64,000 bases of DNA. Source: Halobacteriovoraceae bacterium. GTDB taxonomy: Bacteria; Bdellovibrionota; Bacteriovoracia; Bacteriovoracales; Bacteriovoracaceae. The translations under genes were made by a program, and so were the position numbers. The notes beneath the pieces are model-generated. The model worked only from the letters and a program-made list of their open reading frames with translations. It was not told the DNA's origin and searched no databases. The stretch spans positions 384,001-448,000 of the forward strand of contig CAVRCF010000001.1 of assembly GCA_963719505.1 (NCBI GenBank). Direction: 5' to 3'. Below are positions 1-64,000 of this stretch, piece after piece (within the stretch, counting starts at the first letter, position 1; each line of letters begins with the position of its first letter).

Positions 1-486
1 AAATATAATTTTACAATTGAAGCAGATCCAGAACATGAATCACACGCTATTGAAGTAACGATTGAAAGTCAGTCTTAGAACTAAAAACTTTAAATTAACG
101 ACATAACTTTATAGATTCAGCAGAATATGCAGATCTTAGTGAATCATTACGAAGGAATTAACAGCATTTTTAAATTCTGAATTTCACATTATAAGACTGA
201 TAAAATTGATGAGAATTATAATAACATGAACGATTTTGCAGAATCTGTTATAGCAACTGGAAAACAAGGTGCTTATATCCAACGCTATAAGGGACTTGGA
301 GAGATGAATCCAGATCAACTTTGGGAAACAACTATGAATCCTGAACATAGAACACTTATTCAAGTTAAAATTGAAGATACAATTGATGCTGATCAGGTTT
401 TCTCAGTTCTTATGGGTGATGCAGTTGAACCAAGACGTGAGTTTGTTGAAAGCAATGCCTTGAATGTTAGAAACCTAGATGTTTAA
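1..486 (+). CDS. gyrB: DNA gyrase subunit B, C-terminal part (5' truncated by window; apparent frameshift upstream of 226)
   Basis: [20 protein letters not shown]...[14 protein letters not shown] is the GyrB C-terminus; directly upstream of gyrA. Confidence 0.95.
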
Positions 487-505
487 TTATTAAGGAAGAA
501 AAAAA

Positions 506-3002
506 ATGAGTGACGAAAATAACAACACACCGCACATAACCACGGACATATAGCTCCACTTATTAATTCAAGATGAGATGAAAGAGTGTTATCTCGATTA
601 CGCCATGAGCGTTATTGTAGGCCGAGCACTTCCGGATGTCCGCGATGGACTAAAGCCAGTTCACAGACGAGTTCTCTATGCTATGCATATGCTTAACTAA
701 TTATCACAACAAACCCTTTCTAAAGTCAGCAAGAGTTGTTGGTGATATCATTGGTAAGTATCACCCCCACGGTGATTCATCTGTTTATCAAGCAATTGTT
801 AGACTAGCGCAAGAATTCTCTATGAGATATCCAGTTGTTGATGGACAAGGAAACTTTGGATCTATTGATGGTGATAACGCAGCAGCAATGAGATACACCG
901 AAATAAGAATGAAAAAACTTGCTGAAGAGATGATCAAAGATATCGATAAAGAAACTGTCGACTGGCAACCAAACTACGACGATTCTTTAACGGAGCCTAG
1001 AGTTCTTCCAACTAAAGTTCCAACACTTTTAATTAATGGTTCAGCTGGTATCGCAGTTGGTATGGCCACAAATATTCCTCCTCACAATCTTACAGAAATC
1101 ATGAGTGGTTTGAAATCTGTTACTAGACAGATACAGACATTACGATCGATGAGTTAATGGAAATTATTCCAGGACCTGATTTTCCTACTGCTGGTGACAA
1201 TCCAAGGAACTGCTGGAATTAAATCAGCTTACCATACTGGTAAAGGAATTATTCAAGTTCGAGCAAAAGCTGACATTGAAGTTCATGGAAAACAAGAGCG
1301 TGAGCGAATTATTGTTAACCGAAATTCCTTACCAAGTAAATAAAGCAAAACTTATTGAAAAAATAGCTAAGCTTGCTTGTGATAAAGTTCGTGACGGGAA
1401 TCTCTGATATTAGAGATGAATCTAATCAAACTTGGTATCAGAGTTGTTATCGATATTAAAAGAGGTGAACCAGCAAATATCATCTTGAATAAATTATTTA
1501 AAATGACTCAAATGCAAATCTCATTTGGAATTATTTTCCTATCTATAAGAAATGGTCAACCAAAAGTCATGAATCTTAAAGAACAACTTCAATGTTTTAT
1601 TGATCACAGACGAGAAGTTGTTATTCGTAGAACAATGTATGAGCTTAAAAAAGCAAAAGCTCGAGCTCATATTTTAGAAGGTCTAAAGATTGCAGTTGAA
1701 AATATTGATGAAATTGTTGAAATCGATAAAAGCATCTGAAGGACCTGCTCAAGCAAAAGCTTCATTAAAATCAAAATTATGAATTATCTGATATTCAAGC
1801 GCAAGCCATTCTTAGATATGCGACTACAAAGACTTACCGGTCTTGAAAGAGATAAAATTATTGCTGATTATGAAGCAGTCATGAAAGAGATAACTCGATT
1901 AGAAGAAATTCTAGCTAGTGAAGATCTTATTAGAGGAATTATCGAGAATGAGTTTGCTGAAATTCTTGAATCTTATGGTGATGAAAGAAGAACAGAAATT
2001 GTTGAGCTGCAGCGGATGAAATGCAAATTGAAGACTTTATTAAAAATGAAGAAGTCATCGTTACAATAACTCATAAAGGCTATTTAAAACGAATGCCACT
2101 TGATACATACAAGGCTCAAAAACGAGGTGGTAAAGGTGTTAAAGGATCATCTAACGAGGGTGATGAAGATTTCTTTACATAATATTTTTACAGCAGAGAC
2201 ACATGATCAATTAATGTTCTTTACGAACCAAGGATATGGTTTACACCCTTAAAGTTTACCAAGTTCCTGAAGGTACAAGAACAGCCAAGGGAAGAAATAT
2301 TGTTAACCTTCTTCCACTAAAACCAGGTGAAAAAGTTACAGAAATGATTGCTGTGCCTAAAAACTTTGACGATCATTATTTGTTATTGTCAACGAAGAAA
2401 GGATTGGTTAAGAAATCTAAACTTTGATGAATATAAAAACGTTAAACAACTCTGGAATTCGAGCGATTAAAGTAAACGACGGTGATGAAGTTTTAAGCGT
2501 AAGAGTCACAGATGGTAAAAAAGATATTCTTACTCTGTGCTGACTCAGCGGTAAAATAATTAGATTCTGCTGAAGCTGATTGTCGTCCACTTGGACGAGT
2601 TTCTCAAGGTGTAAAAGGTATCTCCATTGACGATAATGAAGAAGTAATTGGAATGGCCATTATTGATGATGGTGTTGAGATCCTAAGTATCACTTCAAAA
2701 GGATATGGTAAGAGATCAAGTGCAACAGAATACAGAAAGCAATCCGAGGTGGTAAAGGTATTATCGCGATGAAGCTTACTGAAAAGACTGGAGAATTAGC
2801 TCAAATTAAACCAGTTTCAGACAAAGATGATCTTATGATCATTACAAATAATGGTCAGGTTATTAGAACTAAAATCGCAGGAATTTCACTTCTGGGTAGA
2901 AATACTCAAGGTGTAAGATTAATTAGACTTAAAGATGGTGAAGAAGTTGTTGCCATCGAAAAGATTATTGATCCTGATGAAACTGACGAGAATGAAGAAT
3001 AG
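506..3002 (+). CDS. gyrA: DNA gyrase subunit A, broken into several frames by indels (probable sequencing/assembly errors)
   Basis: ATG at 506 after AAGGA; fragments carry [43 protein letters not shown], the GyrA-box QKRGGKG (~2117) and GRNTQGV; acidic tail ends at TAG 3002. Confidence 0.93.
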
Positions 3003-3774
3003 TTACCTCTTTTTTATACTTTTTATAATAGCTGGATGTGGATTCACGTCCGGCTCTTATAAAGAAATTCTACAAGCCCAAGAACATATTAGTGATAGAG
3101 AGTATGACAAAGCAGTTAGGCTCTATAAAAGTATTCTCCTAAGAAGACCATCAAAGAATATTGATATCAAAATAAGCTATCAGTTAGCAGAAATTGATTA
3201 TCTTTACCTAAATAAGTACAGGGAAGCCGTATCCTATTACGAAAGAGTCTCCACCATAACTGACGATCCCCTTTGGCAAACTAAAGCACTAGAGAAAATT
3301 GGCTTAATAACTTTTGAAAATCTAAAGGACTACAAAGTCTCTCGAGAAGCCTATAAAAAATTGAAGAACTTCATGCCACGCCTAGAGAACCAAGACTTCT
3401 ACAATCTAAGATTTGCTTTGACATATTTTCATGAACAAAACTACTCCATGGCTTCGGAATACTTGAAAGAGATTGTTGTCGAAGAAAAATCGAAATATAT
3501 TACAGATGCTTATTACCACATTGGGCTTATTAACTTTTATCGCCGTAAATGGGAGACAGCTGTTTCTTATTGGTTTGAATATTTGAAACGAGAAAAAAGA
3601 AAAGATAAAATTGTTCAAATTAAATTTCTCATCGCCAATGCCTATGAAAGTGGTGAAAAGCTTAAAGAAGCCTATAATGTTTATTATAGTATTATTGGAA
3701 GTTATCCCAATCCCGATGTTATAAAAGCAAGATTAAATTCCCTATATCAAAGAAGAGTGGCGAGAAAGCGATGA
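2992..3774 (+). CDS. TPR-repeat lipoprotein
   Basis: [16 protein letters not shown] lipobox-like signal followed by TPR-like helices; overlaps gyrA end. Confidence 0.75.
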   Translation: MKNSYLFFILFIIAGCGFTSGSYKEILQAQEHISDREYDKAVRLYKSILLRRPSKNIDIKISYQLAEIDYLYLNKYREAVSYYERVSTITDDPLWQTKALEKIGLITFENLKDYKVSREAYKKLKNFMPRLENQDFYNLRFALTYFHEQNYSMASEYLKEIVVEEKSKYITDAYYHIGLINFYRRKWETAVSYWFEYLKREKRKDKIVQIKFLIANAYESGEKLKEAYNVYYSIIGSYPNPDVIKARLNSLYQRRVARKR

Positions 3775-3959
3775 AAAAATCAAAATTACTCGCCATAGCC
3801 GTTGGTCTCCCTTCAAGTATTATAGGCGTTACAATGTTTGCGTTCTATTTAGAAAAGAATAAATACATTGGGAGTTTGCAAATGGTGGGTATTATTGTAA
3901 TTAATATTTTCGTTCAACTTTATTTTCTGGTTCTGTATGCAAATAAAAAATCAAATTAG
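3771..3959 (+). CDS. AtpZ/AtpI-like small membrane protein (ATP synthase gene 1)
   Basis: 62 aa, two TM helices, position upstream of atpB. Confidence 0.55.
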   Translation: MKKSKLLAIAVGLPSSIIGVTMFAFYLEKNKYIGSLQMVGIIVINIFVQLYFLVLYANKKSN

Positions 3960-4299
3960 CCTTACACGTTATATCGTTTTATCCTTTCTCCACCTAGCAG
4001 CGACTGTTTATTATGTAGGCCAAGGAAGCGTTAATGTTCTTCTTGTTGTTTTTGCGGCAATTTTTCTCAATCAAGCCTGTCTTTTTGGAGCGATGCACAA
4101 ACTTTTAAATGTTCCTTCTGAAGAGCGGGACAATACCGGGATATTCATTTTATTTACGGCAAAGTTTCTTATTTTAGCAGCTGGACTATGGTACGGTATG
4201 GCTAATTTTGACGGAAATAAGCTAATAATCATTGGAAATTACATATTTCAATTGATTATCCTTTCTTTAAGTATTAAAAGATTAGGTAAAAAAAATTAA
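3937..4299 (+). CDS. atpI: ATP synthase protein I-like membrane protein
   Basis: 120 aa, about four TM helices, immediately before atpB. Confidence 0.6.
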   Translation: MQIKNQISLTRYIVLSFLHLAATVYYVGQGSVNVLLVVFAAIFLNQACLFGAMHKLLNVPSEERDNTGIFILFTAKFLILAAGLWYGMANFDGNKLIIIGNYIFQLIILSLSIKRLGKKN

Positions 4300-4308
4300 G
4301 GAATATAT

Positions 4309-5076
4309 ATGAAGTTTATTTTAGCTTTAATGCTTTTATTAACGAGTGCAAGTGCTATGGCGGCTGGCGGATTTATGTGGCTAGAAGGCATAACTCAATC
4401 ACTAAACCAACCCGATCATGTTGTAACTTTTGCGATCATGTGTGTTTTATTTTTAATCCTTGGAATTATTTATAGAGCAAAAACGAGTAATGTAGAAAAA
4501 GCACTTGTTCCAGATAAAGGAATAACTTTTAGAAATATTTACGAATTCTTTGGCGATTTTATTTATAACCTTTCAAAAAGCACGATTGGTGAAAAAGAGG
4601 GACCTGAGTATTTTAGATTTTTCATGTTCTATTTTCTCTTGATCTTTATGAGTAACCTCATTGGTTTAGTTCCAGGTTTCATGCCACCAACTGAAAACTT
4701 AAACACAGGTTTAGGTTTGGGAATCTTAGTCTTTTTATACTACAACTGGCACGGAATTAGAGTTCAAGGTTTAAAAGCACACATAGCTCACCTTATGGGA
4801 CCTATTGCTGCAATGGCTCCATTGATTTTTGTCATCGAGCTTATCTCTCACCTTATGAGACCTCTTACTTTAGGCTTAAGAATTAGAGGAAATATGATGG
4901 GAGATCACACGGTTTTGGCCGTTTTCTCTGATCTAGTGCCTTATATTATTCCAATACCATTCTATGTATTAGGTATTTTTGTTTGTTTTATGCAGGCATT
5001 CGTTTTTACAATTTTATCAATGGTTTATATGAACTTAGCGGTGGAACTTCACGATCATGGAGACCACGCGCACTAA
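4309..5076 (+). CDS. atpB: F-type ATP synthase subunit a
   Basis: NLIGLVPG, ELISHLMRPLTLGLRIRGNM (essential Arg), QAFVFTILSMVY. Confidence 0.97.
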   Translation: MKFILALMLLLTSASAMAAGGFMWLEGITQSLNQPDHVVTFAIMCVLFLILGIIYRAKTSNVEKALVPDKGITFRNIYEFFGDFIYNLSKSTIGEKEGPEYFRFFMFYFLLIFMSNLIGLVPGFMPPTENLNTGLGLGILVFLYYNWHGIRVQGLKAHIAHLMGPIAAMAPLIFVIELISHLMRPLTLGLRIRGNMMGDHTVLAVFSDLVPYIIPIPFYVLGIFVCFMQAFVFTILSMVYMNLAVELHDHGDHAH

Positions 5077-5107
5077 AAATATTTTTTAAACTTTAAAGGA
5101 GTTTTAA

Positions 5108-5344
5108 ATGGACAGTCAATCAATGTTAGCTTTAGGTGCAGCAATCGCAATCGCAATTGGTGCTTACGGTGGAACTTCAGCTCAAGGTAAAGCAGTAGCT
5201 GCTGCTCTTGAAGGGATCGCAAGAAACCCAGCTGCAAAAAGTGATATTCAAACACCAATGATTATTGGTCTTGCACTTATCGAGTCACTAGTAATTTTAT
5301 CTTTTCTTATCGCATTCTTTCTTCAAGCGAAGATTGGTGCATAA
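5108..5344 (+). CDS. atpE: F-type ATP synthase subunit c
   Basis: ARNP loop, GLALIES with ion-binding Glu59. Confidence 0.97.
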
Positions 5345-5370
5345 TTAACCATTTTTTTATAAAAAGTAAC

Positions 5371-5394
5371 AACCCCGTGAATGCGGGGTTTTTT
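5371..5394. terminator. Intrinsic terminator between convergent atpE and pdxA
   Basis: AACCCCG-TGAATG-CGGGGTT hairpin followed by T tract. Confidence 0.85.
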
Positions 5395-6283
5395 ATGCCT
5401 GCCACCTAAGTATTTCATCAAGTAGATAGTTCATTCCAAGATAATTAGCGCGATTTTTTCCGTAGAGATCAAAAGCTGTTCCATGATCAGGAGAGACTCG
5501 TATAAAGGGAAGGCCTAGAGTTAGGTTGATTCCTTGAAGTCCATTATGCTGTTTAAAAACACTTAGCCCCTGGTCGTGATACGCATACACAAACAAAGTA
5601 TCAAGTGCATGTTTATTAAAATAAAGAGTATCAGCAGGAATAGGACCTAAAAAATCAATTGTCTGAAATTTGTTTTTTAAAGACAATATAGCTTTATCAA
5701 TCTCATTATCCTCATCACCCATCATCCCTTTTTCACCGTTGTGTGGATTAATACCTGAAAAATAGATTTGGGAAATCTTCCTAAGATTTTTTATATTATC
5801 GAGAAAAAGAGAAACCTTGTTTTGGATCATCTCTTTATTTATTGAGCGTCCTATATCATTCAATCTAATATGGTCGGTCAGCAGGAGAACATTAAAGTCT
5901 TTTGAAATAAAACTCATCACAATATTTGAATCACTATAAACATTTCGAAAATACTCTGTGTGGCCACTCAATACTTTATTACGGTAAACAAATTGTTCTT
6001 TTGATGAGGGAAGAGTTAAAAGGATATCCCGTGGATGGATCTCATCAATAGCTTTGTTCATTGAACGTACCGTTTGAAACTCACTAGATTCAACAAAAGA
6101 GAGCTTCAATTTTTTTACAAGAGATTCATAACTTATATTTATTGAAGCTAAAGTTTTTAAAAGCGTGGCTTTGTGGCAGTAAAGTTTGAATTGGGACTGT
6201 GAAAGACTTGGAAGACATAAAAAACTTTTAATGAAAACCTCTAAGCCAATTCCTTTTTCATGACCTTGAGTAACGAGAATCAT
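5393..6283 (-). CDS. pdxA: 4-hydroxythreonine-4-phosphate dehydrogenase (PdxA family)
   Basis: GHTEY, GINPHNGE, GPIPADT, YHDQGL, RVSPDHGTAFD; start at 6283 overlaps the surA stop (TAATG). Confidence 0.92.
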   Translation of the reverse strand: MILVTQGHEKGIGLEVFIKSFLCLPSLSQSQFKLYCHKATLLKTLASINISYESLVKKLKLSFVESSEFQTVRSMNKAIDEIHPRDILLTLPSSKEQFVYRNKVLSGHTEYFRNVYSDSNIVMSFISKDFNVLLLTDHIRLNDIGRSINKEMIQNKVSLFLDNIKNLRKISQIYFSGINPHNGEKGMMGDEDNEIDKAILSLKNKFQTIDFLGPIPADTLYFNKHALDTLFVYAYHDQGLSVFKQHNGLQGINLTLGLPFIRVSPDHGTAFDLYGKNRANYLGMNYLLDEILRWQA

Positions 6284-7197
6284 TAAATATTTTCTAAGAT
6301 ATAGTAGTTTAGATATTCTCTGGAGAACCAACTTTGAGTTACACCCACACTTCTTTGAGCATAGAGCTGACCATAAAGTTGGTCTCTGCTATTAAGGAAG
6401 TCTTGAGAGGCTTTAAGTTCTTTCTTTTTCAAATAGAAAAAATGAGCTGTCCCATCTTTAACATAGGCTTCAGAAAATGATTTGGCATTAGTACTTTTTA
6501 AAACAGTATTTAAATCTTTTGGAAGATCATCACCAGAGAGTTTGCCTAAGTTGTTGGTTTCAAGTCGCGAATAAATGGCAGGAAGGTTTCCAGTTTGTTG
6601 ATAATTAGACAATATTTCTGGTATTTTAGAAAGATCGCCCTTTTGAATTTTTGATTCAGGAAGTGTGAAATCTACAATATCGTATTCAAAGCTTAAGGCT
6701 TTGTTGGATGAATTATTTTGGTAATAAAGGTTTTTTAACTCTTGGTCGGTAATATTAACAAGGGGAGCTATAATTCTTCTATTAAAAATATTGAACTCAG
6801 TGGCTTGCCTAATGAGCTCAAAATACTCGTCGAAGGTGATTCCTTTAGCTTTTAAAAACTGAATAAGATCCGCTCTTCTTAGTCCCAATTTTTTCTCAGT
6901 ATCTTTAATTCGCGCCTCAACACTGTCATCCGACACAACAAAACCTTGAGCTGAGAGCTTATCTTTAACGATAAATTTTTGCTGTTGAATTTTTAAGATA
7001 TCGTTGAGGCTGTAATTTTTTTTATTTGCATAAATAAAAGGTGCAATTTCTGTTCTCGCTGGTATCGTCGCTTGAATTCTTTCTAATTCAGACAAAGAAT
7101 AAACTTTATCATTAATAACACCAGCTATCTTATCAATAAGTTTTCCATGGGACTGGAATGAAATGAGAATTAAAAAAACAGAAATATACTTTTTCAT
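6283..7197 (-). CDS. surA: SurA N-terminal domain chaperone
   Basis: Signal peptide then IDKIAGVINDKV; surA-pdxA synteny. Confidence 0.75.
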   Translation of the reverse strand: MKKYISVFLILISFQSHGKLIDKIAGVINDKVYSLSELERIQATIPARTEIAPFIYANKKNYSLNDILKIQQQKFIVKDKLSAQGFVVSDDSVEARIKDTEKKLGLRRADLIQFLKAKGITFDEYFELIRQATEFNIFNRRIIAPLVNITDQELKNLYYQNNSSNKALSFEYDIVDFTLPESKIQKGDLSKIPEILSNYQQTGNLPAIYSRLETNNLGKLSGDDLPKDLNTVLKSTNAKSFSEAYVKDGTAHFFYLKKKELKASQDFLNSRDQLYGQLYAQRSVGVTQSWFSREYLNYYILENI

Positions 7198-8028
7198 TTA
7201 TTTTAAATTTTCCTTGAACAACTTTATTTTAGCAGTCTTTCTTTCACCTTCGAAATAGTTCTCTAAGATGGAATCTCTTTTTACATCGTAAATGATCTTT
7301 TTGTACAATTTAATATCAATTTGCTCAAAAGTCTTTTTTCCAAGAACCTTAGCGATGTGAAATCCATACTGAGTTCTAAAAGGTTTAGTAATGAAACCAA
7401 TAGACTTATCCTTGATAGCTTCGTAATACTCTGGTGTAAGTTTCGTCTTAGGTTGGTACCCTAGGTCACCACCAATAGGAGCGTCAGAAGTTTGCGAAAA
7501 CTTTTTTGCCATCTCCATAAAATCATCAGGTTTCTTTTGAAGTTGATTATAAATATTAGCTGTTTGTGCTTGAGCGGCTTTGACATCATCAGGTGATGGA
7601 TTGGCCCTTAATCTATAAAGAATTTGAGCGGTACGGTATTCTGGGTTTTGCGCATAATATTTTTTTACTTCATCGTCGCTTACCGTTATTTTTTTAAGCT
7701 CAGGTTCTAAGTCTTTTGAAATTTGTGCGTGGTAAACAACATCATTCATCTTTTTGATTACAACAGGATTTTTATGAAGTTTGTTTTTCTTTGCTTTATC
7801 AATTCCTACAATTCTATTAACTAAGTCATTGAGTGAACTTTCCAATGTAACTTTTTTAGCCCCTTGAACAAATTTTAAACTATTTGTATGGTATCTATAA
7901 AGTTCAGACTTTTTTATTTTTCTTCCATTAACCTCTGCAACAACTGGATCTTTGGCCTGTTCTTTTTTGTCTGTTTGTGAAAACGATAAAGTCGGTAGTA
8001 ATAATAAGCTTAATAAAATCCATTTCAT
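7198..8028 (-). CDS. Parvulin-type peptidyl-prolyl isomerase (PpiC/PrsA-like)
   Basis: VAEVNG, FMEMAKKFS, GGDLG, PFRTQYGFHI. Confidence 0.9.
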   Translation of the reverse strand: MKWILLSLLLLPTLSFSQTDKKEQAKDPVVAEVNGRKIKKSELYRYHTNSLKFVQGAKKVTLESSLNDLVNRIVGIDKAKKNKLHKNPVVIKKMNDVVYHAQISKDLEPELKKITVSDDEVKKYYAQNPEYRTAQILYRLRANPSPDDVKAAQAQTANIYNQLQKKPDDFMEMAKKFSQTSDAPIGGDLGYQPKTKLTPEYYEAIKDKSIGFITKPFRTQYGFHIAKVLGKKTFEQIDIKLYKKIIYDVKRDSILENYFEGERKTAKIKLFKENLK

Positions 8029-8071
8029 AAGAGTTCCTAATTGTTGTTTAAACTATATTCTAATAAAAACA

Positions 8072-11000
8072 CTAACATGGGTCTATTTGCTGTGCAATAT
8101 AATTCGTGAATTCAAGCAGTGTTTCGGGCTTTACGGAATCTTTGAAAGAACAGTTGACTGAAAAATTCGGATTTAGTTTATAGACCTTTGGCCTTTCCAT
8201 AAAAAATTGAATAACTTTGTTGCGCAGAGTCACATCTTCTGCAATTTCCAGCTGATTAAAATTGAGAATGATTGATTTAGACAGCACTTTTATACTATCT
8301 AGTGCGAGGTGTTGTAAATTGATACGAGATTTGAGGATCAAATATAGGTTTTGCGCCTCTTGAGGAGAGAGACCAAATTGATCTTCAATTTCTTCAATAA
8401 TTTCATCGAGTAGATCGTGAGATTTACAATTAGATAGACGCTTATAATACTTTAATCTCAGCCCGGTATCTTCGATAAATTTGTTTGGTAAAAAAGAAGG
8501 AAAGGGTGTTTGAATTTCAATCGATCGGCTGTGATTAACAGGCTGCCCTTTTAATTCCTCAATAGATTCTTGAAGGAGCTCCATATATAGTTCTAAACCA
8601 ATATTTGCGATATGACCTGATTGCTCAGCTCCTAGTATATCCCCGCTTCCTCTAATTTCTAAATCTGAGGTTGCTAGCGAAAAACCAGAACCCATATCTG
8701 CATAGGTCTGAAGAGCTTTAAGTCTCTTTGTTGCTATGTCGGAGAGGTTCCTATTCGACGGCACTAGAAAGTAAGCATAAGCTTTTCTATCAGAGCGGCC
8801 GATTCTCCCTCTTAATTGATGAAGTTGAGAAAGTCCAAAGGTATCGGCCCGATCGATGATCATCGTATTAGCAGCTGGGATATCAATTCCAGATTCGATA
8901 ATCGTTGTCGAAATTAAAATATCGAATTTATGTTCATAGAAATCTTTTATTCTTTTTTCTAGCTCCCTCTCAGGCATCTGACCATGCGCCACAACCAAGG
9001 AGGCGTCGGGAACTAATTTTTTAATGGATGCTGCATACTCTTCAATGTCATTAACCTTATTGTGAACGATAAAAATCTGTCCACCTCTAGACAATTCTTT
9101 TTCAATGGCATCTCTAACAGTTTTACCGTCATCCTTGATAATATAGGTCTTTATAGACTGCCTCTTAAGGGGCGCTGTTCTTATTAATGAGAGTTCTCTG
9201 ATTCCGAGAAATGACATTTGTAGTGTTCTTGGAATTGGAGTGGCCGTCATAACAAGATTATCTACAGTAGCCTTTAGTAACTTTAGTTTCTCTTTATGAG
9301 CAACACCAAACCTCTGTTCTTCATCGATAATAATTAAACCGAGATCTTTGTACTTTATTTTATCTGAGAGAAGTTTATGAGTTCCAATTAATATATCTAC
9401 TGTTCCTTGCTCTACTCTTTGCAGGATTTCTTTAACTTGGGAAGCTGACTTAAACCGCGACACATACTCAATATTGACGGCAAAGCCTTCAAAGCGCTTT
9501 ATAAAAGTGTTGTAGTGTTGATAAGCTAAAACTGTTGTTGGAACCAGGATCGAAACTTGCTTTTTATCGAGAACAGCTTTAAATGATGCCCTCATTGCAA
9601 CTTCAGTTTTTCCAAAACCAACATCACCACAAATAAGTCTATCCATTGGTGTTTCTTTTTGCATATCTTCGAGGACATCATCAATAGCTGATAGTTGATC
9701 GGGAGTTTCTTCAAACGGGAAATCCAACTCGAACTCTTTAAAGTGATGGTCAGGCTCAGAAAAAGCAAATCCTTTTCTGAGTTTTCGTTTGGCATTTAAT
9801 TCTAAAATATCAAATGCCAGTCTCTTAACTGAGCTTCTCGCTTTTGATTTAGCTAATTCGAATTTTTTTGTTTTAAGGCTATCAACTCTTTGCTCAGTAA
9901 TTTGATTGGCATGTTTTTGAATTAAGTTCAGCTTGTAAACGGGCAGGTAAACTTTATCATTATCTTTGTATTCGATGATAATAAAATCATTTTCTTGGTT
10001 GCCCATTTTTATATTTTCCATACCTAAATACTTACCAACACCATGAACCTTATGAATGAGGTAATCACCAATTTTTAGTGTTGACAGCTGTTCAGCAAAA
10101 AGGTCTTCAGTATTTAGTTTTTTAGATTTTCGCGTTTTCTTAATCTTTTCTGCGAAAAGATCAGACTCCGAAAGAAAGAATGTGTTTTCATTTTTGTAAT
10201 AAAATCCAGACGTGAGGGAAATTTGAAAATATTCAATCTTAGATTTTAGCTCTTTGCTAGAAATATTCTCTGAGATTAAAAATTCCAATTCCTTTCTAGA
10301 GCTATCATTTCTATAAAGAATATACAGTTTGCCTGAAGCACCTAATTTAGACTCAATTGCTTTTATGAGCTGATGGAGGTACTCATATTTATTTTTGGGC
10401 TCAACTTGAGAATATTTCTTTAAGAAAACCTTTGTTGATTCAAAATGAAGATTCAAAGAATTATCTAAGTTGTCACCCAGGTCAATATTGAGTGATATCT
10501 CGTCAATATTAAACTCCTTAAAATCTTTCTGCAATAACGAGTTGAAATGGTAAATCTGTTCAGGTTGAGGAAAGACTTCATCATCACTTGGATCTTCAAC
10601 TGACCTTTTAACTGATTCATAAAAGTTAGCTTCGCTTTCATTAAACTGATTTTCTGAGGTATCTTTTTCAAAAAAATGAAGCTTATAACTTGGAGTTAAA
10701 AAATCAGTTAAAAGCAAGTTCGTTTCAAAAAAAAGAGGAAAAAACAGCGGATAATTCTCAAACAACATTCCCTGAGATAATTTTTCAAAAATTTCATTTT
10801 TATTCTTATTCTTTAACTTTTGTGTTGGCGAATACTTTGGAAGTTTTGATCTAAGTGATAACACAGAATCTGGAGAGATAATCCCTTGGGGGGATTGTGC
10901 AATCGATACCGTTTGAACAGGTTGGTCCTTTAAGGTTTTGAGGTTATCTTTATCAATTTTGTATATTTCCTCAATCATATCGTCGAAATATAAAAGGCGA

Positions 11001-11557
11001 ATTGGATCACCGTCCAAAGGAAAGATGTCAAAGATCTCTCCTTTTTTAGAAAAGACCCCAGGCTCTTCAACTGTTGGTGATTTACTATAGCCAAAAGAGC
11101 CAAGTTTTAACGCCAGATCATCTGGGGAAATAATGTCTGAGACTTCTATCTTAAAGGAGTTTAAAAAATGCTCTTTTGGAGGTAGCTTTAGGTGCATTGC
11201 AGAATAAGTTGTAATGATAACTCTTTTTCTCTCCGGATGAGATACCAAAGCTTGCAATGTGAGCTGCCTTTTGTAGAGTGCTGCTTCAGACTGAATAATT
11301 GACGAAAACGGATTATCAGTAAGACCTGGAAAAAAAAGGATCTCTTTTTTGTATTGCTTTAAGGTCTCATATGCCTTTTCAGCTTGCTCCTCTGTTCGAA
11401 AGATAAAAACATCTGAATTTTGAAAATTTGTCTCTTTCTTAAAGAAATTAAAATAAATAAAGCTCCAAGTAGAAAAATCAACACCAGACAGTTTTACTAC
11501 GCTATTTTTATCAAAAATAGTTTTTATGTTTTTTACAATACTCGAAAAGTCGGACAT
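8072..11557 (-). CDS. mfd: Transcription-repair coupling factor
   Basis: DRLICGDVGFGKTEVA, IIDEEQRFGV, TATPIPRTL, QLRGRIGRS; 1161 aa. Confidence 0.98.
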   Translation of the reverse strand: MSDFSSIVKNIKTIFDKNSVVKLSGVDFSTWSFIYFNFFKKETNFQNSDVFIFRTEEQAEKAYETLKQYKKEILFFPGLTDNPFSSIIQSEAALYKRQLTLQALVSHPERKRVIITTYSAMHLKLPPKEHFLNSFKIEVSDIISPDDLALKLGSFGYSKSPTVEEPGVFSKKGEIFDIFPLDGDPIRLLYFDDMIEEIYKIDKDNLKTLKDQPVQTVSIAQSPQGIISPDSVLSLRSKLPKYSPTQKLKNKNKNEIFEKLSQGMLFENYPLFFPLFFETNLLLTDFLTPSYKLHFFEKDTSENQFNESEANFYESVKRSVEDPSDDEVFPQPEQIYHFNSLLQKDFKEFNIDEISLNIDLGDNLDNSLNLHFESTKVFLKKYSQVEPKNKYEYLHQLIKAIESKLGASGKLYILYRNDSSRKELEFLISENISSKELKSKIEYFQISLTSGFYYKNENTFFLSESDLFAEKIKKTRKSKKLNTEDLFAEQLSTLKIGDYLIHKVHGVGKYLGMENIKMGNQENDFIIIEYKDNDKVYLPVYKLNLIQKHANQITEQRVDSLKTKKFELAKSKARSSVKRLAFDILELNAKRKLRKGFAFSEPDHHFKEFELDFPFEETPDQLSAIDDVLEDMQKETPMDRLICGDVGFGKTEVAMRASFKAVLDKKQVSILVPTTVLAYQHYNTFIKRFEGFAVNIEYVSRFKSASQVKEILQRVEQGTVDILIGTHKLLSDKIKYKDLGLIIIDEEQRFGVAHKEKLKLLKATVDNLVMTATPIPRTLQMSFLGIRELSLIRTAPLKRQSIKTYIIKDDGKTVRDAIEKELSRGGQIFIVHNKVNDIEEYAASIKKLVPDASLVVAHGQMPERELEKRIKDFYEHKFDILISTTIIESGIDIPAANTMIIDRADTFGLSQLHQLRGRIGRSDRKAYAYFLVPSNRNLSDIATKRLKALQTYADMGSGFSLATSDLEIRGSGDILGAEQSGHIANIGLELYMELLQESIEELKGQPVNHSRSIEIQTPFPSFLPNKFIEDTGLRLKYYKRLSNCKSHDLLDEIIEEIEDQFGLSPQEAQNLYLILKSRINLQHLALDSIKVLSKSIILNFNQLEIAEDVTLRNKVIQFFMERPKVYKLNPNFSVNCSFKDSVKPETLLEFTNYIAQQIDPC

Positions 11558-11644
11558 TCCCTTAACCTATTAAAAACACTGTTTTCATCATGTTAATTAT
11601 TAGCTACCCTATACTAAGTCAACCTAATAAGAGAAGCAAATTAC

Positions 11645-11917
11645 ATGGATGTTAAGCTTTACATTTTCAATGCACTTATTTATCTCATTGTGCCAGCGGG
11701 ATTCTTCTGTCTATTCTTTAGACCCAATAAAGACAAAAACTTGTCTTTTCGTCTTCAGTTTTTAAAAACCAAAAGACCGGATCAATCTAAAATAATATCT
11801 GTCATAGGACTGGTTATTTTGACTTGCCTTATATTGATCTATAGAGCTGATCTCATTTTTCTGATGTCGACAATTCTTCTTTTGTTGCTCCTTTTTAGAA
11901 AAAGATTTATCAAATGA
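11645..11917 (+). CDS. Membrane protein, possible highly divergent NuoA
   Basis: 90 aa, three TM helices with long first loop (FFRPNKDKNLSF) and basic tail; first gene of overlapping membrane operon. Confidence 0.45.
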   Translation: MDVKLYIFNALIYLIVPAGFFCLFFRPNKDKNLSFRLQFLKTKRPDQSKIISVIGLVILTCLILIYRADLIFLMSTILLLLLLFRKRFIK

Positions 11918-12732
11918 TTGAAATACTAAAAATGTCATTGATACAAGTAAGTGGGGCATTTATGGGTATGCTCCTTATTGCCATCAGCGGATATGTTGAA
12001 ACCTTTAAGATTTCTAGAGGGGTCTTCAATTTAATTAAATACTTTAAATTGACGAGTAGAAAAATAACAGTCTCCAGCTTTAAAAATAAAATGCCAGCAA
12101 ACTCTTATCTCATTAAGTTTTTATTATATATTCTCTTTTCCTTTTTTATTTTTAATACAACGACTTCAAATATTGAAATGCAAAGATACACTTTTTTGAT
12201 CTTAACCGTTTTATATTTCATTTTTGATGTCACGCTTTACTTGGAAGACAGTACACCCAATAAGAGTATAGAAGGTTATTTAGCAAGAAAATCAATTTTG
12301 ATGGTTCTGATTCTGAGTAGTTCTATATTCTCTTTATACCTTCTTGAAAAAGTCCCGGCGGGGAGTATTTATATTATTGCTTTAAAAATAGTAATCTTCC
12401 TCAATACCACTGGCCTAATCTATCTCTACGATTTTTTGTCCGAAAAATCATCTGAAGAAGTCTTGAATGCATTCCTTAGAAAAATTCTTTTTTACTTCCT
12501 CTTAATGAGTTTGTTCGTTTCATTAAACTCTTTTGGTTCGAGTGCTCAGTCATTGATTAAATACGGCTACTTTAGCGTGAGCATTGTCCTTGTAGAGTTC
12601 ATGGCAACATATGTAAAAACGAACCTAGGCTTCGTAAAGATAAATAGTGCCCTGAACCTTCTGGTTGATAACTTACTCGTTTATTTAATTATTTTTTGCG
12701 TTGTCATCGCGGGGTTAATCTATGTTGTTTAA
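11914..12732 (+). CDS. Membrane protein, possible highly divergent NuoH
   Basis: 272 aa; C-terminal YVKTNLGFVKINSALNLLVDNLL aligns by eye with NuoH WIRATLPRFRYDQLMxLGWKxLL. Confidence 0.5.
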   Translation: MIEILKMSLIQVSGAFMGMLLIAISGYVETFKISRGVFNLIKYFKLTSRKITVSSFKNKMPANSYLIKFLLYILFSFFIFNTTTSNIEMQRYTFLILTVLYFIFDVTLYLEDSTPNKSIEGYLARKSILMVLILSSSIFSLYLLEKVPAGSIYIIALKIVIFLNTTGLIYLYDFLSEKSSEEVLNAFLRKILFYFLLMSLFVSLNSFGSSAQSLIKYGYFSVSIVLVEFMATYVKTNLGFVKINSALNLLVDNLLVYLIIFCVVIAGLIYVV

Positions 12733-13144
12733 TATCTCAATATTGATAGCTATCGTTTTATGTGTATGGTCACTTTATACGAAAAAATATTTTTACGACT
12801 ATCTTTTAGCCATCGTTATGACGACTGTCTTTGCTTACCTTATGGCACAAAGAGTTTCACTTTTGGGAACAAGCTTAATTACATTTTTAGCGTTTATGAG
12901 TTTAGTGCTCTTGATGAGTAATTTTCTAGCCACATCGGAAAAAATTAAACGAAGAATTTATAAATCTTATTGGGGAAAAGTATTTATTTCTATGGTCTTT
13001 GGAGCTGGGATTGTTTTTACTTTCAAAAAAATAGCTCTGCCAAATCTCACCTTTAATAGAATTGAGTTTACCGAGGACTATTACCTTCTCATTGTTGTTT
13101 TTTTAATATCGATAAGTTTAAAGAAACAGAAGGAAGAAAAATGA
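12722..13144 (+). CDS. Membrane protein, possible highly divergent NuoJ
   Basis: 140 aa, about five TM helices, NuoJ-like topology and position. Confidence 0.45.
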   Translation: MLFNISILIAIVLCVWSLYTKKYFYDYLLAIVMTTVFAYLMAQRVSLLGTSLITFLAFMSLVLLMSNFLATSEKIKRRIYKSYWGKVFISMVFGAGIVFTFKKIALPNLTFNRIEFTEDYYLLIVVFLISISLKKQKEEK

Positions 13145-13392
13145 TATACTTCTCAATAATCTCTTTTATCTTGTCCGTTAGATACGTCTTTATTAGCTGG
13201 AATACCCCTGATAAACTTATTGGTGGATACTACTTAATTTTGGGTGGAGTGTCGTTAGTTGCAGCACATCCACGTATTTCCGACGAAAACATTATTCTCA
13301 CTGGTGTAGCTATTTGCTGTTCTGTATTGAGTCTTGGATTACTACTAGGAAAAATTGGAAAGCAGATGAAAAATGATGAGGAACTTATATGA
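13141..13392 (+). CDS. Membrane protein, possible highly divergent NuoK
   Basis: 83 aa, three TM helices, ISWN at the RRN position, SLGLLLGKI at the AVGLAI position. Confidence 0.45.
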   Translation: MIYFSIISFILSVRYVFISWNTPDKLIGGYYLILGGVSLVAAHPRISDENIILTGVAICCSVLSLGLLLGKIGKQMKNDEELI

Positions 13393-14225
13393 TTCTCATC
13401 GCTTTTACTATTCAAATTATTCTTTTATTTTTCTTAAAAAGTCATAAGACTTTCTCGGTGATCGGTGTTGGGTTACTAATGTCTTTGATAAACTTCTTTG
13501 ATTTATTTTCACAGTATTCATTATTAAAGCTCTCGATAACTGCGAATATTATCTATATCATCATTATGATTATCTTTTTGATCCAACAGATAAATAAAAA
13601 AAATGTAAAAGCAAAAAACATCATCTTCTTTAGCTTTATATTTGCCACAATGAATACGTACATTATTGCTGTGAGTTTACTTCTTTCGCTAATCTTTAAT
13701 CAAGAAACAGGTTTAGATGACAGGCCAAAAACTTTAATAAAACTGCTTTGTGTTATTTTTATAGGGGACTACTTTTTTGGAGGGTGGAATATATCCTTTC
13801 TTATACCATTTCTTATTCTTGTAGGATTAGCTTTATCTCAACTTCGGCTATTTACTGCTAGCAGCTTTTCGTACTTTACTACGAGTGCCTTTATAACAGC
13901 TGCAGAAGGTGGACAATACTATACCTTTTCCCTAGTGGGCGCGGTTTTAGCTATCCTTATTTTGAGAGAATTTATTGCCAATAGAAAAGAGAAGATAGTC
14001 AGGAATGACTTTATAGATAAAGTCACTTTTAGTCTGTTGATAACTCCACAACTAAGAGTTAAGAGAGCTAATATTGTTGAGACACAGACACAGTCTTCTG
14101 AATCTACAGATATAGCTCAGTATAGAAATGATATTGTTAATAAAGAGGATATTCTTGATCTTTTGTTGGCTTTCTTGGCCGTCGGATCAATAACCTATCT
14201 GGGGGCAACTTATGGAAATATATAA
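13389..14225 (+). CDS. Membrane protein, possible internally deleted NuoL
   Basis: FIGDY (cf. RIGD), LALSQLRL (cf. KSAQLPL), NDFIDKVTFSLLITP followed by a hydrophilic stretch and final TM (cf. lateral helix). Confidence 0.45.
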   Translation: MILIAFTIQIILLFFLKSHKTFSVIGVGLLMSLINFFDLFSQYSLLKLSITANIIYIIIMIIFLIQQINKKNVKAKNIIFFSFIFATMNTYIIAVSLLLSLIFNQETGLDDRPKTLIKLLCVIFIGDYFFGGWNISFLIPFLILVGLALSQLRLFTASSFSYFTTSAFITAAEGGQYYTFSLVGAVLAILILREFIANRKEKIVRNDFIDKVTFSLLITPQLRVKRANIVETQTQSSESTDIAQYRNDIVNKEDILDLLLAFLAVGSITYLGATYGNI

Positions 14226-14838
14226 AGTACTCCTTGATTATTGGGGACTACTGGTTCCGCTTTCAACTCTGATATTTATAAAGAAAAATTTTTATAATAC
14301 TTTAAGTATCTTCCTTTTGAGTTTGATCTTAGTCTTTCCAAAAGATTTAAAAGAGTTTCAGATCTACATTGCCCTTTTTGTAGTTGCTTTGATTATTCCT
14401 AAAGAAAAAAGTAAACTTGATGAGACAATATCGAGATTTGTTTCAGCGATTTGCCTTGTTGCCTTTTTGATATTGAACTCAGAAGAAAGTTTAAAGATAG
14501 ACGAAATATACTTTCTGATTCTAGTCTCATCGATACTGTTATCGATTAAAGGGTTTAAAAGAAAGCTTCTGACAATAGCCAGTGTTTCTATGCCCATTGT
14601 GACTACCGTGCTGAGCATACCGACAAAGGTATTACTTGTGATCCCGTTCTTATTTCTCCCATTATTATTTGAACGACTGAGCAAAAAAGAGTTTAGTACC
14701 TATTGTTTAGGTTGTCTTATAAGCTTAGGAAGTTTCACATCCGAACCTATTCTTTCAACCTATGTGGGATTTGCGATACTATCAATATTTGTGGTTTCTC
14801 CAAACGGAGAAAAGGCTCTTTCCGAGGATGAGATATGA
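14212..14838 (+). CDS. Membrane protein (NuoM position)
   Basis: 208 aa hydrophobic ORF; assignment by position only. Confidence 0.3.
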   Translation: MEIYKVLLDYWGLLVPLSTLIFIKKNFYNTLSIFLLSLILVFPKDLKEFQIYIALFVVALIIPKEKSKLDETISRFVSAICLVAFLILNSEESLKIDEIYFLILVSSILLSIKGFKRKLLTIASVSMPIVTTVLSIPTKVLLVIPFLFLPLLFERLSKKEFSTYCLGCLISLGSFTSEPILSTYVGFAILSIFVVSPNGEKALSEDEI

Positions 14839-15950
14839 GCGCACTATCGATAATTGGTATTATTTCTGTCTTTTATGCTCTTTGCTCAGAAAAATTAAAC
14901 TTTCTAAAGGGTACACCTACTCGATGTATTATTTTCTTCGTATTTTTAGCTTTTACGGTGCAATCCTTTCTTTACACAAATATTTTACTATCACCTTTTG
15001 GGTTACTTGTTCTCATCACCCCCCTACTTTATGGCTTTTCAGTTCTCATAAAAGAACAAGATGATAGGCATGATATTTTTTATATATTAATTATGATGAT
15101 ATTAGTTCGAAATATTGAGTCTACGACTTTCTTCCTTTTCTTAATTATAGCGAAAGGTATTTTTGTAGCCTTTCAGACTGAAGGAAGAAAAGAAGAGCGT
15201 TTAAACTATATCAAAAATAGCCTTTCACAACTTTTTATAATGCTAGTAGCTTTTTTGGCCTATTTGTATCTCAATTCTAGAAATACTATCTATCTCATTC
15301 CACTACTATTATCACTATACTTCCATATGAAGTCGATTGGGCTAAGGGTCTCTCACAAGATGTTTGATGACAGGCCTGCAAATATTGCAAAGTCAATAAT
15401 ATCTACATTAATGATACCTTACCTCATTCTTTACAAGATCTCCGCTGTTGAGAATGGATTAAACTTTCTGGTTCTTGATGGAGCAAAGTACACTGTTTTT
15501 TCTTTCTTTATAAGTTTTTCACTTTATATAACTATTCGATATAGAAGTAATAGAGTTATCTATCCTATTTTATCTTCTCTATTACTGGGATATTTATACT
15601 TGAGTTCCGCCATCTCTTTTGAACTCATGGTAGCACTAGACCTCCTTTCATATTTTTGTATCTTTATCGCTAGAGGAATAAGTAATCCAAAGGTAAGAAA
15701 TATATTTAAGTCCCTTTTATTACTAACTCCAATGAGTCCATTTTTCTATTTGGTATTTAAAAAAATTGGGGATGCTGATCTTGGGCGTCTGGAACTTTTT
15801 GGAATTATGACTCTTTTAGTTTTATTTTACCTAAACGTTATTAGTATTAAAGAAAATCTATGGAAAAAAAATTCAAAAATATTACAAGCAAAGCTGTTGG
15901 CATGCTTCTTATCAATATTAGTGGTAGTATACATCTATGACACAATATAG
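14835..15950 (+). CDS. Membrane protein, possible highly divergent NuoN
   Basis: EERLNYIKNSLS (cf. EAALKYFLLGA), KMFDDRPANIAKSIIST (cf. DVYEGAPTPVTAFLST), SLLLLTPMSPFF (cf. SLAGIPPTAGF). Confidence 0.5.
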   Translation: MSALSIIGIISVFYALCSEKLNFLKGTPTRCIIFFVFLAFTVQSFLYTNILLSPFGLLVLITPLLYGFSVLIKEQDDRHDIFYILIMMILVRNIESTTFFLFLIIAKGIFVAFQTEGRKEERLNYIKNSLSQLFIMLVAFLAYLYLNSRNTIYLIPLLLSLYFHMKSIGLRVSHKMFDDRPANIAKSIISTLMIPYLILYKISAVENGLNFLVLDGAKYTVFSFFISFSLYITIRYRSNRVIYPILSSLLLGYLYLSSAISFELMVALDLLSYFCIFIARGISNPKVRNIFKSLLLLTPMSPFFYLVFKKIGDADLGRLELFGIMTLLVLFYLNVISIKENLWKKNSKILQAKLLACFLSILVVVYIYDTI

Positions 15951-18900
15951 AGTTAGACTCCAAAATGACCGAGTTATTGGACCTCTAAACCTAGAGGATC
16001 TAATTGAACTAAAAAAAGCCGGTAAGATTGACGGAAGTGAAGAAGTTCAAATTTTTCCAACTGGCGATTGGAAAAAGATGAGTTCTTTCCCCGAGCTTTC
16101 AACACTATCAAATGTCCTCGAAAATGATGACGATGCTGCAACATTTATAAGAAAGATAAACTTAGAAGAACTCAAAGAAGAAGCTGACCAAACGCAGCAG
16201 TTTCCAAAAAAGTTTGAATATGAAAAAAAGACTCCCTTCTCTAGTAAGTCAGAAAAGGTTGAAAAAGAAGATGAAACGATTGTCCCAGAGAAAAAGGATG
16301 AAGTTGAAATTCCAGATGCAACTGTCATAAAGAAAGTCGCTAAGCCAGCTGAGCCTCAAGATGATGATAAAACAAAAATAAATACGAATACATTGAAGTA
16401 TCTTGAAGAGTTAAAGAAAGCCAAGGAAAAAGAGCTTGAGGAAGAAGCACTGGCTGTAGAGCCTGAGCCAGAAATTGACCTAGATTCTGATGCGACACAA
16501 GTAATCTCATTAGATGCTCTGAAAGACCTAAAGCACTCGGAGAAGTCTTCAGAAAAAGAGTTTGCAAAGGAAAAAGCAGACTTTCTCAAAGAGAAAAAAG
16601 AGATTGAGAAAAAAATAAAAGAATCTGTCGTTGAGGAAGAAGAAGAGGACGAAGATAATGAGGATGATGCAAAAAAAGCAAAGAAAAAGAAACTTCTACT
16701 CATCTTTGTCGTTTTTCTAATAGCCTATGTTGTCTTATTTCCTGAAGAAGAAAAGAAATCTACCTTGAAGAAAATAGTTTTACAGGAACCAAGAATTGAA
16801 TTTCCTATACGATTCGATCAACCTGACAAGACTAAAGCCTCTATCCTTTATAAAGAGGGACTGATTTTAGAAAAAGAAGGAAGTTACTTATCAGAAATAA
16901 AAGCAGGAATTAAGTATAAGTTATCGGCGGAGAATCAATTTAATTCGAACCCTGCTCTGGCTCGTCTTATATTCCTCTACTCAAGCCATCTGGATAACTC
17001 TACAAATAAAAAGGAAGATGCAAATACGATTTTCAAATTGGTACAAATCTTTAGAACCAAAGCTCTGCAAGACCCCGATTTCACAGCCGCTGTTGCTTTG
17101 TTTTACATCCAGACAGAAAAATATGCAGCTGCTGTTAATACCGTAGAAAAATATAACGCCATTAAAAAGAGTAACCCCACTGTTGAGCTCTTTGCGGTCT
17201 ACCTGGAAGCGCTTCTAAAAATTGGAGATCTCGTTAAGGCAAAGGCTGTTGCAACTAAAATAGAAACAGTACCAATGAAGGACAGGTCGATATACGTTCA
17301 CCTCTCTCTCATCAATTATTATAGCCTAATTGGTAATTTTGAACGTCCTTCTGAAATTATAGCTGAAGCAAGAAAGATATTTAAAAGATCAATTCCTATA
17401 AACTTAGAAAGAGCGAGACTTCTTTTTTACAAAGAAGATTTCGAATCTTTAAAAAAGCTTTTAAGACAGTTACGAACAGTTAATCTTGGAAAGTCTAGAG
17501 TTCACTATGCTAAATACCTAGAATATATGGGACTGGTTGCAGCGAAAGAAGGTGATGAAAAGAAGGCTGAGTACTATTTTGATAAAGCTTTAAAGACTCA
17601 TGAGTCTTTAGAGTTAAGGTCACGCCTAGCCGAACTCTTTGTTCCGGGGGCTGCAGATCAAAACAGTATGGTCGCAGAAAGTAAGGCCATTCAATTAATT
17701 GCAAACTCAAAAATTCAAGCTAAAAAAGGAAACTGGAAATTTGCTTTTAAGGATGCTCTTGAGGCAAATAGAATTGCGTCTAACTTTATTCCGGCCAAAA
17801 TATATTTAGCCAAATTACAAATAGATCAGAGTATCTTTAAAGAAGCGATTGAAACACTTGAAGAGCTTTATAAAAATAATTCAAGAAATCCTGAAATAGT
17901 ATTTACGCTAATTGATGCTTATATAGAGTCTTACAAGTTTACTGATGTACAAAGGCTTCTGACGATTTTAAATACTTCGGAGATGAGAAATAGACCGGAG
18001 TACACCTCTTTGACGGCTAAGTATTATATCTACAAAGAGGATTTTGCTAGTTCAGTCGCCTGGCTTCAACGTGCGATAAATAAAGACCCTTTAAATGATC
18101 AAAATCAATTTGAACTTGCTAAAATGTTTATTCGTTACAATAAGTTTAACCGTGCAAAAACTCGTTTGAATAAGGCGATGGATCTGGATCCTGCGAACAC
18201 CGACTACCGTGTTGCTTATTCAAAAATTCTTTACGAAGTCGATGGTGCCTCTTTTGCGATTGGATATCTTTATGATGTTCTCCAAGACTTCCCTGATAAC
18301 GGCAAGATTTTAAGTCAAATCGGTATTTCATATTATAGAAGTGGGCAGATAAAAAGCTTTGAAGGTATTAAGGAGAAGCTGCAATCTATACCAAATAAGG
18401 ACACGACTCTTTATGAATTCTTAATTAAAGCTGCCGTGATCGACGGCAAGCCACAGGATCAAATAAAATATAGTCAAAAACTTATAGAGCTTAATCCAGG
18501 TGATCTAAAAACGAGATTGAATCTAGGTAAGATCTATATGCAACAAGAAAAGTATAAGAAAGCCTTGATAGAGTTTAAAGCAATTGAAGATCGGTTGGAA
18601 ACATATCCTATGCTACAGCTCTATATGGCAAATCTTTACGTCTTAACAGACAATCTGGATATGGCGACCGAGTTAGCGATGAAGGAGATAAAAGCCAATT
18701 CCTCGAGTGAACTTGGATATATTCTACTTGGTGATATTTATTCAAAAAAGAAAGATTATGTAGAGGCTGAAAACTATTATAAGAAAGCTCAAAAGATAAA
18801 CGGCGAGAACGTTGATATGCTTTTGGGACTGGCAAAGATAAACTTCAAAAAAAGCCAATATGACTTAACACTTGATCTTTTTCTAAAAGCTCGAGAAAAT

Positions 18901-19059
18901 GCTCCAGAAAGAGCAGAAATACATAAGCTATTGGGCGACGCTTATAGAAAAATGGGACAGAGTTCATTGGCCTTAGAGTCATATAAATTGTTTCTTGAGC
19001 TTTCACCAACGTCAAAGTATAAAGATGAAATAAGCACTTATATTCAAAAAATGCAGTGA
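15937..19059 (+). CDS. Large bitopic TPR protein with N-terminal GYF_2-like domain
   Basis: YRVRLQNDRVIGPLNLEDLIELKKAGKI...W (GYF_2-like), acidic linker, single TM (LLLIFVVFLIAYVVLF), long TPR region. Confidence 0.8.
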   Translation: MTQYRVRLQNDRVIGPLNLEDLIELKKAGKIDGSEEVQIFPTGDWKKMSSFPELSTLSNVLENDDDAATFIRKINLEELKEEADQTQQFPKKFEYEKKTPFSSKSEKVEKEDETIVPEKKDEVEIPDATVIKKVAKPAEPQDDDKTKINTNTLKYLEELKKAKEKELEEEALAVEPEPEIDLDSDATQVISLDALKDLKHSEKSSEKEFAKEKADFLKEKKEIEKKIKESVVEEEEEDEDNEDDAKKAKKKKLLLIFVVFLIAYVVLFPEEEKKSTLKKIVLQEPRIEFPIRFDQPDKTKASILYKEGLILEKEGSYLSEIKAGIKYKLSAENQFNSNPALARLIFLYSSHLDNSTNKKEDANTIFKLVQIFRTKALQDPDFTAAVALFYIQTEKYAAAVNTVEKYNAIKKSNPTVELFAVYLEALLKIGDLVKAKAVATKIETVPMKDRSIYVHLSLINYYSLIGNFERPSEIIAEARKIFKRSIPINLERARLLFYKEDFESLKKLLRQLRTVNLGKSRVHYAKYLEYMGLVAAKEGDEKKAEYYFDKALKTHESLELRSRLAELFVPGAADQNSMVAESKAIQLIANSKIQAKKGNWKFAFKDALEANRIASNFIPAKIYLAKLQIDQSIFKEAIETLEELYKNNSRNPEIVFTLIDAYIESYKFTDVQRLLTILNTSEMRNRPEYTSLTAKYYIYKEDFASSVAWLQRAINKDPLNDQNQFELAKMFIRYNKFNRAKTRLNKAMDLDPANTDYRVAYSKILYEVDGASFAIGYLYDVLQDFPDNGKILSQIGISYYRSGQIKSFEGIKEKLQSIPNKDTTLYEFLIKAAVIDGKPQDQIKYSQKLIELNPGDLKTRLNLGKIYMQQEKYKKALIEFKAIEDRLETYPMLQLYMANLYVLTDNLDMATELAMKEIKANSSSELGYILLGDIYSKKKDYVEAENYYKKAQKINGENVDMLLGLAKINFKKSQYDLTLDLFLKARENAPERAEIHKLLGDAYRKMGQSSLALESYKLFLELSPTSKYKDEISTYIQKMQ

Positions 19060-19065
19060 GGAAAT

Positions 19066-20358
19066 ATGCACGATATAAAACAAATCGAATCAAATTTAGA
19101 AGACTTCAAGAAAAACTTAAATAAAAGAGGGTTTGATCTGTCTGTCATCGATAGCGTCGTCGAGTTAAATTCACAAAGAAAGGCGCTCACTACTAATGTT
19201 GAAACGGCCCAAGCTCAAGTTAAAGCTAAATCAAAAGAAGTTGGATCTCTTATGAAAAGTGGAGATAAAGATGGTGCTGAAAAGATTAAAGCAGAAGTTA
19301 CAAATATTAAGTCTTCCATTGATGAAGATAATACAAAGCTTGGTGAAATAAAATCAACGCTAGAGTATCAACTTTCAACGATTCCCAATCTTATTTCCGA
19401 TGACACACCTATTGGGTCTGACGAAAGTGCAAATATTGAGGTCAATAGATGGGGAAAGCCCAGAGAATTTGACTTTAAGGTAAAGGACCATGCAGACCTT
19501 GGAGAAGAGCTGGGTATGCTTGATTTCGAAAAAGCTGCTGAGCTAACTGGTGCACGGTTTTGTGTCTATAAAGCTGATTTAGCTCGAATGGAAAGAGCTC
19601 TTGCAAACTTTATGTTAGATTTTCATTTGGAAAATGGTTACGAAGAAATTATTCCACCTTTTATTGTTAATGAAAAAACTCTCTATGGTACAGGCCAGCT
19701 TCCCAAATTTGGAGAAGACCTTTTCAAGTTAACTTTGGAAGATAAAAACTGGTATCTTATTCCAACATCAGAAGTACCTTTGACAAATCTTGCAGCCAAC
19801 GAGATATATAACGAAGAGCAACTTCCATTTAAGTATACAGCTTTTACACCTTGCTTTAGATCAGAAGCTGGTTCGCATGGAAGAGATACCAGAGGGCTTA
19901 TTAGAGTCCATCAATTTAACAAGGTAGAGATGGTTAACATAACTCATCCTGATCAATCTGATAAAACCTTGGACGAGATGGTAAAGTCTGCTGAGACAAT
20001 CTTAGAGAAGCTTAACCTACCCTTTAGAACAGTTAGACTTTGTACTGGAGACATAGGCTTTGGATCAAATAAGACATTTGATCTAGAAGTTTGGGTTCCT
20101 TCTCAAAAAACTTATAGAGAAATTTCATCATGTTCAAATTGTCATGACTTTCAAGCGCGCCGCGCTAGTATTCGATTTAAGAAGCAAGGCGAAAAACCTC
20201 AGTTTGCTCACACCTTAAATGGATCAGGACTAGCTGTTGGACGTACGATGGTTGCTATACTTGAGAACTTTCAAAATGAAGATGGGTCGATTACTATCCC
20301 CGAAGTTTTAAGACCATATATGGGTGGAAAAGAAAAAATTGTCCCTAAAAATAAATAA
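19066..20358 (+). CDS. serS: Serine--tRNA ligase
   Basis: YLIPTSEVPL, CFRSEAGS, RVHQFNKVE, EISSCSN, HTLNGSGLAVGR. Confidence 0.98.
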   Translation: MHDIKQIESNLEDFKKNLNKRGFDLSVIDSVVELNSQRKALTTNVETAQAQVKAKSKEVGSLMKSGDKDGAEKIKAEVTNIKSSIDEDNTKLGEIKSTLEYQLSTIPNLISDDTPIGSDESANIEVNRWGKPREFDFKVKDHADLGEELGMLDFEKAAELTGARFCVYKADLARMERALANFMLDFHLENGYEEIIPPFIVNEKTLYGTGQLPKFGEDLFKLTLEDKNWYLIPTSEVPLTNLAANEIYNEEQLPFKYTAFTPCFRSEAGSHGRDTRGLIRVHQFNKVEMVNITHPDQSDKTLDEMVKSAETILEKLNLPFRTVRLCTGDIGFGSNKTFDLEVWVPSQKTYREISSCSNCHDFQARRASIRFKKQGEKPQFAHTLNGSGLAVGRTMVAILENFQNEDGSITIPEVLRPYMGGKEKIVPKNK

Positions 20359-20406
20359 TTGATTTATTAAGGTTTAGGCCTTATATTCTTGAATAAGTTT
20401 TTCAAT

Positions 20407-20496
20407 GGAAGTGTGCCCGAGTGGTTGAAGGGAACAGTTTTGAAAACTGTCGAAGGTTCGCGCCTTCCGTAGGTTCGAATCCTATCACTTCCGCCA
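20407..20496 (+). tRNA. tRNA-Ser(TGA)
   Basis: GGAAGTG acceptor, ACAGT-TTTGAAA-ACTGT anticodon arm, long variable arm, GTTCGAATC, GCCA end. Confidence 0.95.
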
Positions 20497-20582
20497 TTTT
20501 TCTCAGTACATTCATTCGTATTTTTGAAAATGGAGAAAAACTTTTGCTACTTAGCCGGTAGTAATTATTAAATGCATACAAC

Positions 20583-20671
20583 GGAAACGTGGGTGAGTGG
20601 CTGAAACCAGGCCCTTGCTAAGGGTCCGAACGTTCTGCGTTCCGCGAGTTCGAATCTCGCCGCTTCCGCCA
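20583..20671 (+). tRNA. tRNA-Ser(GCT)
   Basis: GGCCC-TTGCTAA-GGGTC anticodon arm, long variable arm, GTTCGAATC, GCCA end. Confidence 0.95.
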
Positions 20672-20674
20672 TTT

Positions 20675-20706
20675 AAAAAACCGAGTTTCATAGCTCGGTT
20701 TTTTTT
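20675..20706 (+). terminator. Intrinsic terminator after the tRNA pair
   Basis: AAAAAACCGAG-TTTCATAG-CTCGGTTTTTTTT. Confidence 0.85.
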
Positions 20707-20812
20707 GTCCTTTTTTTCTCTTTTAACCTCTATCTTTAAATAAAGTTAAGCAGAAATAATGAATTTCTATGCTAGCCTTAAGAGACTAAATCAACTCTAT
20801 AAAAAGGTTTAC

Positions 20813-22111
20813 ATGAAAGAGAAAGATAATATTTGTATAAAGCCATGGACTCATTTGGTCCAACATACGAATGGCTTTTTCTCTCCTTGCTGTAAGATTG
20901 AGGATCTTTTGTTATCAAACGGGAAGCTTGCTAGAAATTTAGATGAGGCTTGGAATGGAGAGACATTAGAAAATCTAAGAAAAGAGTTTTTAGATGGTAA
21001 AAAGCCATCACTGTGTAAGCAGTGTTGGAAGGAAGAAGTTTCTGGTAACGAGTCAGATAGAACCTTAACTAATAGAAGAGTGTTAAATGAAAAGGGACAA
21101 GAATATTTTGACTCTGCCATTCATACCACAGATCCCACACCAAGAAGTTTAGATTTAAAAATATCAAATCAATGTAATTTGAAATGTAGAATGTGTTCAG
21201 GTATCTACAGTAACCAAATAATGAATGAAATTACAGATAGTGTGAATGAAGACAATGCCCAACTAAAACAAAGTTACAGTGGAGACAAGTGGGTAGGAAA
21301 TAGTGAGACGATAGCCATCTTCAAAAAATGGGTCTCAAAACTAGAATACATGGAGATCTATGGTGGAGAGCCATTTTTGCAAAAAGACCTTGGAAAAATT
21401 TTAGATCTTTGTGAAGAAATGAACAGATGTTCACAAATTACTCTCAGATTCCATACAAATGGTATGGTTGATTTAAGACCATGGTTTGAAATTTTATCAA
21501 AATTCAAAAGAGTAGAAATCCACTTTAGTTTAGATGATGTCGGACCCAGACTTGAGTATCAAAGAAAGGGGTCGAGTTGGAGTTATATTCAAAAAAACTT
21601 CCAAAGAGCAAAAGAATGGGAAAATGAACTTCCCCATAATCGCCTCGTTGCAGTTTTTGCAACTTTCAGCATCTTCAACTCTCTCTATATCGAAGACCTA
21701 CTCGATTGGACTTTGGAAAATAACTCAAAAATTTTTGTCTCTCCTTTGCACGACCCTCCTTATTTAAATATATCCTTCTTTCCTGAGGAATTTAGAACTC
21801 TAGTCGCCGACAAATTAAAAAAAATTACTCATCATAAAGCTCTCTATCCGGGCTTAAATTTAGACGGACTTATAAACCTCTCGCTCGATGATAGATTTGA
21901 TAAAGTTAGGGTTATTGACTTCTTTGTCTACACTGGGATGCTCGACAGAAAGAGAAGGGAGAGCTTTGAAAAAGTCTTCCCTGAGATTATGGCCGTTGAA
22001 TGCTTGCTACCCTTTCAGGATTATTTACAAAATGAGGAGAGAGGGGATCTTTTTTCAGGTGAAATGTACTCAAATATCATATATGAGCACAGCAAGTTAG
22101 AAAGGTCTTAA
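20813..22111 (+). CDS. Radical SAM protein with N-terminal SPASM/twitch-like domain
   Basis: CIKPW...SPCC...WN...CKQC then CNLKCRMC and GGEPF; ORF is open from 20759. Confidence 0.85.
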   Translation: MKEKDNICIKPWTHLVQHTNGFFSPCCKIEDLLLSNGKLARNLDEAWNGETLENLRKEFLDGKKPSLCKQCWKEEVSGNESDRTLTNRRVLNEKGQEYFDSAIHTTDPTPRSLDLKISNQCNLKCRMCSGIYSNQIMNEITDSVNEDNAQLKQSYSGDKWVGNSETIAIFKKWVSKLEYMEIYGGEPFLQKDLGKILDLCEEMNRCSQITLRFHTNGMVDLRPWFEILSKFKRVEIHFSLDDVGPRLEYQRKGSSWSYIQKNFQRAKEWENELPHNRLVAVFATFSIFNSLYIEDLLDWTLENNSKIFVSPLHDPPYLNISFFPEEFRTLVADKLKKITHHKALYPGLNLDGLINLSLDDRFDKVRVIDFFVYTGMLDRKRRESFEKVFPEIMAVECLLPFQDYLQNEERGDLFSGEMYSNIIYEHSKLERS

Positions 22112-22164
22112 CTCTAAGCATTCAAAACTTTCAAAAGCTAAATAAATAATGTTAATATTGGCTT

Positions 22165-22854
22165 ATGAAAATAGTCCTAATGAGCCTTTTACTCCTCTGC
22201 TTTTCTTGTTCTGAAGAAGAGTCAATCCAGGTGGAGAATGAGTCTTTTGAAATTAAAAAAGACATAAAGGTTAATCTTCGCAACAAAGCTCGTGGAATCA
22301 CCGGATCTTATTGGATTAGTGAAGCTGGTTGTAAAATCAAGTGGGCCTATTCAATCTCAAGCTCTAAAAATGAGAAGAATATAAATTTGGAGCTTGTCGA
22401 CAGCGGCTTGAGTAAAGGTTGTCAAAATGATTTCAGCCTCCTTCTCAATATGCATTCGGCTATTTTGAAAAAATTTAATTCTGAGTATGATAATAAGAAA
22501 GTAAATAAAGTTAAAATAAGAGGTCTTAGATCCATTGATCCTTTGAAACGTTGCAATAAGGTAATAGCACAGAGTTCTTCTAGCTCTAGTCTGTATCAAG
22601 ATTACCGAGATAAATATCCAAAGCATGACTCAAAGTTAAGTATTAATGAAATTTTTAAAAAAATCATGGAGACAGACAATGTCTGTGGTGAGTTCTTTGC
22701 CGTTTTAAAGACAAATGGGATACCCGTGTCTATTTACTCTGTCGAAAGAGTGTTTACCAACAAAAAAGAGAAACTGACAAAATACTTTGAGAGCCTTAAA
22801 AGCCTTTCATCCCGTGTGATTTGGGATGCAGGATATTTCTACTTAAAAGACTAG
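22165..22854 (+). CDS. Hypothetical lipoprotein
   Basis: MKIVLMSLLLLCFSC lipobox-like signal. Confidence 0.6.
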   Translation: MKIVLMSLLLLCFSCSEEESIQVENESFEIKKDIKVNLRNKARGITGSYWISEAGCKIKWAYSISSSKNEKNINLELVDSGLSKGCQNDFSLLLNMHSAILKKFNSEYDNKKVNKVKIRGLRSIDPLKRCNKVIAQSSSSSSLYQDYRDKYPKHDSKLSINEIFKKIMETDNVCGEFFAVLKTNGIPVSIYSVERVFTNKKEKLTKYFESLKSLSSRVIWDAGYFYLKD

Positions 22855-22942
22855 AGCAATTCATACCAATGTCTAGAAAATGAACAGTCATAGCTGCATG
22901 ATCGTCGATTTAATAAACAGATAAAATGACTCAACTTATTAC

Positions 22943-22970
22943 TAAAGATAAATAATTTTTATGCCGATAA
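22943..22970 (+). promoter_or_regulatory. Putative sigma28 (FliA) promoter
   Basis: TAAA(G)-16 nt-GCCGATAA; perfect -10 element, spacer one nt longer than the enteric consensus. Confidence 0.6.
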
Positions 22971-22976
22971 GAATTC

Positions 22977-24050
22977 ATGAGAATGACCCTTGCTGCTTTT
23001 ATATTAATACAAAACTTGAGCTACGCCGCAGGGCCACTGGATAAGTGTTTTGATGTCTTTGTCCCCAATAAATTAGCTGCAGACTCTACAAGAGTAAAAG
23101 CCGTAACAGCTAACGGGTATAAATACCTCAACAAGAGTGTCGATAAATGGTTTCAAAACTCTAATGTCAGAAACTCTCAAAAGTGCCTTTCGTGTCATAC
23201 AACTTTGCCATATATGATGTTGGGTGCAGCCGATAATTTACTCACTAAAAAAAATTATATTAGAGAATTGGTTCAAAAAAGAACAGATAACTTTAAAAGA
23301 GATGGTTTTGTTGAAGCAGAAAATCTTCCTTGGTATGAGCTCGATAAATCTTACTCCACTGAAGTCGTGCTGAATGCTTCATCAGTAGTCATGGCCGAAA
23401 AGCTTGTGGCGAGAAATGCCAATCTTTCAGATCTTGCTCAAGATGCTTATAAGCTCATGTGGCAAAGACAAAAGCAAGATGGCTCTTTTGAGTGGTTAGA
23501 TCATTTTGGATTAAGACCGCATGAGTCCCAAAATAGTGGTTACTGGGGAACATCAATGGCTGGTGTCATGGGTGGACTTGTCGAAAATCAGGCCAGTAGT
23601 AAGCTTAAAAAAACGTATAAGTACTTAGCCGATGAGTTTGAAAATCAATCGAATCACAATAAGCTCTTTGGTCTATGGGCCAACGCAGAAGCAAAGGCAG
23701 ATTCATTTCTTCCTGCGACTAAAATTGAAAAACTATTGAAAGATATTAAAGCCAAACAAAATGCTGACGGTGGATGGAGTGCAGATTTCATTCTAGGGAC
23801 TGGGGAAACTCAAACCGATGCCTATGCAACTTCAATTGTAGCTTTTGTTTTAAAAAACTCAGGTAAACCTATTCCTAATGAAAGAGCTGTAAGAAAACTT
23901 TTGGTAGAAAGATTTGAAAAAGCTGGAGAGAGAATTGGTTCTAGAAGTATGAATGGAGCGGCTGTTTCAGTTTCACCAAATGGTATTTCTGGTTCTGACT
24001 TTTTTAGTGATATGGCAACCTCTTATGGACTTATGTATTTAAACAAATGA
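22977..24050 (+). CDS. Secreted prenyltransferase/squalene-cyclase-repeat (alpha/alpha barrel) protein
   Basis: Signal peptide, CLSCH, QW-like repeats WQRQKQDGSF and AKQNADGGW, TDAYAT. Confidence 0.65.
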   Translation: MRMTLAAFILIQNLSYAAGPLDKCFDVFVPNKLAADSTRVKAVTANGYKYLNKSVDKWFQNSNVRNSQKCLSCHTTLPYMMLGAADNLLTKKNYIRELVQKRTDNFKRDGFVEAENLPWYELDKSYSTEVVLNASSVVMAEKLVARNANLSDLAQDAYKLMWQRQKQDGSFEWLDHFGLRPHESQNSGYWGTSMAGVMGGLVENQASSKLKKTYKYLADEFENQSNHNKLFGLWANAEAKADSFLPATKIEKLLKDIKAKQNADGGWSADFILGTGETQTDAYATSIVAFVLKNSGKPIPNERAVRKLLVERFEKAGERIGSRSMNGAAVSVSPNGISGSDFFSDMATSYGLMYLNK

Positions 24051-24367
24051 AAGCTTTCCATGCCCACCTCTATTACACAGAAGACACCCTCGATGTAGCT
24101 TTGAAAATTATCGAAAAAGCCAAAGACCTTGACTATGTGGATGTTGGTACAGCTCATAGAAAGCCTGTTGGGCCCCACCCGTTATGGAGCTGTCAGTTTC
24201 TTTTTCGTCGTAAAGACTTAGATCAAATGATCCCATGGCTTTTAAATAACCATGAGGGACTAACCTATTTTATCCATGGCTTAAGCGGTGATGACCTTAA
24301 AGATCACACCGACTATGTTATGTGGATAGGTAAAAGCTATGCTCTAAACTTGTCTATTTTTGAATAA
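24047..24367 (+). CDS. DOPA 4,5-dioxygenase family protein
   Basis: FHAHLYY, PVGPHP, DDLKDHT..WIG. Confidence 0.88.
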   Translation: MKAFHAHLYYTEDTLDVALKIIEKAKDLDYVDVGTAHRKPVGPHPLWSCQFLFRRKDLDQMIPWLLNNHEGLTYFIHGLSGDDLKDHTDYVMWIGKSYALNLSIFE

Positions 24368-25219
24368 TTCAACAGCACCTTTATTAAAGTCCAACGTTCT
24401 AATAGGAAATGGTATAGAAATTCCATTATTGTCGTAAGCCTTTTTAAGCTTTTTAATGGCATCGTGTTTAGCTTGCAAGTAAGAGGCGTTGTTAGGATAG
24501 TCTATCCAAAACCTTGCATTGAGATTTATTGAACTGTCTCCGAATTCTTCGAAATAGACTTCAACATCACTTCCAATAATATTTTTAGTTGATTTAAGAG
24601 CTTCTCTTGTAACATCTTCAACTTTGTCGAGATCATCAGAATAACTTACACCGACGTTGAGGATCATTTTTCTTTTTGGAATTGTTGTGTAGTTAATAAA
24701 TGGCTTTGTGAACATATCTTTATTGGGAATGATCACATCCAAACCTTCTATGTCTATTATTTTAGTGACGCGCAAGTTGATCTCAGTTACCTGTCCAAAA
24801 AAATCTTCGATTTTAATGGTATCGCCAATACTATAAGGTTTCCTAAAAGCAATAAGCACTCCAGAAACAAAGTTTGCAGCGATTTCTTGAAAGGCGAAAC
24901 CTAAAGCAAGTCCTATAACTCCGGCACCTGCTAAGATTGAGGCTACTGTTTTTTCAAGGTTGAGAATTTCAAGCGATATAAAAAAGCCGATGATAAATAT
25001 AGAAACCGACAGCATGGAGCTCAATAGGTTTGAGATAACTTGGTTTTTAGTGAGCTTCATAAATGGTTTGTAAGATAGCTTTTTGACCATCTTTGCAACA
25101 AACAGAAAAACAAAAAGAACAACAACACCGACAAGGATATTAGGTATACTTTTAACAATTACTTCGTACCAAGTAATTACTTTATCTGTTAATAAACTCA
25201 CTGGGCTTTTTGCATCCAT
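24344..25219 (-). CDS. Small-conductance mechanosensitive channel (MscS family)
   Basis: GAGVIGLALGFAFQEIAANFVSG, IPN, FGDSSI, IPFPIR. Confidence 0.93.
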   Translation of the reverse strand: MDAKSPVSLLTDKVITWYEVIVKSIPNILVGVVVLFVFLFVAKMVKKLSYKPFMKLTKNQVISNLLSSMLSVSIFIIGFFISLEILNLEKTVASILAGAGVIGLALGFAFQEIAANFVSGVLIAFRKPYSIGDTIKIEDFFGQVTEINLRVTKIIDIEGLDVIIPNKDMFTKPFINYTTIPKRKMILNVGVSYSDDLDKVEDVTREALKSTKNIIGSDVEVYFEEFGDSSINLNARFWIDYPNNASYLQAKHDAIKKLKKAYDNNGISIPFPIRTLDFNKGAVELFKNRQV

Positions 25220-25228
25220 TGCTTTCTC

Positions 25229-25972
25229 CTAAAAAAATATCTTAAAATCTTTAATATTAGCTTTTTTCCATTCGCCTTGCACTTTTAAGTCTAGGGCAAA
25301 TTCATCATTATGGGCACCCTCTTTCAAAAGAAGTTCTGAGCACAGGTGTCTAATGACGGATTTATTTGGGTCTATCGTTTTAATCTTGTAGGTCGACTCT
25401 ATATGATTTTTAATAAGGGGATAATGAGTGCATCCTAAAATTAAACCATCGTACTTTTCAAAATCAATGGCCTTAAGCTCTTCATCAATCTCTTTCTGTA
25501 TAGATTCAAAAGGCTTATTTAAAAGCCTCTCAACCACCAAGGCCAATCCCTTTAGTGGATAGATATCAACCCTACCTTCGGGGTCATGCGTCTGTTTTAG
25601 GTAGGAGAATCTTTTTGATCTGAATGTTGAAGTTGTAAGGATAAGAGCGAGTCTTTTTGATTCACTGTGATTGAGGTAGTTAATATAGGGCTCAATACCT
25701 ACAAACTTCATTTCAAACTCTGCTCTTAATTGGTTGATGGTCTCAACTGTTGCCGTATTGCAGGCAATGACAATGGCATTGACATGAGCTTCCATTAGCT
25801 TTTTGACCATCAGTCTCAATCTGACCAGAATGAAGTCCTGCCCTTTTTCGCCGTATGGCACATTGTCATTATCACTTATATAAAAGTATTCAGCGGCTAA
25901 GTTTGAATCGATTAGGTCTTTTAAAATAGAGAATCCACCGATACCTGAATCTAAAATTCCGATTTTTTTCAT
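25229..25972 (-). CDS. murI: Glutamate racemase
   Basis: DSGIGG, PYG, IACNTA, LGCTHYP. Confidence 0.93.
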   Translation of the reverse strand: MKKIGILDSGIGGFSILKDLIDSNLAAEYFYISDNDNVPYGEKGQDFILVRLRLMVKKLMEAHVNAIVIACNTATVETINQLRAEFEMKFVGIEPYINYLNHSESKRLALILTTSTFRSKRFSYLKQTHDPEGRVDIYPLKGLALVVERLLNKPFESIQKEIDEELKAIDFEKYDGLILGCTHYPLIKNHIESTYKIKTIDPNKSVIRHLCSELLLKEGAHNDEFALDLKVQGEWKKANIKDFKIFF

Positions 25973-26101
25973 GACATATAATATTTTGCCGAGAACCCTT
26001 TTACAACTCTAACTTATTAAAATTATTAAAAGAAATTTCAGAAAACAATTAAGCTCTTGATATTCTGTTGATTATGGCTTAAAAATATCTCTCAACTAAA
26101 C

Positions 26102-26165
<64 letters not shown>

Positions 26166-26178
<13 letters not shown>

Positions 26179-27134
26179 CTTTTATTCCACTTCTTGTCAT
26201 TTCTAATTGCTTTAAAAAGAAAGTCTATCAGGTAGATATGCCGACGCATTGTTCGATCATAGCGGTGTTTCTTAACAGGATTAAACAGCCCAAAAAGGGA
26301 AAAGATCTGAATGGGATTTTTCTTCACCCAAGCCCAAGACCCAAGTTCTAAAGTAACGGGAATAAAAGTATTTTTGCTAAACTGTGATTTTGAGTGGAGC
26401 TCCAGAGCATAGTCCCATAAGTCGCCATGAGTAGTGTAGGTCAACGACTGGGCTTCAATTTTATAGACGTGATGAGAGTAGGTCTCCTCGAAAATTTTTG
26501 CAAGATTTAAAAACTGCTGTAAAAAAGAAAAAGGCTTTTTAGATTTTGCATAAGGGTACCAAAGTTGGTCGCGAAGGCCAAAGCCGGAGTGAAAATCGAG
26601 TGCAATTGAGCATTGAGATGCAAACATATACTTTTGAACAAAGTCTAAAAGAATTGAGGACTCAACTTCCATCTCAGAGTTCTTTTTACCGCGATACCAT
26701 GGAAGCTTATTAGATATCCGATGACCGCCGACGAGAAATGTAGCTCTCCCCTCAGCATCAATAGGTGCATTTCTCATTAAGTCGACACCATTGATATTAC
26801 TTCGGCTAAAGTTTATTAAACCCCAAGGGTTAACCATTGGAATGCAGACAATACGCGTCGTTTTCAAATGATCGACAAAGTCTAAGTCCCACTCAAGCCT
26901 CGCTTCTAGGATTTGAAGAAACGAAATTAATACCTGACTACCAATCTTCTCTAACCCATGAACACCGCCAAATAGACCTAGCGTAGGATGGGATGGCTCT
27001 TTTGATCCAATAACGAGTCCATGAATCGGTAGTTTATCCGGTCCTATAGAGCCAAGAACTTCAATCTCAACGAGTTCACTATGTGCTTTTTGAAATTGTT
27101 TTAATATTTCGACTTCGGCGTTTAGATTTTTCAT
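26166..27134 (-). CDS. M14-family zinc carboxypeptidase-like protein
   Basis: GVHGLE (HxxE), RSNINGVDLMRN, DFHSG, TLELG. Confidence 0.85.
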
Positions 27135-27194
27135 ATACTACTCATACACTAACCTGGTTCCTATAAGCAATATGGTATGGTAAAATTGAGGCTT

Positions 27195-28553
27195 ATGTCA
27201 GAAGTAACTACAAACAAGAAAGTCTATATATTCTTATGTATCCTTTTCACCATTAACGCTTTGATGGGTGGGTTTGTTGAGCTCTCCTATGACGAAGCTT
27301 ACTACTGGATTTATTCCCAATTTTTGTCTTTTGGATATTTTGATCATCCACCTATGGTTGCTGTTTTTATAAAGCTGGGTACACTTTTTTTTAACAATGA
27401 GTTTGGCGTAAGACTCTTTTTTAATATTGCCTCAGTGGTTACCCTTTATACTCTTTGGACTATGACCAATAAAAAGAGGCCATTTGTTTTCATGATGCTT
27501 TGTTGTGCGCTTCCCCTTATCCAATCCGCTGGGTTTTTAGCACTGCCTGACACCCCACTTTTACTTTTTTCGGTCTTATTTATAAAGCAAACTTACAGAT
27601 ATCTGGAAAAGGATTCTTTTGCCAACTCCATGCTTTTGGCCCTTTCAATAGCATTAATGTTCTATAGTAAGTATCACGGGCTTTTGATTGTGCTTTTAAC
27701 AGTCGCCGCTATTCCGAAGGTTATAAAAAGAAAAAGTTTCTGGATGGTGGTTTTGACGACAGTCGTTCTCTATATGCCTCATATGTACTGGCAGTATTTA
27801 AATGACTTTATTAGTTTTAAATTTCACTTAACGGGAAGAGATGAAAAGCATTTCGAGATTGCAAATATTCTCAACTACCTCACCAGTCAGGTAGGACTCT
27901 TTGGTATTTTCATTTTCTTCACTTTTCTTTTTCACATAAAGAAATTTAACTTAAAAGATGAACATCAGAGAATTCTTCTTTTTAACGTATGTGGCTTTTT
28001 AGGACTTTTGTTTTTTATCTCATTTAGAAATCAAATTGAGGCAAATTGGACGGTTTCCGCTTGTGCATGCTTCATTCTGTTAATGCATACTCTTTTTGAT
28101 AAAATGAATTCCTCTCTAAGAAAAGTGGCGATCTTATCAGCTCTATCCATTGTGATCATTCTAAGCCTAAGGGTAATAATCTTACTTCCTGATTCTTTTT
28201 ATAAAGAAGAACAAATTGGTAGACTCAATGAAATTAAATTTTGGAAAAAGAGAATTGAAAGAATTGAAGCGGTAACAAAGGGTTACCCTCTTGTCGCTGA
28301 GACTTATCAATATGGTGCTAAGGTTTCTTTTGAGATGAAAAAAATAATACCCGTTCGACACTTTAGAGGAAGAGACTCTCATTATTCAATTTTGAATCTT
28401 ACTGAAGACATGAACAAAACGGAACCGATTTTCTATATGACGCCAAAAAAGCAGGTAAACGCTATTAAGATAGAGACAGGTTATAAAGATCCCATCTATA
28501 TTATAGAAACAACTCTCGAAGAACTTGAACAAAGGTATCCTCAAGATGAATAG
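27195..28553 (+). CDS. GT-C glycosyltransferase (ArnT/PMT, GT39/GT83-like)
   Basis: DEAYYW, GYFDHPPM, PDTPL, YSKY; multi-pass membrane protein. Confidence 0.85.
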   Translation: MSEVTTNKKVYIFLCILFTINALMGGFVELSYDEAYYWIYSQFLSFGYFDHPPMVAVFIKLGTLFFNNEFGVRLFFNIASVVTLYTLWTMTNKKRPFVFMMLCCALPLIQSAGFLALPDTPLLLFSVLFIKQTYRYLEKDSFANSMLLALSIALMFYSKYHGLLIVLLTVAAIPKVIKRKSFWMVVLTTVVLYMPHMYWQYLNDFISFKFHLTGRDEKHFEIANILNYLTSQVGLFGIFIFFTFLFHIKKFNLKDEHQRILLFNVCGFLGLLFFISFRNQIEANWTVSACACFILLMHTLFDKMNSSLRKVAILSALSIVIILSLRVIILLPDSFYKEEQIGRLNEIKFWKKRIERIEAVTKGYPLVAETYQYGAKVSFEMKKIIPVRHFRGRDSHYSILNLTEDMNKTEPIFYMTPKKQVNAIKIETGYKDPIYIIETTLEELEQRYPQDE

Positions 28554-29289
28554 ATTTTTTGAAAAAGATATAAATGATGACTTTAGAAGAGCGATTTTGA
28601 CTCAGAATGCTCTTTTGACTTTTCTCTTTGCTCTCAGTCTTTTTTCGGCGATTGCTGAACAAAAGATATTCAATTTTTCATACTTTATTGAGCTCATTTT
28701 TCTGGTTTGGGGAAGCGTTTTTTATTTTAAAGCCCAAAGAAATAGAAACTATGCCTACTGGACAATTAGTCTAGGTGTCTTCATCTACCTTTTACTAGAT
28801 ATCCTTCATTACACTTTCGTCGCTGGAAATATGTTTATTCTTTACTTAGCTTTTCTCGCACTTATTTTTCTTATTTTAAATTGTTACACAATGTCCTCGC
28901 CTCTGTTTTATCCAAGAGTTCAGTGGTGGGAATATGACTATCACTTTCGCGGTGATTTAAAAGCTTTGATTAGGTTTGAGGGTTCAGTTATGAAAGCCAG
29001 ACTGACCGACTATAGGAGATATAGCGCTTGTGTCGAGTGCTTTGACTTCATTCCTCTCGATAGCGATGTTTTTTTAGAGGTGGACTTTGATAACAAAAAC
29101 TTTCTTTTAAAAGGAAAGGTAAAGACTTATAAAGGAATTATTGCGGGTAGGCCTTTCAGATATGGAGTAAAATTCACCTTTGACGATGTTATTACCAAGG
29201 ATGTTTATTTAAAATTGTTGAAGATTTGGAAAAATAATAAACAAGTAAAACTGAGAAAGAAGTTTAATAAAAATGATATCCAGCAGTAA
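28546..29289 (+). CDS. Membrane protein with C-terminal PilZ-like domain
   Basis: Four TM helices, PRVQWWE, then beta-rich domain ending YGVKF. Confidence 0.5.
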   Translation: MNRFFEKDINDDFRRAILTQNALLTFLFALSLFSAIAEQKIFNFSYFIELIFLVWGSVFYFKAQRNRNYAYWTISLGVFIYLLLDILHYTFVAGNMFILYLAFLALIFLILNCYTMSSPLFYPRVQWWEYDYHFRGDLKALIRFEGSVMKARLTDYRRYSACVECFDFIPLDSDVFLEVDFDNKNFLLKGKVKTYKGIIAGRPFRYGVKFTFDDVITKDVYLKLLKIWKNNKQVKLRKKFNKNDIQQ

Positions 29290-29746
29290 AATAGACTTTT
29301 ATTTTGAAATAGCTTTAAGGCTCGCTAAAGATGCGGCCTTTAAAGATGAAGTTCCTGTGGGTGCTCTCATTATTTCTCCCTCTGGAGAAATTCTGGCCGA
29401 AGCCTTCAACTTAAAAGAAACAAGAAATGATCCAACGGCACATGCCGAAATTTTGGCCATCCAAAAAGCTGCAGAGTCTCTTGGATCTTGGAGGCTTATT
29501 GATTGCACGATGATTGTTACTTTAGAGCCATGCCCAATGTGTCTAAGTGCCATTGCGCAATCGAGAATAAAATCATTATATTTTGGCGCGTACGATAAAA
29601 AGGGTGGAGCCCTTAGCCTTGGTTACAATCATGCCACCGACGAGCGTCTCAATCATAAATTTAACCTCTACGGTGGTTTTAAGCATATTGAGTGTGCCTC
29701 TATCCTATCAAACTTTTTTAAAGCAAAACGAAAGAACTATCGTTAG
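29273..29746 (+). CDS. tadA: tRNA adenosine(34) deaminase
   Basis: [21 protein letters not shown]. Confidence 0.93.
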
Positions 29747-29781
29747 ACTTCTTAGAAAAAATAAAATATCCTTTTTGGCAC

Positions 29782-29871
29782 GGAGAATTGGTCGAGTGGT
29801 CGAAGACGCATGCTTGGAAAGCATGTAAGGGGGCAACTCCTTCGAGGGTTCGAATCCCTTGTTCTCCGCCA
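29782..29871 (+). tRNA. tRNA-Ser(GGA)
   Basis: GGAGAA acceptor, CATGC-TTGGAAA-GCATG anticodon arm, variable arm, GTTCGAATC, GCCA. Confidence 0.95.
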
Positions 29872-30127
29872 TTTTTTAATCACTTACAACTCCGCTTGCA
29901 CTCATTTTTTCATTCAAAAATATTAAGTACGCAGATTGTACGCAGTTTTAACAAGCTAGAGTTATTAATTATAAATAAACACTAATGTTTCTTAAGATAA
30001 GGTAGCAACCTTCAAGTGTCTGTAATTGTGTTTGCTCCTGATAGGAAACCAGCTACACTAGCCTTTTAATAGTAGCTTCTAAACTTCTGGTATATGTATC
30101 TAATCTAAATATTAAAAAGGTTAAAGT

Positions 30128-30412
30128 GTGAGTATAAAACAGCAACTTCTAGTACCAATAAAGAAAAATCTATTTGACGATTTTTTCTTAAATAGATTGG
30201 ATCAGAAAGTGATCGATGATCTCTATAAAAGACTTTCAAACGATGACCAAAGGTTCATAAACCTCATATTGAGACGCTTAAGATTAGCTGATAATTTGTT
30301 TAACACGGATGCATCTACTCCTGATAAACTGAAAAAAAGAAAAGCGATGGAGATTAAGCATTATTTTGACGAATCAGCTAAAAATAAGCCAGTACATATC
30401 ACTTATGTTTGA
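30128..30412 (+). CDS. Hypothetical protein
   Basis: 94-aa ORF with GTG start after AAAGG; no recognisable motif. Confidence 0.45.
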   Translation: MSIKQQLLVPIKKNLFDDFFLNRLDQKVIDDLYKRLSNDDQRFINLILRRLRLADNLFNTDASTPDKLKKRKAMEIKHYFDESAKNKPVHITYV

Positions 30413-30538
30413 GCAATAAGCCGTCTAACAAGCTCAAGAATACTTTTTGGGACAGGAAGCAGTAGTAATACTTAAGCTGCTTCGTGTTGTGACCATTTTT
30501 ACCATATATTTAAAACTACGATGAATGGTTAAAATAGT

Positions 30539-31510
30539 GTGATGAAGATCAACTTTAAATTTATTTCTATCTTGTTTATGCTTTCTATATTTTTGTCGTG
30601 TGGTCAAAATTCTCCTAGTGAAGAAATGGAGCAGTTCTCACTTGCTAAAAAAGAGTTGAACTCAAGAAACTATAGTAAAGCTAATGAGCTTTTAATTAGT
30701 CTAACCACTCAGCATCCAAATAATAAGAAGTATAAACAGCTATTAGCAGATAGCTATCTGGGTTTGGGAGGGTTTGAGTTATATAAATTCTTGTTCTCTA
30801 TCGAAAAACTAACAGAACGCTCTTTTAAGACTGAAGACATTTTAAAGGAATTGAAAAGCTTTGTTGCAGGGTTTATTAGTATTACGAATGTAAAAAAAGA
30901 GAACCTATCCCAAGCTTTAAATATTTATAATCAGCTAGATATTAATGAAGAGTCATCAAAAGAAGAAAAGCTCAAAAAAGGCCTCGTTCATATATTTTTA
31001 CTAACTCAATCTTTAAAGGACTTAGTAATGAAAATAGAGGATATGGTAGAAGATAACAAAACTAGCGACTTAGAAGCTTTTTATAAAAAATTTGTATATA
31101 AATACATAGTACATATTGATGAAATGATTTTTCACTCATTCAGTGCTTATAGTAACTTTAAAAACTCGTTTGCTGAAGTCTTAAAGCTTTTATCTGAGAT
31201 TGACAGAGCAATGAAAGATGTTTTTGGAACTCCATATAATGAAATAAGAGAAGAGTTTAACGATATGAACATTGAAAAATTCGCTGTGTTATTTATCAAA
31301 TATAACCCAGAAATATACAAAGAAGTTATGCTGAGACTGTTTAATACATGTAATAAAGTTACAGTGTTAAAAAAAATTAGTATTTTAGAAAGAACGATAA
31401 TCTCAGACTATAATAACCATAGCTTCAAAAATCATGCATATAGAATGATTAAGACAGTTAAAGAATATGTTAACAACCATGATGAAAATATATGCAATAA
31501 TTACCTTTAG
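30539..31510 (+). CDS. Hypothetical lipoprotein with TPR-like N-terminus
   Basis: SIFLSC lipobox; helical, LLADSYLGLGG. Confidence 0.6.
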   Translation: MMKINFKFISILFMLSIFLSCGQNSPSEEMEQFSLAKKELNSRNYSKANELLISLTTQHPNNKKYKQLLADSYLGLGGFELYKFLFSIEKLTERSFKTEDILKELKSFVAGFISITNVKKENLSQALNIYNQLDINEESSKEEKLKKGLVHIFLLTQSLKDLVMKIEDMVEDNKTSDLEAFYKKFVYKYIVHIDEMIFHSFSAYSNFKNSFAEVLKLLSEIDRAMKDVFGTPYNEIREEFNDMNIEKFAVLFIKYNPEIYKEVMLRLFNTCNKVTVLKKISILERTIISDYNNHSFKNHAYRMIKTVKEYVNNHDENICNNYL

Positions 31511-32417
31511 TTTAATCATTACCTCAACGGTAAAAGCAAGTAACCTTAACTTTATTAAATTGTCAGCTTTAAGAAACCAGCATGAATTTATAAAGCATAA
31601 CGGAGGTAGTACCTCTTTATATGTTAATTCTAGTCAACGCTTCATAGACCTTTATGATTCTGTGCAGTCTGACGATATAAGTGAAATTGGGCAAGAGATA
31701 GAGAGTGCATATAATCACCCATATAAGACTGAATTGTTTTTAGCTCAGAGAATACGTTACCAGAAATACATATTTGAAGTGTCTGCATTTGAGTCTATTG
31801 TCGCTACAATTAATAATCCTGTTTTTCCAGAACTTGAACTTTTTAGTGTTCGATCAGATACATTTGGAGTCCAACGAAGTTTTGAACTAGATAAAGTAAA
31901 ATTAATTACAAAGTTATCAATTTCTAATAGATGGTACATTGATGAACAGTTTTCTCTTGAAGAAATAGTTCAGGATGAAGTTGAGGTCGATCTTAATAAC
32001 GGAAAAACATATACTCCAATTTATTTCGATATAAGAGCTAGTTTAGATATTAATAGAAATAACTTCTCGTTAACTGTTTTAGGATTAGATTTACTAAATA
32101 AAGACCGCTTTAATTATTTTACTGCAGATATAAATTATATGAGGTTATTAAATAGATATTTAAGTATTGGGCTTATATTATCACCAGTTTTTGAGGGTAA
32201 TTATAAAATTGAAGAAACTTTAGGTATTTATGCAATGGTAAATATACATGAGAGACTTAAGTTAGAGTTGAAGTATACAGATTTAGTTTCATCCTTGAAT
32301 AGCAATTTAGTTTTTAAACATTTTGATACTCAGTTGGGATGGGAGCGAGTTAGGGAAAGTACGTTTAGTGATTTACAAGTAAGTAATTTGTATTTAAAAC
32401 TTCAACTAAAGTATTAA
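31479..32417 (+). CDS. Putative outer-membrane beta-barrel protein
   Basis: Signal peptide, alternating beta pattern, C-terminal LYLKLQLKY beta-signal. Confidence 0.55.
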   Translation: MMKIYAIITFSLIITSTVKASNLNFIKLSALRNQHEFIKHNGGSTSLYVNSSQRFIDLYDSVQSDDISEIGQEIESAYNHPYKTELFLAQRIRYQKYIFEVSAFESIVATINNPVFPELELFSVRSDTFGVQRSFELDKVKLITKLSISNRWYIDEQFSLEEIVQDEVEVDLNNGKTYTPIYFDIRASLDINRNNFSLTVLGLDLLNKDRFNYFTADINYMRLLNRYLSIGLILSPVFEGNYKIEETLGIYAMVNIHERLKLELKYTDLVSSLNSNLVFKHFDTQLGWERVRESTFSDLQVSNLYLKLQLKY

Positions 32418-32581
32418 TTAGTTGTACTCATCTGTGTACTCAAATAAATGTCCTTTTAGAGTTAAGTTAATGTAATTGTTACGTCATACTTTTACCTCAA
32501 GCAAACTAACTATTTTCAAACTTATGTATAAGTGTTTAAATTATAAAGGAAGAATAGAATTAAATCACTCTGAGCTAGTGT

Positions 32582-32637
32582 TTGGAAAGCATGTAATGGG
32601 GTAACTCCTTCGAGGGTTCGAATCCCTTGTTCTCCGC
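32582..32637 (+). repeat. attR-like copy of the tRNA-Ser(GGA) 3' half (from the anticodon loop)
   Basis: 54/56 identical to 29814-29869. Confidence 0.92.
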
Positions 32638-32809
32638 TATATTTCCCTAACCTATTAATATCAAAACACTTATTACCTCTTTTAAATATATATTGGCAGA
32701 GGATTATCGGAAAGTGACTAGTATCTATACATCTCTGTAATCTATTCAACCTGGCCTTAATGTAAATATTATCCACGTTAAAATATGAATCAATATTAAT
32801 TTATAGATT

Positions 32810-33721
32810 GTGAGAATAAATATAAAGCTCTTAACCTGTGCCATTCTGTCTTTATTAAGCTTCTATGCTAATGCCCATGGAGACTATTTCAAGTCTACTA
32901 GAACTGAGATAATTAGCTCGTCTGAAGAGCAACTTAAAGAGTTACGTAAATCATTAATAGAAATTAATCCAAGTGCAAATACTGAAATTTATGTGAAAAG
33001 AACGCTAAGTGGTAAATATAAATTAAAAGTAAGTGAGCTCGTTCCTCAGCCTTTTAAAGAAATACTTATGAGGTCACAGAGGAATGGTGAAGCAAACTGC
33101 TATAACGGAGCACTTGTCTTCAATAAAATAATTCCAGCTCTAAGGTTTTCCTCTCCTGTAGAGTTTGGATTCTATATGAACTCAAAACTTTGTCGAAAAC
33201 TGAACTTCGATGAAAAAAATATCACGGGAGATATTATAGAGTTTCTTGGAGGACATGCTTCAGTATATATAACGGATGATGTTTTGTTCAATAAGGTGAG
33301 TAATGATCGGACACCTTGGAAGTTTGAAAAAATGTCTAGAGCATGGAGAGAGTTTAAAGAGTATAAAAAATGTGAATCTTCAGATCAGAGTGACGTATGT
33401 GGAATGGTAGAAATCTACAGGTGTAGAGATTTGAAAAACCTTCAAGTTTTAAGCGCTGATTATAGTGAATTGGCTGACATTGATATGAAATTGAGTAAAG
33501 TTGAAAAGGCATACGAACTAAATACTTTAACAAGAGGAAGGACTAGACATTCTTTGCTGAGAGCGTGGAAGAGTGACATCCAATTAATAAAAGATGAACT
33601 AGACAATCTCAATGAGTTTAGTTGGAAAAATGAAAAGATAGAAAAACTTTTTTATTTTAATTCATTACATGAGAGATATAGAATGACTAGAAATGCACTC
33701 GATAACCATTTTGGTTTTTGA
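32810..33721 (+). CDS. Secreted hypothetical protein with papain/NlpC-like Cys-His motifs
   Basis: Signal peptide; ANCYNGAL and GDII...HASVYI...FNK. Confidence 0.55.
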   Translation: MRINIKLLTCAILSLLSFYANAHGDYFKSTRTEIISSSEEQLKELRKSLIEINPSANTEIYVKRTLSGKYKLKVSELVPQPFKEILMRSQRNGEANCYNGALVFNKIIPALRFSSPVEFGFYMNSKLCRKLNFDEKNITGDIIEFLGGHASVYITDDVLFNKVSNDRTPWKFEKMSRAWREFKEYKKCESSDQSDVCGMVEIYRCRDLKNLQVLSADYSELADIDMKLSKVEKAYELNTLTRGRTRHSLLRAWKSDIQLIKDELDNLNEFSWKNEKIEKLFYFNSLHERYRMTRNALDNHFGF

Positions 33722-33894
33722 ATTTAATGTGGCAAAATTGTGGCAACTAAAAATATAACTGTCACTTTTCCAAAAACTTAAATTAATATAGACAACAAAT
33801 AACCAATAGCTCAGAATAGTTTTTAGTTAATGTTAATAATGGTTTAGATCATTTTTGTGTTCTTTGAGTTAGCTTGCTCTTTGTTTGCTTCTTA

Positions 33895-33919
33895 AATCCC
33901 TTGTTCTCCGCCATTTTTT
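33895..33919 (+). repeat. Second attR-like copy of the tRNA-Ser(GGA) 3' end (from the T-loop)
   Basis: AATCCCTTGTTCTCCGCCATTTTTT identical to 29853-29877. Confidence 0.88.
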
Positions 33920-34133
33920 TCATGACGATTACTATATATTTTCAATGGGGAAAAAATCTCTGCCACTAAAGATTAATCAACTTAATATACATTAATTTAT
34001 CCTTAGATATCTTTCTTGGAATTCTCCGATGGTCCTTTATCATTAAATCATAACTTTATGGCAGTAATGAAAGAACATTAATACTCCTTGTTCGTGACCC
34101 CCTTTTGACGGCTACCTCTTAACGGAGGAAAAA

Positions 34134-34499
34134 ATGGAAAGAAAAAGAAGAAGATTTACCGAAGATCAAAAAATCCAAATTCTACAGGAACATCGTTCAA
34201 AAGGTGTTCCAATTTCAGTTTTAGCACGAGTCCATGATATAAATGCAGTAACTTTATACCAATGGAAAAGAGCTATGAAAGACAAACCTGATACTAATAT
34301 CGATGTTGCTGACCTTTTGAAACAAATTGATCAACTTAAAAAAGACAAAGATAAACTACTCAAGAAAGTTGGTGAATCTACCCTCAGAGAAGAGGTCGCT
34401 CAGGATATCATCGATTTTTATAAAAAAAAGATCTTGGAACAGGAGTTGATCGAGCAAAAGAATTCATCAAACTCAAAAAGAAAGGATCAAAAAAAATGA
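34134..34499 (+). CDS. IS3-family OrfA (HTH)
   Basis: RRRFTEDQKIQIL...LARVHDINAVTLYQWK. Confidence 0.9.
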   Translation: MERKRRRFTEDQKIQILQEHRSKGVPISVLARVHDINAVTLYQWKRAMKDKPDTNIDVADLLKQIDQLKKDKDKLLKKVGESTLREEVAQDIIDFYKKKILEQELIEQKNSSNSKRKDQKK

Positions 34500-35299
34500 T
34501 CTGTGAAATGTTTGGAGTCCACTCAAAATCAATTTATAAAACGACTAGCTCAAAGAAATTTTACTTTAAAGCTGAAGATGGAGAAATACTAAGCCAGATT
34601 AGGTCAATTGTTTCCTTACGACCAACTTATGGTTATAAACGAGTTACGGCCATGGTCAATCGTCTTCGACTTACTCTGGGGCATCCAAGGCTTAATAAGA
34701 AGCGTATCTACAGGATCATGAGAGTGAATGGACTTCTTCTTCCAAAGTCTGCTGTGACGAGAACTCACACTCCAACTGGCAAAGTAATGACTCTGCATTC
34801 AAATACAAGGTGGTGCAGTGATTGTTTTGAGATTAAGTGCTTTAACGGAGAAAAAGTTTTTGTTTCTTTTGTTTTAGATACATGTGACAGAGAGGTTCTC
34901 TCATTTGTAGCTTCAAAATCACCACTGCTTGCGACTGATATTGAGAGTCTGATGCTGAAAGCAGTTAAATACAGGTTTAAAGATTACAAAACTTTGAGAA
35001 CGATAGAATTTTTATCGGATAGAGGAAGTATTTATCGAGCCCATTCTGTTAAGAATTTGGCGAACCATCTTGGTTTAAAAAGCTGTTATACAGCTGCCTA
35101 TAGCCCAGAATCAAATGGAATGAGTGAAGCTTTTGTGAAAACGATCAAGCGAGACTATGTCTACAACAGCGACTGTTACAGTGCGGATGTAGTGCTGAAG
35201 ATGATCAAGGGTTGGATGAAAGATTATAATGAAATAGCACCTCATTCAGGGCTTGGCATGTTGAGCCCGAAAGAGTATTTATTAGAAAATCAAAGGTAG
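34496..35299 (+). CDS. IS3-family OrfB (DDE transposase), -1 frame to OrfA
   Basis: YGYKRV, RWCSD, FLSDRGS, PESNGMSEAFVKTIK, HSGLGMLSP. Confidence 0.93.
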   Translation: MICEMFGVHSKSIYKTTSSKKFYFKAEDGEILSQIRSIVSLRPTYGYKRVTAMVNRLRLTLGHPRLNKKRIYRIMRVNGLLLPKSAVTRTHTPTGKVMTLHSNTRWCSDCFEIKCFNGEKVFVSFVLDTCDREVLSFVASKSPLLATDIESLMLKAVKYRFKDYKTLRTIEFLSDRGSIYRAHSVKNLANHLGLKSCYTAAYSPESNGMSEAFVKTIKRDYVYNSDCYSADVVLKMIKGWMKDYNEIAPHSGLGMLSPKEYLLENQR

Positions 35300-35389
35300 C
35301 CTAAAACGGGGTCCAATCCATCCTTAATCTGATTTTGATGAATTGTAATGATTTCAATATAGATTACTATAATTAAAACAGGAGGTTTT

Positions 35390-36283
35390 ATGAAAAAATT
35401 AATAGTCGTCGCGGCTATCTTAACAAGCAATGCCTTGTTGGCTAAATCAGAAGTTAGGGATTTAATGTACTTCCCAGAAAAAGGTACTTTGAATGGTCAA
35501 ACATCTATTGATGTTACTGATTCTGAGTTTGAATTAGTTGATGAAAAGACTGAAACTAAAACTTTCGAAATTACCCAACAGCTCAGTTATGTAGTCTCTA
35601 AGGGATTATCGCTTGGTGTTCAGTTGCAAAAAGAAGAGAGTGAGACAGAACAAAATGGTGATGAGTTCGAAAGAGAAGGCTATGAGAATCCAACTTTCGT
35701 TTTACAGAAAAGAATCAATTGGCAAGATGAGGATGGAAGCAACCTTGATATTGGACTACAATTTTCACCGGATATGAATGATAGAGAAGACTCTTCGGAA
35801 ACAAAAAAGGGTAATGTTGCTGCCGGAGGCCCTTCAACAGGATTTTATATTAAGTACGGAAAGAAAGTTGAAGATACAGAGTTCTCTCTTTCAGCGAGTG
35901 CATTTTTCTTTGGAAAAGCTACAGAAGAGGATGCAACGGGAAGTGGCGAGTCAGAATCTGAAGCGACTCAGTCACTTCAACTTGAATATACATGGCAAAG
36001 AAACCTTAACGATAAATTTAGTTTTAACTTTGGTGGAATTTACGTCTACTACGGTGATAGTGAGTCTCAAGATTCGTCTGGAAGTAAAACAGAAATTGAA
36101 GGGTACGGTTTGATAGGTCTTTTTGGGACATTAAAGGCGAATGTAACTCAAGATTTTGTTGTTTCTGTAAGCTATGGTTCAACCTTAGATGCAGATACTG
36201 ATGCTAAAGTTGGCGGTACTGAGTACGAGCTTGAGAACCTTTCACAAAGCTCACTAAGTCTTGCTGCTACTTACGAATTCTAA
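35390..36283 (+). CDS. Putative outer-membrane beta-barrel protein
   Basis: GGAGG RBS, signal peptide, amphipathic strands, C-terminal SLAATYEF. Confidence 0.7.
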   Translation: MKKLIVVAAILTSNALLAKSEVRDLMYFPEKGTLNGQTSIDVTDSEFELVDEKTETKTFEITQQLSYVVSKGLSLGVQLQKEESETEQNGDEFEREGYENPTFVLQKRINWQDEDGSNLDIGLQFSPDMNDREDSSETKKGNVAAGGPSTGFYIKYGKKVEDTEFSLSASAFFFGKATEEDATGSGESESEATQSLQLEYTWQRNLNDKFSFNFGGIYVYYGDSESQDSSGSKTEIEGYGLIGLFGTLKANVTQDFVVSVSYGSTLDADTDAKVGGTEYELENLSQSSLSLAATYEF

Positions 36284-36290
36284 ATTTTTT

Positions 36291-36317
36291 TCATCCCAGG
36301 TTCAATGCCTGGGATGA
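36291..36317. terminator. Hairpin/terminator after the beta-barrel gene
   Basis: TCATCCCAGG-TTCAATG-CCTGGGATGA. Confidence 0.65.
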
Positions 36318-36326
36318 GCCCCTTTT

Positions 36327-36342
36327 TGGCACCCCTCTTGCT
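36327..36342 (+). promoter_or_regulatory. Putative sigma54 promoter
   Basis: TGGCAC-CCCTC-TTGCT with exact GG-N10-GC spacing, about 95 bp before ATG 36438. Confidence 0.65.
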
Positions 36343-36437
36343 ACTAATCTAAGTATAACCATTTAAAACTAATGTAATTTAAACAACTTAGATTAACTCA
36401 AATGTGTTTATTTATTAGACACCTGTTAGGAGAGAGA

Positions 36438-37715
36438 ATGAAAAAGAGAGCCCTATTTATTATCCCAATGACATTTATGCTTTTTTCATGTGAGCAAATG
36501 GAAGCCCAACAAAAAGATTCAAAAGCCAAGGTGACTTCAATAAGAAGTGCCAGTGAGTCTGATATAGAGTACTCACAAAAACTTACTCGAGTTGGAGAGA
36601 TATTAATTAATAATCCAGTCGGATTTCTTCATGCCAATGAACTTTTTGAAAAAGCATTAAAGCTAGATAGTAATAATGATAAAGCTCTTTTTTATAGTGC
36701 CTTTACTGGTATCTATGAAACTCTCAGAGGTGTTGGAGAAAGGGCAAAACCTATGTACGACTCCCCTAGTGAATATGAGGAAGGAGTTAAATCCTTAACT
36801 GACTATTACAAATATCCAGAGTTTAAAGACTTCATCCTTGGAAAGAAAAATGGTGCTCTGATTAAGAGTTATCAAGATGCTAAAAGATTCGCTCAAGTCG
36901 AAATCGACGGTGCTTTTGAAGCAGCTATTTCAAAGCTTGAAAAAATTGATAAAAGTGTTGATATCGTTATAACAAACCTAAAAACTGAAAATACTGCTAC
37001 TGAGACAAATTGTGTGACAGAAGAAGATGAGAATGGAACTTATGTTTCCTGTGATCTACTAGAGACGACAGATTCAACTTCAGCAATGCCAGCTTTAACA
37101 AGAACTGTTGATGTCGTCGATACTAAGATTATTGCAAGTGGAATAAAAGCTTACAGTGTTTATTTGAAGCTTCTAACCGCTTATAGTGTTGAAGGATCAA
37201 AAAACTTAGCTAATGAAATTAAAGTAAAAGAAGCTGACCTGAATCGATCACTTACTGATGAAGAAAATCACACCATTGTAAAAAGATATTCAGACTTTTT
37301 AAGGCTTGAAAAAGATCATAAAATGGATCAAATTGTTAAGAATTTAGAATCAATGGTTGAGGTTGGAATGGATCTTGATACTCTAAACAATCAGTTTTGT
37401 AATAATGACGAGAGATCAAATAACCTCATAAAAACAATCTGTATTGGTGAAGAAGAAAGAAACTCAATGAAAGAGGCGATGTCTTATTTATCTGGTCCAA
37501 AAGAAATTACTTTAGGATTAGATGCTCAAGGGAACGAAGTCAAAATCATTATGGATCTGCCAACTTACCTTGGAAATCCTCTTCAGGATTTGAAGTCACT
37601 TTTAACGGGAACATACGATGAGAATGGAAATTCTACTCTAACTTCTGAGCCTGAACTCAATGGCCTATTTCCTAATAGAGATCTACTAGAAAAAACGGGT
37701 CAACTTGCTAACTAA
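36438..37715 (+). CDS. Hypothetical lipoprotein
   Basis: AGGAGA RBS, MKKRALFIIPMTFMLFSC lipobox, TPR-like segment. Confidence 0.65.
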   Translation: MKKRALFIIPMTFMLFSCEQMEAQQKDSKAKVTSIRSASESDIEYSQKLTRVGEILINNPVGFLHANELFEKALKLDSNNDKALFYSAFTGIYETLRGVGERAKPMYDSPSEYEEGVKSLTDYYKYPEFKDFILGKKNGALIKSYQDAKRFAQVEIDGAFEAAISKLEKIDKSVDIVITNLKTENTATETNCVTEEDENGTYVSCDLLETTDSTSAMPALTRTVDVVDTKIIASGIKAYSVYLKLLTAYSVEGSKNLANEIKVKEADLNRSLTDEENHTIVKRYSDFLRLEKDHKMDQIVKNLESMVEVGMDLDTLNNQFCNNDERSNNLIKTICIGEEERNSMKEAMSYLSGPKEITLGLDAQGNEVKIIMDLPTYLGNPLQDLKSLLTGTYDENGNSTLTSEPELNGLFPNRDLLEKTGQLAN

Positions 37716-38148
37716 TCTTTCAAAATATATTTTAATTATCGGAGCTCTATGTTGGGGCTCCGTCTCTTTTGCCTCTTGTGACTTTAAGGTGAATAACTCA
37801 ACTTATTATTTTCAAGGGAGTTCAAAATATAAAGTTAGTATGAAAATTGACAAGGCATGTTCAAAAAACAGTGTTTATAAAAGAGAGTTAACTGGCGTTT
37901 CAATGAAGTTATATTTCGAGGATACGCTCGTTGATGAACTTTATTTCAGAGATGGTCTTTGGCAGCCAGAAGAAAACTTTTTCAGACTAAAAAATGGGTT
38001 AGGCAAAAATACAAACTGCTTCGATAAAACAAAATCTTTAAATATAGATCTAAAAAACGGAACGATTAATTCCCTGTCGGGAAATTATCTTAACTTGGCA
38101 TCTGGAATGAGCGTCAACGGTAGGTGTAAGGAACTGAGCAATACCTAG
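37705..38148 (+). CDS. Hypothetical secreted protein
   Basis: Signal peptide (VSFA-S), several Cys; overlaps upstream gene. Confidence 0.5.
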   Translation: MLTNLSKYILIIGALCWGSVSFASCDFKVNNSTYYFQGSSKYKVSMKIDKACSKNSVYKRELTGVSMKLYFEDTLVDELYFRDGLWQPEENFFRLKNGLGKNTNCFDKTKSLNIDLKNGTINSLSGNYLNLASGMSVNGRCKELSNT

Positions 38149-38216
38149 TTTGCTATAGCGCGCAAACACTAATATTGTTTAACTTTACATATTACTTCTT
38201 CACGAATAGTATCGTT

Positions 38217-38306
38217 GGCGGTAGTGCCACGATTGAATCACGAGTTAATCCGCCAGGTCGGGAACGAAGCAACGGGACTGGTTGTTTCTTTGTGTGGTGC
38301 TGCCAC
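38217..38306 (+). ncRNA. ffs: SRP RNA (4.5S)
   Basis: Long hairpin GGTAGTGCCAC...GTGGTGCTGCC with domain IV CAGGTCG-GGAA-CGAAGCA; upstream of dnaX. Confidence 0.85.
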
Positions 38307-38433
38307 TTATTATTTCAAATACATACCTAATATCTCCTTACATTTCCCTATTTGATTGATCCATGTCCAGTTGCGAATTGACTAATTGGCAGGCCCCATA
38401 TATTTTGCGCTAACAATTGAGAGAGTTTAATAT

Positions 38434-40077
38434 ATGACATACCAAGTATTAGCCCGAAAGTGGCGTCCGAAGCAGTTTGACGACGTTATTGGACAGGAAC
38501 ATGTAACAAAAACATTGAGAAACTCTGTTCTAAAAAAACAGATTGGACACGCATATCTTTTGACGGGAACTCGTGGTGTGGGAAAGACAACCATAGCGAG
38601 AATTTTTGCAAAAGCGATTCGTTGCGAAAATTTATCCTCTACTGGTAATCCTTGTTTAAAATGTTCATCATGTCTTTCGATTGATGATGGAAACTCCCTT
38701 GATTATATTGAAATCGACGGTGCCTCAAATACAGGTGTCGATAATATAAGAGACCTCATCGACAATGCTCAGTATCTTCCAACCAACGGAGATCATAAAG
38801 TTTACGTCATTGATGAGGTTCATATGCTTTCAGTAAATGCTTTTAATGCATTATTGAAAACATTAGAAGAGCCACCAGAGCACGTGGTTTTTATATTTGC
38901 CACGACAGACCCCCACAAACTTCTTGGTACAGTTCTTTCTAGAGTTCAGCGATTTGACTTTAAAAGTGTAAGTATCCCTACTCTTGTTAGTCATGTTGAA
39001 ATGATTGCAAAAGCTGAAGAGATAGAATTTGCCTCTCAAGATCTTATTAAAGAATTGGCAAAGCATGGGAAAGGATCTGTAAGAGATACACTCTCTCTTG
39101 TGGATCAAATAATGAGTCTATCTGTTGATAAGAAGATCACTGAGGATGTTTTACTCATGTCTTTGGGGTTGGCAAATACTCAGTCCCTAAGTCTTCTTCT
39201 TGGAGGTTTATTTAAGGGGAATAAGAGCGAGTGTGTAAAAGCTTTTGAGAGTGTTTTAAGCGAAAATATTGACCTTGAAAAATTTGTCCTTCAGGTTTTA
39301 GATAGTTTATTTGAAATGATTGAGAGTCTTGACTCAAAAAATAATATTACGACAACAGTTGTTGACAAAAAAATGATTGAAGACTTGTCCGCGGCAGAAC
39401 TTCTTTGGATGTATGAAGTCTTGGCCAAAGATTTTGAGTGGGCCATGAAATCGTTGGATCCAGAAAAAGCAATATCATTTGTTCTTATAAAGGTGGCTTT
39501 GCGTGAGCAAATAATCAACCCAGTTCCAAGAGCCGTTCATCAGGAAACTCAAGAGTTTGCACAATTCGAAGTTTCACAAGAGGTCGAATCACTTGTCGAA
39601 GAGGTTGAGGAAGTCGTTGAGGTTGAGGCACCAGCAGCAAAAATAGTGGAAGAAAAAACATGGGAAAACTTTCTTAGTTTTTCTATGACTCAATACAAAG
39701 CCATTGGAAGTAATCTCGAAAGAGGTAACCTACTCAACCCAATAGATCTTAATACCAAAACTCTTTTAGTTGACCTAGGAATAGTAGAGGCGAACAATAT
39801 ATTTAACGAATATTTGAGCTCATCTGAAAACAAAGAAAAAATTATATCAATGCTAAAAGAATTCTTCGAAAAAGAAGAGGTAACTTTTAGAATCACAATG
39901 TTAAACGCTGAAGAAAAAGAGAAGAAAAACTTCTCTAGTGTTGCTGAAATCGATGAGAAAAAAATTGCAGATGCACTTGAAGCAAAACGTGAAAAGATTA
40001 AAAATAACGAATATATACTCAAAGCCCAAGAGCTCTTTAATCGCTCGATAGATAAAATAATCGTAAATAAGGAATAA
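38434..40077 (+). CDS. dnaX: DNA polymerase III subunit gamma/tau
   Basis: YQVLARKWRP, GTRGVGKTT, IDEVHMLS, LLKTLEEPP. Confidence 0.97.
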   Translation: MTYQVLARKWRPKQFDDVIGQEHVTKTLRNSVLKKQIGHAYLLTGTRGVGKTTIARIFAKAIRCENLSSTGNPCLKCSSCLSIDDGNSLDYIEIDGASNTGVDNIRDLIDNAQYLPTNGDHKVYVIDEVHMLSVNAFNALLKTLEEPPEHVVFIFATTDPHKLLGTVLSRVQRFDFKSVSIPTLVSHVEMIAKAEEIEFASQDLIKELAKHGKGSVRDTLSLVDQIMSLSVDKKITEDVLLMSLGLANTQSLSLLLGGLFKGNKSECVKAFESVLSENIDLEKFVLQVLDSLFEMIESLDSKNNITTTVVDKKMIEDLSAAELLWMYEVLAKDFEWAMKSLDPEKAISFVLIKVALREQIINPVPRAVHQETQEFAQFEVSQEVESLVEEVEEVVEVEAPAAKIVEEKTWENFLSFSMTQYKAIGSNLERGNLLNPIDLNTKTLLVDLGIVEANNIFNEYLSSSENKEKIISMLKEFFEKEEVTFRITMLNAEEKEKKNFSSVAEIDEKKIADALEAKREKIKNNEYILKAQELFNRSIDKIIVNKE

Positions 40078-40079
40078 CT

Positions 40080-40391
40080 ATGGCAAACATGAATCAAATG
40101 ATGAAGCAGGCACAGCAGATGCAAGCAAAAATGGCGACACTTCAAAAAGAACTTGATGCGAGACAGTTCGATGCATCTTCGGGTGGTGGAATGGTTAAGG
40201 TTGTCGTCAATGGAAAGCAAGAACTTATCAATATAGAAATAAATAAAGAATGCGTTGATCCAGATGATGTTGAAATGCTTCAGGATCTCGTTAAAACGGC
40301 AGTTAACCAAGCAATGTCCACTTCTCAAGAGTCTGTTAATAAGGCGATGAGTAAGGTTACTGGTGGACTATCAATCCCAGGACTTTTTTAA
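40080..40391 (+). CDS. ybaB: YbaB/EbfC nucleoid-associated protein
   Basis: MMKQAQQMQ, GGGMVKV, DVEMLQDLV; dnaX-ybaB-recR synteny. Confidence 0.95.
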   Translation: MANMNQMMKQAQQMQAKMATLQKELDARQFDASSGGGMVKVVVNGKQELINIEINKECVDPDDVEMLQDLVKTAVNQAMSTSQESVNKAMSKVTGGLSIPGLF

Positions 40392-40394
40392 TTT

Positions 40395-40985
40395 ATGCAG
40401 TTACCAAGCAATATCCAAAATTCAGTAACAGGATTTTCAAGGCTTCCCGGTGTTGGGGAGAAAACAGCTTTGAGACAAGTTATGGCAATGACCAAATGGA
40501 ATGCGGATGAAATTATTGAGTTTTCAAAATCAATTCAATCCTTAACGTCTCTTCGTTTTTGTGATGAGTGTGGGATGTTCTGTGAAGAAAACCTATGTGA
40601 GGTTTGCTTGAGAGAACACAGAAAAGAGATGGGAACCATTTGTGTCATAGAAAATGTAAGTGATCTTATGGCCATAGAAAAAAGTAATACCTTCAGTGGG
40701 CTTTATCATATTTTGGGTGGGGTGCTAAATCCCCTCGCAGGAATTGGCCCTGATCAATTAAAAATAAATAAATTAATAGAGCGAGTGAAAAATCTCAATA
40801 TTAAAACTTTAGTTCTCGCTATTAACCCATCAGTTGAGGGCGACGCGACCTGTGCTTATCTTAATCAGCTGCTTCCTGATGTTATCGTTGAAAGGATTGG
40901 GTTTGGCATTCCTATCGGTGGAAGCTTAGAGTTCTTAGACCCCCTAACGATATCTAAGGCCCTAGAAAACAGGAAACTTTTATAA
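40395..40985 (+). CDS. recR: Recombination protein RecR
   Basis: LPGVGEKTA, C4 zinc finger, NPSVEGDAT, GIPIGGSLE. Confidence 0.96.
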   Translation: MQLPSNIQNSVTGFSRLPGVGEKTALRQVMAMTKWNADEIIEFSKSIQSLTSLRFCDECGMFCEENLCEVCLREHRKEMGTICVIENVSDLMAIEKSNTFSGLYHILGGVLNPLAGIGPDQLKINKLIERVKNLNIKTLVLAINPSVEGDATCAYLNQLLPDVIVERIGFGIPIGGSLEFLDPLTISKALENRKLL

Positions 40986-41458
40986 TGAATCTCAATAGTC
41001 TTATCTCAGATTATTTTGATAATAATTGTGATTTTGACGTCTCTATGACAACGATAGTACGAGCTGATGGAATTGTTGTTTACTCTTCAAGAGACTTAGC
41101 ACCCAAAGCTGCCTCTATAGGGGCACTTGTTGGAGGTGTTTGGCAAGCTGCAGAAGCTTTGAATACGCATAGTGGAAAAGGTGAAGAAATATCAGAATAC
41201 CGCTTTAGTTTTGATAAAACAGATAGTGGAATATATATTTTGCCAGTAATGATCGAGAAAAATTATTACTATATCGCTACTCTGTACAGCGACACATTTA
41301 ACCCTGCACTTTTGAAGAGAAACTTTAGGCTTTTAAAAGAAGATGTAGAAAAGTTTTTATCAAAAAATAAAGTAAAGAAAACTCACTTGAGAGAAGATTT
41401 CTTATTTAAAAATATTACAGATGAAGAGATTGATAATCTCTTCTCGTTTGGAAGGTAA
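40985..41458 (+). CDS. mglB: Divergent MglB (roadblock/LC7) protein
   Basis: Directly upstream of mglA; C-terminal ITDEEIDNLFS helix typical of MglB. Confidence 0.75.
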   Translation: MNLNSLISDYFDNNCDFDVSMTTIVRADGIVVYSSRDLAPKAASIGALVGGVWQAAEALNTHSGKGEEISEYRFSFDKTDSGIYILPVMIEKNYYYIATLYSDTFNPALLKRNFRLLKEDVEKFLSKNKVKKTHLREDFLFKNITDEEIDNLFSFGR

Positions 41459-41463
41459 ATAAT

Positions 41464-42057
41464 ATGTCTTTTGTAAATTATCACACAAAAGAAATTAACT
41501 GTAAGATCGTCTACTATGGCCCAGGCTTGGGTGGAAAGACGACCAATATACAACACGTTTATCAGAGGACTTCAGCGGGAGCTAAAGGCCAGATGGTAAC
41601 TCTAAACACTGAAAATGAGAGAACATTATTTTTCGATTTTCTTCCTTTGGATTTGGGTCAAATAAGGGGATACAAAACTCGTTTTCACCTGTATACCGTA
41701 CCAGGACAAGTGTTTTATGAAGCGAGTAGAAAGTTAATTCTCAGAGGAGTCGATGGCATCGTTTTTGTTGCAGATTCTCAAGTAGAAAGAATGGAAGATA
41801 ACGTAGAGAGTCTAAAAGGTTTAAAAGCAAACCTTGAAGCCCAAGGTTATGAATTTAATAAGGTTCCCATTGTGATGCAGTGGAACAAAAGAGATCTTCC
41901 CAATATCGTTTCGACGCAAGATTTGGACAGGAAGTTGAATGAATTTGACTTTCCAGCCTTTGAATCAACTGCTACAACCGGGGAAGGCGTATTTGAGACA
42001 TTAAAGATGATTAGTAAACTAGTATTGCTTAATATAAAAAGTGGATTGGACAACTGA
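41464..42057 (+). CDS. mglA: Ras-like GTPase MglA
   Basis: KIVYYGPGLGGKTTN, ERTLFFDFLP, LYTVPGQ, NKRDL. Confidence 0.96.
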   Translation: MSFVNYHTKEINCKIVYYGPGLGGKTTNIQHVYQRTSAGAKGQMVTLNTENERTLFFDFLPLDLGQIRGYKTRFHLYTVPGQVFYEASRKLILRGVDGIVFVADSQVERMEDNVESLKGLKANLEAQGYEFNKVPIVMQWNKRDLPNIVSTQDLDRKLNEFDFPAFESTATTGEGVFETLKMISKLVLLNIKSGLDN

Positions 42058-42072
42058 GAGAGAGGAGAGCCT

Positions 42073-42492
42073 GTGAAACTTAAGAAAAAACAATTGGCAG
42101 AATTAAAAGAAAAAGTAATTGCCGAAAGAGAAAGAGTTTTAACAAAGTTAGCAATTGATGAAGAGATGTTCACAATAGCAAGTGAAGAGAGATCAGACGA
42201 AGTAGACCAAGCGTCAGCCGACTATCAAAGATCACAAATGCTAAGATTTAGAAACAGAGATGTTTTCTATGCAAAAAAATTAAAACAAGCTTTACAAAAA
42301 ATTGAAGAAGGAGACTACGGTCTTTGTGTTGAATGTGACGAAACAATTAACTTTAAAAGATTAATTGCTAGACCGACAGCAGACCTTTGTATTTCTTGTA
42401 AAGACGAAGCAGAAAAAGAAGAGCATTCTAACGTTATCGGAAGACAATCTAAATCACTTGGTAAGCAAGTAGAAATGGTTAAAACTCTTTAG
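42073..42492 (+). CDS. dksA: DksA/TraR family zinc-finger regulator
   Basis: DEVDQA (DxxDxA), YGLCVEC...RLIARP...LCISC. Confidence 0.85.
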   Translation: MKLKKKQLAELKEKVIAERERVLTKLAIDEEMFTIASEERSDEVDQASADYQRSQMLRFRNRDVFYAKKLKQALQKIEEGDYGLCVECDETINFKRLIARPTADLCISCKDEAEKEEHSNVIGRQSKSLGKQVEMVKTL

Positions 42493-42500
42493 GTAAATGT

Positions 42501-43340
42501 ATGACAAAAATTGCAATAATTGGTGGAAGTGGAATTTATAATTTAGACGGTGTCGAGACGGTTGAAGACCACCTTATCGATACTCCTTTTGGTAAGCCTA
42601 GCGGCAATATCAAAAAGCTAAAGGTTGAAAATAGCCACTTCTACTTTATCGCAAGACATGGTGAGGGACACAAAATCTCACCTTCAGAAATAAACTTTCG
42701 CGCGAATATTTACGCTTTAAAAACTCTCGGTGTTGATACTGTGATAAGTATCTCAGCCGTTGGTTCCTTAAAAGAAGAGCATAAGCCAGGTGACTTTGTT
42801 CTTGTTAGCCAATTTATCGATTGGACTAAAGGCCTAAGAGCGAGAACATTTTTTGATAACGGTGTTGTGGGACATGTTAGTGTGGCCCAACCTGTTAACT
42901 TAGACCTTCGCCAAATTATTAAAAACTCTCTTGAAAAGACAGATGTAAGTCACTCATTAGGTGGCGCATATCTTTGTATAGAGGGACCTCAGTTTTCTAC
43001 AAAAGCGGAGTCAAATATTTATCGTTCTTTTGAAGCAGATGTTATTGGTATGACCAATGTTCCTGAAGCTTTTTTGGCCAAAGAAGCCGGTATGGCCTAT
43101 GCAACTGTTGCCATGGTTACAGACTACGACTGTTGGAAAGACGAACACTGCACAGTTGATGAAATCATGCGTGTTATGAAAGATAATTACGCCTCTGCTA
43201 GCAAATTGATAAAGGTTCTTATTCCTACACTTTCAGATTCACCTCTGGAGTTTGAAGCTGAGAATAAGCACGCCATCATGACAAATCCATCACTTGTTTC
43301 TGCGGAACAAGAAAAAATAATTCACACCCTTTTAAATTAA
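42501..43340 (+). CDS. mtnP: S-methyl-5'-thioadenosine phosphorylase
   Basis: IIGGSG, TPFG, ARHG, EGPQFSTKAES, GMTNVPE, VTDYDCW. Confidence 0.93.
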   Translation: MTKIAIIGGSGIYNLDGVETVEDHLIDTPFGKPSGNIKKLKVENSHFYFIARHGEGHKISPSEINFRANIYALKTLGVDTVISISAVGSLKEEHKPGDFVLVSQFIDWTKGLRARTFFDNGVVGHVSVAQPVNLDLRQIIKNSLEKTDVSHSLGGAYLCIEGPQFSTKAESNIYRSFEADVIGMTNVPEAFLAKEAGMAYATVAMVTDYDCWKDEHCTVDEIMRVMKDNYASASKLIKVLIPTLSDSPLEFEAENKHAIMTNPSLVSAEQEKIIHTLLN

Positions 43341-44263
43341 TGGCACAAGAGTACGGAAAACATTATTCGGTTATGTTTGATGAGTGCTTATCAGCACTTA
43401 TTAATAATGACTCGAATAATTTAAAGTTCGCTGACATGACTTTTGGTGCCGGTGGACACTCCTTTGGAATAGCAAAAGCTGTCGAGGGTTGCACTGTCTA
43501 CAGTGTAGACCAAGATCCAGACGCTATAAAAAATGGTATTGAAAAGATTGAAGAGTATGGAATCGAGAATGTTAAATTAATTAAAACAAATTACACTGAC
43601 TTCCCAAAATGGATTCAAGAAAATGAGCCCGAGACAAAGTTTCAGGGTATCCTTATGGATATAGGTGTTTCTTCCCACCAGTTTGATACTTTTGAGCGCG
43701 GATTTTCCTTTAGAGCAGATGCCTATCTCGATATGAGAATGGACTATGAAAATGAAAATGCCCCTACAGCTGCAGATATTTTGAACGATTACGACGAAGA
43801 AGATATCGCAAATCTTATTTTTAAATATGGAGAAGAGAGACTTTCAAGAAGGATTGCGGCTGAAATTGTCGCCCGAAGATCTGAAAAAAGAATTGAAAGA
43901 ACAAAAGAGCTCGAAGATATATGTTTCCATGCGTACCCCAAGAAAATGCGTTTTGGTAAAACCCACCCCGCAACTCGAACCTTCCAGGCACTGAGAATCG
44001 CTGTTAATGACGAGCTAGGCGTTCTTGAGAATACTATACAGAAACTGTTTGATATTTTAGACGTAGGTGGCACTTTGGCCATTATCAGCTTTCATTCTTT
44101 AGAAGACAGAATAGTTAAACATAAATTCAAAGAAATTTTTCAAACTGACAAAAATATTGCTAAAATAATAACTAAGAGACCATTATTGCCAACAGAAGAA
44201 GAAGTTTCTGAAAACAAAAGGTCGAGAAGTGCAAAGCTGAGAGTTATTCAAAAAATAGCTTAG
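43340..44263 (+). CDS. rsmH: 16S rRNA m4C1402 methyltransferase
   Basis: DMTFGAGGHS, DIGVSSHQ, RGFSF, FQALRIAVNDEL, SFHSLEDRIVK. Confidence 0.97.
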   Translation: MAQEYGKHYSVMFDECLSALINNDSNNLKFADMTFGAGGHSFGIAKAVEGCTVYSVDQDPDAIKNGIEKIEEYGIENVKLIKTNYTDFPKWIQENEPETKFQGILMDIGVSSHQFDTFERGFSFRADAYLDMRMDYENENAPTAADILNDYDEEDIANLIFKYGEERLSRRIAAEIVARRSEKRIERTKELEDICFHAYPKKMRFGKTHPATRTFQALRIAVNDELGVLENTIQKLFDILDVGGTLAIISFHSLEDRIVKHKFKEIFQTDKNIAKIITKRPLLPTEEEVSENKRSRSAKLRVIQKIA

Positions 44264-44292
44264 AGCTTTTATTAACACCATGGAGGGTTGTT

Positions 44293-44622
44293 ATGACTGC
44301 TAAGAGAAGGGCCAAGTCGAGAAAGGCTAAGAGTTCACCGATTAGAAATTTCCTAGAAAAATACGTATTGACCTCACAAACATTTCCCTTAATTTGTGTT
44401 CTTGGAACACTTGGAGTTATGTTCGTCCTCATTAGAATGAAAGGGCTCGAGCAAGATTACCGTTATAGCGATATAAGTAAAAAAATTAAAATACAAGAAA
44501 CAGAGAATAAAGAGCTTAAAGCCGAAAGAGCAAGAATGCTCTCTATTAAAAATCTAAAAGGCTTCGCATCAAAATATAAATTGAAAGAACCCGACGAGAA
44601 ACATATCATTATAATTCCCTAA
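44293..44622 (+). CDS. ftsL: Cell division protein FtsL-like
   Basis: Basic N-terminus, single TM, coiled coil; between rsmH and ftsI. Confidence 0.7.
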   Translation: MTAKRRAKSRKAKSSPIRNFLEKYVLTSQTFPLICVLGTLGVMFVLIRMKGLEQDYRYSDISKKIKIQETENKELKAERARMLSIKNLKGFASKYKLKEPDEKHIIIIP

Positions 44623-44634
44623 CTTGGTATTTAG

Positions 44635-46533
44635 ATGAAAAATAAAATTAAAGTCGTTTTCGTAGTCATAAACATACTTTTTATTAGTGTGATTGTTAGA
44701 GCTGTCCAAATTCAAGTCGTTGATAGAACGAACCTTATTAAATATTCAAATAGCCAGGTCAAAAGAGAAATTAAAAGCTATCCCGAAAGAGGTCATATTC
44801 TTGATAGAAATGGCAATCCTCTTGCTATCAATATCAAAAGTTACGATTTATTCACCTACCCTATTACTGATACCCAAATGTCGAAAAAACTGGATGAACT
44901 GGAAAGAATTATTCCTCAGTTAAATTATGCAAAACTCAGAAAGACGACAATGAATAGAAATGGAAAGTTTACGTGGCTAGGAAGAAAGGTTGATATTAAT
45001 AACCAGCAACTGGAAGTTTTAAAAACAGTTGAGGGTGTCAATATTAGAATCCAAGCAAGTCGTCTTTACCCAAATCACGAACTGGCTTCTCAAATCTTAG
45101 GCTTTGTCGGAATCGATAACGACGGTCTATCTGGTCTTGAATATTCTTTTAATGAAAAATTAAAAGGAAAAGCTGTCATTGAACGCTATAGCAAAGACGC
45201 CAAAGGAAGAAAAATTAAATCAAAGCAAGTCAGTGTTCCAGGAAAGGCGCACGACCTGATTCTAAGTATAGATAAAGATATTCAAGCTTCACTGGAGACA
45301 TACCTAAAAGAAGGTGTCTTGGAATTTGAAGGAGAAAGTGGCGGTGCCGCTGTAATGGATGCCGAAACTGGTGAAATTTGGGCGATGGCAAATTATCCTT
45401 CGTTTGATCCAAATGACGTAAAAAATACAAAGCTATCTCAAAGAAGATTATCATTTGTCTCCGACCAGTTTGAACCAGGTTCTACTTTTAAAACGCTGAC
45501 AATTGCATCTGCTTTAGAGAACAATATCGTCAAACCTGACACAAACTATTATTGTGAAAAGGGAAAATACCTTGTTGGTAATCACTATATTAGTGAATCA
45601 GACAATAAACATGCTTTTGAGTGGCTCTCAGTTGAAGATATATTAAAGTACAGTTCAAATATTGGAACAACCAAGATCGCGTTTGATCTGACCTACCCTT
45701 CATTAAAAAAGACATTAGATAAGTTTAGAATTGGTGTGAGAACAGGGATTGAAAACCCTGGAGAAGCCAAGGGGGCATTGGATACTAAACTAAATATTTC
45801 TCCCTTAAGGTTGAGTAATATAAGTTTTGGTCAAGGTGTTGCCACTACGGGAATACAAATGCTTGCAGCTTATGCCTCTATTGCAAACGGCGGAAAGTAT
45901 GTGACCCCAACTATTGTAAAGGGTGATAGAAATAAAAAGAGTGCCAAGCGAATCATCTCTAAAGATACAGCTCATATCCTTCAAAAGATCCTCGTCAAAG
46001 CCGTTGAAGAGGGCACGGGAAAAAATGCGATGGTTAAACATTTTCAAATTGCCGGTAAAACAAGTACCGCTCAGGCAGTTGATGATAACGGTGGATATGT
46101 CGGTCATATTTCTGGATTTATTGGCTTTCCACTCAACGTTGGAAAGAAGTTTGTGGTCTATACCTATGTGAAAAAGCCAAAGAAAGCCTACTATGGAAGT
46201 ACAGTTGCAGCACCGATTTTTCAAAAAATAGTAAAAAGTATTTTGTATAAAAGAAGAGAGTATAATCAGCTCGCCAGTATCAATACCACAAAGAATAACT
46301 CTATCGATGAGATAAGACTCAAGCAGTCTGCGAGGCGAACCGTCACAAGGGGAATTGTTCCTAATCTCATCGGTATGGATAAATCAAGTGCCTTTCACCT
46401 TCTCGATCAGTCAAAGATAAAATATTCCTATAGAGGATTTGGCGTCGTCTATTCGCAGTCTCCAAGAGCTGGAGATCCAATGTCAGATAGTACCGAAGTC
46501 AAACTTAAGTTTAAAACACCAAGCTATGAATGA
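44635..46533 (+). CDS. ftsI: Penicillin-binding protein 3 with PASTA domain
   Basis: RGHILDRNG, EPGSTFK (SxxK), SSN, GKTST, C-terminal VPNLIG. Confidence 0.93.
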   Translation: MKNKIKVVFVVINILFISVIVRAVQIQVVDRTNLIKYSNSQVKREIKSYPERGHILDRNGNPLAINIKSYDLFTYPITDTQMSKKLDELERIIPQLNYAKLRKTTMNRNGKFTWLGRKVDINNQQLEVLKTVEGVNIRIQASRLYPNHELASQILGFVGIDNDGLSGLEYSFNEKLKGKAVIERYSKDAKGRKIKSKQVSVPGKAHDLILSIDKDIQASLETYLKEGVLEFEGESGGAAVMDAETGEIWAMANYPSFDPNDVKNTKLSQRRLSFVSDQFEPGSTFKTLTIASALENNIVKPDTNYYCEKGKYLVGNHYISESDNKHAFEWLSVEDILKYSSNIGTTKIAFDLTYPSLKKTLDKFRIGVRTGIENPGEAKGALDTKLNISPLRLSNISFGQGVATTGIQMLAAYASIANGGKYVTPTIVKGDRNKKSAKRIISKDTAHILQKILVKAVEEGTGKNAMVKHFQIAGKTSTAQAVDDNGGYVGHISGFIGFPLNVGKKFVVYTYVKKPKKAYYGSTVAAPIFQKIVKSILYKRREYNQLASINTTKNNSIDEIRLKQSARRTVTRGIVPNLIGMDKSSAFHLLDQSKIKYSYRGFGVVYSQSPRAGDPMSDSTEVKLKFKTPSYE

Positions 46534-47803
46534 CCTTCAGTGGAAAACGAGTAATTGCACCAAAAACTCAATTCTCTTCTATTATTTTCCAGAAAAAACA
46601 CAAAAGAGAGTCGACGACTTTTTAAAACGTCTTAATGAAACTGAGTTTCAAACTTGCTATGTGAATATTGAACTTGATCGAGATAGAGTTATTTGTCTAA
46701 CAACCCAAAAGTGGATGGAGAAGAGAGAGTCTCTTTGTAATGAAGTCTATCCATCAAAAGCTAAAAAGCTTATAGGTGTTACTGGAACAAATGGAAAAAC
46801 GACAACAGTAGATATCATTCGCCAACTCCTAGACGGCAAAGATAAAAAAGTTATGACTGTTGGCACCTTGGGTGTCTTTTATAACAAAAATAAAGTCGAC
46901 GACTTCGGACTAACCACCCCCGATTATATTGACCTTCGAAAGTCTTTAAATCGTTATGAAAGTGACTATGCAGTCGTTGAAGTTTCCAGCCATGCTTTAA
47001 GTCAAAACAGATTTTCAAAAATGGTTTTTGATAGAACAATTTGGACAAGCTTTTCACAAGATCACCTTGATTATCATGGATCAATGGAAAATTATTTTAA
47101 GGCAAAAGAAAAAATAGTTAACCTCACAAAGGAAAAGCTCTATATCTCAGAGTCAGATCCTGAAATCTATAAACGAATCACGAGTAAAAAAGTAAAAATT
47201 ATAAAGACAAAAAGTCTTAAAACCTCGAGCTACTTTTCTATTTCTTATAATAATAAAAACCTAAGCCTTGCGCTTGGACTTTTAGAGGATGAAGGATTAG
47301 AAATTACTCCAACAGATCTTGTTGAACTTAATCAAACGCCCGGTCGCTTTAACCTCTACGAACAAGAGGAGAGAAAGGTCGTTATAGATTTTGCACACAC
47401 CCCTGATGCTCTTTTAAATGTAGGCTCGGAGATTAGAAAAACCTTCCCCCATAAAAAAATAATTACCATCTTTGGTTGTGGTGGAGACAGGGACAGAAAA
47501 AAGCGACCTTTGATGGGAAAAGCAGCTTGTATCTTTTCAGACTTAGTTGTGATTACCTCAGATAACCCAAGAAGTGAAAATGCTTTAAATATCATTGAGG
47601 ATATTTATATTGGATGTGATTCTAGTAAGACGACAAAAGAAATTGAAAGAAAAATAGCAATTAGAAAAACGATGACCTCTTACTCTGATGCAGTATTTCT
47701 CATCGCGGGAAAGGGGCACGAAAACTATATCGAGATAAAGGGAGAACGACTTCCCTATAGCGACGAAGAAGAAGTTAAAAGGGTTTTAGATGATCTATCA
47801 TAG
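46526..47803 (+). CDS. murE: UDP-MurNAc-tripeptide ligase (meso-DAP type)
   Basis: GVTGTNGKTT, EVSSH, DHLDYH, DFAHTPD, DNPR, AGKGHE. Confidence 0.93.
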   Translation: MNDLQWKTSNCTKNSILFYYFPEKTQKRVDDFLKRLNETEFQTCYVNIELDRDRVICLTTQKWMEKRESLCNEVYPSKAKKLIGVTGTNGKTTTVDIIRQLLDGKDKKVMTVGTLGVFYNKNKVDDFGLTTPDYIDLRKSLNRYESDYAVVEVSSHALSQNRFSKMVFDRTIWTSFSQDHLDYHGSMENYFKAKEKIVNLTKEKLYISESDPEIYKRITSKKVKIIKTKSLKTSSYFSISYNNKNLSLALGLLEDEGLEITPTDLVELNQTPGRFNLYEQEERKVVIDFAHTPDALLNVGSEIRKTFPHKKIITIFGCGGDRDRKKRPLMGKAACIFSDLVVITSDNPRSENALNIIEDIYIGCDSSKTTKEIERKIAIRKTMTSYSDAVFLIAGKGHENYIEIKGERLPYSDEEEVKRVLDDLS

Positions 47804-49157
47804 GGATTTTAAAAAGTGTTCTTCATTTATTTCTTCGCTAGAGTCAGACGATAAAAAAATTGATATCAATACGGATTCAAGAACTCTGTCTGCTGATGAA
47901 TCCTTTTTGGCCATTTCTGGTGAAAATCATAATGCTTTAAAATTTTTGGAAAGTGTTAAAACTTCTGGATGTTCCACCGTCATTTACACAAAAAATCACG
48001 AAAATGATAAGTTGATTCAGAAGTATCAAGATAGTATCAACTTTATTGCTACGACTGATTCAGTGCTCTTCCTTCAACAAATTACCAACCTACTAAGTAA
48101 TCGTTTCCAAGATAACGGTGGAAAACTTATCGCTATTAGCGGCTCGAATGGTAAAACAACCACCAAGGAGATGCTTTTTCATCTTCTTCATTGTGTTGAA
48201 CCCCAAACAATTTGCACTCAAAAGAATAATAACAATCACATCGGCGTTCCACTAACGCTATTACAGATAAATGAAAAAACGAAATATGCCATTATTGAAC
48301 TTGGTAGCAATCACCCAGGTGAGATAAAAACTCTTTGTGAAATTGTAAACCCAGCTATTGGTGTAACAACAAATATCGGAGATACGCATCTGGAATTTTT
48401 TGAAAATAGAGAGAACGTTTTTAAAGAGGAAGGTTATCTTTATGAATCTATTCTTAACTGTGAAAAAGAAAACAAATTATTTTTTAAGAACTCTGACGAC
48501 GAGTATCTCAAAAGCTTAAAAACGAAACCTTTTGTCGAAGAGTTTGGTTGCACTGCAGAAAATAATAACTTTACTATTGAAAAAGAAAGCGCAATTGTGA
48601 ACAATAGTGGTTATGAATACAAATTCACTAATAAATATATTACTGGGAAGCATAATCTTCACAATCTTTGTCTTGCTTTTATCATGGCAAAAAGCGTTGA
48701 TTCGTCTCGCACAGAAGAATTTGTCGCGCTTTGTGAAAGTTTCAGGCCGACAAAAAATCGTTCTGAATGGCTAGTGCGGGGGGAAAGTAAAATCTTTCTC
48801 GATGCCTATAATGCTAATCCAAGTTCAATGAAAGCTGCTGTTGAAGGCTTCCTCAGTGTTGCCTCTGCATCAAATTGCCTGATCGTTGGCGACATGAACG
48901 AGCTTGGTGAGAATGCCGAAAAGTTTCATCAAGAAACGGCCAAGTTTATTAGTGCTCAAACTGCGCAAAAGGTTATCTTTGTAGGACGCTTTGCACAAGT
49001 AGCAGCAAAAGATTGTCCCGGATCTATGGCATTTGGCTCTGCACAACTTCTAAAAGATTACTTTGATAAAAGTATCTTAAATACTTATAAATACATCTTT
49101 ATTAAAGGCAGTCGGTCTTTACAACTTGAGTCAATCTTAGATATAACTTCCCATTAG
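47790..49157 (+). CDS. murF: UDP-MurNAc-pentapeptide ligase
   Basis: GSNGKTTTKE, NNHIGVPLT, DAYNANP, GDMNELG, KGSR. Confidence 0.95.
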   Translation: MIYHRDFKKCSSFISSLESDDKKIDINTDSRTLSADESFLAISGENHNALKFLESVKTSGCSTVIYTKNHENDKLIQKYQDSINFIATTDSVLFLQQITNLLSNRFQDNGGKLIAISGSNGKTTTKEMLFHLLHCVEPQTICTQKNNNNHIGVPLTLLQINEKTKYAIIELGSNHPGEIKTLCEIVNPAIGVTTNIGDTHLEFFENRENVFKEEGYLYESILNCEKENKLFFKNSDDEYLKSLKTKPFVEEFGCTAENNNFTIEKESAIVNNSGYEYKFTNKYITGKHNLHNLCLAFIMAKSVDSSRTEEFVALCESFRPTKNRSEWLVRGESKIFLDAYNANPSSMKAAVEGFLSVASASNCLIVGDMNELGENAEKFHQETAKFISAQTAQKVIFVGRFAQVAAKDCPGSMAFGSAQLLKDYFDKSILNTYKYIFIKGSRSLQLESILDITSH

Positions 49158-49178
49158 AAAAAACTAAGGCTTTATTAA

Positions 49179-50255
49179 ATGTTGTATCATTTGTTATATC
49201 CAATGAGCTTGGACGTCTCGCTTTTTAATGTGTTTAGATATATCACTTTTCGATCCTTTATCGCATTTGTAGTAGCGTCTATAATTTCAATTTTATGGGG
49301 AAAACGTTTTATCGCTTTCATGCAAAGAAAGCAATTCGGTCAAACCATTCGCGAGGATGGACCAAAAGAGCACTTAAAAAAAGCTGGCACGCCGACTTTG
49401 GGTGGAATTTTTATCATAGGCTCCGTCGTGTTAACCATGATTGTTGCTGGCAACTTTTCATCACCACCTTTTATCGTTTGCTTACTTGTCATGATTTCAT
49501 TCTTCCTTCTTGGCTGGCTAGACGATTACTTAAAAATAATTAAAAAAAATTCTGATGGAGTTTCTGCAAAAGGAAAACTTGCATGGCAATTTTTAACCTC
49601 ACTCGCAGCATGTTGGTATCTCGTTGAGTTCGGAGTAATAGACACAAATCTTTATGTACCCTTCGTTAAGGGACCGCTGATTGATCTTGGTTGGTTCTAT
49701 ATGTTTTTTGGAAGCATTGTTATTGTGGGGTCGAGTAATGCCGTTAACTTAACTGATGGACTTGATGGCCTTGTTACTGGACCAGTAATAACGAGCTCAG
49801 CAACGCTGGGGATTTTAGCATACGTCGCAGGCCACGTCACAATCTCTCAGTATTTGTTTATTCCCTATATTGTCAATGTCGGTGAGCTAATGGTTCTTGC
49901 CGCGGCTATCGTTGGCGCAAGCGTTGGCTTCCTTTGGTACAATTCCTACCCCGCTCAAATATTTATGGGTGATGTTGGATCTTTATCACTTGGTGGTGTT
50001 TTAGGGACGATAGCAGTTGTGACAAAAAACGAAATCCTCTTTGTTGTTATCGGAGGAATATTTGTGATGGAGGCAGTCTCAGTCATTTTACAGGTAGGCT
50101 CATACAAACTAAGAAAGAAAAGAATATTTAAAATGGCTCCAATACACCATCACTTTGAGTTGAAAGGATGGCCCGAGCCAAAAGTAATCGTTAGATTTTG
50201 GATAATCAGTATCGTGTTATCCATACTAGCACTCGCAACATTAAAATTAAGATAG
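49179..50255 (+). CDS. mraY: Phospho-N-acetylmuramoyl-pentapeptide transferase
   Basis: GTPTLGG, NAVNLTDGLDGL, FMGDVGS, MAPIHHHFE. Confidence 0.98.
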   Translation: MLYHLLYPMSLDVSLFNVFRYITFRSFIAFVVASIISILWGKRFIAFMQRKQFGQTIREDGPKEHLKKAGTPTLGGIFIIGSVVLTMIVAGNFSSPPFIVCLLVMISFFLLGWLDDYLKIIKKNSDGVSAKGKLAWQFLTSLAACWYLVEFGVIDTNLYVPFVKGPLIDLGWFYMFFGSIVIVGSSNAVNLTDGLDGLVTGPVITSSATLGILAYVAGHVTISQYLFIPYIVNVGELMVLAAAIVGASVGFLWYNSYPAQIFMGDVGSLSLGGVLGTIAVVTKNEILFVVIGGIFVMEAVSVILQVGSYKLRKKRIFKMAPIHHHFELKGWPEPKVIVRFWIISIVLSILALATLKLR

Positions 50256-50263
50256 GAGAAATA

Positions 50264-51643
50264 ATGGAAAAGTATAATGGTAAGAAAGTTTTAGTTATCG
50301 GTCTTGGGAAAACAGGATTTGCTTTGATTAATCTCTTTAATCAATTCAAATGTGAAATTCGTGTAACAGATATAAAACCAATTTTTGATTTAAATAAGCC
50401 TGTTAAAAGACTTAAAAAAGTTACTCCGACACCAGCGATGACTTTAGGTGAGCACAAGCTTGAAGATTTCCTCGCTGCTGATATTATTGTTTATTCATCA
50501 AGCGTAGATCCAAATATGCCTCAACTTCAGGCTGCGAGAGAAGCTGGTAAAGCAGTTTATAGTGAGTTTGCTTTTGCTTATGAAAATTGTGATAAACCGG
50601 TTATTGCAGTTTGTGGAAGTAAGGGAAGAACAACGATTGCCCACATGATTGGTTTTGCTTTAAAATTAGAAAAGAAAAACGTTTTTGTTGGTGGAACAAA
50701 CACTGAACCATTTTGTAACTTTCTTATTCAACCAGAAAAAGATGATATTGATTACGTCGTTGTTGAGGTTAGTCCATTCCAATTACAATCAATGGATAAC
50801 TTTAGTCCCATTTTAGCAGTTTATCCAAATATCGAAGAGAGAACAATTGAAGGCAGATTTAAAACTGCAGGTGAGTATATTGAAAACTCACTTAAAGTGT
50901 TGAAAAACTTAAGTAAAGATAATTATTTAATCGTAAACTTTGATAAACTTTCAAGTAACTCTATTTTGAGAAACTCTGAAGCTCAAACGTTTTGGTACTC
51001 AAGAAAATCATTTGTTAAAATGGGAGTTATTACTGAGATCCAAGGAACTCACTTCCACGATAAAAGAATTCATTCCAACACACATTATCACTCAGAGTTT
51101 AAAGTTAACCAGATGAGAATTGTGGGTCAAAATAATAGAGAAAACCTTCTCGCGGCTATCACAGCTTTGAAAGCACTAAAGGTTTCAGATGTGTCTATTC
51201 AACAGGCCATTGAAAAGTTTCCTGGAATACCACATAGAATGGAATTTGTGATCGAGAAAAGTGGAGTTATGTTTTATAACGATGCCAAGTCAGAGACAAT
51301 GGCTGAGATGGCAGAGACTCTTCGCAATTTAAAGGGATCTGTAATCCTTATCTCTGGCGGAAAAGACACTGAGCAAATGTACGAAGGTTATAACGATATT
51401 ATCAACGAAAAAGTTCGCTTAATGGTTCTCGTTGGTGAGTGTAAAGAAAACATGAATAGGATCATAGGTGATTCGACTCAGACATTCTTAGTTGGATCTT
51501 TCGACGAATCTATTTTGTTGGCATTTCAAAAGTCGAGAACTGGTGACACGATCATTTTATGTCCAGGTAATGACTCCACAGATATTTTTAGAGATTATGA
51601 AGAGAAAGGTAACTATTATAAGAAATTAATTTTTCAAATATAA
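50264..51643 (+). CDS. murD: MurD-like Mur ligase with degenerate catalytic motifs
   Basis: VLVIGLGKTG, FPGIPHRME, LISGG; position mraY-murD-ftsW; P-loop reads GSKGRTT. Confidence 0.8.
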   Translation: MEKYNGKKVLVIGLGKTGFALINLFNQFKCEIRVTDIKPIFDLNKPVKRLKKVTPTPAMTLGEHKLEDFLAADIIVYSSSVDPNMPQLQAAREAGKAVYSEFAFAYENCDKPVIAVCGSKGRTTIAHMIGFALKLEKKNVFVGGTNTEPFCNFLIQPEKDDIDYVVVEVSPFQLQSMDNFSPILAVYPNIEERTIEGRFKTAGEYIENSLKVLKNLSKDNYLIVNFDKLSSNSILRNSEAQTFWYSRKSFVKMGVITEIQGTHFHDKRIHSNTHYHSEFKVNQMRIVGQNNRENLLAAITALKALKVSDVSIQQAIEKFPGIPHRMEFVIEKSGVMFYNDAKSETMAEMAETLRNLKGSVILISGGKDTEQMYEGYNDIINEKVRLMVLVGECKENMNRIIGDSTQTFLVGSFDESILLAFQKSRTGDTIILCPGNDSTDIFRDYEEKGNYYKKLIFQI

Positions 51644-51686
51644 TTAACCATTGATGTTCCATGTCACGTTCTGATACCATTTGTTT

Positions 51687-52811
51687 ATGACAGAAAAGAT
51701 AAAAAAATATTTTATTTGGGACATCAGCATACTTGTCTTTATTGGTCTGGTAATGGTGTGGTCATCTAGTTGGATCGTCGCTAAAGAAAACCTTGGATCT
51801 TCAATTCACTTTGTCTCTAAACAGATAATTTTTTTAGCGCTTGGATCTGCCCTGGCTTTTGCAGTTTCTAAATCAAAGCTTGGCTTCTGGTTTAGAAATG
51901 CTTACCGAATAAATTGCGTTGCTACATTCCTTCTTTTTTTAACATTTACCCCAATGGGACTTGTAATAAAAGGATCGAGTCGCTGGCTAAGCTTTGGTGG
52001 ATATAACTTACAACCTGGTGAATTTGTAAAATACACTGTTATGTTCTGTGCCCTTAGTTATTTTTCAAATTTTAATAAGTACTCACGCAACGATAAAATG
52101 CTTTACGTGCTCAATCTCATCGTCCCTTTAGGCCTTCTTATTATGCAGCCCGATTTCGGAACTTTTAGTATCACCGCTGTAATGATCGCTTTTATTTGGT
52201 TTATGAGCGACCTTCCAAGAAAATACTTTTACTCATCAATGGTTTTAGGGGCTGTCTCTGGTGCCGCTGTCTTGGTCGCTGCTCCCTATAGAGTTAAACG
52301 ATTGATGACCTTTTTAGATCCTTGGGCAGATCCTCAAGGTTCAGGTTTTCAAATCATTCAGTCTTATCTGGCCTTTGCAAATGGACATGTTTTTGGAAAA
52401 GGAATTGGAAATAGTAATGAGAAGCTCTACTATCTTCCAGAAGCTTACAATGACTTTATCTTCAGCGTCATTGGTGAAGAATTGGGTTTAATAGGAGTCA
52501 TCGCTGTTGTTGCTTTTTATATGATCTTTATTTACCTAGGTTTTCGTCTAGCATTGTCAGTGAAAAGTAAATTAAACACACAACTTATTGCAGCAGTTAT
52601 TTTTGCGATCGGTTTTCAAGCATTTTTAAATATGGGTGTCGTGCTAGGTCTTTTGCCAACAAAAGGGCTTAACTTGCCTTTTATCTCTTATGGTGGATCA
52701 TCATTGGTAGCAAACCTTATCGCTTTAGGGGCAGTTTTTTGCGCTTTATCCCCAAAGTCACAAATTGTTGACGAGGAATCCAAGCCTCAGTCTTACTCAT
52801 TTAACCCTTAG
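51687..52811 (+). CDS. ftsW: Peptidoglycan polymerase FtsW
   Basis: GSSRW, QPGEFVK, QPDFGT, LPEAYNDFIF, LPFISYGGSS. Confidence 0.95.
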   Translation: MTEKIKKYFIWDISILVFIGLVMVWSSSWIVAKENLGSSIHFVSKQIIFLALGSALAFAVSKSKLGFWFRNAYRINCVATFLLFLTFTPMGLVIKGSSRWLSFGGYNLQPGEFVKYTVMFCALSYFSNFNKYSRNDKMLYVLNLIVPLGLLIMQPDFGTFSITAVMIAFIWFMSDLPRKYFYSSMVLGAVSGAAVLVAAPYRVKRLMTFLDPWADPQGSGFQIIQSYLAFANGHVFGKGIGNSNEKLYYLPEAYNDFIFSVIGEELGLIGVIAVVAFYMIFIYLGFRLALSVKSKLNTQLIAAVIFAIGFQAFLNMGVVLGLLPTKGLNLPFISYGGSSLVANLIALGAVFCALSPKSQIVDEESKPQSYSFNP

Positions 52812-52820
52812 GTTTTAAAC

Positions 52821-53849
52821 ATGGAAAAAATATATCTTGTTGCAGGTGGTACTGGTGGTCATATAAATGCAGCCTTGTCGATTGGTAAGGATTATAAAAA
52901 AACGTATGACGTTCACTATATAACGGGCACCCGCTATTTAGATTATCAACTTTTTAAAGGTGAAAATGTTATTCACCTAGAGAGTAAGCCTCTAAAGGTA
53001 AAAAATCCGATCTATCTGAGTGTGAATATTGTTAAAAACATCTTTGTGTTCATTAAATTAATTTTTTTATTTCTTAAGACAAAGCCAAAGTTTTTCATCG
53101 GAGCTGGTGGGTATGTCTGTGGACCAGCTCTTTTGGCGGGATGGATTTTAAGAAAACCAATTTTTATTATCGAACAAAATGCAACAGTTGGGCTAACAAA
53201 TAAGCTGTTGGCAAAAATATCAAATAGAGTTTTCGTGCATTTTGAAAAGACAAGAGGATTAGAGAATCACAATAATCTTGTTCTTGCAGGAAACCCAATC
53301 AGAAAAGACATAGGCTTTAGCGAACAAAAATTAGAAGGCGATAAAATTAAAGTCTTAGCATATGGTGGAAGTCTTGGGGCTAACCAGATCAATAAGTCTC
53401 TTTATAAATATGTTCCTCATAAGAAAGAAAATATTCATATTCATCATCAAGTGGGAAAAGATAATATAAATCCGGAGATTGTCGCAAAAAACTATGAACA
53501 AATGGAGTATATCTCAGACATGCAAAAAGAATACGATTGGGCGAATATTATCGTGGCCCGATCTGGTGCTTCAACAGTTGCTGAGTTAAGAGTCGTGGGA
53601 AAGCCTTGTATTCTCATTCCATTTCCAGGGCATTCAGATCATCATCAACAATATAATGCTGAAGAATTAAAAAAGGATGCAAACTTTCCGGTAATGATAC
53701 TCAATAGCATGGCTTCGACAAAGCAGCTAGCCGAAGAGTTAGAAGATATAATAGAAAACTTTGAATTTAGTGACAAAAAGCTAGAAAGAACAAATGTGAT
53801 TGATTCTTTCGCTATTATAGATAAAGAGATTCAAAAATGTATGGAATAA
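52821..53849 (+). CDS. murG: Undecaprenyl-PP-MurNAc-pentapeptide GlcNAc transferase
   Basis: AGGTGGH, EQN, GNPIR, GGSLGA, RSGAST. Confidence 0.95.
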   Translation: MEKIYLVAGGTGGHINAALSIGKDYKKTYDVHYITGTRYLDYQLFKGENVIHLESKPLKVKNPIYLSVNIVKNIFVFIKLIFLFLKTKPKFFIGAGGYVCGPALLAGWILRKPIFIIEQNATVGLTNKLLAKISNRVFVHFEKTRGLENHNNLVLAGNPIRKDIGFSEQKLEGDKIKVLAYGGSLGANQINKSLYKYVPHKKENIHIHHQVGKDNINPEIVAKNYEQMEYISDMQKEYDWANIIVARSGASTVAELRVVGKPCILIPFPGHSDHHQQYNAEELKKDANFPVMILNSMASTKQLAEELEDIIENFEFSDKKLERTNVIDSFAIIDKEIQKCME

Positions 53850-55231
53850 ATAAAGATCTCCACCTCCATTTTATTGGAATCGGTGGAATAGGAATGAGTG
53901 GAATTGCCAAAGTTCTAATGAACCTTGGGTACTCGATAAGTGGATCGGATCTTGGCGAGAATGAAACGACTGAAAAGTTAAAGCTTGCAGGTGCAAAAAT
54001 TTACAAAGGCCACTCAAAAGAGAATATTAAAGATGTACAAATTGTTGTGTACTCTTCAGCTATAGACCCCACAAATCCAGAAATCATTGAAGCAAAAGCT
54101 CAAAAAATCCCAATGATCAGAAGAGCAGAGATGCTTGCAGAGCTGATGCGTCTAAAGTACGGGATGGCTGTTGCTGGCTCTCATGGTAAAACGACTACGA
54201 CGAGTTTTCTCTCTACTATAATGAATGGTCTCAACCATAATCCGACATATATCATTGGAGGGCTCGTTAAAAACCTTCAAGATAATGCAGCGATTGGCGA
54301 TAGCGACCTTCTTATCGCCGAAGCCGATGAATCAGACGGATCTTTTCTATACCTCAACCCTATAATGTCGGTGATTACAAATATTGATAACGACCACCTC
54401 GACTATCATAAAACCTTAGAGAACCTTCATAATGCCTTTTCTGAATTTTCAAATAAAGTACCCTTTTATGGTGTTGTCGCTTTAAATGCAAATGATAAAC
54501 CTAGTGTCGCTCTTCTAAAAAAATTAAAGAGACCTCATATCTTCTTTGCCGTTGAGGGGCTAGAGCTGCATACTTCTGAGGTGGATATGTTTGCTCGAGA
54601 TGTTGAAGAGACAGTGGATGGAGCTAAGTTCAAAGTAGTCGTAGAAAATGAAATTGTTCCTTTTGAAATTTCTTTGAATGGTTTACACAATATATCAAAT
54701 GCACTTGGAGCTATTTCTTTAGCTAGGGCTTACGGTGCCAAGCTCACTGATATTGCCAAGGCAATCAAAACATTTGAGGGTGTCAGTAGAAGACAAGAAG
54801 TAATTTACACAAGTGACTCACTTGTAATTATCGATGACTACGCCCATCACCCAACAGAAATAAAAGCAACAATAAGTACCGTTAAAAATAAATTTCCACA
54901 GAAAAAGTTAATCGTATGCTTTGAGCCCCATCGCTTTTCCAGAACAAAGAATTTCTGGGAAGAGTTTATTGCAAGCTTTGAAGGCGCTGGAGAGGTTTAT
55001 ATCTCTCCTATTTACGCTGCTAGTGAGCAACCTATCCCCTATATAGACTCTGAGATTTTAGTTAAAAATATTAATAGCACTGGTCTTCCATGCTTTTATT
55101 TAGAGAGTACTAAAAAGATAGTCGATGTTATAGACAACCACTTAAAAGACCAGACCGTTATACTCACCTTAGGTGCTGGTGCAATAAGTAAGATTGTGAA
55201 AGAGATTGTTAATGAAAAGTTTAGAAAGTGA
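53837..55231 (+). CDS. murC: UDP-MurNAc--L-alanine ligase
   Basis: HFIGIGGIGMSG, AGSHGKTTT, EADESD, DDYAHHPTE. Confidence 0.97.
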   Translation: MYGINKDLHLHFIGIGGIGMSGIAKVLMNLGYSISGSDLGENETTEKLKLAGAKIYKGHSKENIKDVQIVVYSSAIDPTNPEIIEAKAQKIPMIRRAEMLAELMRLKYGMAVAGSHGKTTTTSFLSTIMNGLNHNPTYIIGGLVKNLQDNAAIGDSDLLIAEADESDGSFLYLNPIMSVITNIDNDHLDYHKTLENLHNAFSEFSNKVPFYGVVALNANDKPSVALLKKLKRPHIFFAVEGLELHTSEVDMFARDVEETVDGAKFKVVVENEIVPFEISLNGLHNISNALGAISLARAYGAKLTDIAKAIKTFEGVSRRQEVIYTSDSLVIIDDYAHHPTEIKATISTVKNKFPQKKLIVCFEPHRFSRTKNFWEEFIASFEGAGEVYISPIYAASEQPIPYIDSEILVKNINSTGLPCFYLESTKKIVDVIDNHLKDQTVILTLGAGAISKIVKEIVNEKFRK

Positions 55232-56108
55232 AATTCAATCGCTAGAAAATATAGATTTCAAGGTTTCCTGCGATCTCTCAAAATTTACCACTATTAAGCT
55301 AAAAAAAGTTGGTGACGTCCTTATTGTGCGTTCACTTGAATCTTTGAAAAAATCTTTGGAAATTATAAAACGCTATAAAAAAAAGTATCACCTTGTCGGT
55401 TGGGGCGCAAACCAGATTCTCCTAAATACAAAGGACGTTATCTTTATAAAAATAATGTTTGACTTTGATCGAAGCTATCTTGCAAGCCCAAAGGATGAGT
55501 ATGTCTTACCGGCTAATGTGCCTCTTAACATTCTAACCAGTCATGCAAAAAAGTTTGGACTTTCTGGATGGGAAGTTTTCACCGGCATACCCGCGAGTCT
55601 CGGTGGGGCTATTTATATGAATGCAGGCACGAACTTAGGTGAGATGAAAGATATCGTTAAGTCAGTGACAATTTTAAGAACCTCCTTAAATGTTGAAGAG
55701 GTTGTGGTAGACGAAACCTCTTTTAGTTATAGAGAAAATAGTATCATAAAGCCAGGTGACATCATCGTTGGGGCCACTCTTTTCCATCATGGATTAGATG
55801 ATTTAATCGGTAAAAAGATTGATAATTACCTAACTTTAAGGAAGGAAACTCAACCACTTCAGAGCTTTAACTGTGGCTGTGTGTTCAAAAACTTCGATAT
55901 AAATCATAGAGCTGGTCAATATATTGACGTTATTGGTTTAAAAGGTCTTAGGTTAGGAGATCTGATGGTAAGTGAAAAGCATGCAAACTTTATAGAGAAT
56001 ACTGGATCCGCGAAATCTGAGGATTTCGTCAATCTTACTGAAGAGTTAAAATACCAACTAGAACTCTTTTCGGGAATTCAGTTTGAATTAGAAGCAAAAG
56101 TCTATTAA
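55212..56108 (+). CDS. murB: UDP-N-acetylmuramate dehydrogenase
   Basis: GIPASLGGAIYMNAG, FSYR, NCGCVFKN, SEKHANF. Confidence 0.93.
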   Translation: MKSLESEIQSLENIDFKVSCDLSKFTTIKLKKVGDVLIVRSLESLKKSLEIIKRYKKKYHLVGWGANQILLNTKDVIFIKIMFDFDRSYLASPKDEYVLPANVPLNILTSHAKKFGLSGWEVFTGIPASLGGAIYMNAGTNLGEMKDIVKSVTILRTSLNVEEVVVDETSFSYRENSIIKPGDIIVGATLFHHGLDDLIGKKIDNYLTLRKETQPLQSFNCGCVFKNFDINHRAGQYIDVIGLKGLRLGDLMVSEKHANFIENTGSAKSEDFVNLTEELKYQLELFSGIQFELEAKVY

Positions 56109-56118
56109 ACTATAAGCT

Positions 56119-56877
56119 ATGAGAAATATACTAATTACTATTTCCTTATTCTCACTCCTTTTTCTTGGCGAAGTTTTTTCGGCTCCAAAAACAAATACAT
56201 TTATTGGAGAGCTTCATTACAAAACAGTTTTTAATAAATGTCCGTCAAAAGTTGGTGGAAAGCTGACGCTACTTTTGATGAGAGAATTCGAAAAAAATAA
56301 GTCATTAAAAGATGTTAAAGAAAAGATTGTGACTGAAAAGCTTGATCAAAAGTACTTCTTGAGTGATTACAAAATTACATTTGATCCACTTCTTAATAGA
56401 ATTAAATTTGACTTTGAATGCCCAGACGCATTGATGAAAGTTCAAATATATAAGAAAAATGGAGATGAATTCTATACAGCAATTTTGGTTGATAACGGAG
56501 ACCTTGTAGATCCAACATATGAAGTGCTTTTAAGAAGTGAAAAAAAACTTAAAGGAAAACTTCCGGAGTTAGCGGTCCCCGTCAGTGTTTTAGACAGTAA
56601 AGGGCATTTAGAAATAACAAAACTTGTGGCCAAGATGGCACCAGACTTTAGAAAGAAAATTTCTGAAGTTATCATTAACGATAATAGTGAGTTAACTATT
56701 ATTCTCTCGATCAATAAAAGAGCCGCTAGTGTTTTCATGGGGAAAGATTACTGGAGCGAAAAAGTCGGGAAACTTGTAAAAGTAATAACTTACCTTAAAA
56801 AGAAAAAAACTATTCCGGCAATTATAAATCTTACCAATTCTAAGAAAATAGTTGTCAAGTTCTCTGACACACTCTAA
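56119..56877 (+). CDS. Divergent FtsQ-like protein
   Basis: Position murB-X-ftsA; C-terminal IINLTNSKKIVVK resembles FtsQ IDLRxxxxIVVK. Confidence 0.5.
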   Translation: MRNILITISLFSLLFLGEVFSAPKTNTFIGELHYKTVFNKCPSKVGGKLTLLLMREFEKNKSLKDVKEKIVTEKLDQKYFLSDYKITFDPLLNRIKFDFECPDALMKVQIYKKNGDEFYTAILVDNGDLVDPTYEVLLRSEKKLKGKLPELAVPVSVLDSKGHLEITKLVAKMAPDFRKKISEVIINDNSELTIILSINKRAASVFMGKDYWSEKVGKLVKVITYLKKKKTIPAIINLTNSKKIVVKFSDTL

Positions 56878-56972
56878 AGTTATAGTAAGTGCGTAGTGCA
56901 CAACTAATGATTACAGAATGAATCTGTGACTGTATTTAAACATTTAGAAATATAGTGAGAAAGGAATCTCGC

Positions 56973-58223
56973 ATGAACGAAAAGCAACAAATAGTATCTT
57001 TAGACGTCGGAACGACGAAGGTATGTACTATCATTGGTACGGCCAGTTCTGATGGAATCGAAATAATCGGGGTGGGTTCACATCCAAGCTACGGTCTTAA
57101 AAAAGGTTCAGTCGTAAATATCGATAAGACAGTTCGATCTATTCGTTGTTCTATTGAAGACGCTAAGCAGATGTCTGGTGTTCAAGATATTACTCACGCA
57201 ACAATCGGAATAGCTGGAAATCATATCTATTGTTTTAATAGTTCTGGAGTTGTTGCAGTTAAAGGAAAAGAGATTGTTGCAGCGGATGTTGATAGAGTTA
57301 TCGAAGCAGCGAAAGCAGTTCTAATACCTTCGGATAGAGAAGTTCTTCACGTTATTCCACAAGAGTTTAGAGTTGATAACACCGCTGGTATTAAAAACCC
57401 TGTCGGTATGTGTGGTTCACGTCTAGAAGCCCATGTTCATATCGTTACAGGAAAAACTCCACTCATTCAAAACCTTATTAAATGTGTTGAAGCGGCTGGA
57501 ATTCATGCAGAAAATATAATCTTACAACCAATTGCTTCATCAAGATCAGTTTTAACAGATGAAGAAAAAGAGCTTGGTGTTGTTCTTGTCGATATTGGCG
57601 GTGGAACAACTGATATAGCAGTTTGGAAAGATGGAAGCTTAATTCACTCTCAGATTATTCCTGTTGGCGGTAACCATTTTACAAATGATTTAGCTGTCGC
57701 TTTAAAGATTCCACATAACGAAGCAGAAAGAATAAAGTTAAATCATGGATGTGTTCTTCCAGAAAAAGTAAATCAATCAGCTCATATATCAGTTCAAGGT
57801 TTATCTGGCACAAAGCCAAGAGAAGTAAGACTTGGCACTGTCGCTGAAGTTCTCGGTGCTAGAGCAGAAGAGTTATTCTCTGTTATTGAAAATATGGTAA
57901 AAGACAATAATCTCCACACTTTAATTAACGGAGGTTATGTTATCACCGGTGGTGGAGCTTTAATTAAGGGTCTTCAAGAGTTGGCAGAATATGTTCTTGA
58001 AAAGCCAGCGAAGATTGGTTTTCCAAAACCTTTTGGCGGAATGACTAATATTATGCAAAATCCAAAATTTTCTACAGTATTAGGGTTGATGTTAGAGTCT
58101 ACAAAAGATTTTGATAGTAATAATAAAAAAACGAAGAACTCAGATAAGAATATTTCAAGTGAACACGACATACTTGGAAGATTTAGTGACTCTTTAAAAA
58201 ATGTATTTAGAGAAATATTTTAA
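56973..58223 (+). CDS. ftsA: Cell division protein FtsA
   Basis: [30 protein letters not shown]. Confidence 0.97.
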
Positions 58224-58233
58224 TTCGGAGGAT

Positions 58234-59709
58234 ATGATGTTTGAAATAGCCGATCAAAACGAAAAAGAAGTTGGTGCAAAAATTAAAGTAATTGGTGTCG
58301 GAGGCGGTGGATGTAATGCTGTTAATACGATGATCAAGTCTGGTTTATCTGGAGTTGAGTTTATCGTTGCTAACACGGACTCACAAGCTCTTGCAGCCAA
58401 CTTAGCACCAACAAAAATTCAACTAGGTTCTGACTTAACAAAAGGTCTTGGAGCAGGTGCAAATCCAGAAGTCGGAAGAAAAGCGGCTCTTGATGATTAC
58501 GAAAGATTAAGTGATGTTCTTGACGGCGCAGATATGGTTTTTGTCACTGCCGGAATGGGCGGTGGAACAGGAACTGGAGCTGCACCAGTTATAGCAAAAC
58601 TAGCAAAAGAAATGGGTGCACTAACAGTTGGTGTTGTTACAAAGCCATTTATGTTTGAAGGTAAAAAGAGAATGAAGCAAGCAGGACTTGGTATTCAAGC
58701 TCTTGAAGAGTGCGTTGACTCACTAATTACGATTCCAAACCAAAGACTCCTTCAGCTAGCAGGTGAAAGTCTTTCTCTTGTTGATACTTTTAGAAAAGCT
58801 GATGAAGTATTACTTCATGCAGTACAAGGTATTTCAGACCTGATTAATAATACCGGATTTATAAATGCTGACTTTGCGGATGTAAGTACTGTAATGGCAA
58901 ATAAAGGTCTTGCTCTTATGGGTACAGGTATTTGTAGTGGTCCTGATAGAGCTGTGAAAGCTGCAACAGACGCAATAAGTTCACCTCTACTTGAAGATAT
59001 TACAATTGATGGGGCAACTGGAATTATCATTAATATTTCAGGAAGCAGCTCTTTATCTATGCACGAAACAAATGAGGCTGTAACTCTAATAATGGAAGCG
59101 GCTGACGAAGATGCTGAAATTATTTTTGGAACAGTAATTGATGAAGACTTAGGTGATGATATCAAGATCACCGTTATAGCAACTGGTCTTGGCGGAGGAA
59201 CTACGGTCCGCGAAATTGGAAAACCAGTGTCTGAAATAGCAAGCCAGAGAATTGAGCCTACTTTTCAAGCTCCAGCTTACGTTGAGCCAATGGATTCACC
59301 AATGGAAGAGCTTCCAGCTTTTTCAGAAGCTATAACTAATAACGATACATCTACTCTTGATACTTTCTTAACAGAGAGCTCTGTTAATGAATTAAGAGAA
59401 GAGACAATCGAAGCGAATCAAAGTCGCTATGAAGATCTTTCAGCTCCAGCAAAAGCACCAGCAAAAGAGAGATCTAATCTCGCTCAAACAATTCAAAATG
59501 CAGCTCATAACTATGAGTCGACTAAGAGTGAAGAAGATAGTGTTGAACTAAGTTCACACAATGACTCTCAAAAAGAAGAAGTCGCAAAAGAGGGCTCAAG
59601 AGCGAAGTCAATAGCTGAAAAACTAGGCTTTATGAATTTTGATGATGATGAATTTGATACTCCAAGCTTTATGAGAAAAGATGGACCAGCTTCAGAGTCT
59701 CAGCCATAG
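58234..59709 (+). CDS. ftsZ: Cell division protein FtsZ with long acidic linker
   Basis: GVGGGG, GGGTGTG tubulin signature, NADFADV, C-terminal DTPSFMRK. Confidence 0.98.
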
Positions 59710-59732
59710 TAATTAAAAAATTAATTGAATAT

Positions 59733-59762
59733 AAAAGCCTCACTTAGTGGGGCTTTTTTTTT
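59733..59762. terminator. Bidirectional intrinsic terminator
   Basis: AAAAGCCTCAC-TTA-GTGGGGCTTTTTTTTT between convergent genes. Confidence 0.85.
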
Positions 59763-60120
59763 GGTAATAATCTAAAGTCGTTATAATCTTATTGTTCACT
59801 TCTTTGTAGGATGGCCTAAGAAATCCTAAGTGACCTTCTTCGTAGTATTTAATTTTTTTGTGATAAAGTTCAACACTCTGTTCTTCTTGGCCAGGTGAAC
59901 ACTCACAAGAATCAATGATAACCCATTCGCTACTTTTGTAGTCCTTAAAATGAGCCTGACAAAATGAAAGGCCGTCTGATTCTATGATAGAGTCTTCTTC
60001 GAAAATTTCGTTACAAATAACACAAATACTTTTGGATGAAATTTTTTGATTTTTGTTCATTGACTGCGAAACAAAAAATGCAATTAAAATAATTATGATC
60101 GCTAAATATACAGCTATCAC
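59740..60120 (-). CDS. Hypothetical membrane-anchored protein with Zn-ribbon-like motif
   Basis: N-terminal TM, CVIC...CQAH. Confidence 0.55.
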   Translation of the reverse strand: MIAVYLAIIIILIAFFVSQSMNKNQKISSKSICVICNEIFEEDSIIESDGLSFCQAHFKDYKSSEWVIIDSCECSPGQEEQSVELYHKKIKYYEEGHLGFLRPSYKEVNNKIITTLDYYQKKSPTK

Positions 60121-61745
60121 TGGACGTGAACGCTTACAATTGGCTTATAGCCCAGAATATTATTGTATGTTTGTCTCGCTTTAATTCTAAGTTTTTCCGC
60201 AGAGTAATCATTGTCTTTATTTTTCATATCTGTAAAAAAGTATTGAGAGAGAATATCAAGGAAGTCCTCCTCATATGCGTCGATATGTTTGGGTAGTCCT
60301 TTGTGAGTGAGAGTAAGACTTCTTCCTTTTTTAGAGACACTTATGAAGATCGCACCATTGCAGGCCATCTTTCTTCTCTCTGAGATCTTTTCTCTTTCAA
60401 TTTCAAGGTTGCGACTATGGATTAGCTTGGGCTCACTCGCCTCTTGGTTAACAATCGAGTATGAAAAGTCTGAAGCTAATGCCAGGGTATCGAAATTCTT
60501 CATCAGTATTGGAACTGCATTAGTATTTTCTTTGATGAAATTAATATGTCGATTGAGAAAAAATACTTCACCGTGAATAGGAACATAATGAGTGGGATTA
60601 ATTTCTTCCAACAAGGCCAAGAGATCTTTTTGTCCTGGATGGCCTGAGGCATGAATATTCTTTTCAGAGGCTGTTATGATTTGCGCTCCTTTTAAGGCTA
60701 TATCATTGTAAATTCTATAAACCTTTTTTTCATTACCGGGAATTGCTTTTGAGCTAAAAAGAAAAAGATCTCTTTCATTTACTTTAAAGTATTTGTGCTC
60801 ACCTGATGTGACTCTTCTTAGCGCACCAAAGTGGTCTCCTTGGCAGCCTGTAAGCATTATTATTAAGTTGTCAGCACCATGATTATTAAGCTGTTCAGAC
60901 TCTCTATAGACACTCATGTCTTTATCAATAAGACCACAAGCTTCAGCGGCTTCTAGATACGAAAATAATGATCTTCCAACTGGAACAATATGTTTTTTGT
61001 GTTTCTTCGCCATTTCAAAAAGTGTTCTCATTCTCCAAATATTAGATGAAAACATAGTGACAAAAATTCTTTGTTTACGGCTTAATATCTCATCTAGATC
61101 ATCTAATAAATCTCTTTCGGACAAAGTCCTTGTTGGAGAGAGAATATTGGTTGAATCTAGGAAGCAATATCTCTTTTCTGCCTGGTTAAAGAGCCTTTTC
61201 ACTTTTTGAATATCAAAAGCATCTTCGTAAAGCGGATTGAGATCGTATTTGAAGTCTGAAATAAAAAGAAGAGAAAGTTCATTCCCCTTGTCTTTAAGAA
61301 TAAGGCCAAAGGTATGGGGAATCGAATGTGTAACATGAATTGGATGGAGTTCAAACTCACCAAAATCGAGATGGTCGTCTTTTGTGTAGACATTTATCTT
61401 TGCCGGCAATTTTGCTTCATCAAACTTTCTTCGCAAAAGCTTTGCTGCGAAATCTGGAGCATAAATTTTAGCATCAGGCATTTCAGTAAAAAGATGAACG
61501 GCTGCCCCAATATGGTCTTCATGGCCATGGGTGAAAAATATTTTTGTTGGCTTGGTTTTATCAAGCTTTTGAATATCGACAATTAAATAATTCAAATCAA
61601 AAAAGTCTTCGTATGGAAAAAGTATCCCGTAGTCGACAATTATTCTTTCTTCACTCGTTTCAAAAACGGTCATATTTGAGCCAATCTCACCGACTCCACC
61701 CATTGGGGTGATACTCAAACGACTATTCTTGATGTGCAAGTTCAT
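60117..61745 (-). CDS. rnj: Ribonuclease J
   Basis: PMGGVGEIGSN, THGHEDHIG, IPGNE, HASGH, VPIHGE. Confidence 0.95.
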   Translation of the reverse strand: MNLHIKNSRLSITPMGGVGEIGSNMTVFETSEERIIVDYGILFPYEDFFDLNYLIVDIQKLDKTKPTKIFFTHGHEDHIGAAVHLFTEMPDAKIYAPDFAAKLLRRKFDEAKLPAKINVYTKDDHLDFGEFELHPIHVTHSIPHTFGLILKDKGNELSLLFISDFKYDLNPLYEDAFDIQKVKRLFNQAEKRYCFLDSTNILSPTRTLSERDLLDDLDEILSRKQRIFVTMFSSNIWRMRTLFEMAKKHKKHIVPVGRSLFSYLEAAEACGLIDKDMSVYRESEQLNNHGADNLIIMLTGCQGDHFGALRRVTSGEHKYFKVNERDLFLFSSKAIPGNEKKVYRIYNDIALKGAQIITASEKNIHASGHPGQKDLLALLEEINPTHYVPIHGEVFFLNRHINFIKENTNAVPILMKNFDTLALASDFSYSIVNQEASEPKLIHSRNLEIEREKISERRKMACNGAIFISVSKKGRSLTLTHKGLPKHIDAYEEDFLDILSQYFFTDMKNKDNDYSAEKLRIKARQTYNNILGYKPIVSVHVQ

Positions 61746-62350
61746 AATGTTAGAATTCCTTTAAGCTTAGATCCCAAGATATCGGCTGCAACATCTGTTT
61801 CCTCTCCAACTGTAAAGTCTGCAAATTGCTTTTGTGGGTCTAAGTATTTCTGGTACATGGGTCTTACTGTTTCGTAATACTGAGCAATGACTGATTCTAA
61901 AGACCTTCCCCTATCATTAACGTCTCTATGAAGTCTTCTGGTAAAGCGAATATCTGAGTCGACATGGAGGAAGCATTTAATATCAAGCATTGAGCGAATC
62001 TCTTTGTCAAAAAGAGTAAAGATTCCCTCAAAAAGAACCATCTGGCATGGGCCAACTGTTGTTGTTTCGCTAAGTCTTGAGTTGGTTTTAAAATCATATC
62101 GTGGACACTCAATCGTCTTACCAGCTTTTAAGTCTGAAATATGGGAGTTGAGTAATTCCCAATCAAAAGAATGAGGGTGATCAAAGTTGGGTGATCCTGA
62201 ATTTGTAAAAATATGTTTAGGAGGCTCGTTTAAATAATAAGAATCCATATGAAGAATGATTGCATTTTCTTCACCGATACTTTTTAAAACCTTTTTAGCA
62301 AATGTGGTCTTTCCCGATCCTGATCCACCTGCGATACCAACAATGTACAT
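61742..62350 (-). CDS. udk: Uridine kinase
   Basis: GIAGGSGSGKTT, NFDHP, RRLHRDVNDRGR. Confidence 0.95.
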   Translation of the reverse strand: MYIVGIAGGSGSGKTTFAKKVLKSIGEENAIILHMDSYYLNEPPKHIFTNSGSPNFDHPHSFDWELLNSHISDLKAGKTIECPRYDFKTNSRLSETTTVGPCQMVLFEGIFTLFDKEIRSMLDIKCFLHVDSDIRFTRRLHRDVNDRGRSLESVIAQYYETVRPMYQKYLDPQKQFADFTVGEETDVAADILGSKLKGILTL

Positions 62351-62480
62351 ATATCTCCTAATAATTTTGAATAGATACGTATTAACATAGAATCGTGAAA
62401 TTTAAAATTAATTAGAGTAATAATTATAATGATTTGAAGTTCCAATATGCGAATTGGGTAAAGATAGTTATAAGGGCAGC

Positions 62481-63443
62481 ATGAACAAATATTTTTATGT
62501 AAAATTGACTCTTAAAGAAGGATCTTTAGGCCAAGAGGACTTAGAGCGGCTAGCTTTTACAGACTTTGGAGCTACTGGAATAGAAGAATTCTCAATTGAT
62601 GAACCAAAAGTTGATGAAATCCTAGGCGAAAGGTCCTATTCGGGAGCTGACATTCCAGTGTCCGTGATAGAAGAAGTAGAACTTCGTGTTAACACGGAGT
62701 CTAATAACGCGAAAAACATCCACTTCAATTCAAAAAAAGAGGCAAAAGCTTTTCAGGATTGGTTCGAATCAACAAGTTACGGAAGCTCAGAAATCATCGA
62801 AAAGAACATTGAAGATTGGAATGAATCTTGGAGAGAATCCTATAAGCCTATCGCTGTAAGTGAAAATTTCGTTATCGTTCCTTCTTGGATGAAAGACACC
62901 TACCAGGGAGCTGAAAAATATAAACTATACATCTATCCTGGTATGGGATTTGGAACTGGTAGTCACGAGACGACCTTTCTTTGTTTGAAGCTGCTGACCA
63001 CTCTTAAATTGAAAAAAGAAACAGCATGCTTAGACTTTGGTTGTGGTTCCGGAATTTTAGGCTTAGGTCTGAGGCTAATAGATAGTAAATCGACTATTGA
63101 TCTGTATGATATCGATCAGGAAGCCCTTGATAATTGTGTTCAGAACTTGGATCTAAATGAGACGTCTAGAGAAAATATAAGACTACTCTTACCAAAAGAT
63201 AGAGAGAAAATTAATAAAAAATATGATGTTGTCTTTGCCAATATTTTAAAAAATGTATTAGAGATTGAAAAACCCTATCTTACTCAATGTCTGAATGACG
63301 GTGGCGTGCTTATTCTATCTGGTTTATTAAAAGAGCAAGAAGAAGATATCATTCAGCAGTACCAGGAATATCAGCCAAAGCTTCAATTAAAAAATGTCCT
63401 AAGGGATGGTGATTGGATAGCCATTATGTTCTGCCTACCATGA
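62481..63443 (+). CDS. prmA: Ribosomal protein L11 methyltransferase
   Basis: EDWNESW, PGMGFGTGSHETT, LDFGCGSGIL, ANIL, LSGLL. Confidence 0.93.
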   Translation: MNKYFYVKLTLKEGSLGQEDLERLAFTDFGATGIEEFSIDEPKVDEILGERSYSGADIPVSVIEEVELRVNTESNNAKNIHFNSKKEAKAFQDWFESTSYGSSEIIEKNIEDWNESWRESYKPIAVSENFVIVPSWMKDTYQGAEKYKLYIYPGMGFGTGSHETTFLCLKLLTTLKLKKETACLDFGCGSGILGLGLRLIDSKSTIDLYDIDQEALDNCVQNLDLNETSRENIRLLLPKDREKINKKYDVVFANILKNVLEIEKPYLTQCLNDGGVLILSGLLKEQEEDIIQQYQEYQPKLQLKNVLRDGDWIAIMFCLP

Positions 63444-64000
63444 GAGCTTGTTATTTAGAAAACCTAAGTGAGTATGGATCAACTATCGAGCTAAGTACCA
63501 AAGCTATGCACCATCTTGTGAATGTGGTTCGGCTTAAAGTCGGCGATGAATTAAAGTTTTTTGATCGCGACCAAAATATTAGTCTTGTCTCGACTGAAGA
63601 AATAACAAAGAAAAATATGATATTCAGAGTTTTAGAAAAAAGTAAGGCTCAAGAATGTAAAATCAAATTAAGCTTTGCCATAGGGAAACTGAAAAAAGAT
63701 GCTATGGACTTGGCCATAAAGCAACTTGTTGAGATTGGTGCATCCAAAATTATCATTTTCGAGTCTACCTTCTCACAAGCCTACCCTATCAAAATTGAAA
63801 GGCTTGAAAAAATAATTATCTCGGCAATGGAGCAATCAAATAATTTCAACTTTCCAGAGATCAACTTTATGAAGCTCGACGATTTGTTGAAAAGTGAAAA
63901 AAATAAAATATATTTTAGCTCTGTAACCTCGGAGGATCAAAAAATTGACGCTTTTAATGAGAATTCAATTTTTATCATAGGTCCAGAGGGCGGAATGAGC
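63440..64000 (+). CDS. rsmE: 16S rRNA m3U1498 methyltransferase (3' truncated by window)
   Basis: Own translation from ATG 63440: HHLVNVVRL, QLVEIG, AMEQS, IGPEGG; prmA-rsmE synteny. Confidence 0.9.
   Translation, partial: MRACYLENLSEYGSTIELSTKAMHHLVNVVRLKVGDELKFFDRDQNISLVSTEEITKKNMIFRVLEKSKAQECKIKLSFAIGKLKKDAMDLAIKQLVEIGASKIIIFESTFSQAYPIKIERLEKIIISAMEQSNNFNFPEINFMKLDDLLKSEKNKIYFSSVTSEDQKIDAFNENSIFIIGPEGGMS

Follow-up and report, generated by a model that had tools for sequence, protein, structure and literature searches.

Seven consecutive hydrophobic genes in a 64,000-nucleotide stretch of a Halobacteriovoraceae genome (the window) probably encode the membrane arm, A′-H′-J′-K′-L′-M′-N′, of a second, complex-I-derived assembly whose role is now non-bioenergetic or altered, a 'pseudo-complex I'. 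A non-NADH, non-pumping form of it is the most likely. It would be a barely recognisable, still selected remnant that persists with a cofactor-poor cap despite the loss of ordinary complex I.

The gene set is directly established. Positions 11645-15950 are tiled by seven plus-strand ORFs, all with an ATG start: A′ (ORF1, NuoA position, 11645-11917, 90 aa), H′ (ORF2, NuoH position, 11914-12732, 272 aa), J′ (ORF3, NuoJ position, 12722-13144, 140 aa), K′ (ORF4, NuoK position, 13141-13392, 83 aa), L′ (ORF5, NuoL position, 13389-14225, 278 aa), M′ (ORF6, NuoM position, 14212-14838, 208 aa) and N′ (ORF7, NuoN position, 14835-15950, 371 aa). Our ORF listing reproduces exactly the seven lengths given in a preliminary description of this DNA, and its statement that every junction overlaps holds as well: the overlaps are, in order, 4, 11, 4, 4, 14 and 4 nt, the four short ones being of the ATGA type. 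A crude hydropathy scan predicts 3, 8, 5, 3, 8, 6 and 12 membrane helices for ORF1 to ORF7, with about 12-15 as the range for N′; the counts of A′, H′, J′ and K′ are those of NuoA, NuoH, NuoJ and NuoK. The scan also recovers the hydrophilic stretch and last helix reported for ORF5, as seven helices, a 60-aa non-membrane stretch and one terminal helix. The G+C content of the cluster (0.29-0.36) equals that of its flanks.

Upstream lies the divergent mfd (8072-11557, minus strand; Pfam TRCF, CarD_TRCF_RID, DEAD and Helicase_C). Downstream, ORF7 overlaps by 14 nt the gene for a 1040-aa TPR protein (15937-19059, plus strand; Pfam TPR families), a conserved neighbour, which is followed by serS (19066-20358, plus strand; Pfam Seryl_tRNA_N and tRNA-synt_2b), with which the transcription unit probably ends. 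The set recurs in a same-genus genome (90/273/143/83/269/209/372 aa, ahead of the TPR gene and serS) and at the same site in two near-identical metagenome contigs (90/272/140/83/277/208/371 aa). This recurrence exceeds chance.

Evidence of origin comes from the interval between mfd and serS in Bacteriovoracaceae relatives, where the preliminary description had suggested looking for recognisable nuo genes. All 61 family genomes carry the TPR gene, which in the loci read immediately follows nuoN or N′. Of the 60 genomes other than the window's, 54 had their DNA upstream of this gene read. A complete second set of A-H-J-K-L-M-N size is present in 27 of these 54, and a partly fetched one in 3; a further 12 carry a full-length second set that we call type 2, 11 the canonical set only, and one, the same-genus genome G001, no set. 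Second sets in this slot, bounded by nuoN (or mfd) and the TPR gene, range among the family relatives from recognisable Nuo to unrecognisable, with every stage represented. A′ takes first place in 29 of 29 complete second sets, and in all three genomes read further upstream the canonical nuoA-H-J-K-L-M-N operon comes first, its nuoN being followed by the second set. In G001 the TPR gene lies 115 nt from a 1150-aa ORF, called mfd by position (its orientation and gene context match), with no seven-ORF cluster between. In the window's genome the upstream neighbour is likewise mfd and the canonical nuo genes are gone; a search of that genome for an intact nuo set did not find canonical complex I, and Nqr is present. 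The proposed descent from an A-H-J-K-L-M-N-ordered operon for the membrane arm of complex I is supported by this synteny series, itself a direct observation, together with the position-specific profile signals described below.

Among the closest known systems is the NDH-1 membrane arm encoded by the nuoAHJKLMN operon of Bdellovibrionota, which the window's set resembles in gene order, in its slot by the TPR gene, in the A/H/J/K helix counts, in a NuoL-type tail and in motif remnants of H′ and N′. One report describes, for all the Bdellovibrionota that it studied, a nuoAHJKLMN cluster at a single conserved site, and for predatory strains a second nuo cluster (PMC13147790). The window's set differs from NDH-1 in that none of its seven ORFs has a family-level match, L′ and M′ have about half the usual length, and neither the NuoK glutamates nor the TM7 and TM12 lysine positions in N′ are retained. 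The genome's NuoB′ is also without cluster N2, the NADH module is missing, and so is the canonical operon itself.

The preliminary description had found no peripheral arm. This is correct within the window and incorrect genome-wide, as a cluster 0.8 Mb away encodes X (507 aa), a NuoB-like protein B′ (141 aa), a fused NuoCD-like protein CD′ (509 aa) and a NuoI-like protein I′ (149 aa). CD′ matches PF00329 at 64.5 bits and PF00346 at 108.7 bits, whereas B′, at 18.3 bits, falls below its Pfam cut-off of 27 bits. Both window-genome clusters have a positional orthologue in the intact type 2 second complex I, for example that of G021, where the peripheral genes read X-NuoB-NuoCD-NuoE-NuoF-NuoG; an unnamed, lipoprotein-like gene of about 500 aa before NuoB is common to both. 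The intact form differs in having the N2 cysteines, NuoE, NuoF, NuoG, an L of about 640 aa and an M of about 490 aa, and G021 has both NuoK glutamates. L′ length and CD′ Pfam score are correlated (Spearman 0.64, n = 34, with kin that are not independent).

Could the assembly still be a pump? A working, very divergent redox-driven ion pump would take electrons from a ferredoxin-like donor into the two [4Fe-4S] clusters of I′, with an unconventional acceptor site and ion path replacing N2, quinone and the Lys/Glu relay. Such a pump would fit the retention, in the face of rapid evolution, of all eight cluster cysteines of I′ in 5 of 5 most-eroded genomes, the 46 of 101 invariant NuoD columns kept in CD′, and the purifying selection on all parts. 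A Glu at the NuoN TM5-like position also remains in the window's N′ and in two of three close relatives (L088 and P0003), a reservation to the earlier reading that the central Glu/Lys axis appears lost. The losses point the other way, and we consider a pump unlikely. In complex I, cluster N2 is the sole bridge between the NuoI clusters and the quinone site, and B′ has lost all four N2 cysteines in 5 of 5 most-eroded genomes, a loss of cofactor ligands that is directly observed. CD′ of G000 has not retained the columns of the GPxHP-type loop at the N-terminus of NuoD. Membrane-embedded charged residues number 0 in K′ (4 in canonical NuoK), 0 in L′, 1 in M′ and 4 in N′, which agrees with the earlier reading that both NuoK glutamates appear lost; most membrane-embedded charges are gone. 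L′ retains about 8 helices and M′ about 6, in line with the halving noted before, and NuoF was found in none of the 4 genus genomes.

We instead favour the pseudo-complex I. In less eroded relatives the counterpart is a whole second complex I, with membrane genes that follow the canonical nuoAHJKLMN operon in tandem and peripheral X-NuoB-NuoCD-NuoE-NuoF-NuoG genes elsewhere. The window's lineage has lost the NADH module, all four N2 ligands of NuoB′ and most membrane charges, and shortened L′ and M′, while purifying selection has maintained all seven membrane proteins, NuoCD′ and the eight-cysteine NuoI′. We infer that the proteins continue to insert and to assemble as in complex I: the A′/H′/J′/K′ heel would bear the B′/CD′/I′ cap, and the tail helix of L′ would clamp N′-M′-L′. 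An assembly of this kind would neither oxidise NADH, nor pass electrons through N2 to quinone, nor pump protons via the canonical Lys/Glu relay, and would therefore be a pseudo-complex I with a non-bioenergetic or altered role. The cluster is probably co-transcribed with the conserved, putatively membrane-anchored TPR protein, which is possibly its functional partner, and the eight retained I′ cysteines could represent surviving redox chemistry.

Selection bears on a second alternative, that the cluster is a decaying relic without protein function, its frames kept open only because premature stops would be polar on the TPR gene and the essential serS. In keeping with that reading, every junction is an overlap, and the sole strong terminator-like hairpin on the plus strand lies 3′ of serS (20675-20704). 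It also fits the extreme rate of change (the seven ORFs are 16-28% identical within the genus, against 65% for the TPR protein), the existence of relatives at every stage down to deletion in G001, and the finding of only 10 H′-related clusters among 1.84 billion representatives. The selection signal, which is observed directly, argues against decay, as the preliminary description had held: between the window and L088, pN is 0.27-0.45, well under a pS of 0.62-0.85, with 5 of 7 alignments gap-free. Because synonymous sites are saturated, only a bound on dN/dS is available. ORF lengths are identical or 1-9 residues apart across three lineages, and even at about 20% identity the hydropathy profiles have kept their register, correlating ungapped between the window and G002 in 6 of 7 pairs (r 0.52-0.83, 19-27% identity). 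The unlinked B′/CD′/I′ cluster, which is not upstream of serS, co-occurs with the seven ORFs: G000 and G002 have both, and neither was found in G001. Finally, the clean deletion in G001 was tolerated, so polarity is no forcing cause of retention. A relic is thus improbable, and the seven genes are under purifying selection yet evolving very fast.

The sequence signals become visible through intermediates. Pfam and NCBIfam give no family match, Nuo and Mrp included, for any of the seven window ORFs, jackhmmer searches from them reach only H′ and N′ of G002, and window-clade profiles alone give no significant match in any comparison (against canonical plus type 2, H′ 0.0% and N′ 0.7%, the best cell for N′ being M at 3.6%). 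An intermediate tier of second sets matches type 2 with profile probabilities of 99.4% for H, 92.0% for J, 94.8% for K and 99.5% for N. When the genus profile is compared with this tier by hhalign, 6 of the 7 rows peak on the diagonal, and five diagonal scores (24.5-36.6) are higher than any of the 42 off-diagonal ones (maximum 24.0).

Subunit by subunit, A′ of the genus profile reaches 43% with intermediate-tier A′, a row maximum. H′ is 55% identical to L088 and 25-27% to G002; against the intermediate tier it gives 25% with a 3-sequence profile and 5% with a 13-sequence profile, both row maxima and neither significant, and the latter profile has no PDB match. Its C-terminal motif YVKTNLGFVK grades via intermediates into WVRWSIPRLRYDQ of recognisable NuoH, and in a protein atlas a NuoH cluster stands at rank 6 (score 0.90). 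J′ reaches 84.5% with intermediate-tier J′, over 23 columns only, and its G002 positional orthologue is recruited by an iterated NuoJ profile (E 2e-22). K′ gives 43% over 77 columns with canonical plus type-2 NuoK, a row maximum, and its G002 orthologue is recruited by the NuoK profile (E 4e-10). N′ in the genus-only profile gives 17% with intermediate N′, again a row maximum; a most-eroded-tier profile that includes ORF7 reaches 94.3% with type-2 NuoN over 279 columns, against 0.4% for L and 0.1% for M. In MAFFT alignments through intermediates, LLTPMSPFF and EERLNY of N′ line up with type-2 NuoN LAGIPLTSGF and EAAVKY; such alignments reproduce the motif pairs seen by eye at the ORF2 C-terminus and in ORF7 (EERLNY and SLLLLTP..FF).

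L′ has no detectable similarity to NuoL, intermediate tier included, with no alignment obtainable and no usable atlas match. In 6 of 7 most-eroded sets L′ has the same kind of tail, a stretch of 53-64 aa followed by one last helix; several type-2 sets have 82-86 aa in the equivalent stretch, and 8 of 9 canonical NuoL have 105-109 aa. M′, the fastest-evolving gene of the set (31% identity to L088), gives no profile signal in any comparison, intermediate tier included, and is assigned to NuoM by position alone. AlphaFold models were of low confidence (pLDDT 61.5 and 68.8) and had no Foldseek match, and VIA-align scores for HycD (Z 6.5, rank 27) and Nqo14 (Z 7.0, rank 40) are both within noise.

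Unrelated lineage-specific membrane proteins that mimic the nuo size pattern would account for the missing family, window-specific profile and fold matches, but this reading is already disfavoured and very improbable, given a slot shared with demonstrably Nuo sets, diagonal-dominated if weak profile scores, graded motifs, the NuoL-type tail of L′ and the recruitment of G002 J′ and K′ by Nuo profiles.

Two other systems resemble the putative pseudo-complex I. Marine actinomycetes (Salinispora, Streptomyces, Kocuria) are described in one paper as likewise having an additional membrane-arm-only set, a partial nuoAHJKLMN operon, beside a full complex I, its copies annotated as ordinary Nuo subunits with proposed proton pumping (PMC6676996). 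By that description, the window's set differs in being unrecognisable to family models and in having lost the relay residues. Ehr (energy-converting hydrogenase-related) complexes were reportedly the subject of a study by Marreiros et al. in 2013. Another paper describes them as akin to complex I and group 4 hydrogenases, with membrane subunits retained, ligands of the catalytic site lost and a function that is unknown (PMC6349859). They are defined by hydrogenase-type large subunits without Ni- and Fe-coordinating residues, whereas the window's lineage would be that of a complex I with fused NuoCD and with A and H subunits, and its loss is at cluster N2.

The seven overlapping membrane-protein genes of the window stand in the order nuoA-H-J-K-L-M-N and are probably the membrane half of a stripped-down second complex I. 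The ORF listing bears out the preliminary description of seven consecutive + strand ORFs: ORF1 (11645-11917, 90 aa), ORF2 (11914-12732, 272 aa), ORF3 (12722-13144, 140 aa), ORF4 (13141-13392, 83 aa), ORF5 (13389-14225, 278 aa), ORF6 (14212-14838, 208 aa) and ORF7 (14835-15950, 371 aa), called A', H', J', K', L', M' and N' here after the matching Nuo positions. Successive junctions overlap by 4, 11, 4, 4, 14 and 4 nt, and ORF7 overlaps by 14 nt the start of a gene for a TPR protein (15937-19059, + strand, 1040 aa). The Pfam-confirmed flanks are serS (19066-20358, + strand), which follows the TPR gene, and mfd (8072-11557, - strand). The sole strong terminator-like hairpin on the + strand lies after serS at 20675-20704, from which we infer that ORF1 through serS are transcribed as one unit. 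Apart from that hairpin, terminator-like counts equalled the shuffled expectation, and a promoter scan found no excess of promoter-like sites (26 vs 30.7 expected from shuffled sequence).

The TPR protein is present in all 61 sampled family genomes and lies directly after nuoN or N' in the loci read. Inspection by eye shows a single hydrophobic helix around residue 250, preceded by an acidic/lysine-rich stretch. A GYF-like domain at its N-terminus, also suggested by eye, was unsupported; the first 120 aa carry no Pfam family.

The TPR gene marks a slot that can be followed through the family. DNA upstream of it was read in 54 of the 60 other family genomes, the six left out having a TPR match that is partial or at a contig end. 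Canonical nuoH-J-K-L-M-N lies directly before the TPR gene at 11 of the 54 loci, and a full-length, distinct second set (type 2; L of 545-675 aa, one set partly fetched) at 12. At 27 loci there is a complete seven-ORF set of A/H/J/K/L/M/N sizes, in which the lengths run from about 600 down to 217 aa for L, 500 to 228 for M and 472 to 310 for N; three more loci hold a set of this kind partly inside the fetched DNA. The same-genus genome G001 has no set, and a 1150-aa ORF in the position and orientation of mfd lies 115 nt from its TPR gene. In all three genomes read further upstream, the second set begins immediately after canonical nuoN, and the canonical operon is nuoA-H-J-K-L-M-N without peripheral genes. 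This agrees with the nuoAHJKLMN cluster that one study places at one conserved site in Bdellovibrionota (PMC13147790). The canonical NuoN proteins of relatives match one another at E 1e-77 to 1e-205, and most second-set proteins have no pairwise match across genera. In one relative, G011, the type-2 NuoL is spread over three ORFs (L043, G011:C8; 1719-2750, 2678-3079 and 3102-3641; 343, 133 and 179 aa), each matching one intact NuoL of relatives. Frameshifts or assembly errors could account for the split in this genome, which is 66% complete.

Second sets were tiered by the length of L. Type 2 is represented by 10 sets; tier F comprises four sets with L of about 590-600 aa, tier I 18 sets with L of 400-560 aa, and tier E seven sets, the window included, with L of 300 aa or less. 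Positional profiles were compared with type-2 subunit profiles in hhalign matrices, without the -glob option, whose end-to-end matches are meaningless. Tier I matches type 2 at H (99.4%), J (92.0%), K (94.8%) and N (99.5%); its N also matches M (90.8%) and L (71.1%), as expected of paralogues. Its L' (0.1%) and M' (2.1%) have no match to type 2. In tier E, N' alone is significant, at 94.3% over 279 columns (0.4% against L, 0.1% against M). Iterated hmmsearch from the type-2 H seed recruited ten second-set H' and nothing from a wrong position. The J seed recruited seven J', including that of the same-genus genome G002 (2e-22), plus one type-2 K, and the K seed eight K', again including that of G002 (4e-10). 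The L, M and N seeds fused into one antiporter-like pool with a few wrong-position sequences. The window set, with its A-H-J-K-L-M-N order, shares the slot before the TPR gene with sets that match type-2 Nuo at 92-99.5% in H, J, K and N, and so is positionally orthologous to demonstrable nuo genes.

The preliminary description saw no peripheral arm, and genome-wide this is wrong. G000, the window's genome, has one NuoD-family match. It lies 0.8 Mb away from the window in a cluster of translationally coupled genes, with NuoB-like, NuoCD-like and NuoI-like genes (B', CD' and I'; together the cap). B' (141 aa) scores 18.3 bits with PF01058 (cut-off 27) over profile positions 17-127 of 128 and lacks the four NuoB cysteines of cluster N2. 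NuoC and NuoD are represented by CD', a fused protein of 509 aa (PF00329, 64.5 bits; PF00346, 108.7 bits; both above cut-offs). CD' directly precedes I' in NuoI's place, a 2x[4Fe-4S] ferredoxin of 149 aa with eight cysteines. The NADH module (NuoE/F/G) is missing. The preliminary description called for a search for an intact nuo set, and none was found: PF00361 is found in none of the four genus genomes (G000 included), and PF00146 (NuoH) and PF01512 (NuoF) in none of five (these four and G013). The search for nqr, also called for there, found NqrA in all five.

A lipoprotein-like gene (X) followed by B and CD was found in all 14 further genomes fetched, and in G021, whose type-2 set is intact, the cluster reads X-NuoB-NuoCD-NuoE-NuoF-NuoG by Pfam. 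The four N2 cysteine columns are kept in six genomes (G021, G022, G059, G046, G012, G006), lost in G074, G049 and G016, and all substituted in the five tier-E genomes (G000, G002, G013, G069, G078), all five of which keep the eight cysteines of I'. One canonical, two type-2 and one F-tier sequence share 101 invariant NuoD columns, of which 57-81 are kept in tier I, 45-50 in tier E and 46 in G000, the N-terminal GPxHP-type columns not being among these 46; G073 was left out of both counts. Fused CD genes accompany second sets family-wide, and canonical-only genomes are mostly without them. The exceptions are G054 and G004, with fused CD and no second set at the TPR locus, and G018, with a second set and no fused CD detected. 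G003 stands outside the co-occurrence test of arm and cap: its TPR gene starts a contig and the upstream DNA is unassembled. L' length correlates with CD' Pfam score (Spearman 0.64, n = 34, kin not being independent).

X itself is 507 aa long in G000 (L090 7278-8801, G000:C1) and has no Pfam family. A gene of this description, of about 500 aa, directly precedes NuoB or NuoB' in all 15 clusters read, G021 included. It may encode an accessory subunit of type-2 complex I, or a factor for its assembly, that has so far gone unrecognised.

A crude hydropathy scan gives 3/8/5/3/8/6/12 membrane helices for ORF1-7, set against about 3/8/5/3/16/14/14 in reference complex I. A', H', J' and K' have the canonical and type-2 counts; L' and M' do not fit the about 16 and 14 helices expected, and N' has 15 in its model. 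NuoL ends in a non-membrane stretch and a terminal helix, the layout of its lateral helix and anchor. ORF5 has this layout at hydropathy level only, with a 60-aa non-membrane stretch and one helix right at the C-terminal end. Eight of nine canonical NuoL have a stretch of 105-109 aa and five of ten type-2 L one of 82-86 aa; in tier I it is mostly 54-64 aa long, and in six of seven tier-E proteins 53-64 aa.

Three motif pairs first drawn by eye were reproduced by alignments (the ORF2 C-terminus, and EERLNY and LLTP..FF of ORF7). ORF2 YVKTNLGFVK grades into KWLIPKLRSDQ and WVRWSIPRLRYDQ. In a 41-row N alignment, ORF7 LLTPMSPFF corresponds, as erosion lessens from protein to protein, to GLPFTPLF, GMPFTPWF and LAGIPLTSGF. 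The charged relay of complex I comprises two Glu in NuoK and, in the antiporter-like subunits, a TM5 Glu and Lys in TM7, TM8 and TM12. Of these residues the window retains only the TM5-like Glu of ORF7, where KEERLNY aligns with SKEAAVKY; the Lys of KLGAFPFH (TM7 column) is Gly in ORF7, and the Lys of GFxxK is lost in the window's genus, ORF7 included. K' has no membrane-embedded charge vs four in canonical NuoK, in which E36 and E73 are present. Median embedded charges of L, M and N are 8, 7 and 9 in canonical proteins and 3, 4 and 3 in tier E; L', M' and N' of the window have 0, 1 and 4.

On this reading the second complex I would be without its NADH module and cluster N2; half of L and M, both NuoK glutamates and most of the charges embedded in the membrane would also be lost. 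It would have kept all ten genes, in two unlinked clusters, plus the I' cysteines. Because these genes and cysteines are kept, we favor, on sequence grounds, a non-NADH, non-pumping 'pseudo-complex I' that would still assemble. More tentatively, the proteins may form an eleven-subunit pseudo-complex I (seven membrane subunits and an N2-less cap with two NuoI clusters). It would be a functioning machine of the membrane in a new, non-respiratory role, in bacteria that depend on Nqr and have given up real complex I, and would evolve fast enough to erase its family-level similarity with topology and subunit count fixed. Such a complex might, for example, sense redox state or have a structural part in the envelope, acting with the TPR protein, which is membrane-anchored and would be co-transcribed, and with the conserved lipoprotein encoded before NuoB'. 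A still active, unconventional redox pump could draw on the NuoI clusters and the TM5-like Glu, and is unlikely given the loss of N2 and of the rest of the relay.

The alternative of a relic turns on how the genes evolve. The set of G002 measures 90/273/143/83/269/209/372 aa and is followed by TPR and serS, and two near-identical metagenome contigs (L088 and L089) carry a set of 90/272/140/83/277/208/371 aa. The operons of these two contigs differ at one site, uninformative for dN/dS. Against L088, ORF1-7 are 57/55/39/53/37/31/53% identical and the TPR protein 83%; pN is 0.27-0.45 for the seven ORFs and 0.11 for the TPR protein, and pS, which is saturated, 0.62-0.85 and 0.80. Five of the seven alignments with L088 are gap-free. 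Identity to G002 is 16-28% for the seven ORFs, 42% for CD' and 65% for the TPR protein. Smoothed, ungapped hydropathy profiles, compared with G002 at 19-27% identity, correlate at r 0.52-0.83 in six of seven pairs, values reached by no circular shift; M' is at r 0.25, equalled by 14 of 189 shifts. These comparisons of identity, pN and hydropathy indicate fast evolution, at a non-synonymous rate three to six times that of the TPR neighbor, with length, frame and topology held. Fast divergence would suit a relic kept open by operon polarity; the held topology and the retained, unlinked cap make this improbable as well.

Few molecular machines are as conserved as complex I, whose membrane subunits can usually be recognized without effort. 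In Pfam and NCBIfam the seven ORFs give no match to any relevant model, Nuo and Mrp included, even at E up to 10, and scans of the G006 intermediate set and three G013 proteins likewise found nothing relevant. ORF7 retrieved three proteins, itself among them, from a word-indexed collection of 5.8 billion, and a 4-row alignment of it retrieved four; a 3-row H' profile found 10 representatives among 1.84 billion. A metagenome scan with ORF7 alone found no locus, and two loci when repeated with an alignment. Phmmer all-against-all and jackhmmer from the window ORFs gave links to G002 for H' and N' only. In a protein atlas, ORF5 had no usable match, and ORF2 reached a NuoH cluster at rank 6 (score 0.90), a lead only.

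AlphaFold2, given positional alignments of 41 and 39 rows, produced all-helical, low-confidence models of ORF7 (pLDDT 61.5, pTM 0.43) and ORF2 (pLDDT 68.8, pTM 0.58), for which Foldseek found no PDB match at E <= 0.001. Among 48,161 chains compared in VIA-align, ORF2 aligned with HycD, the formate hydrogenlyase NuoH homologue (7z0t_D; Z 6.5, 219 residues, rank 27), and ORF7 with Nqo14 (4he8_N; Z 7.0, 154 residues, rank 40), both within noise, amid unrelated helical proteins whose Z is as high or higher. The J'+K' complex prediction (score 0.01, mark 0.32) speaks neither for nor against pairing.

Profiles of the window clade (window, L088 and G002) give no significant hhalign cell alone. Compared with tiers I and F, the diagonal is the row maximum in six of seven rows (A 43, H 25, J 84.5, K 22, L 2.7 and N 17%), M at 0.2% being the exception. 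Five diagonal scores (36.6, 32.0, 31.4, 25.1, 24.5) exceed all 42 off-diagonal scores (maximum 24.0). With canonical and type-2 profiles, the diagonal is the row maximum for J (20%) and K (43%) alone. A 13-row H' profile is a row maximum at 5% and found no PDB chain at E up to 10. The empty family and fold searches would be expected of an unrelated protein set, which this diagonal and the shared slot make very improbable.

Extra nuoAHJKLMN copies are known in marine actinomycetes, according to one study (PMC6676996), and another describes Ehr complexes as relatives of complex I and hydrogenases without catalytic ligands (PMC6349859). The likeness to Ehr is by analogy only: Ehr has a hydrogenase-type large subunit without Ni- and Fe-coordinating residues, placed by phylogeny. 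Our literature searches turned up neither an eroded tandem second set nor an N2-less cap for this phylum, subscription journals being outside our coverage. What is new here is the survival of the second set without the canonical operon, the matching, co-eroding peripheral cluster, and the joint absence of arm and cap from one congener (G001, 87% complete; the seven ORFs absent, CD' not found by family or protein search).

A complete complex I paralogue can apparently shed its NADH module and N2, lose half the length of two antiporter-like subunits and almost every relay residue, and drift below the detection limit of family models, with ten genes in two unlinked clusters under selection even after loss of the canonical enzyme. 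If the proteins assemble, they would be a multi-subunit 'pseudoenzyme' and a natural experiment on what complex I architecture needs for assembly vs catalysis. A practical lesson is that a synteny series can place 'orphan' runs of membrane ORFs where profile and fold searches fail.

An Mrp-type cation/proton antiporter, defined as MrpA/MrpD (PF00361) with MrpE/F/G and without NuoA or NuoH homologues, does not fit the window set: PF00361 is absent from its ORFs and from G000 generally, and A- and H-position genes are present, with NuoH relatives. In G013, which has no NuoH or NuoF match, two PF00361 ORFs of 722 and 497 aa (G013:C24:50342-54169) may be an Mrp-type antiporter rather than complex I. 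Six genomes (G020, G068, G009, G008, G054, G053) have further NuoD-family genes of 403-477 aa, matching full-length at 357-373 bits; NuoD is otherwise canonical (~390 aa) or fused (~500-600 aa). These genes point to a third system, complex I-like or hydrogenase-like, in some members of the family. Finally, the gene after I' in G000, G002 and G013 encodes a fatty-acid desaturase of 361-362 aa (PF00487 in G000; L090 11289-12377, L109 and L112).
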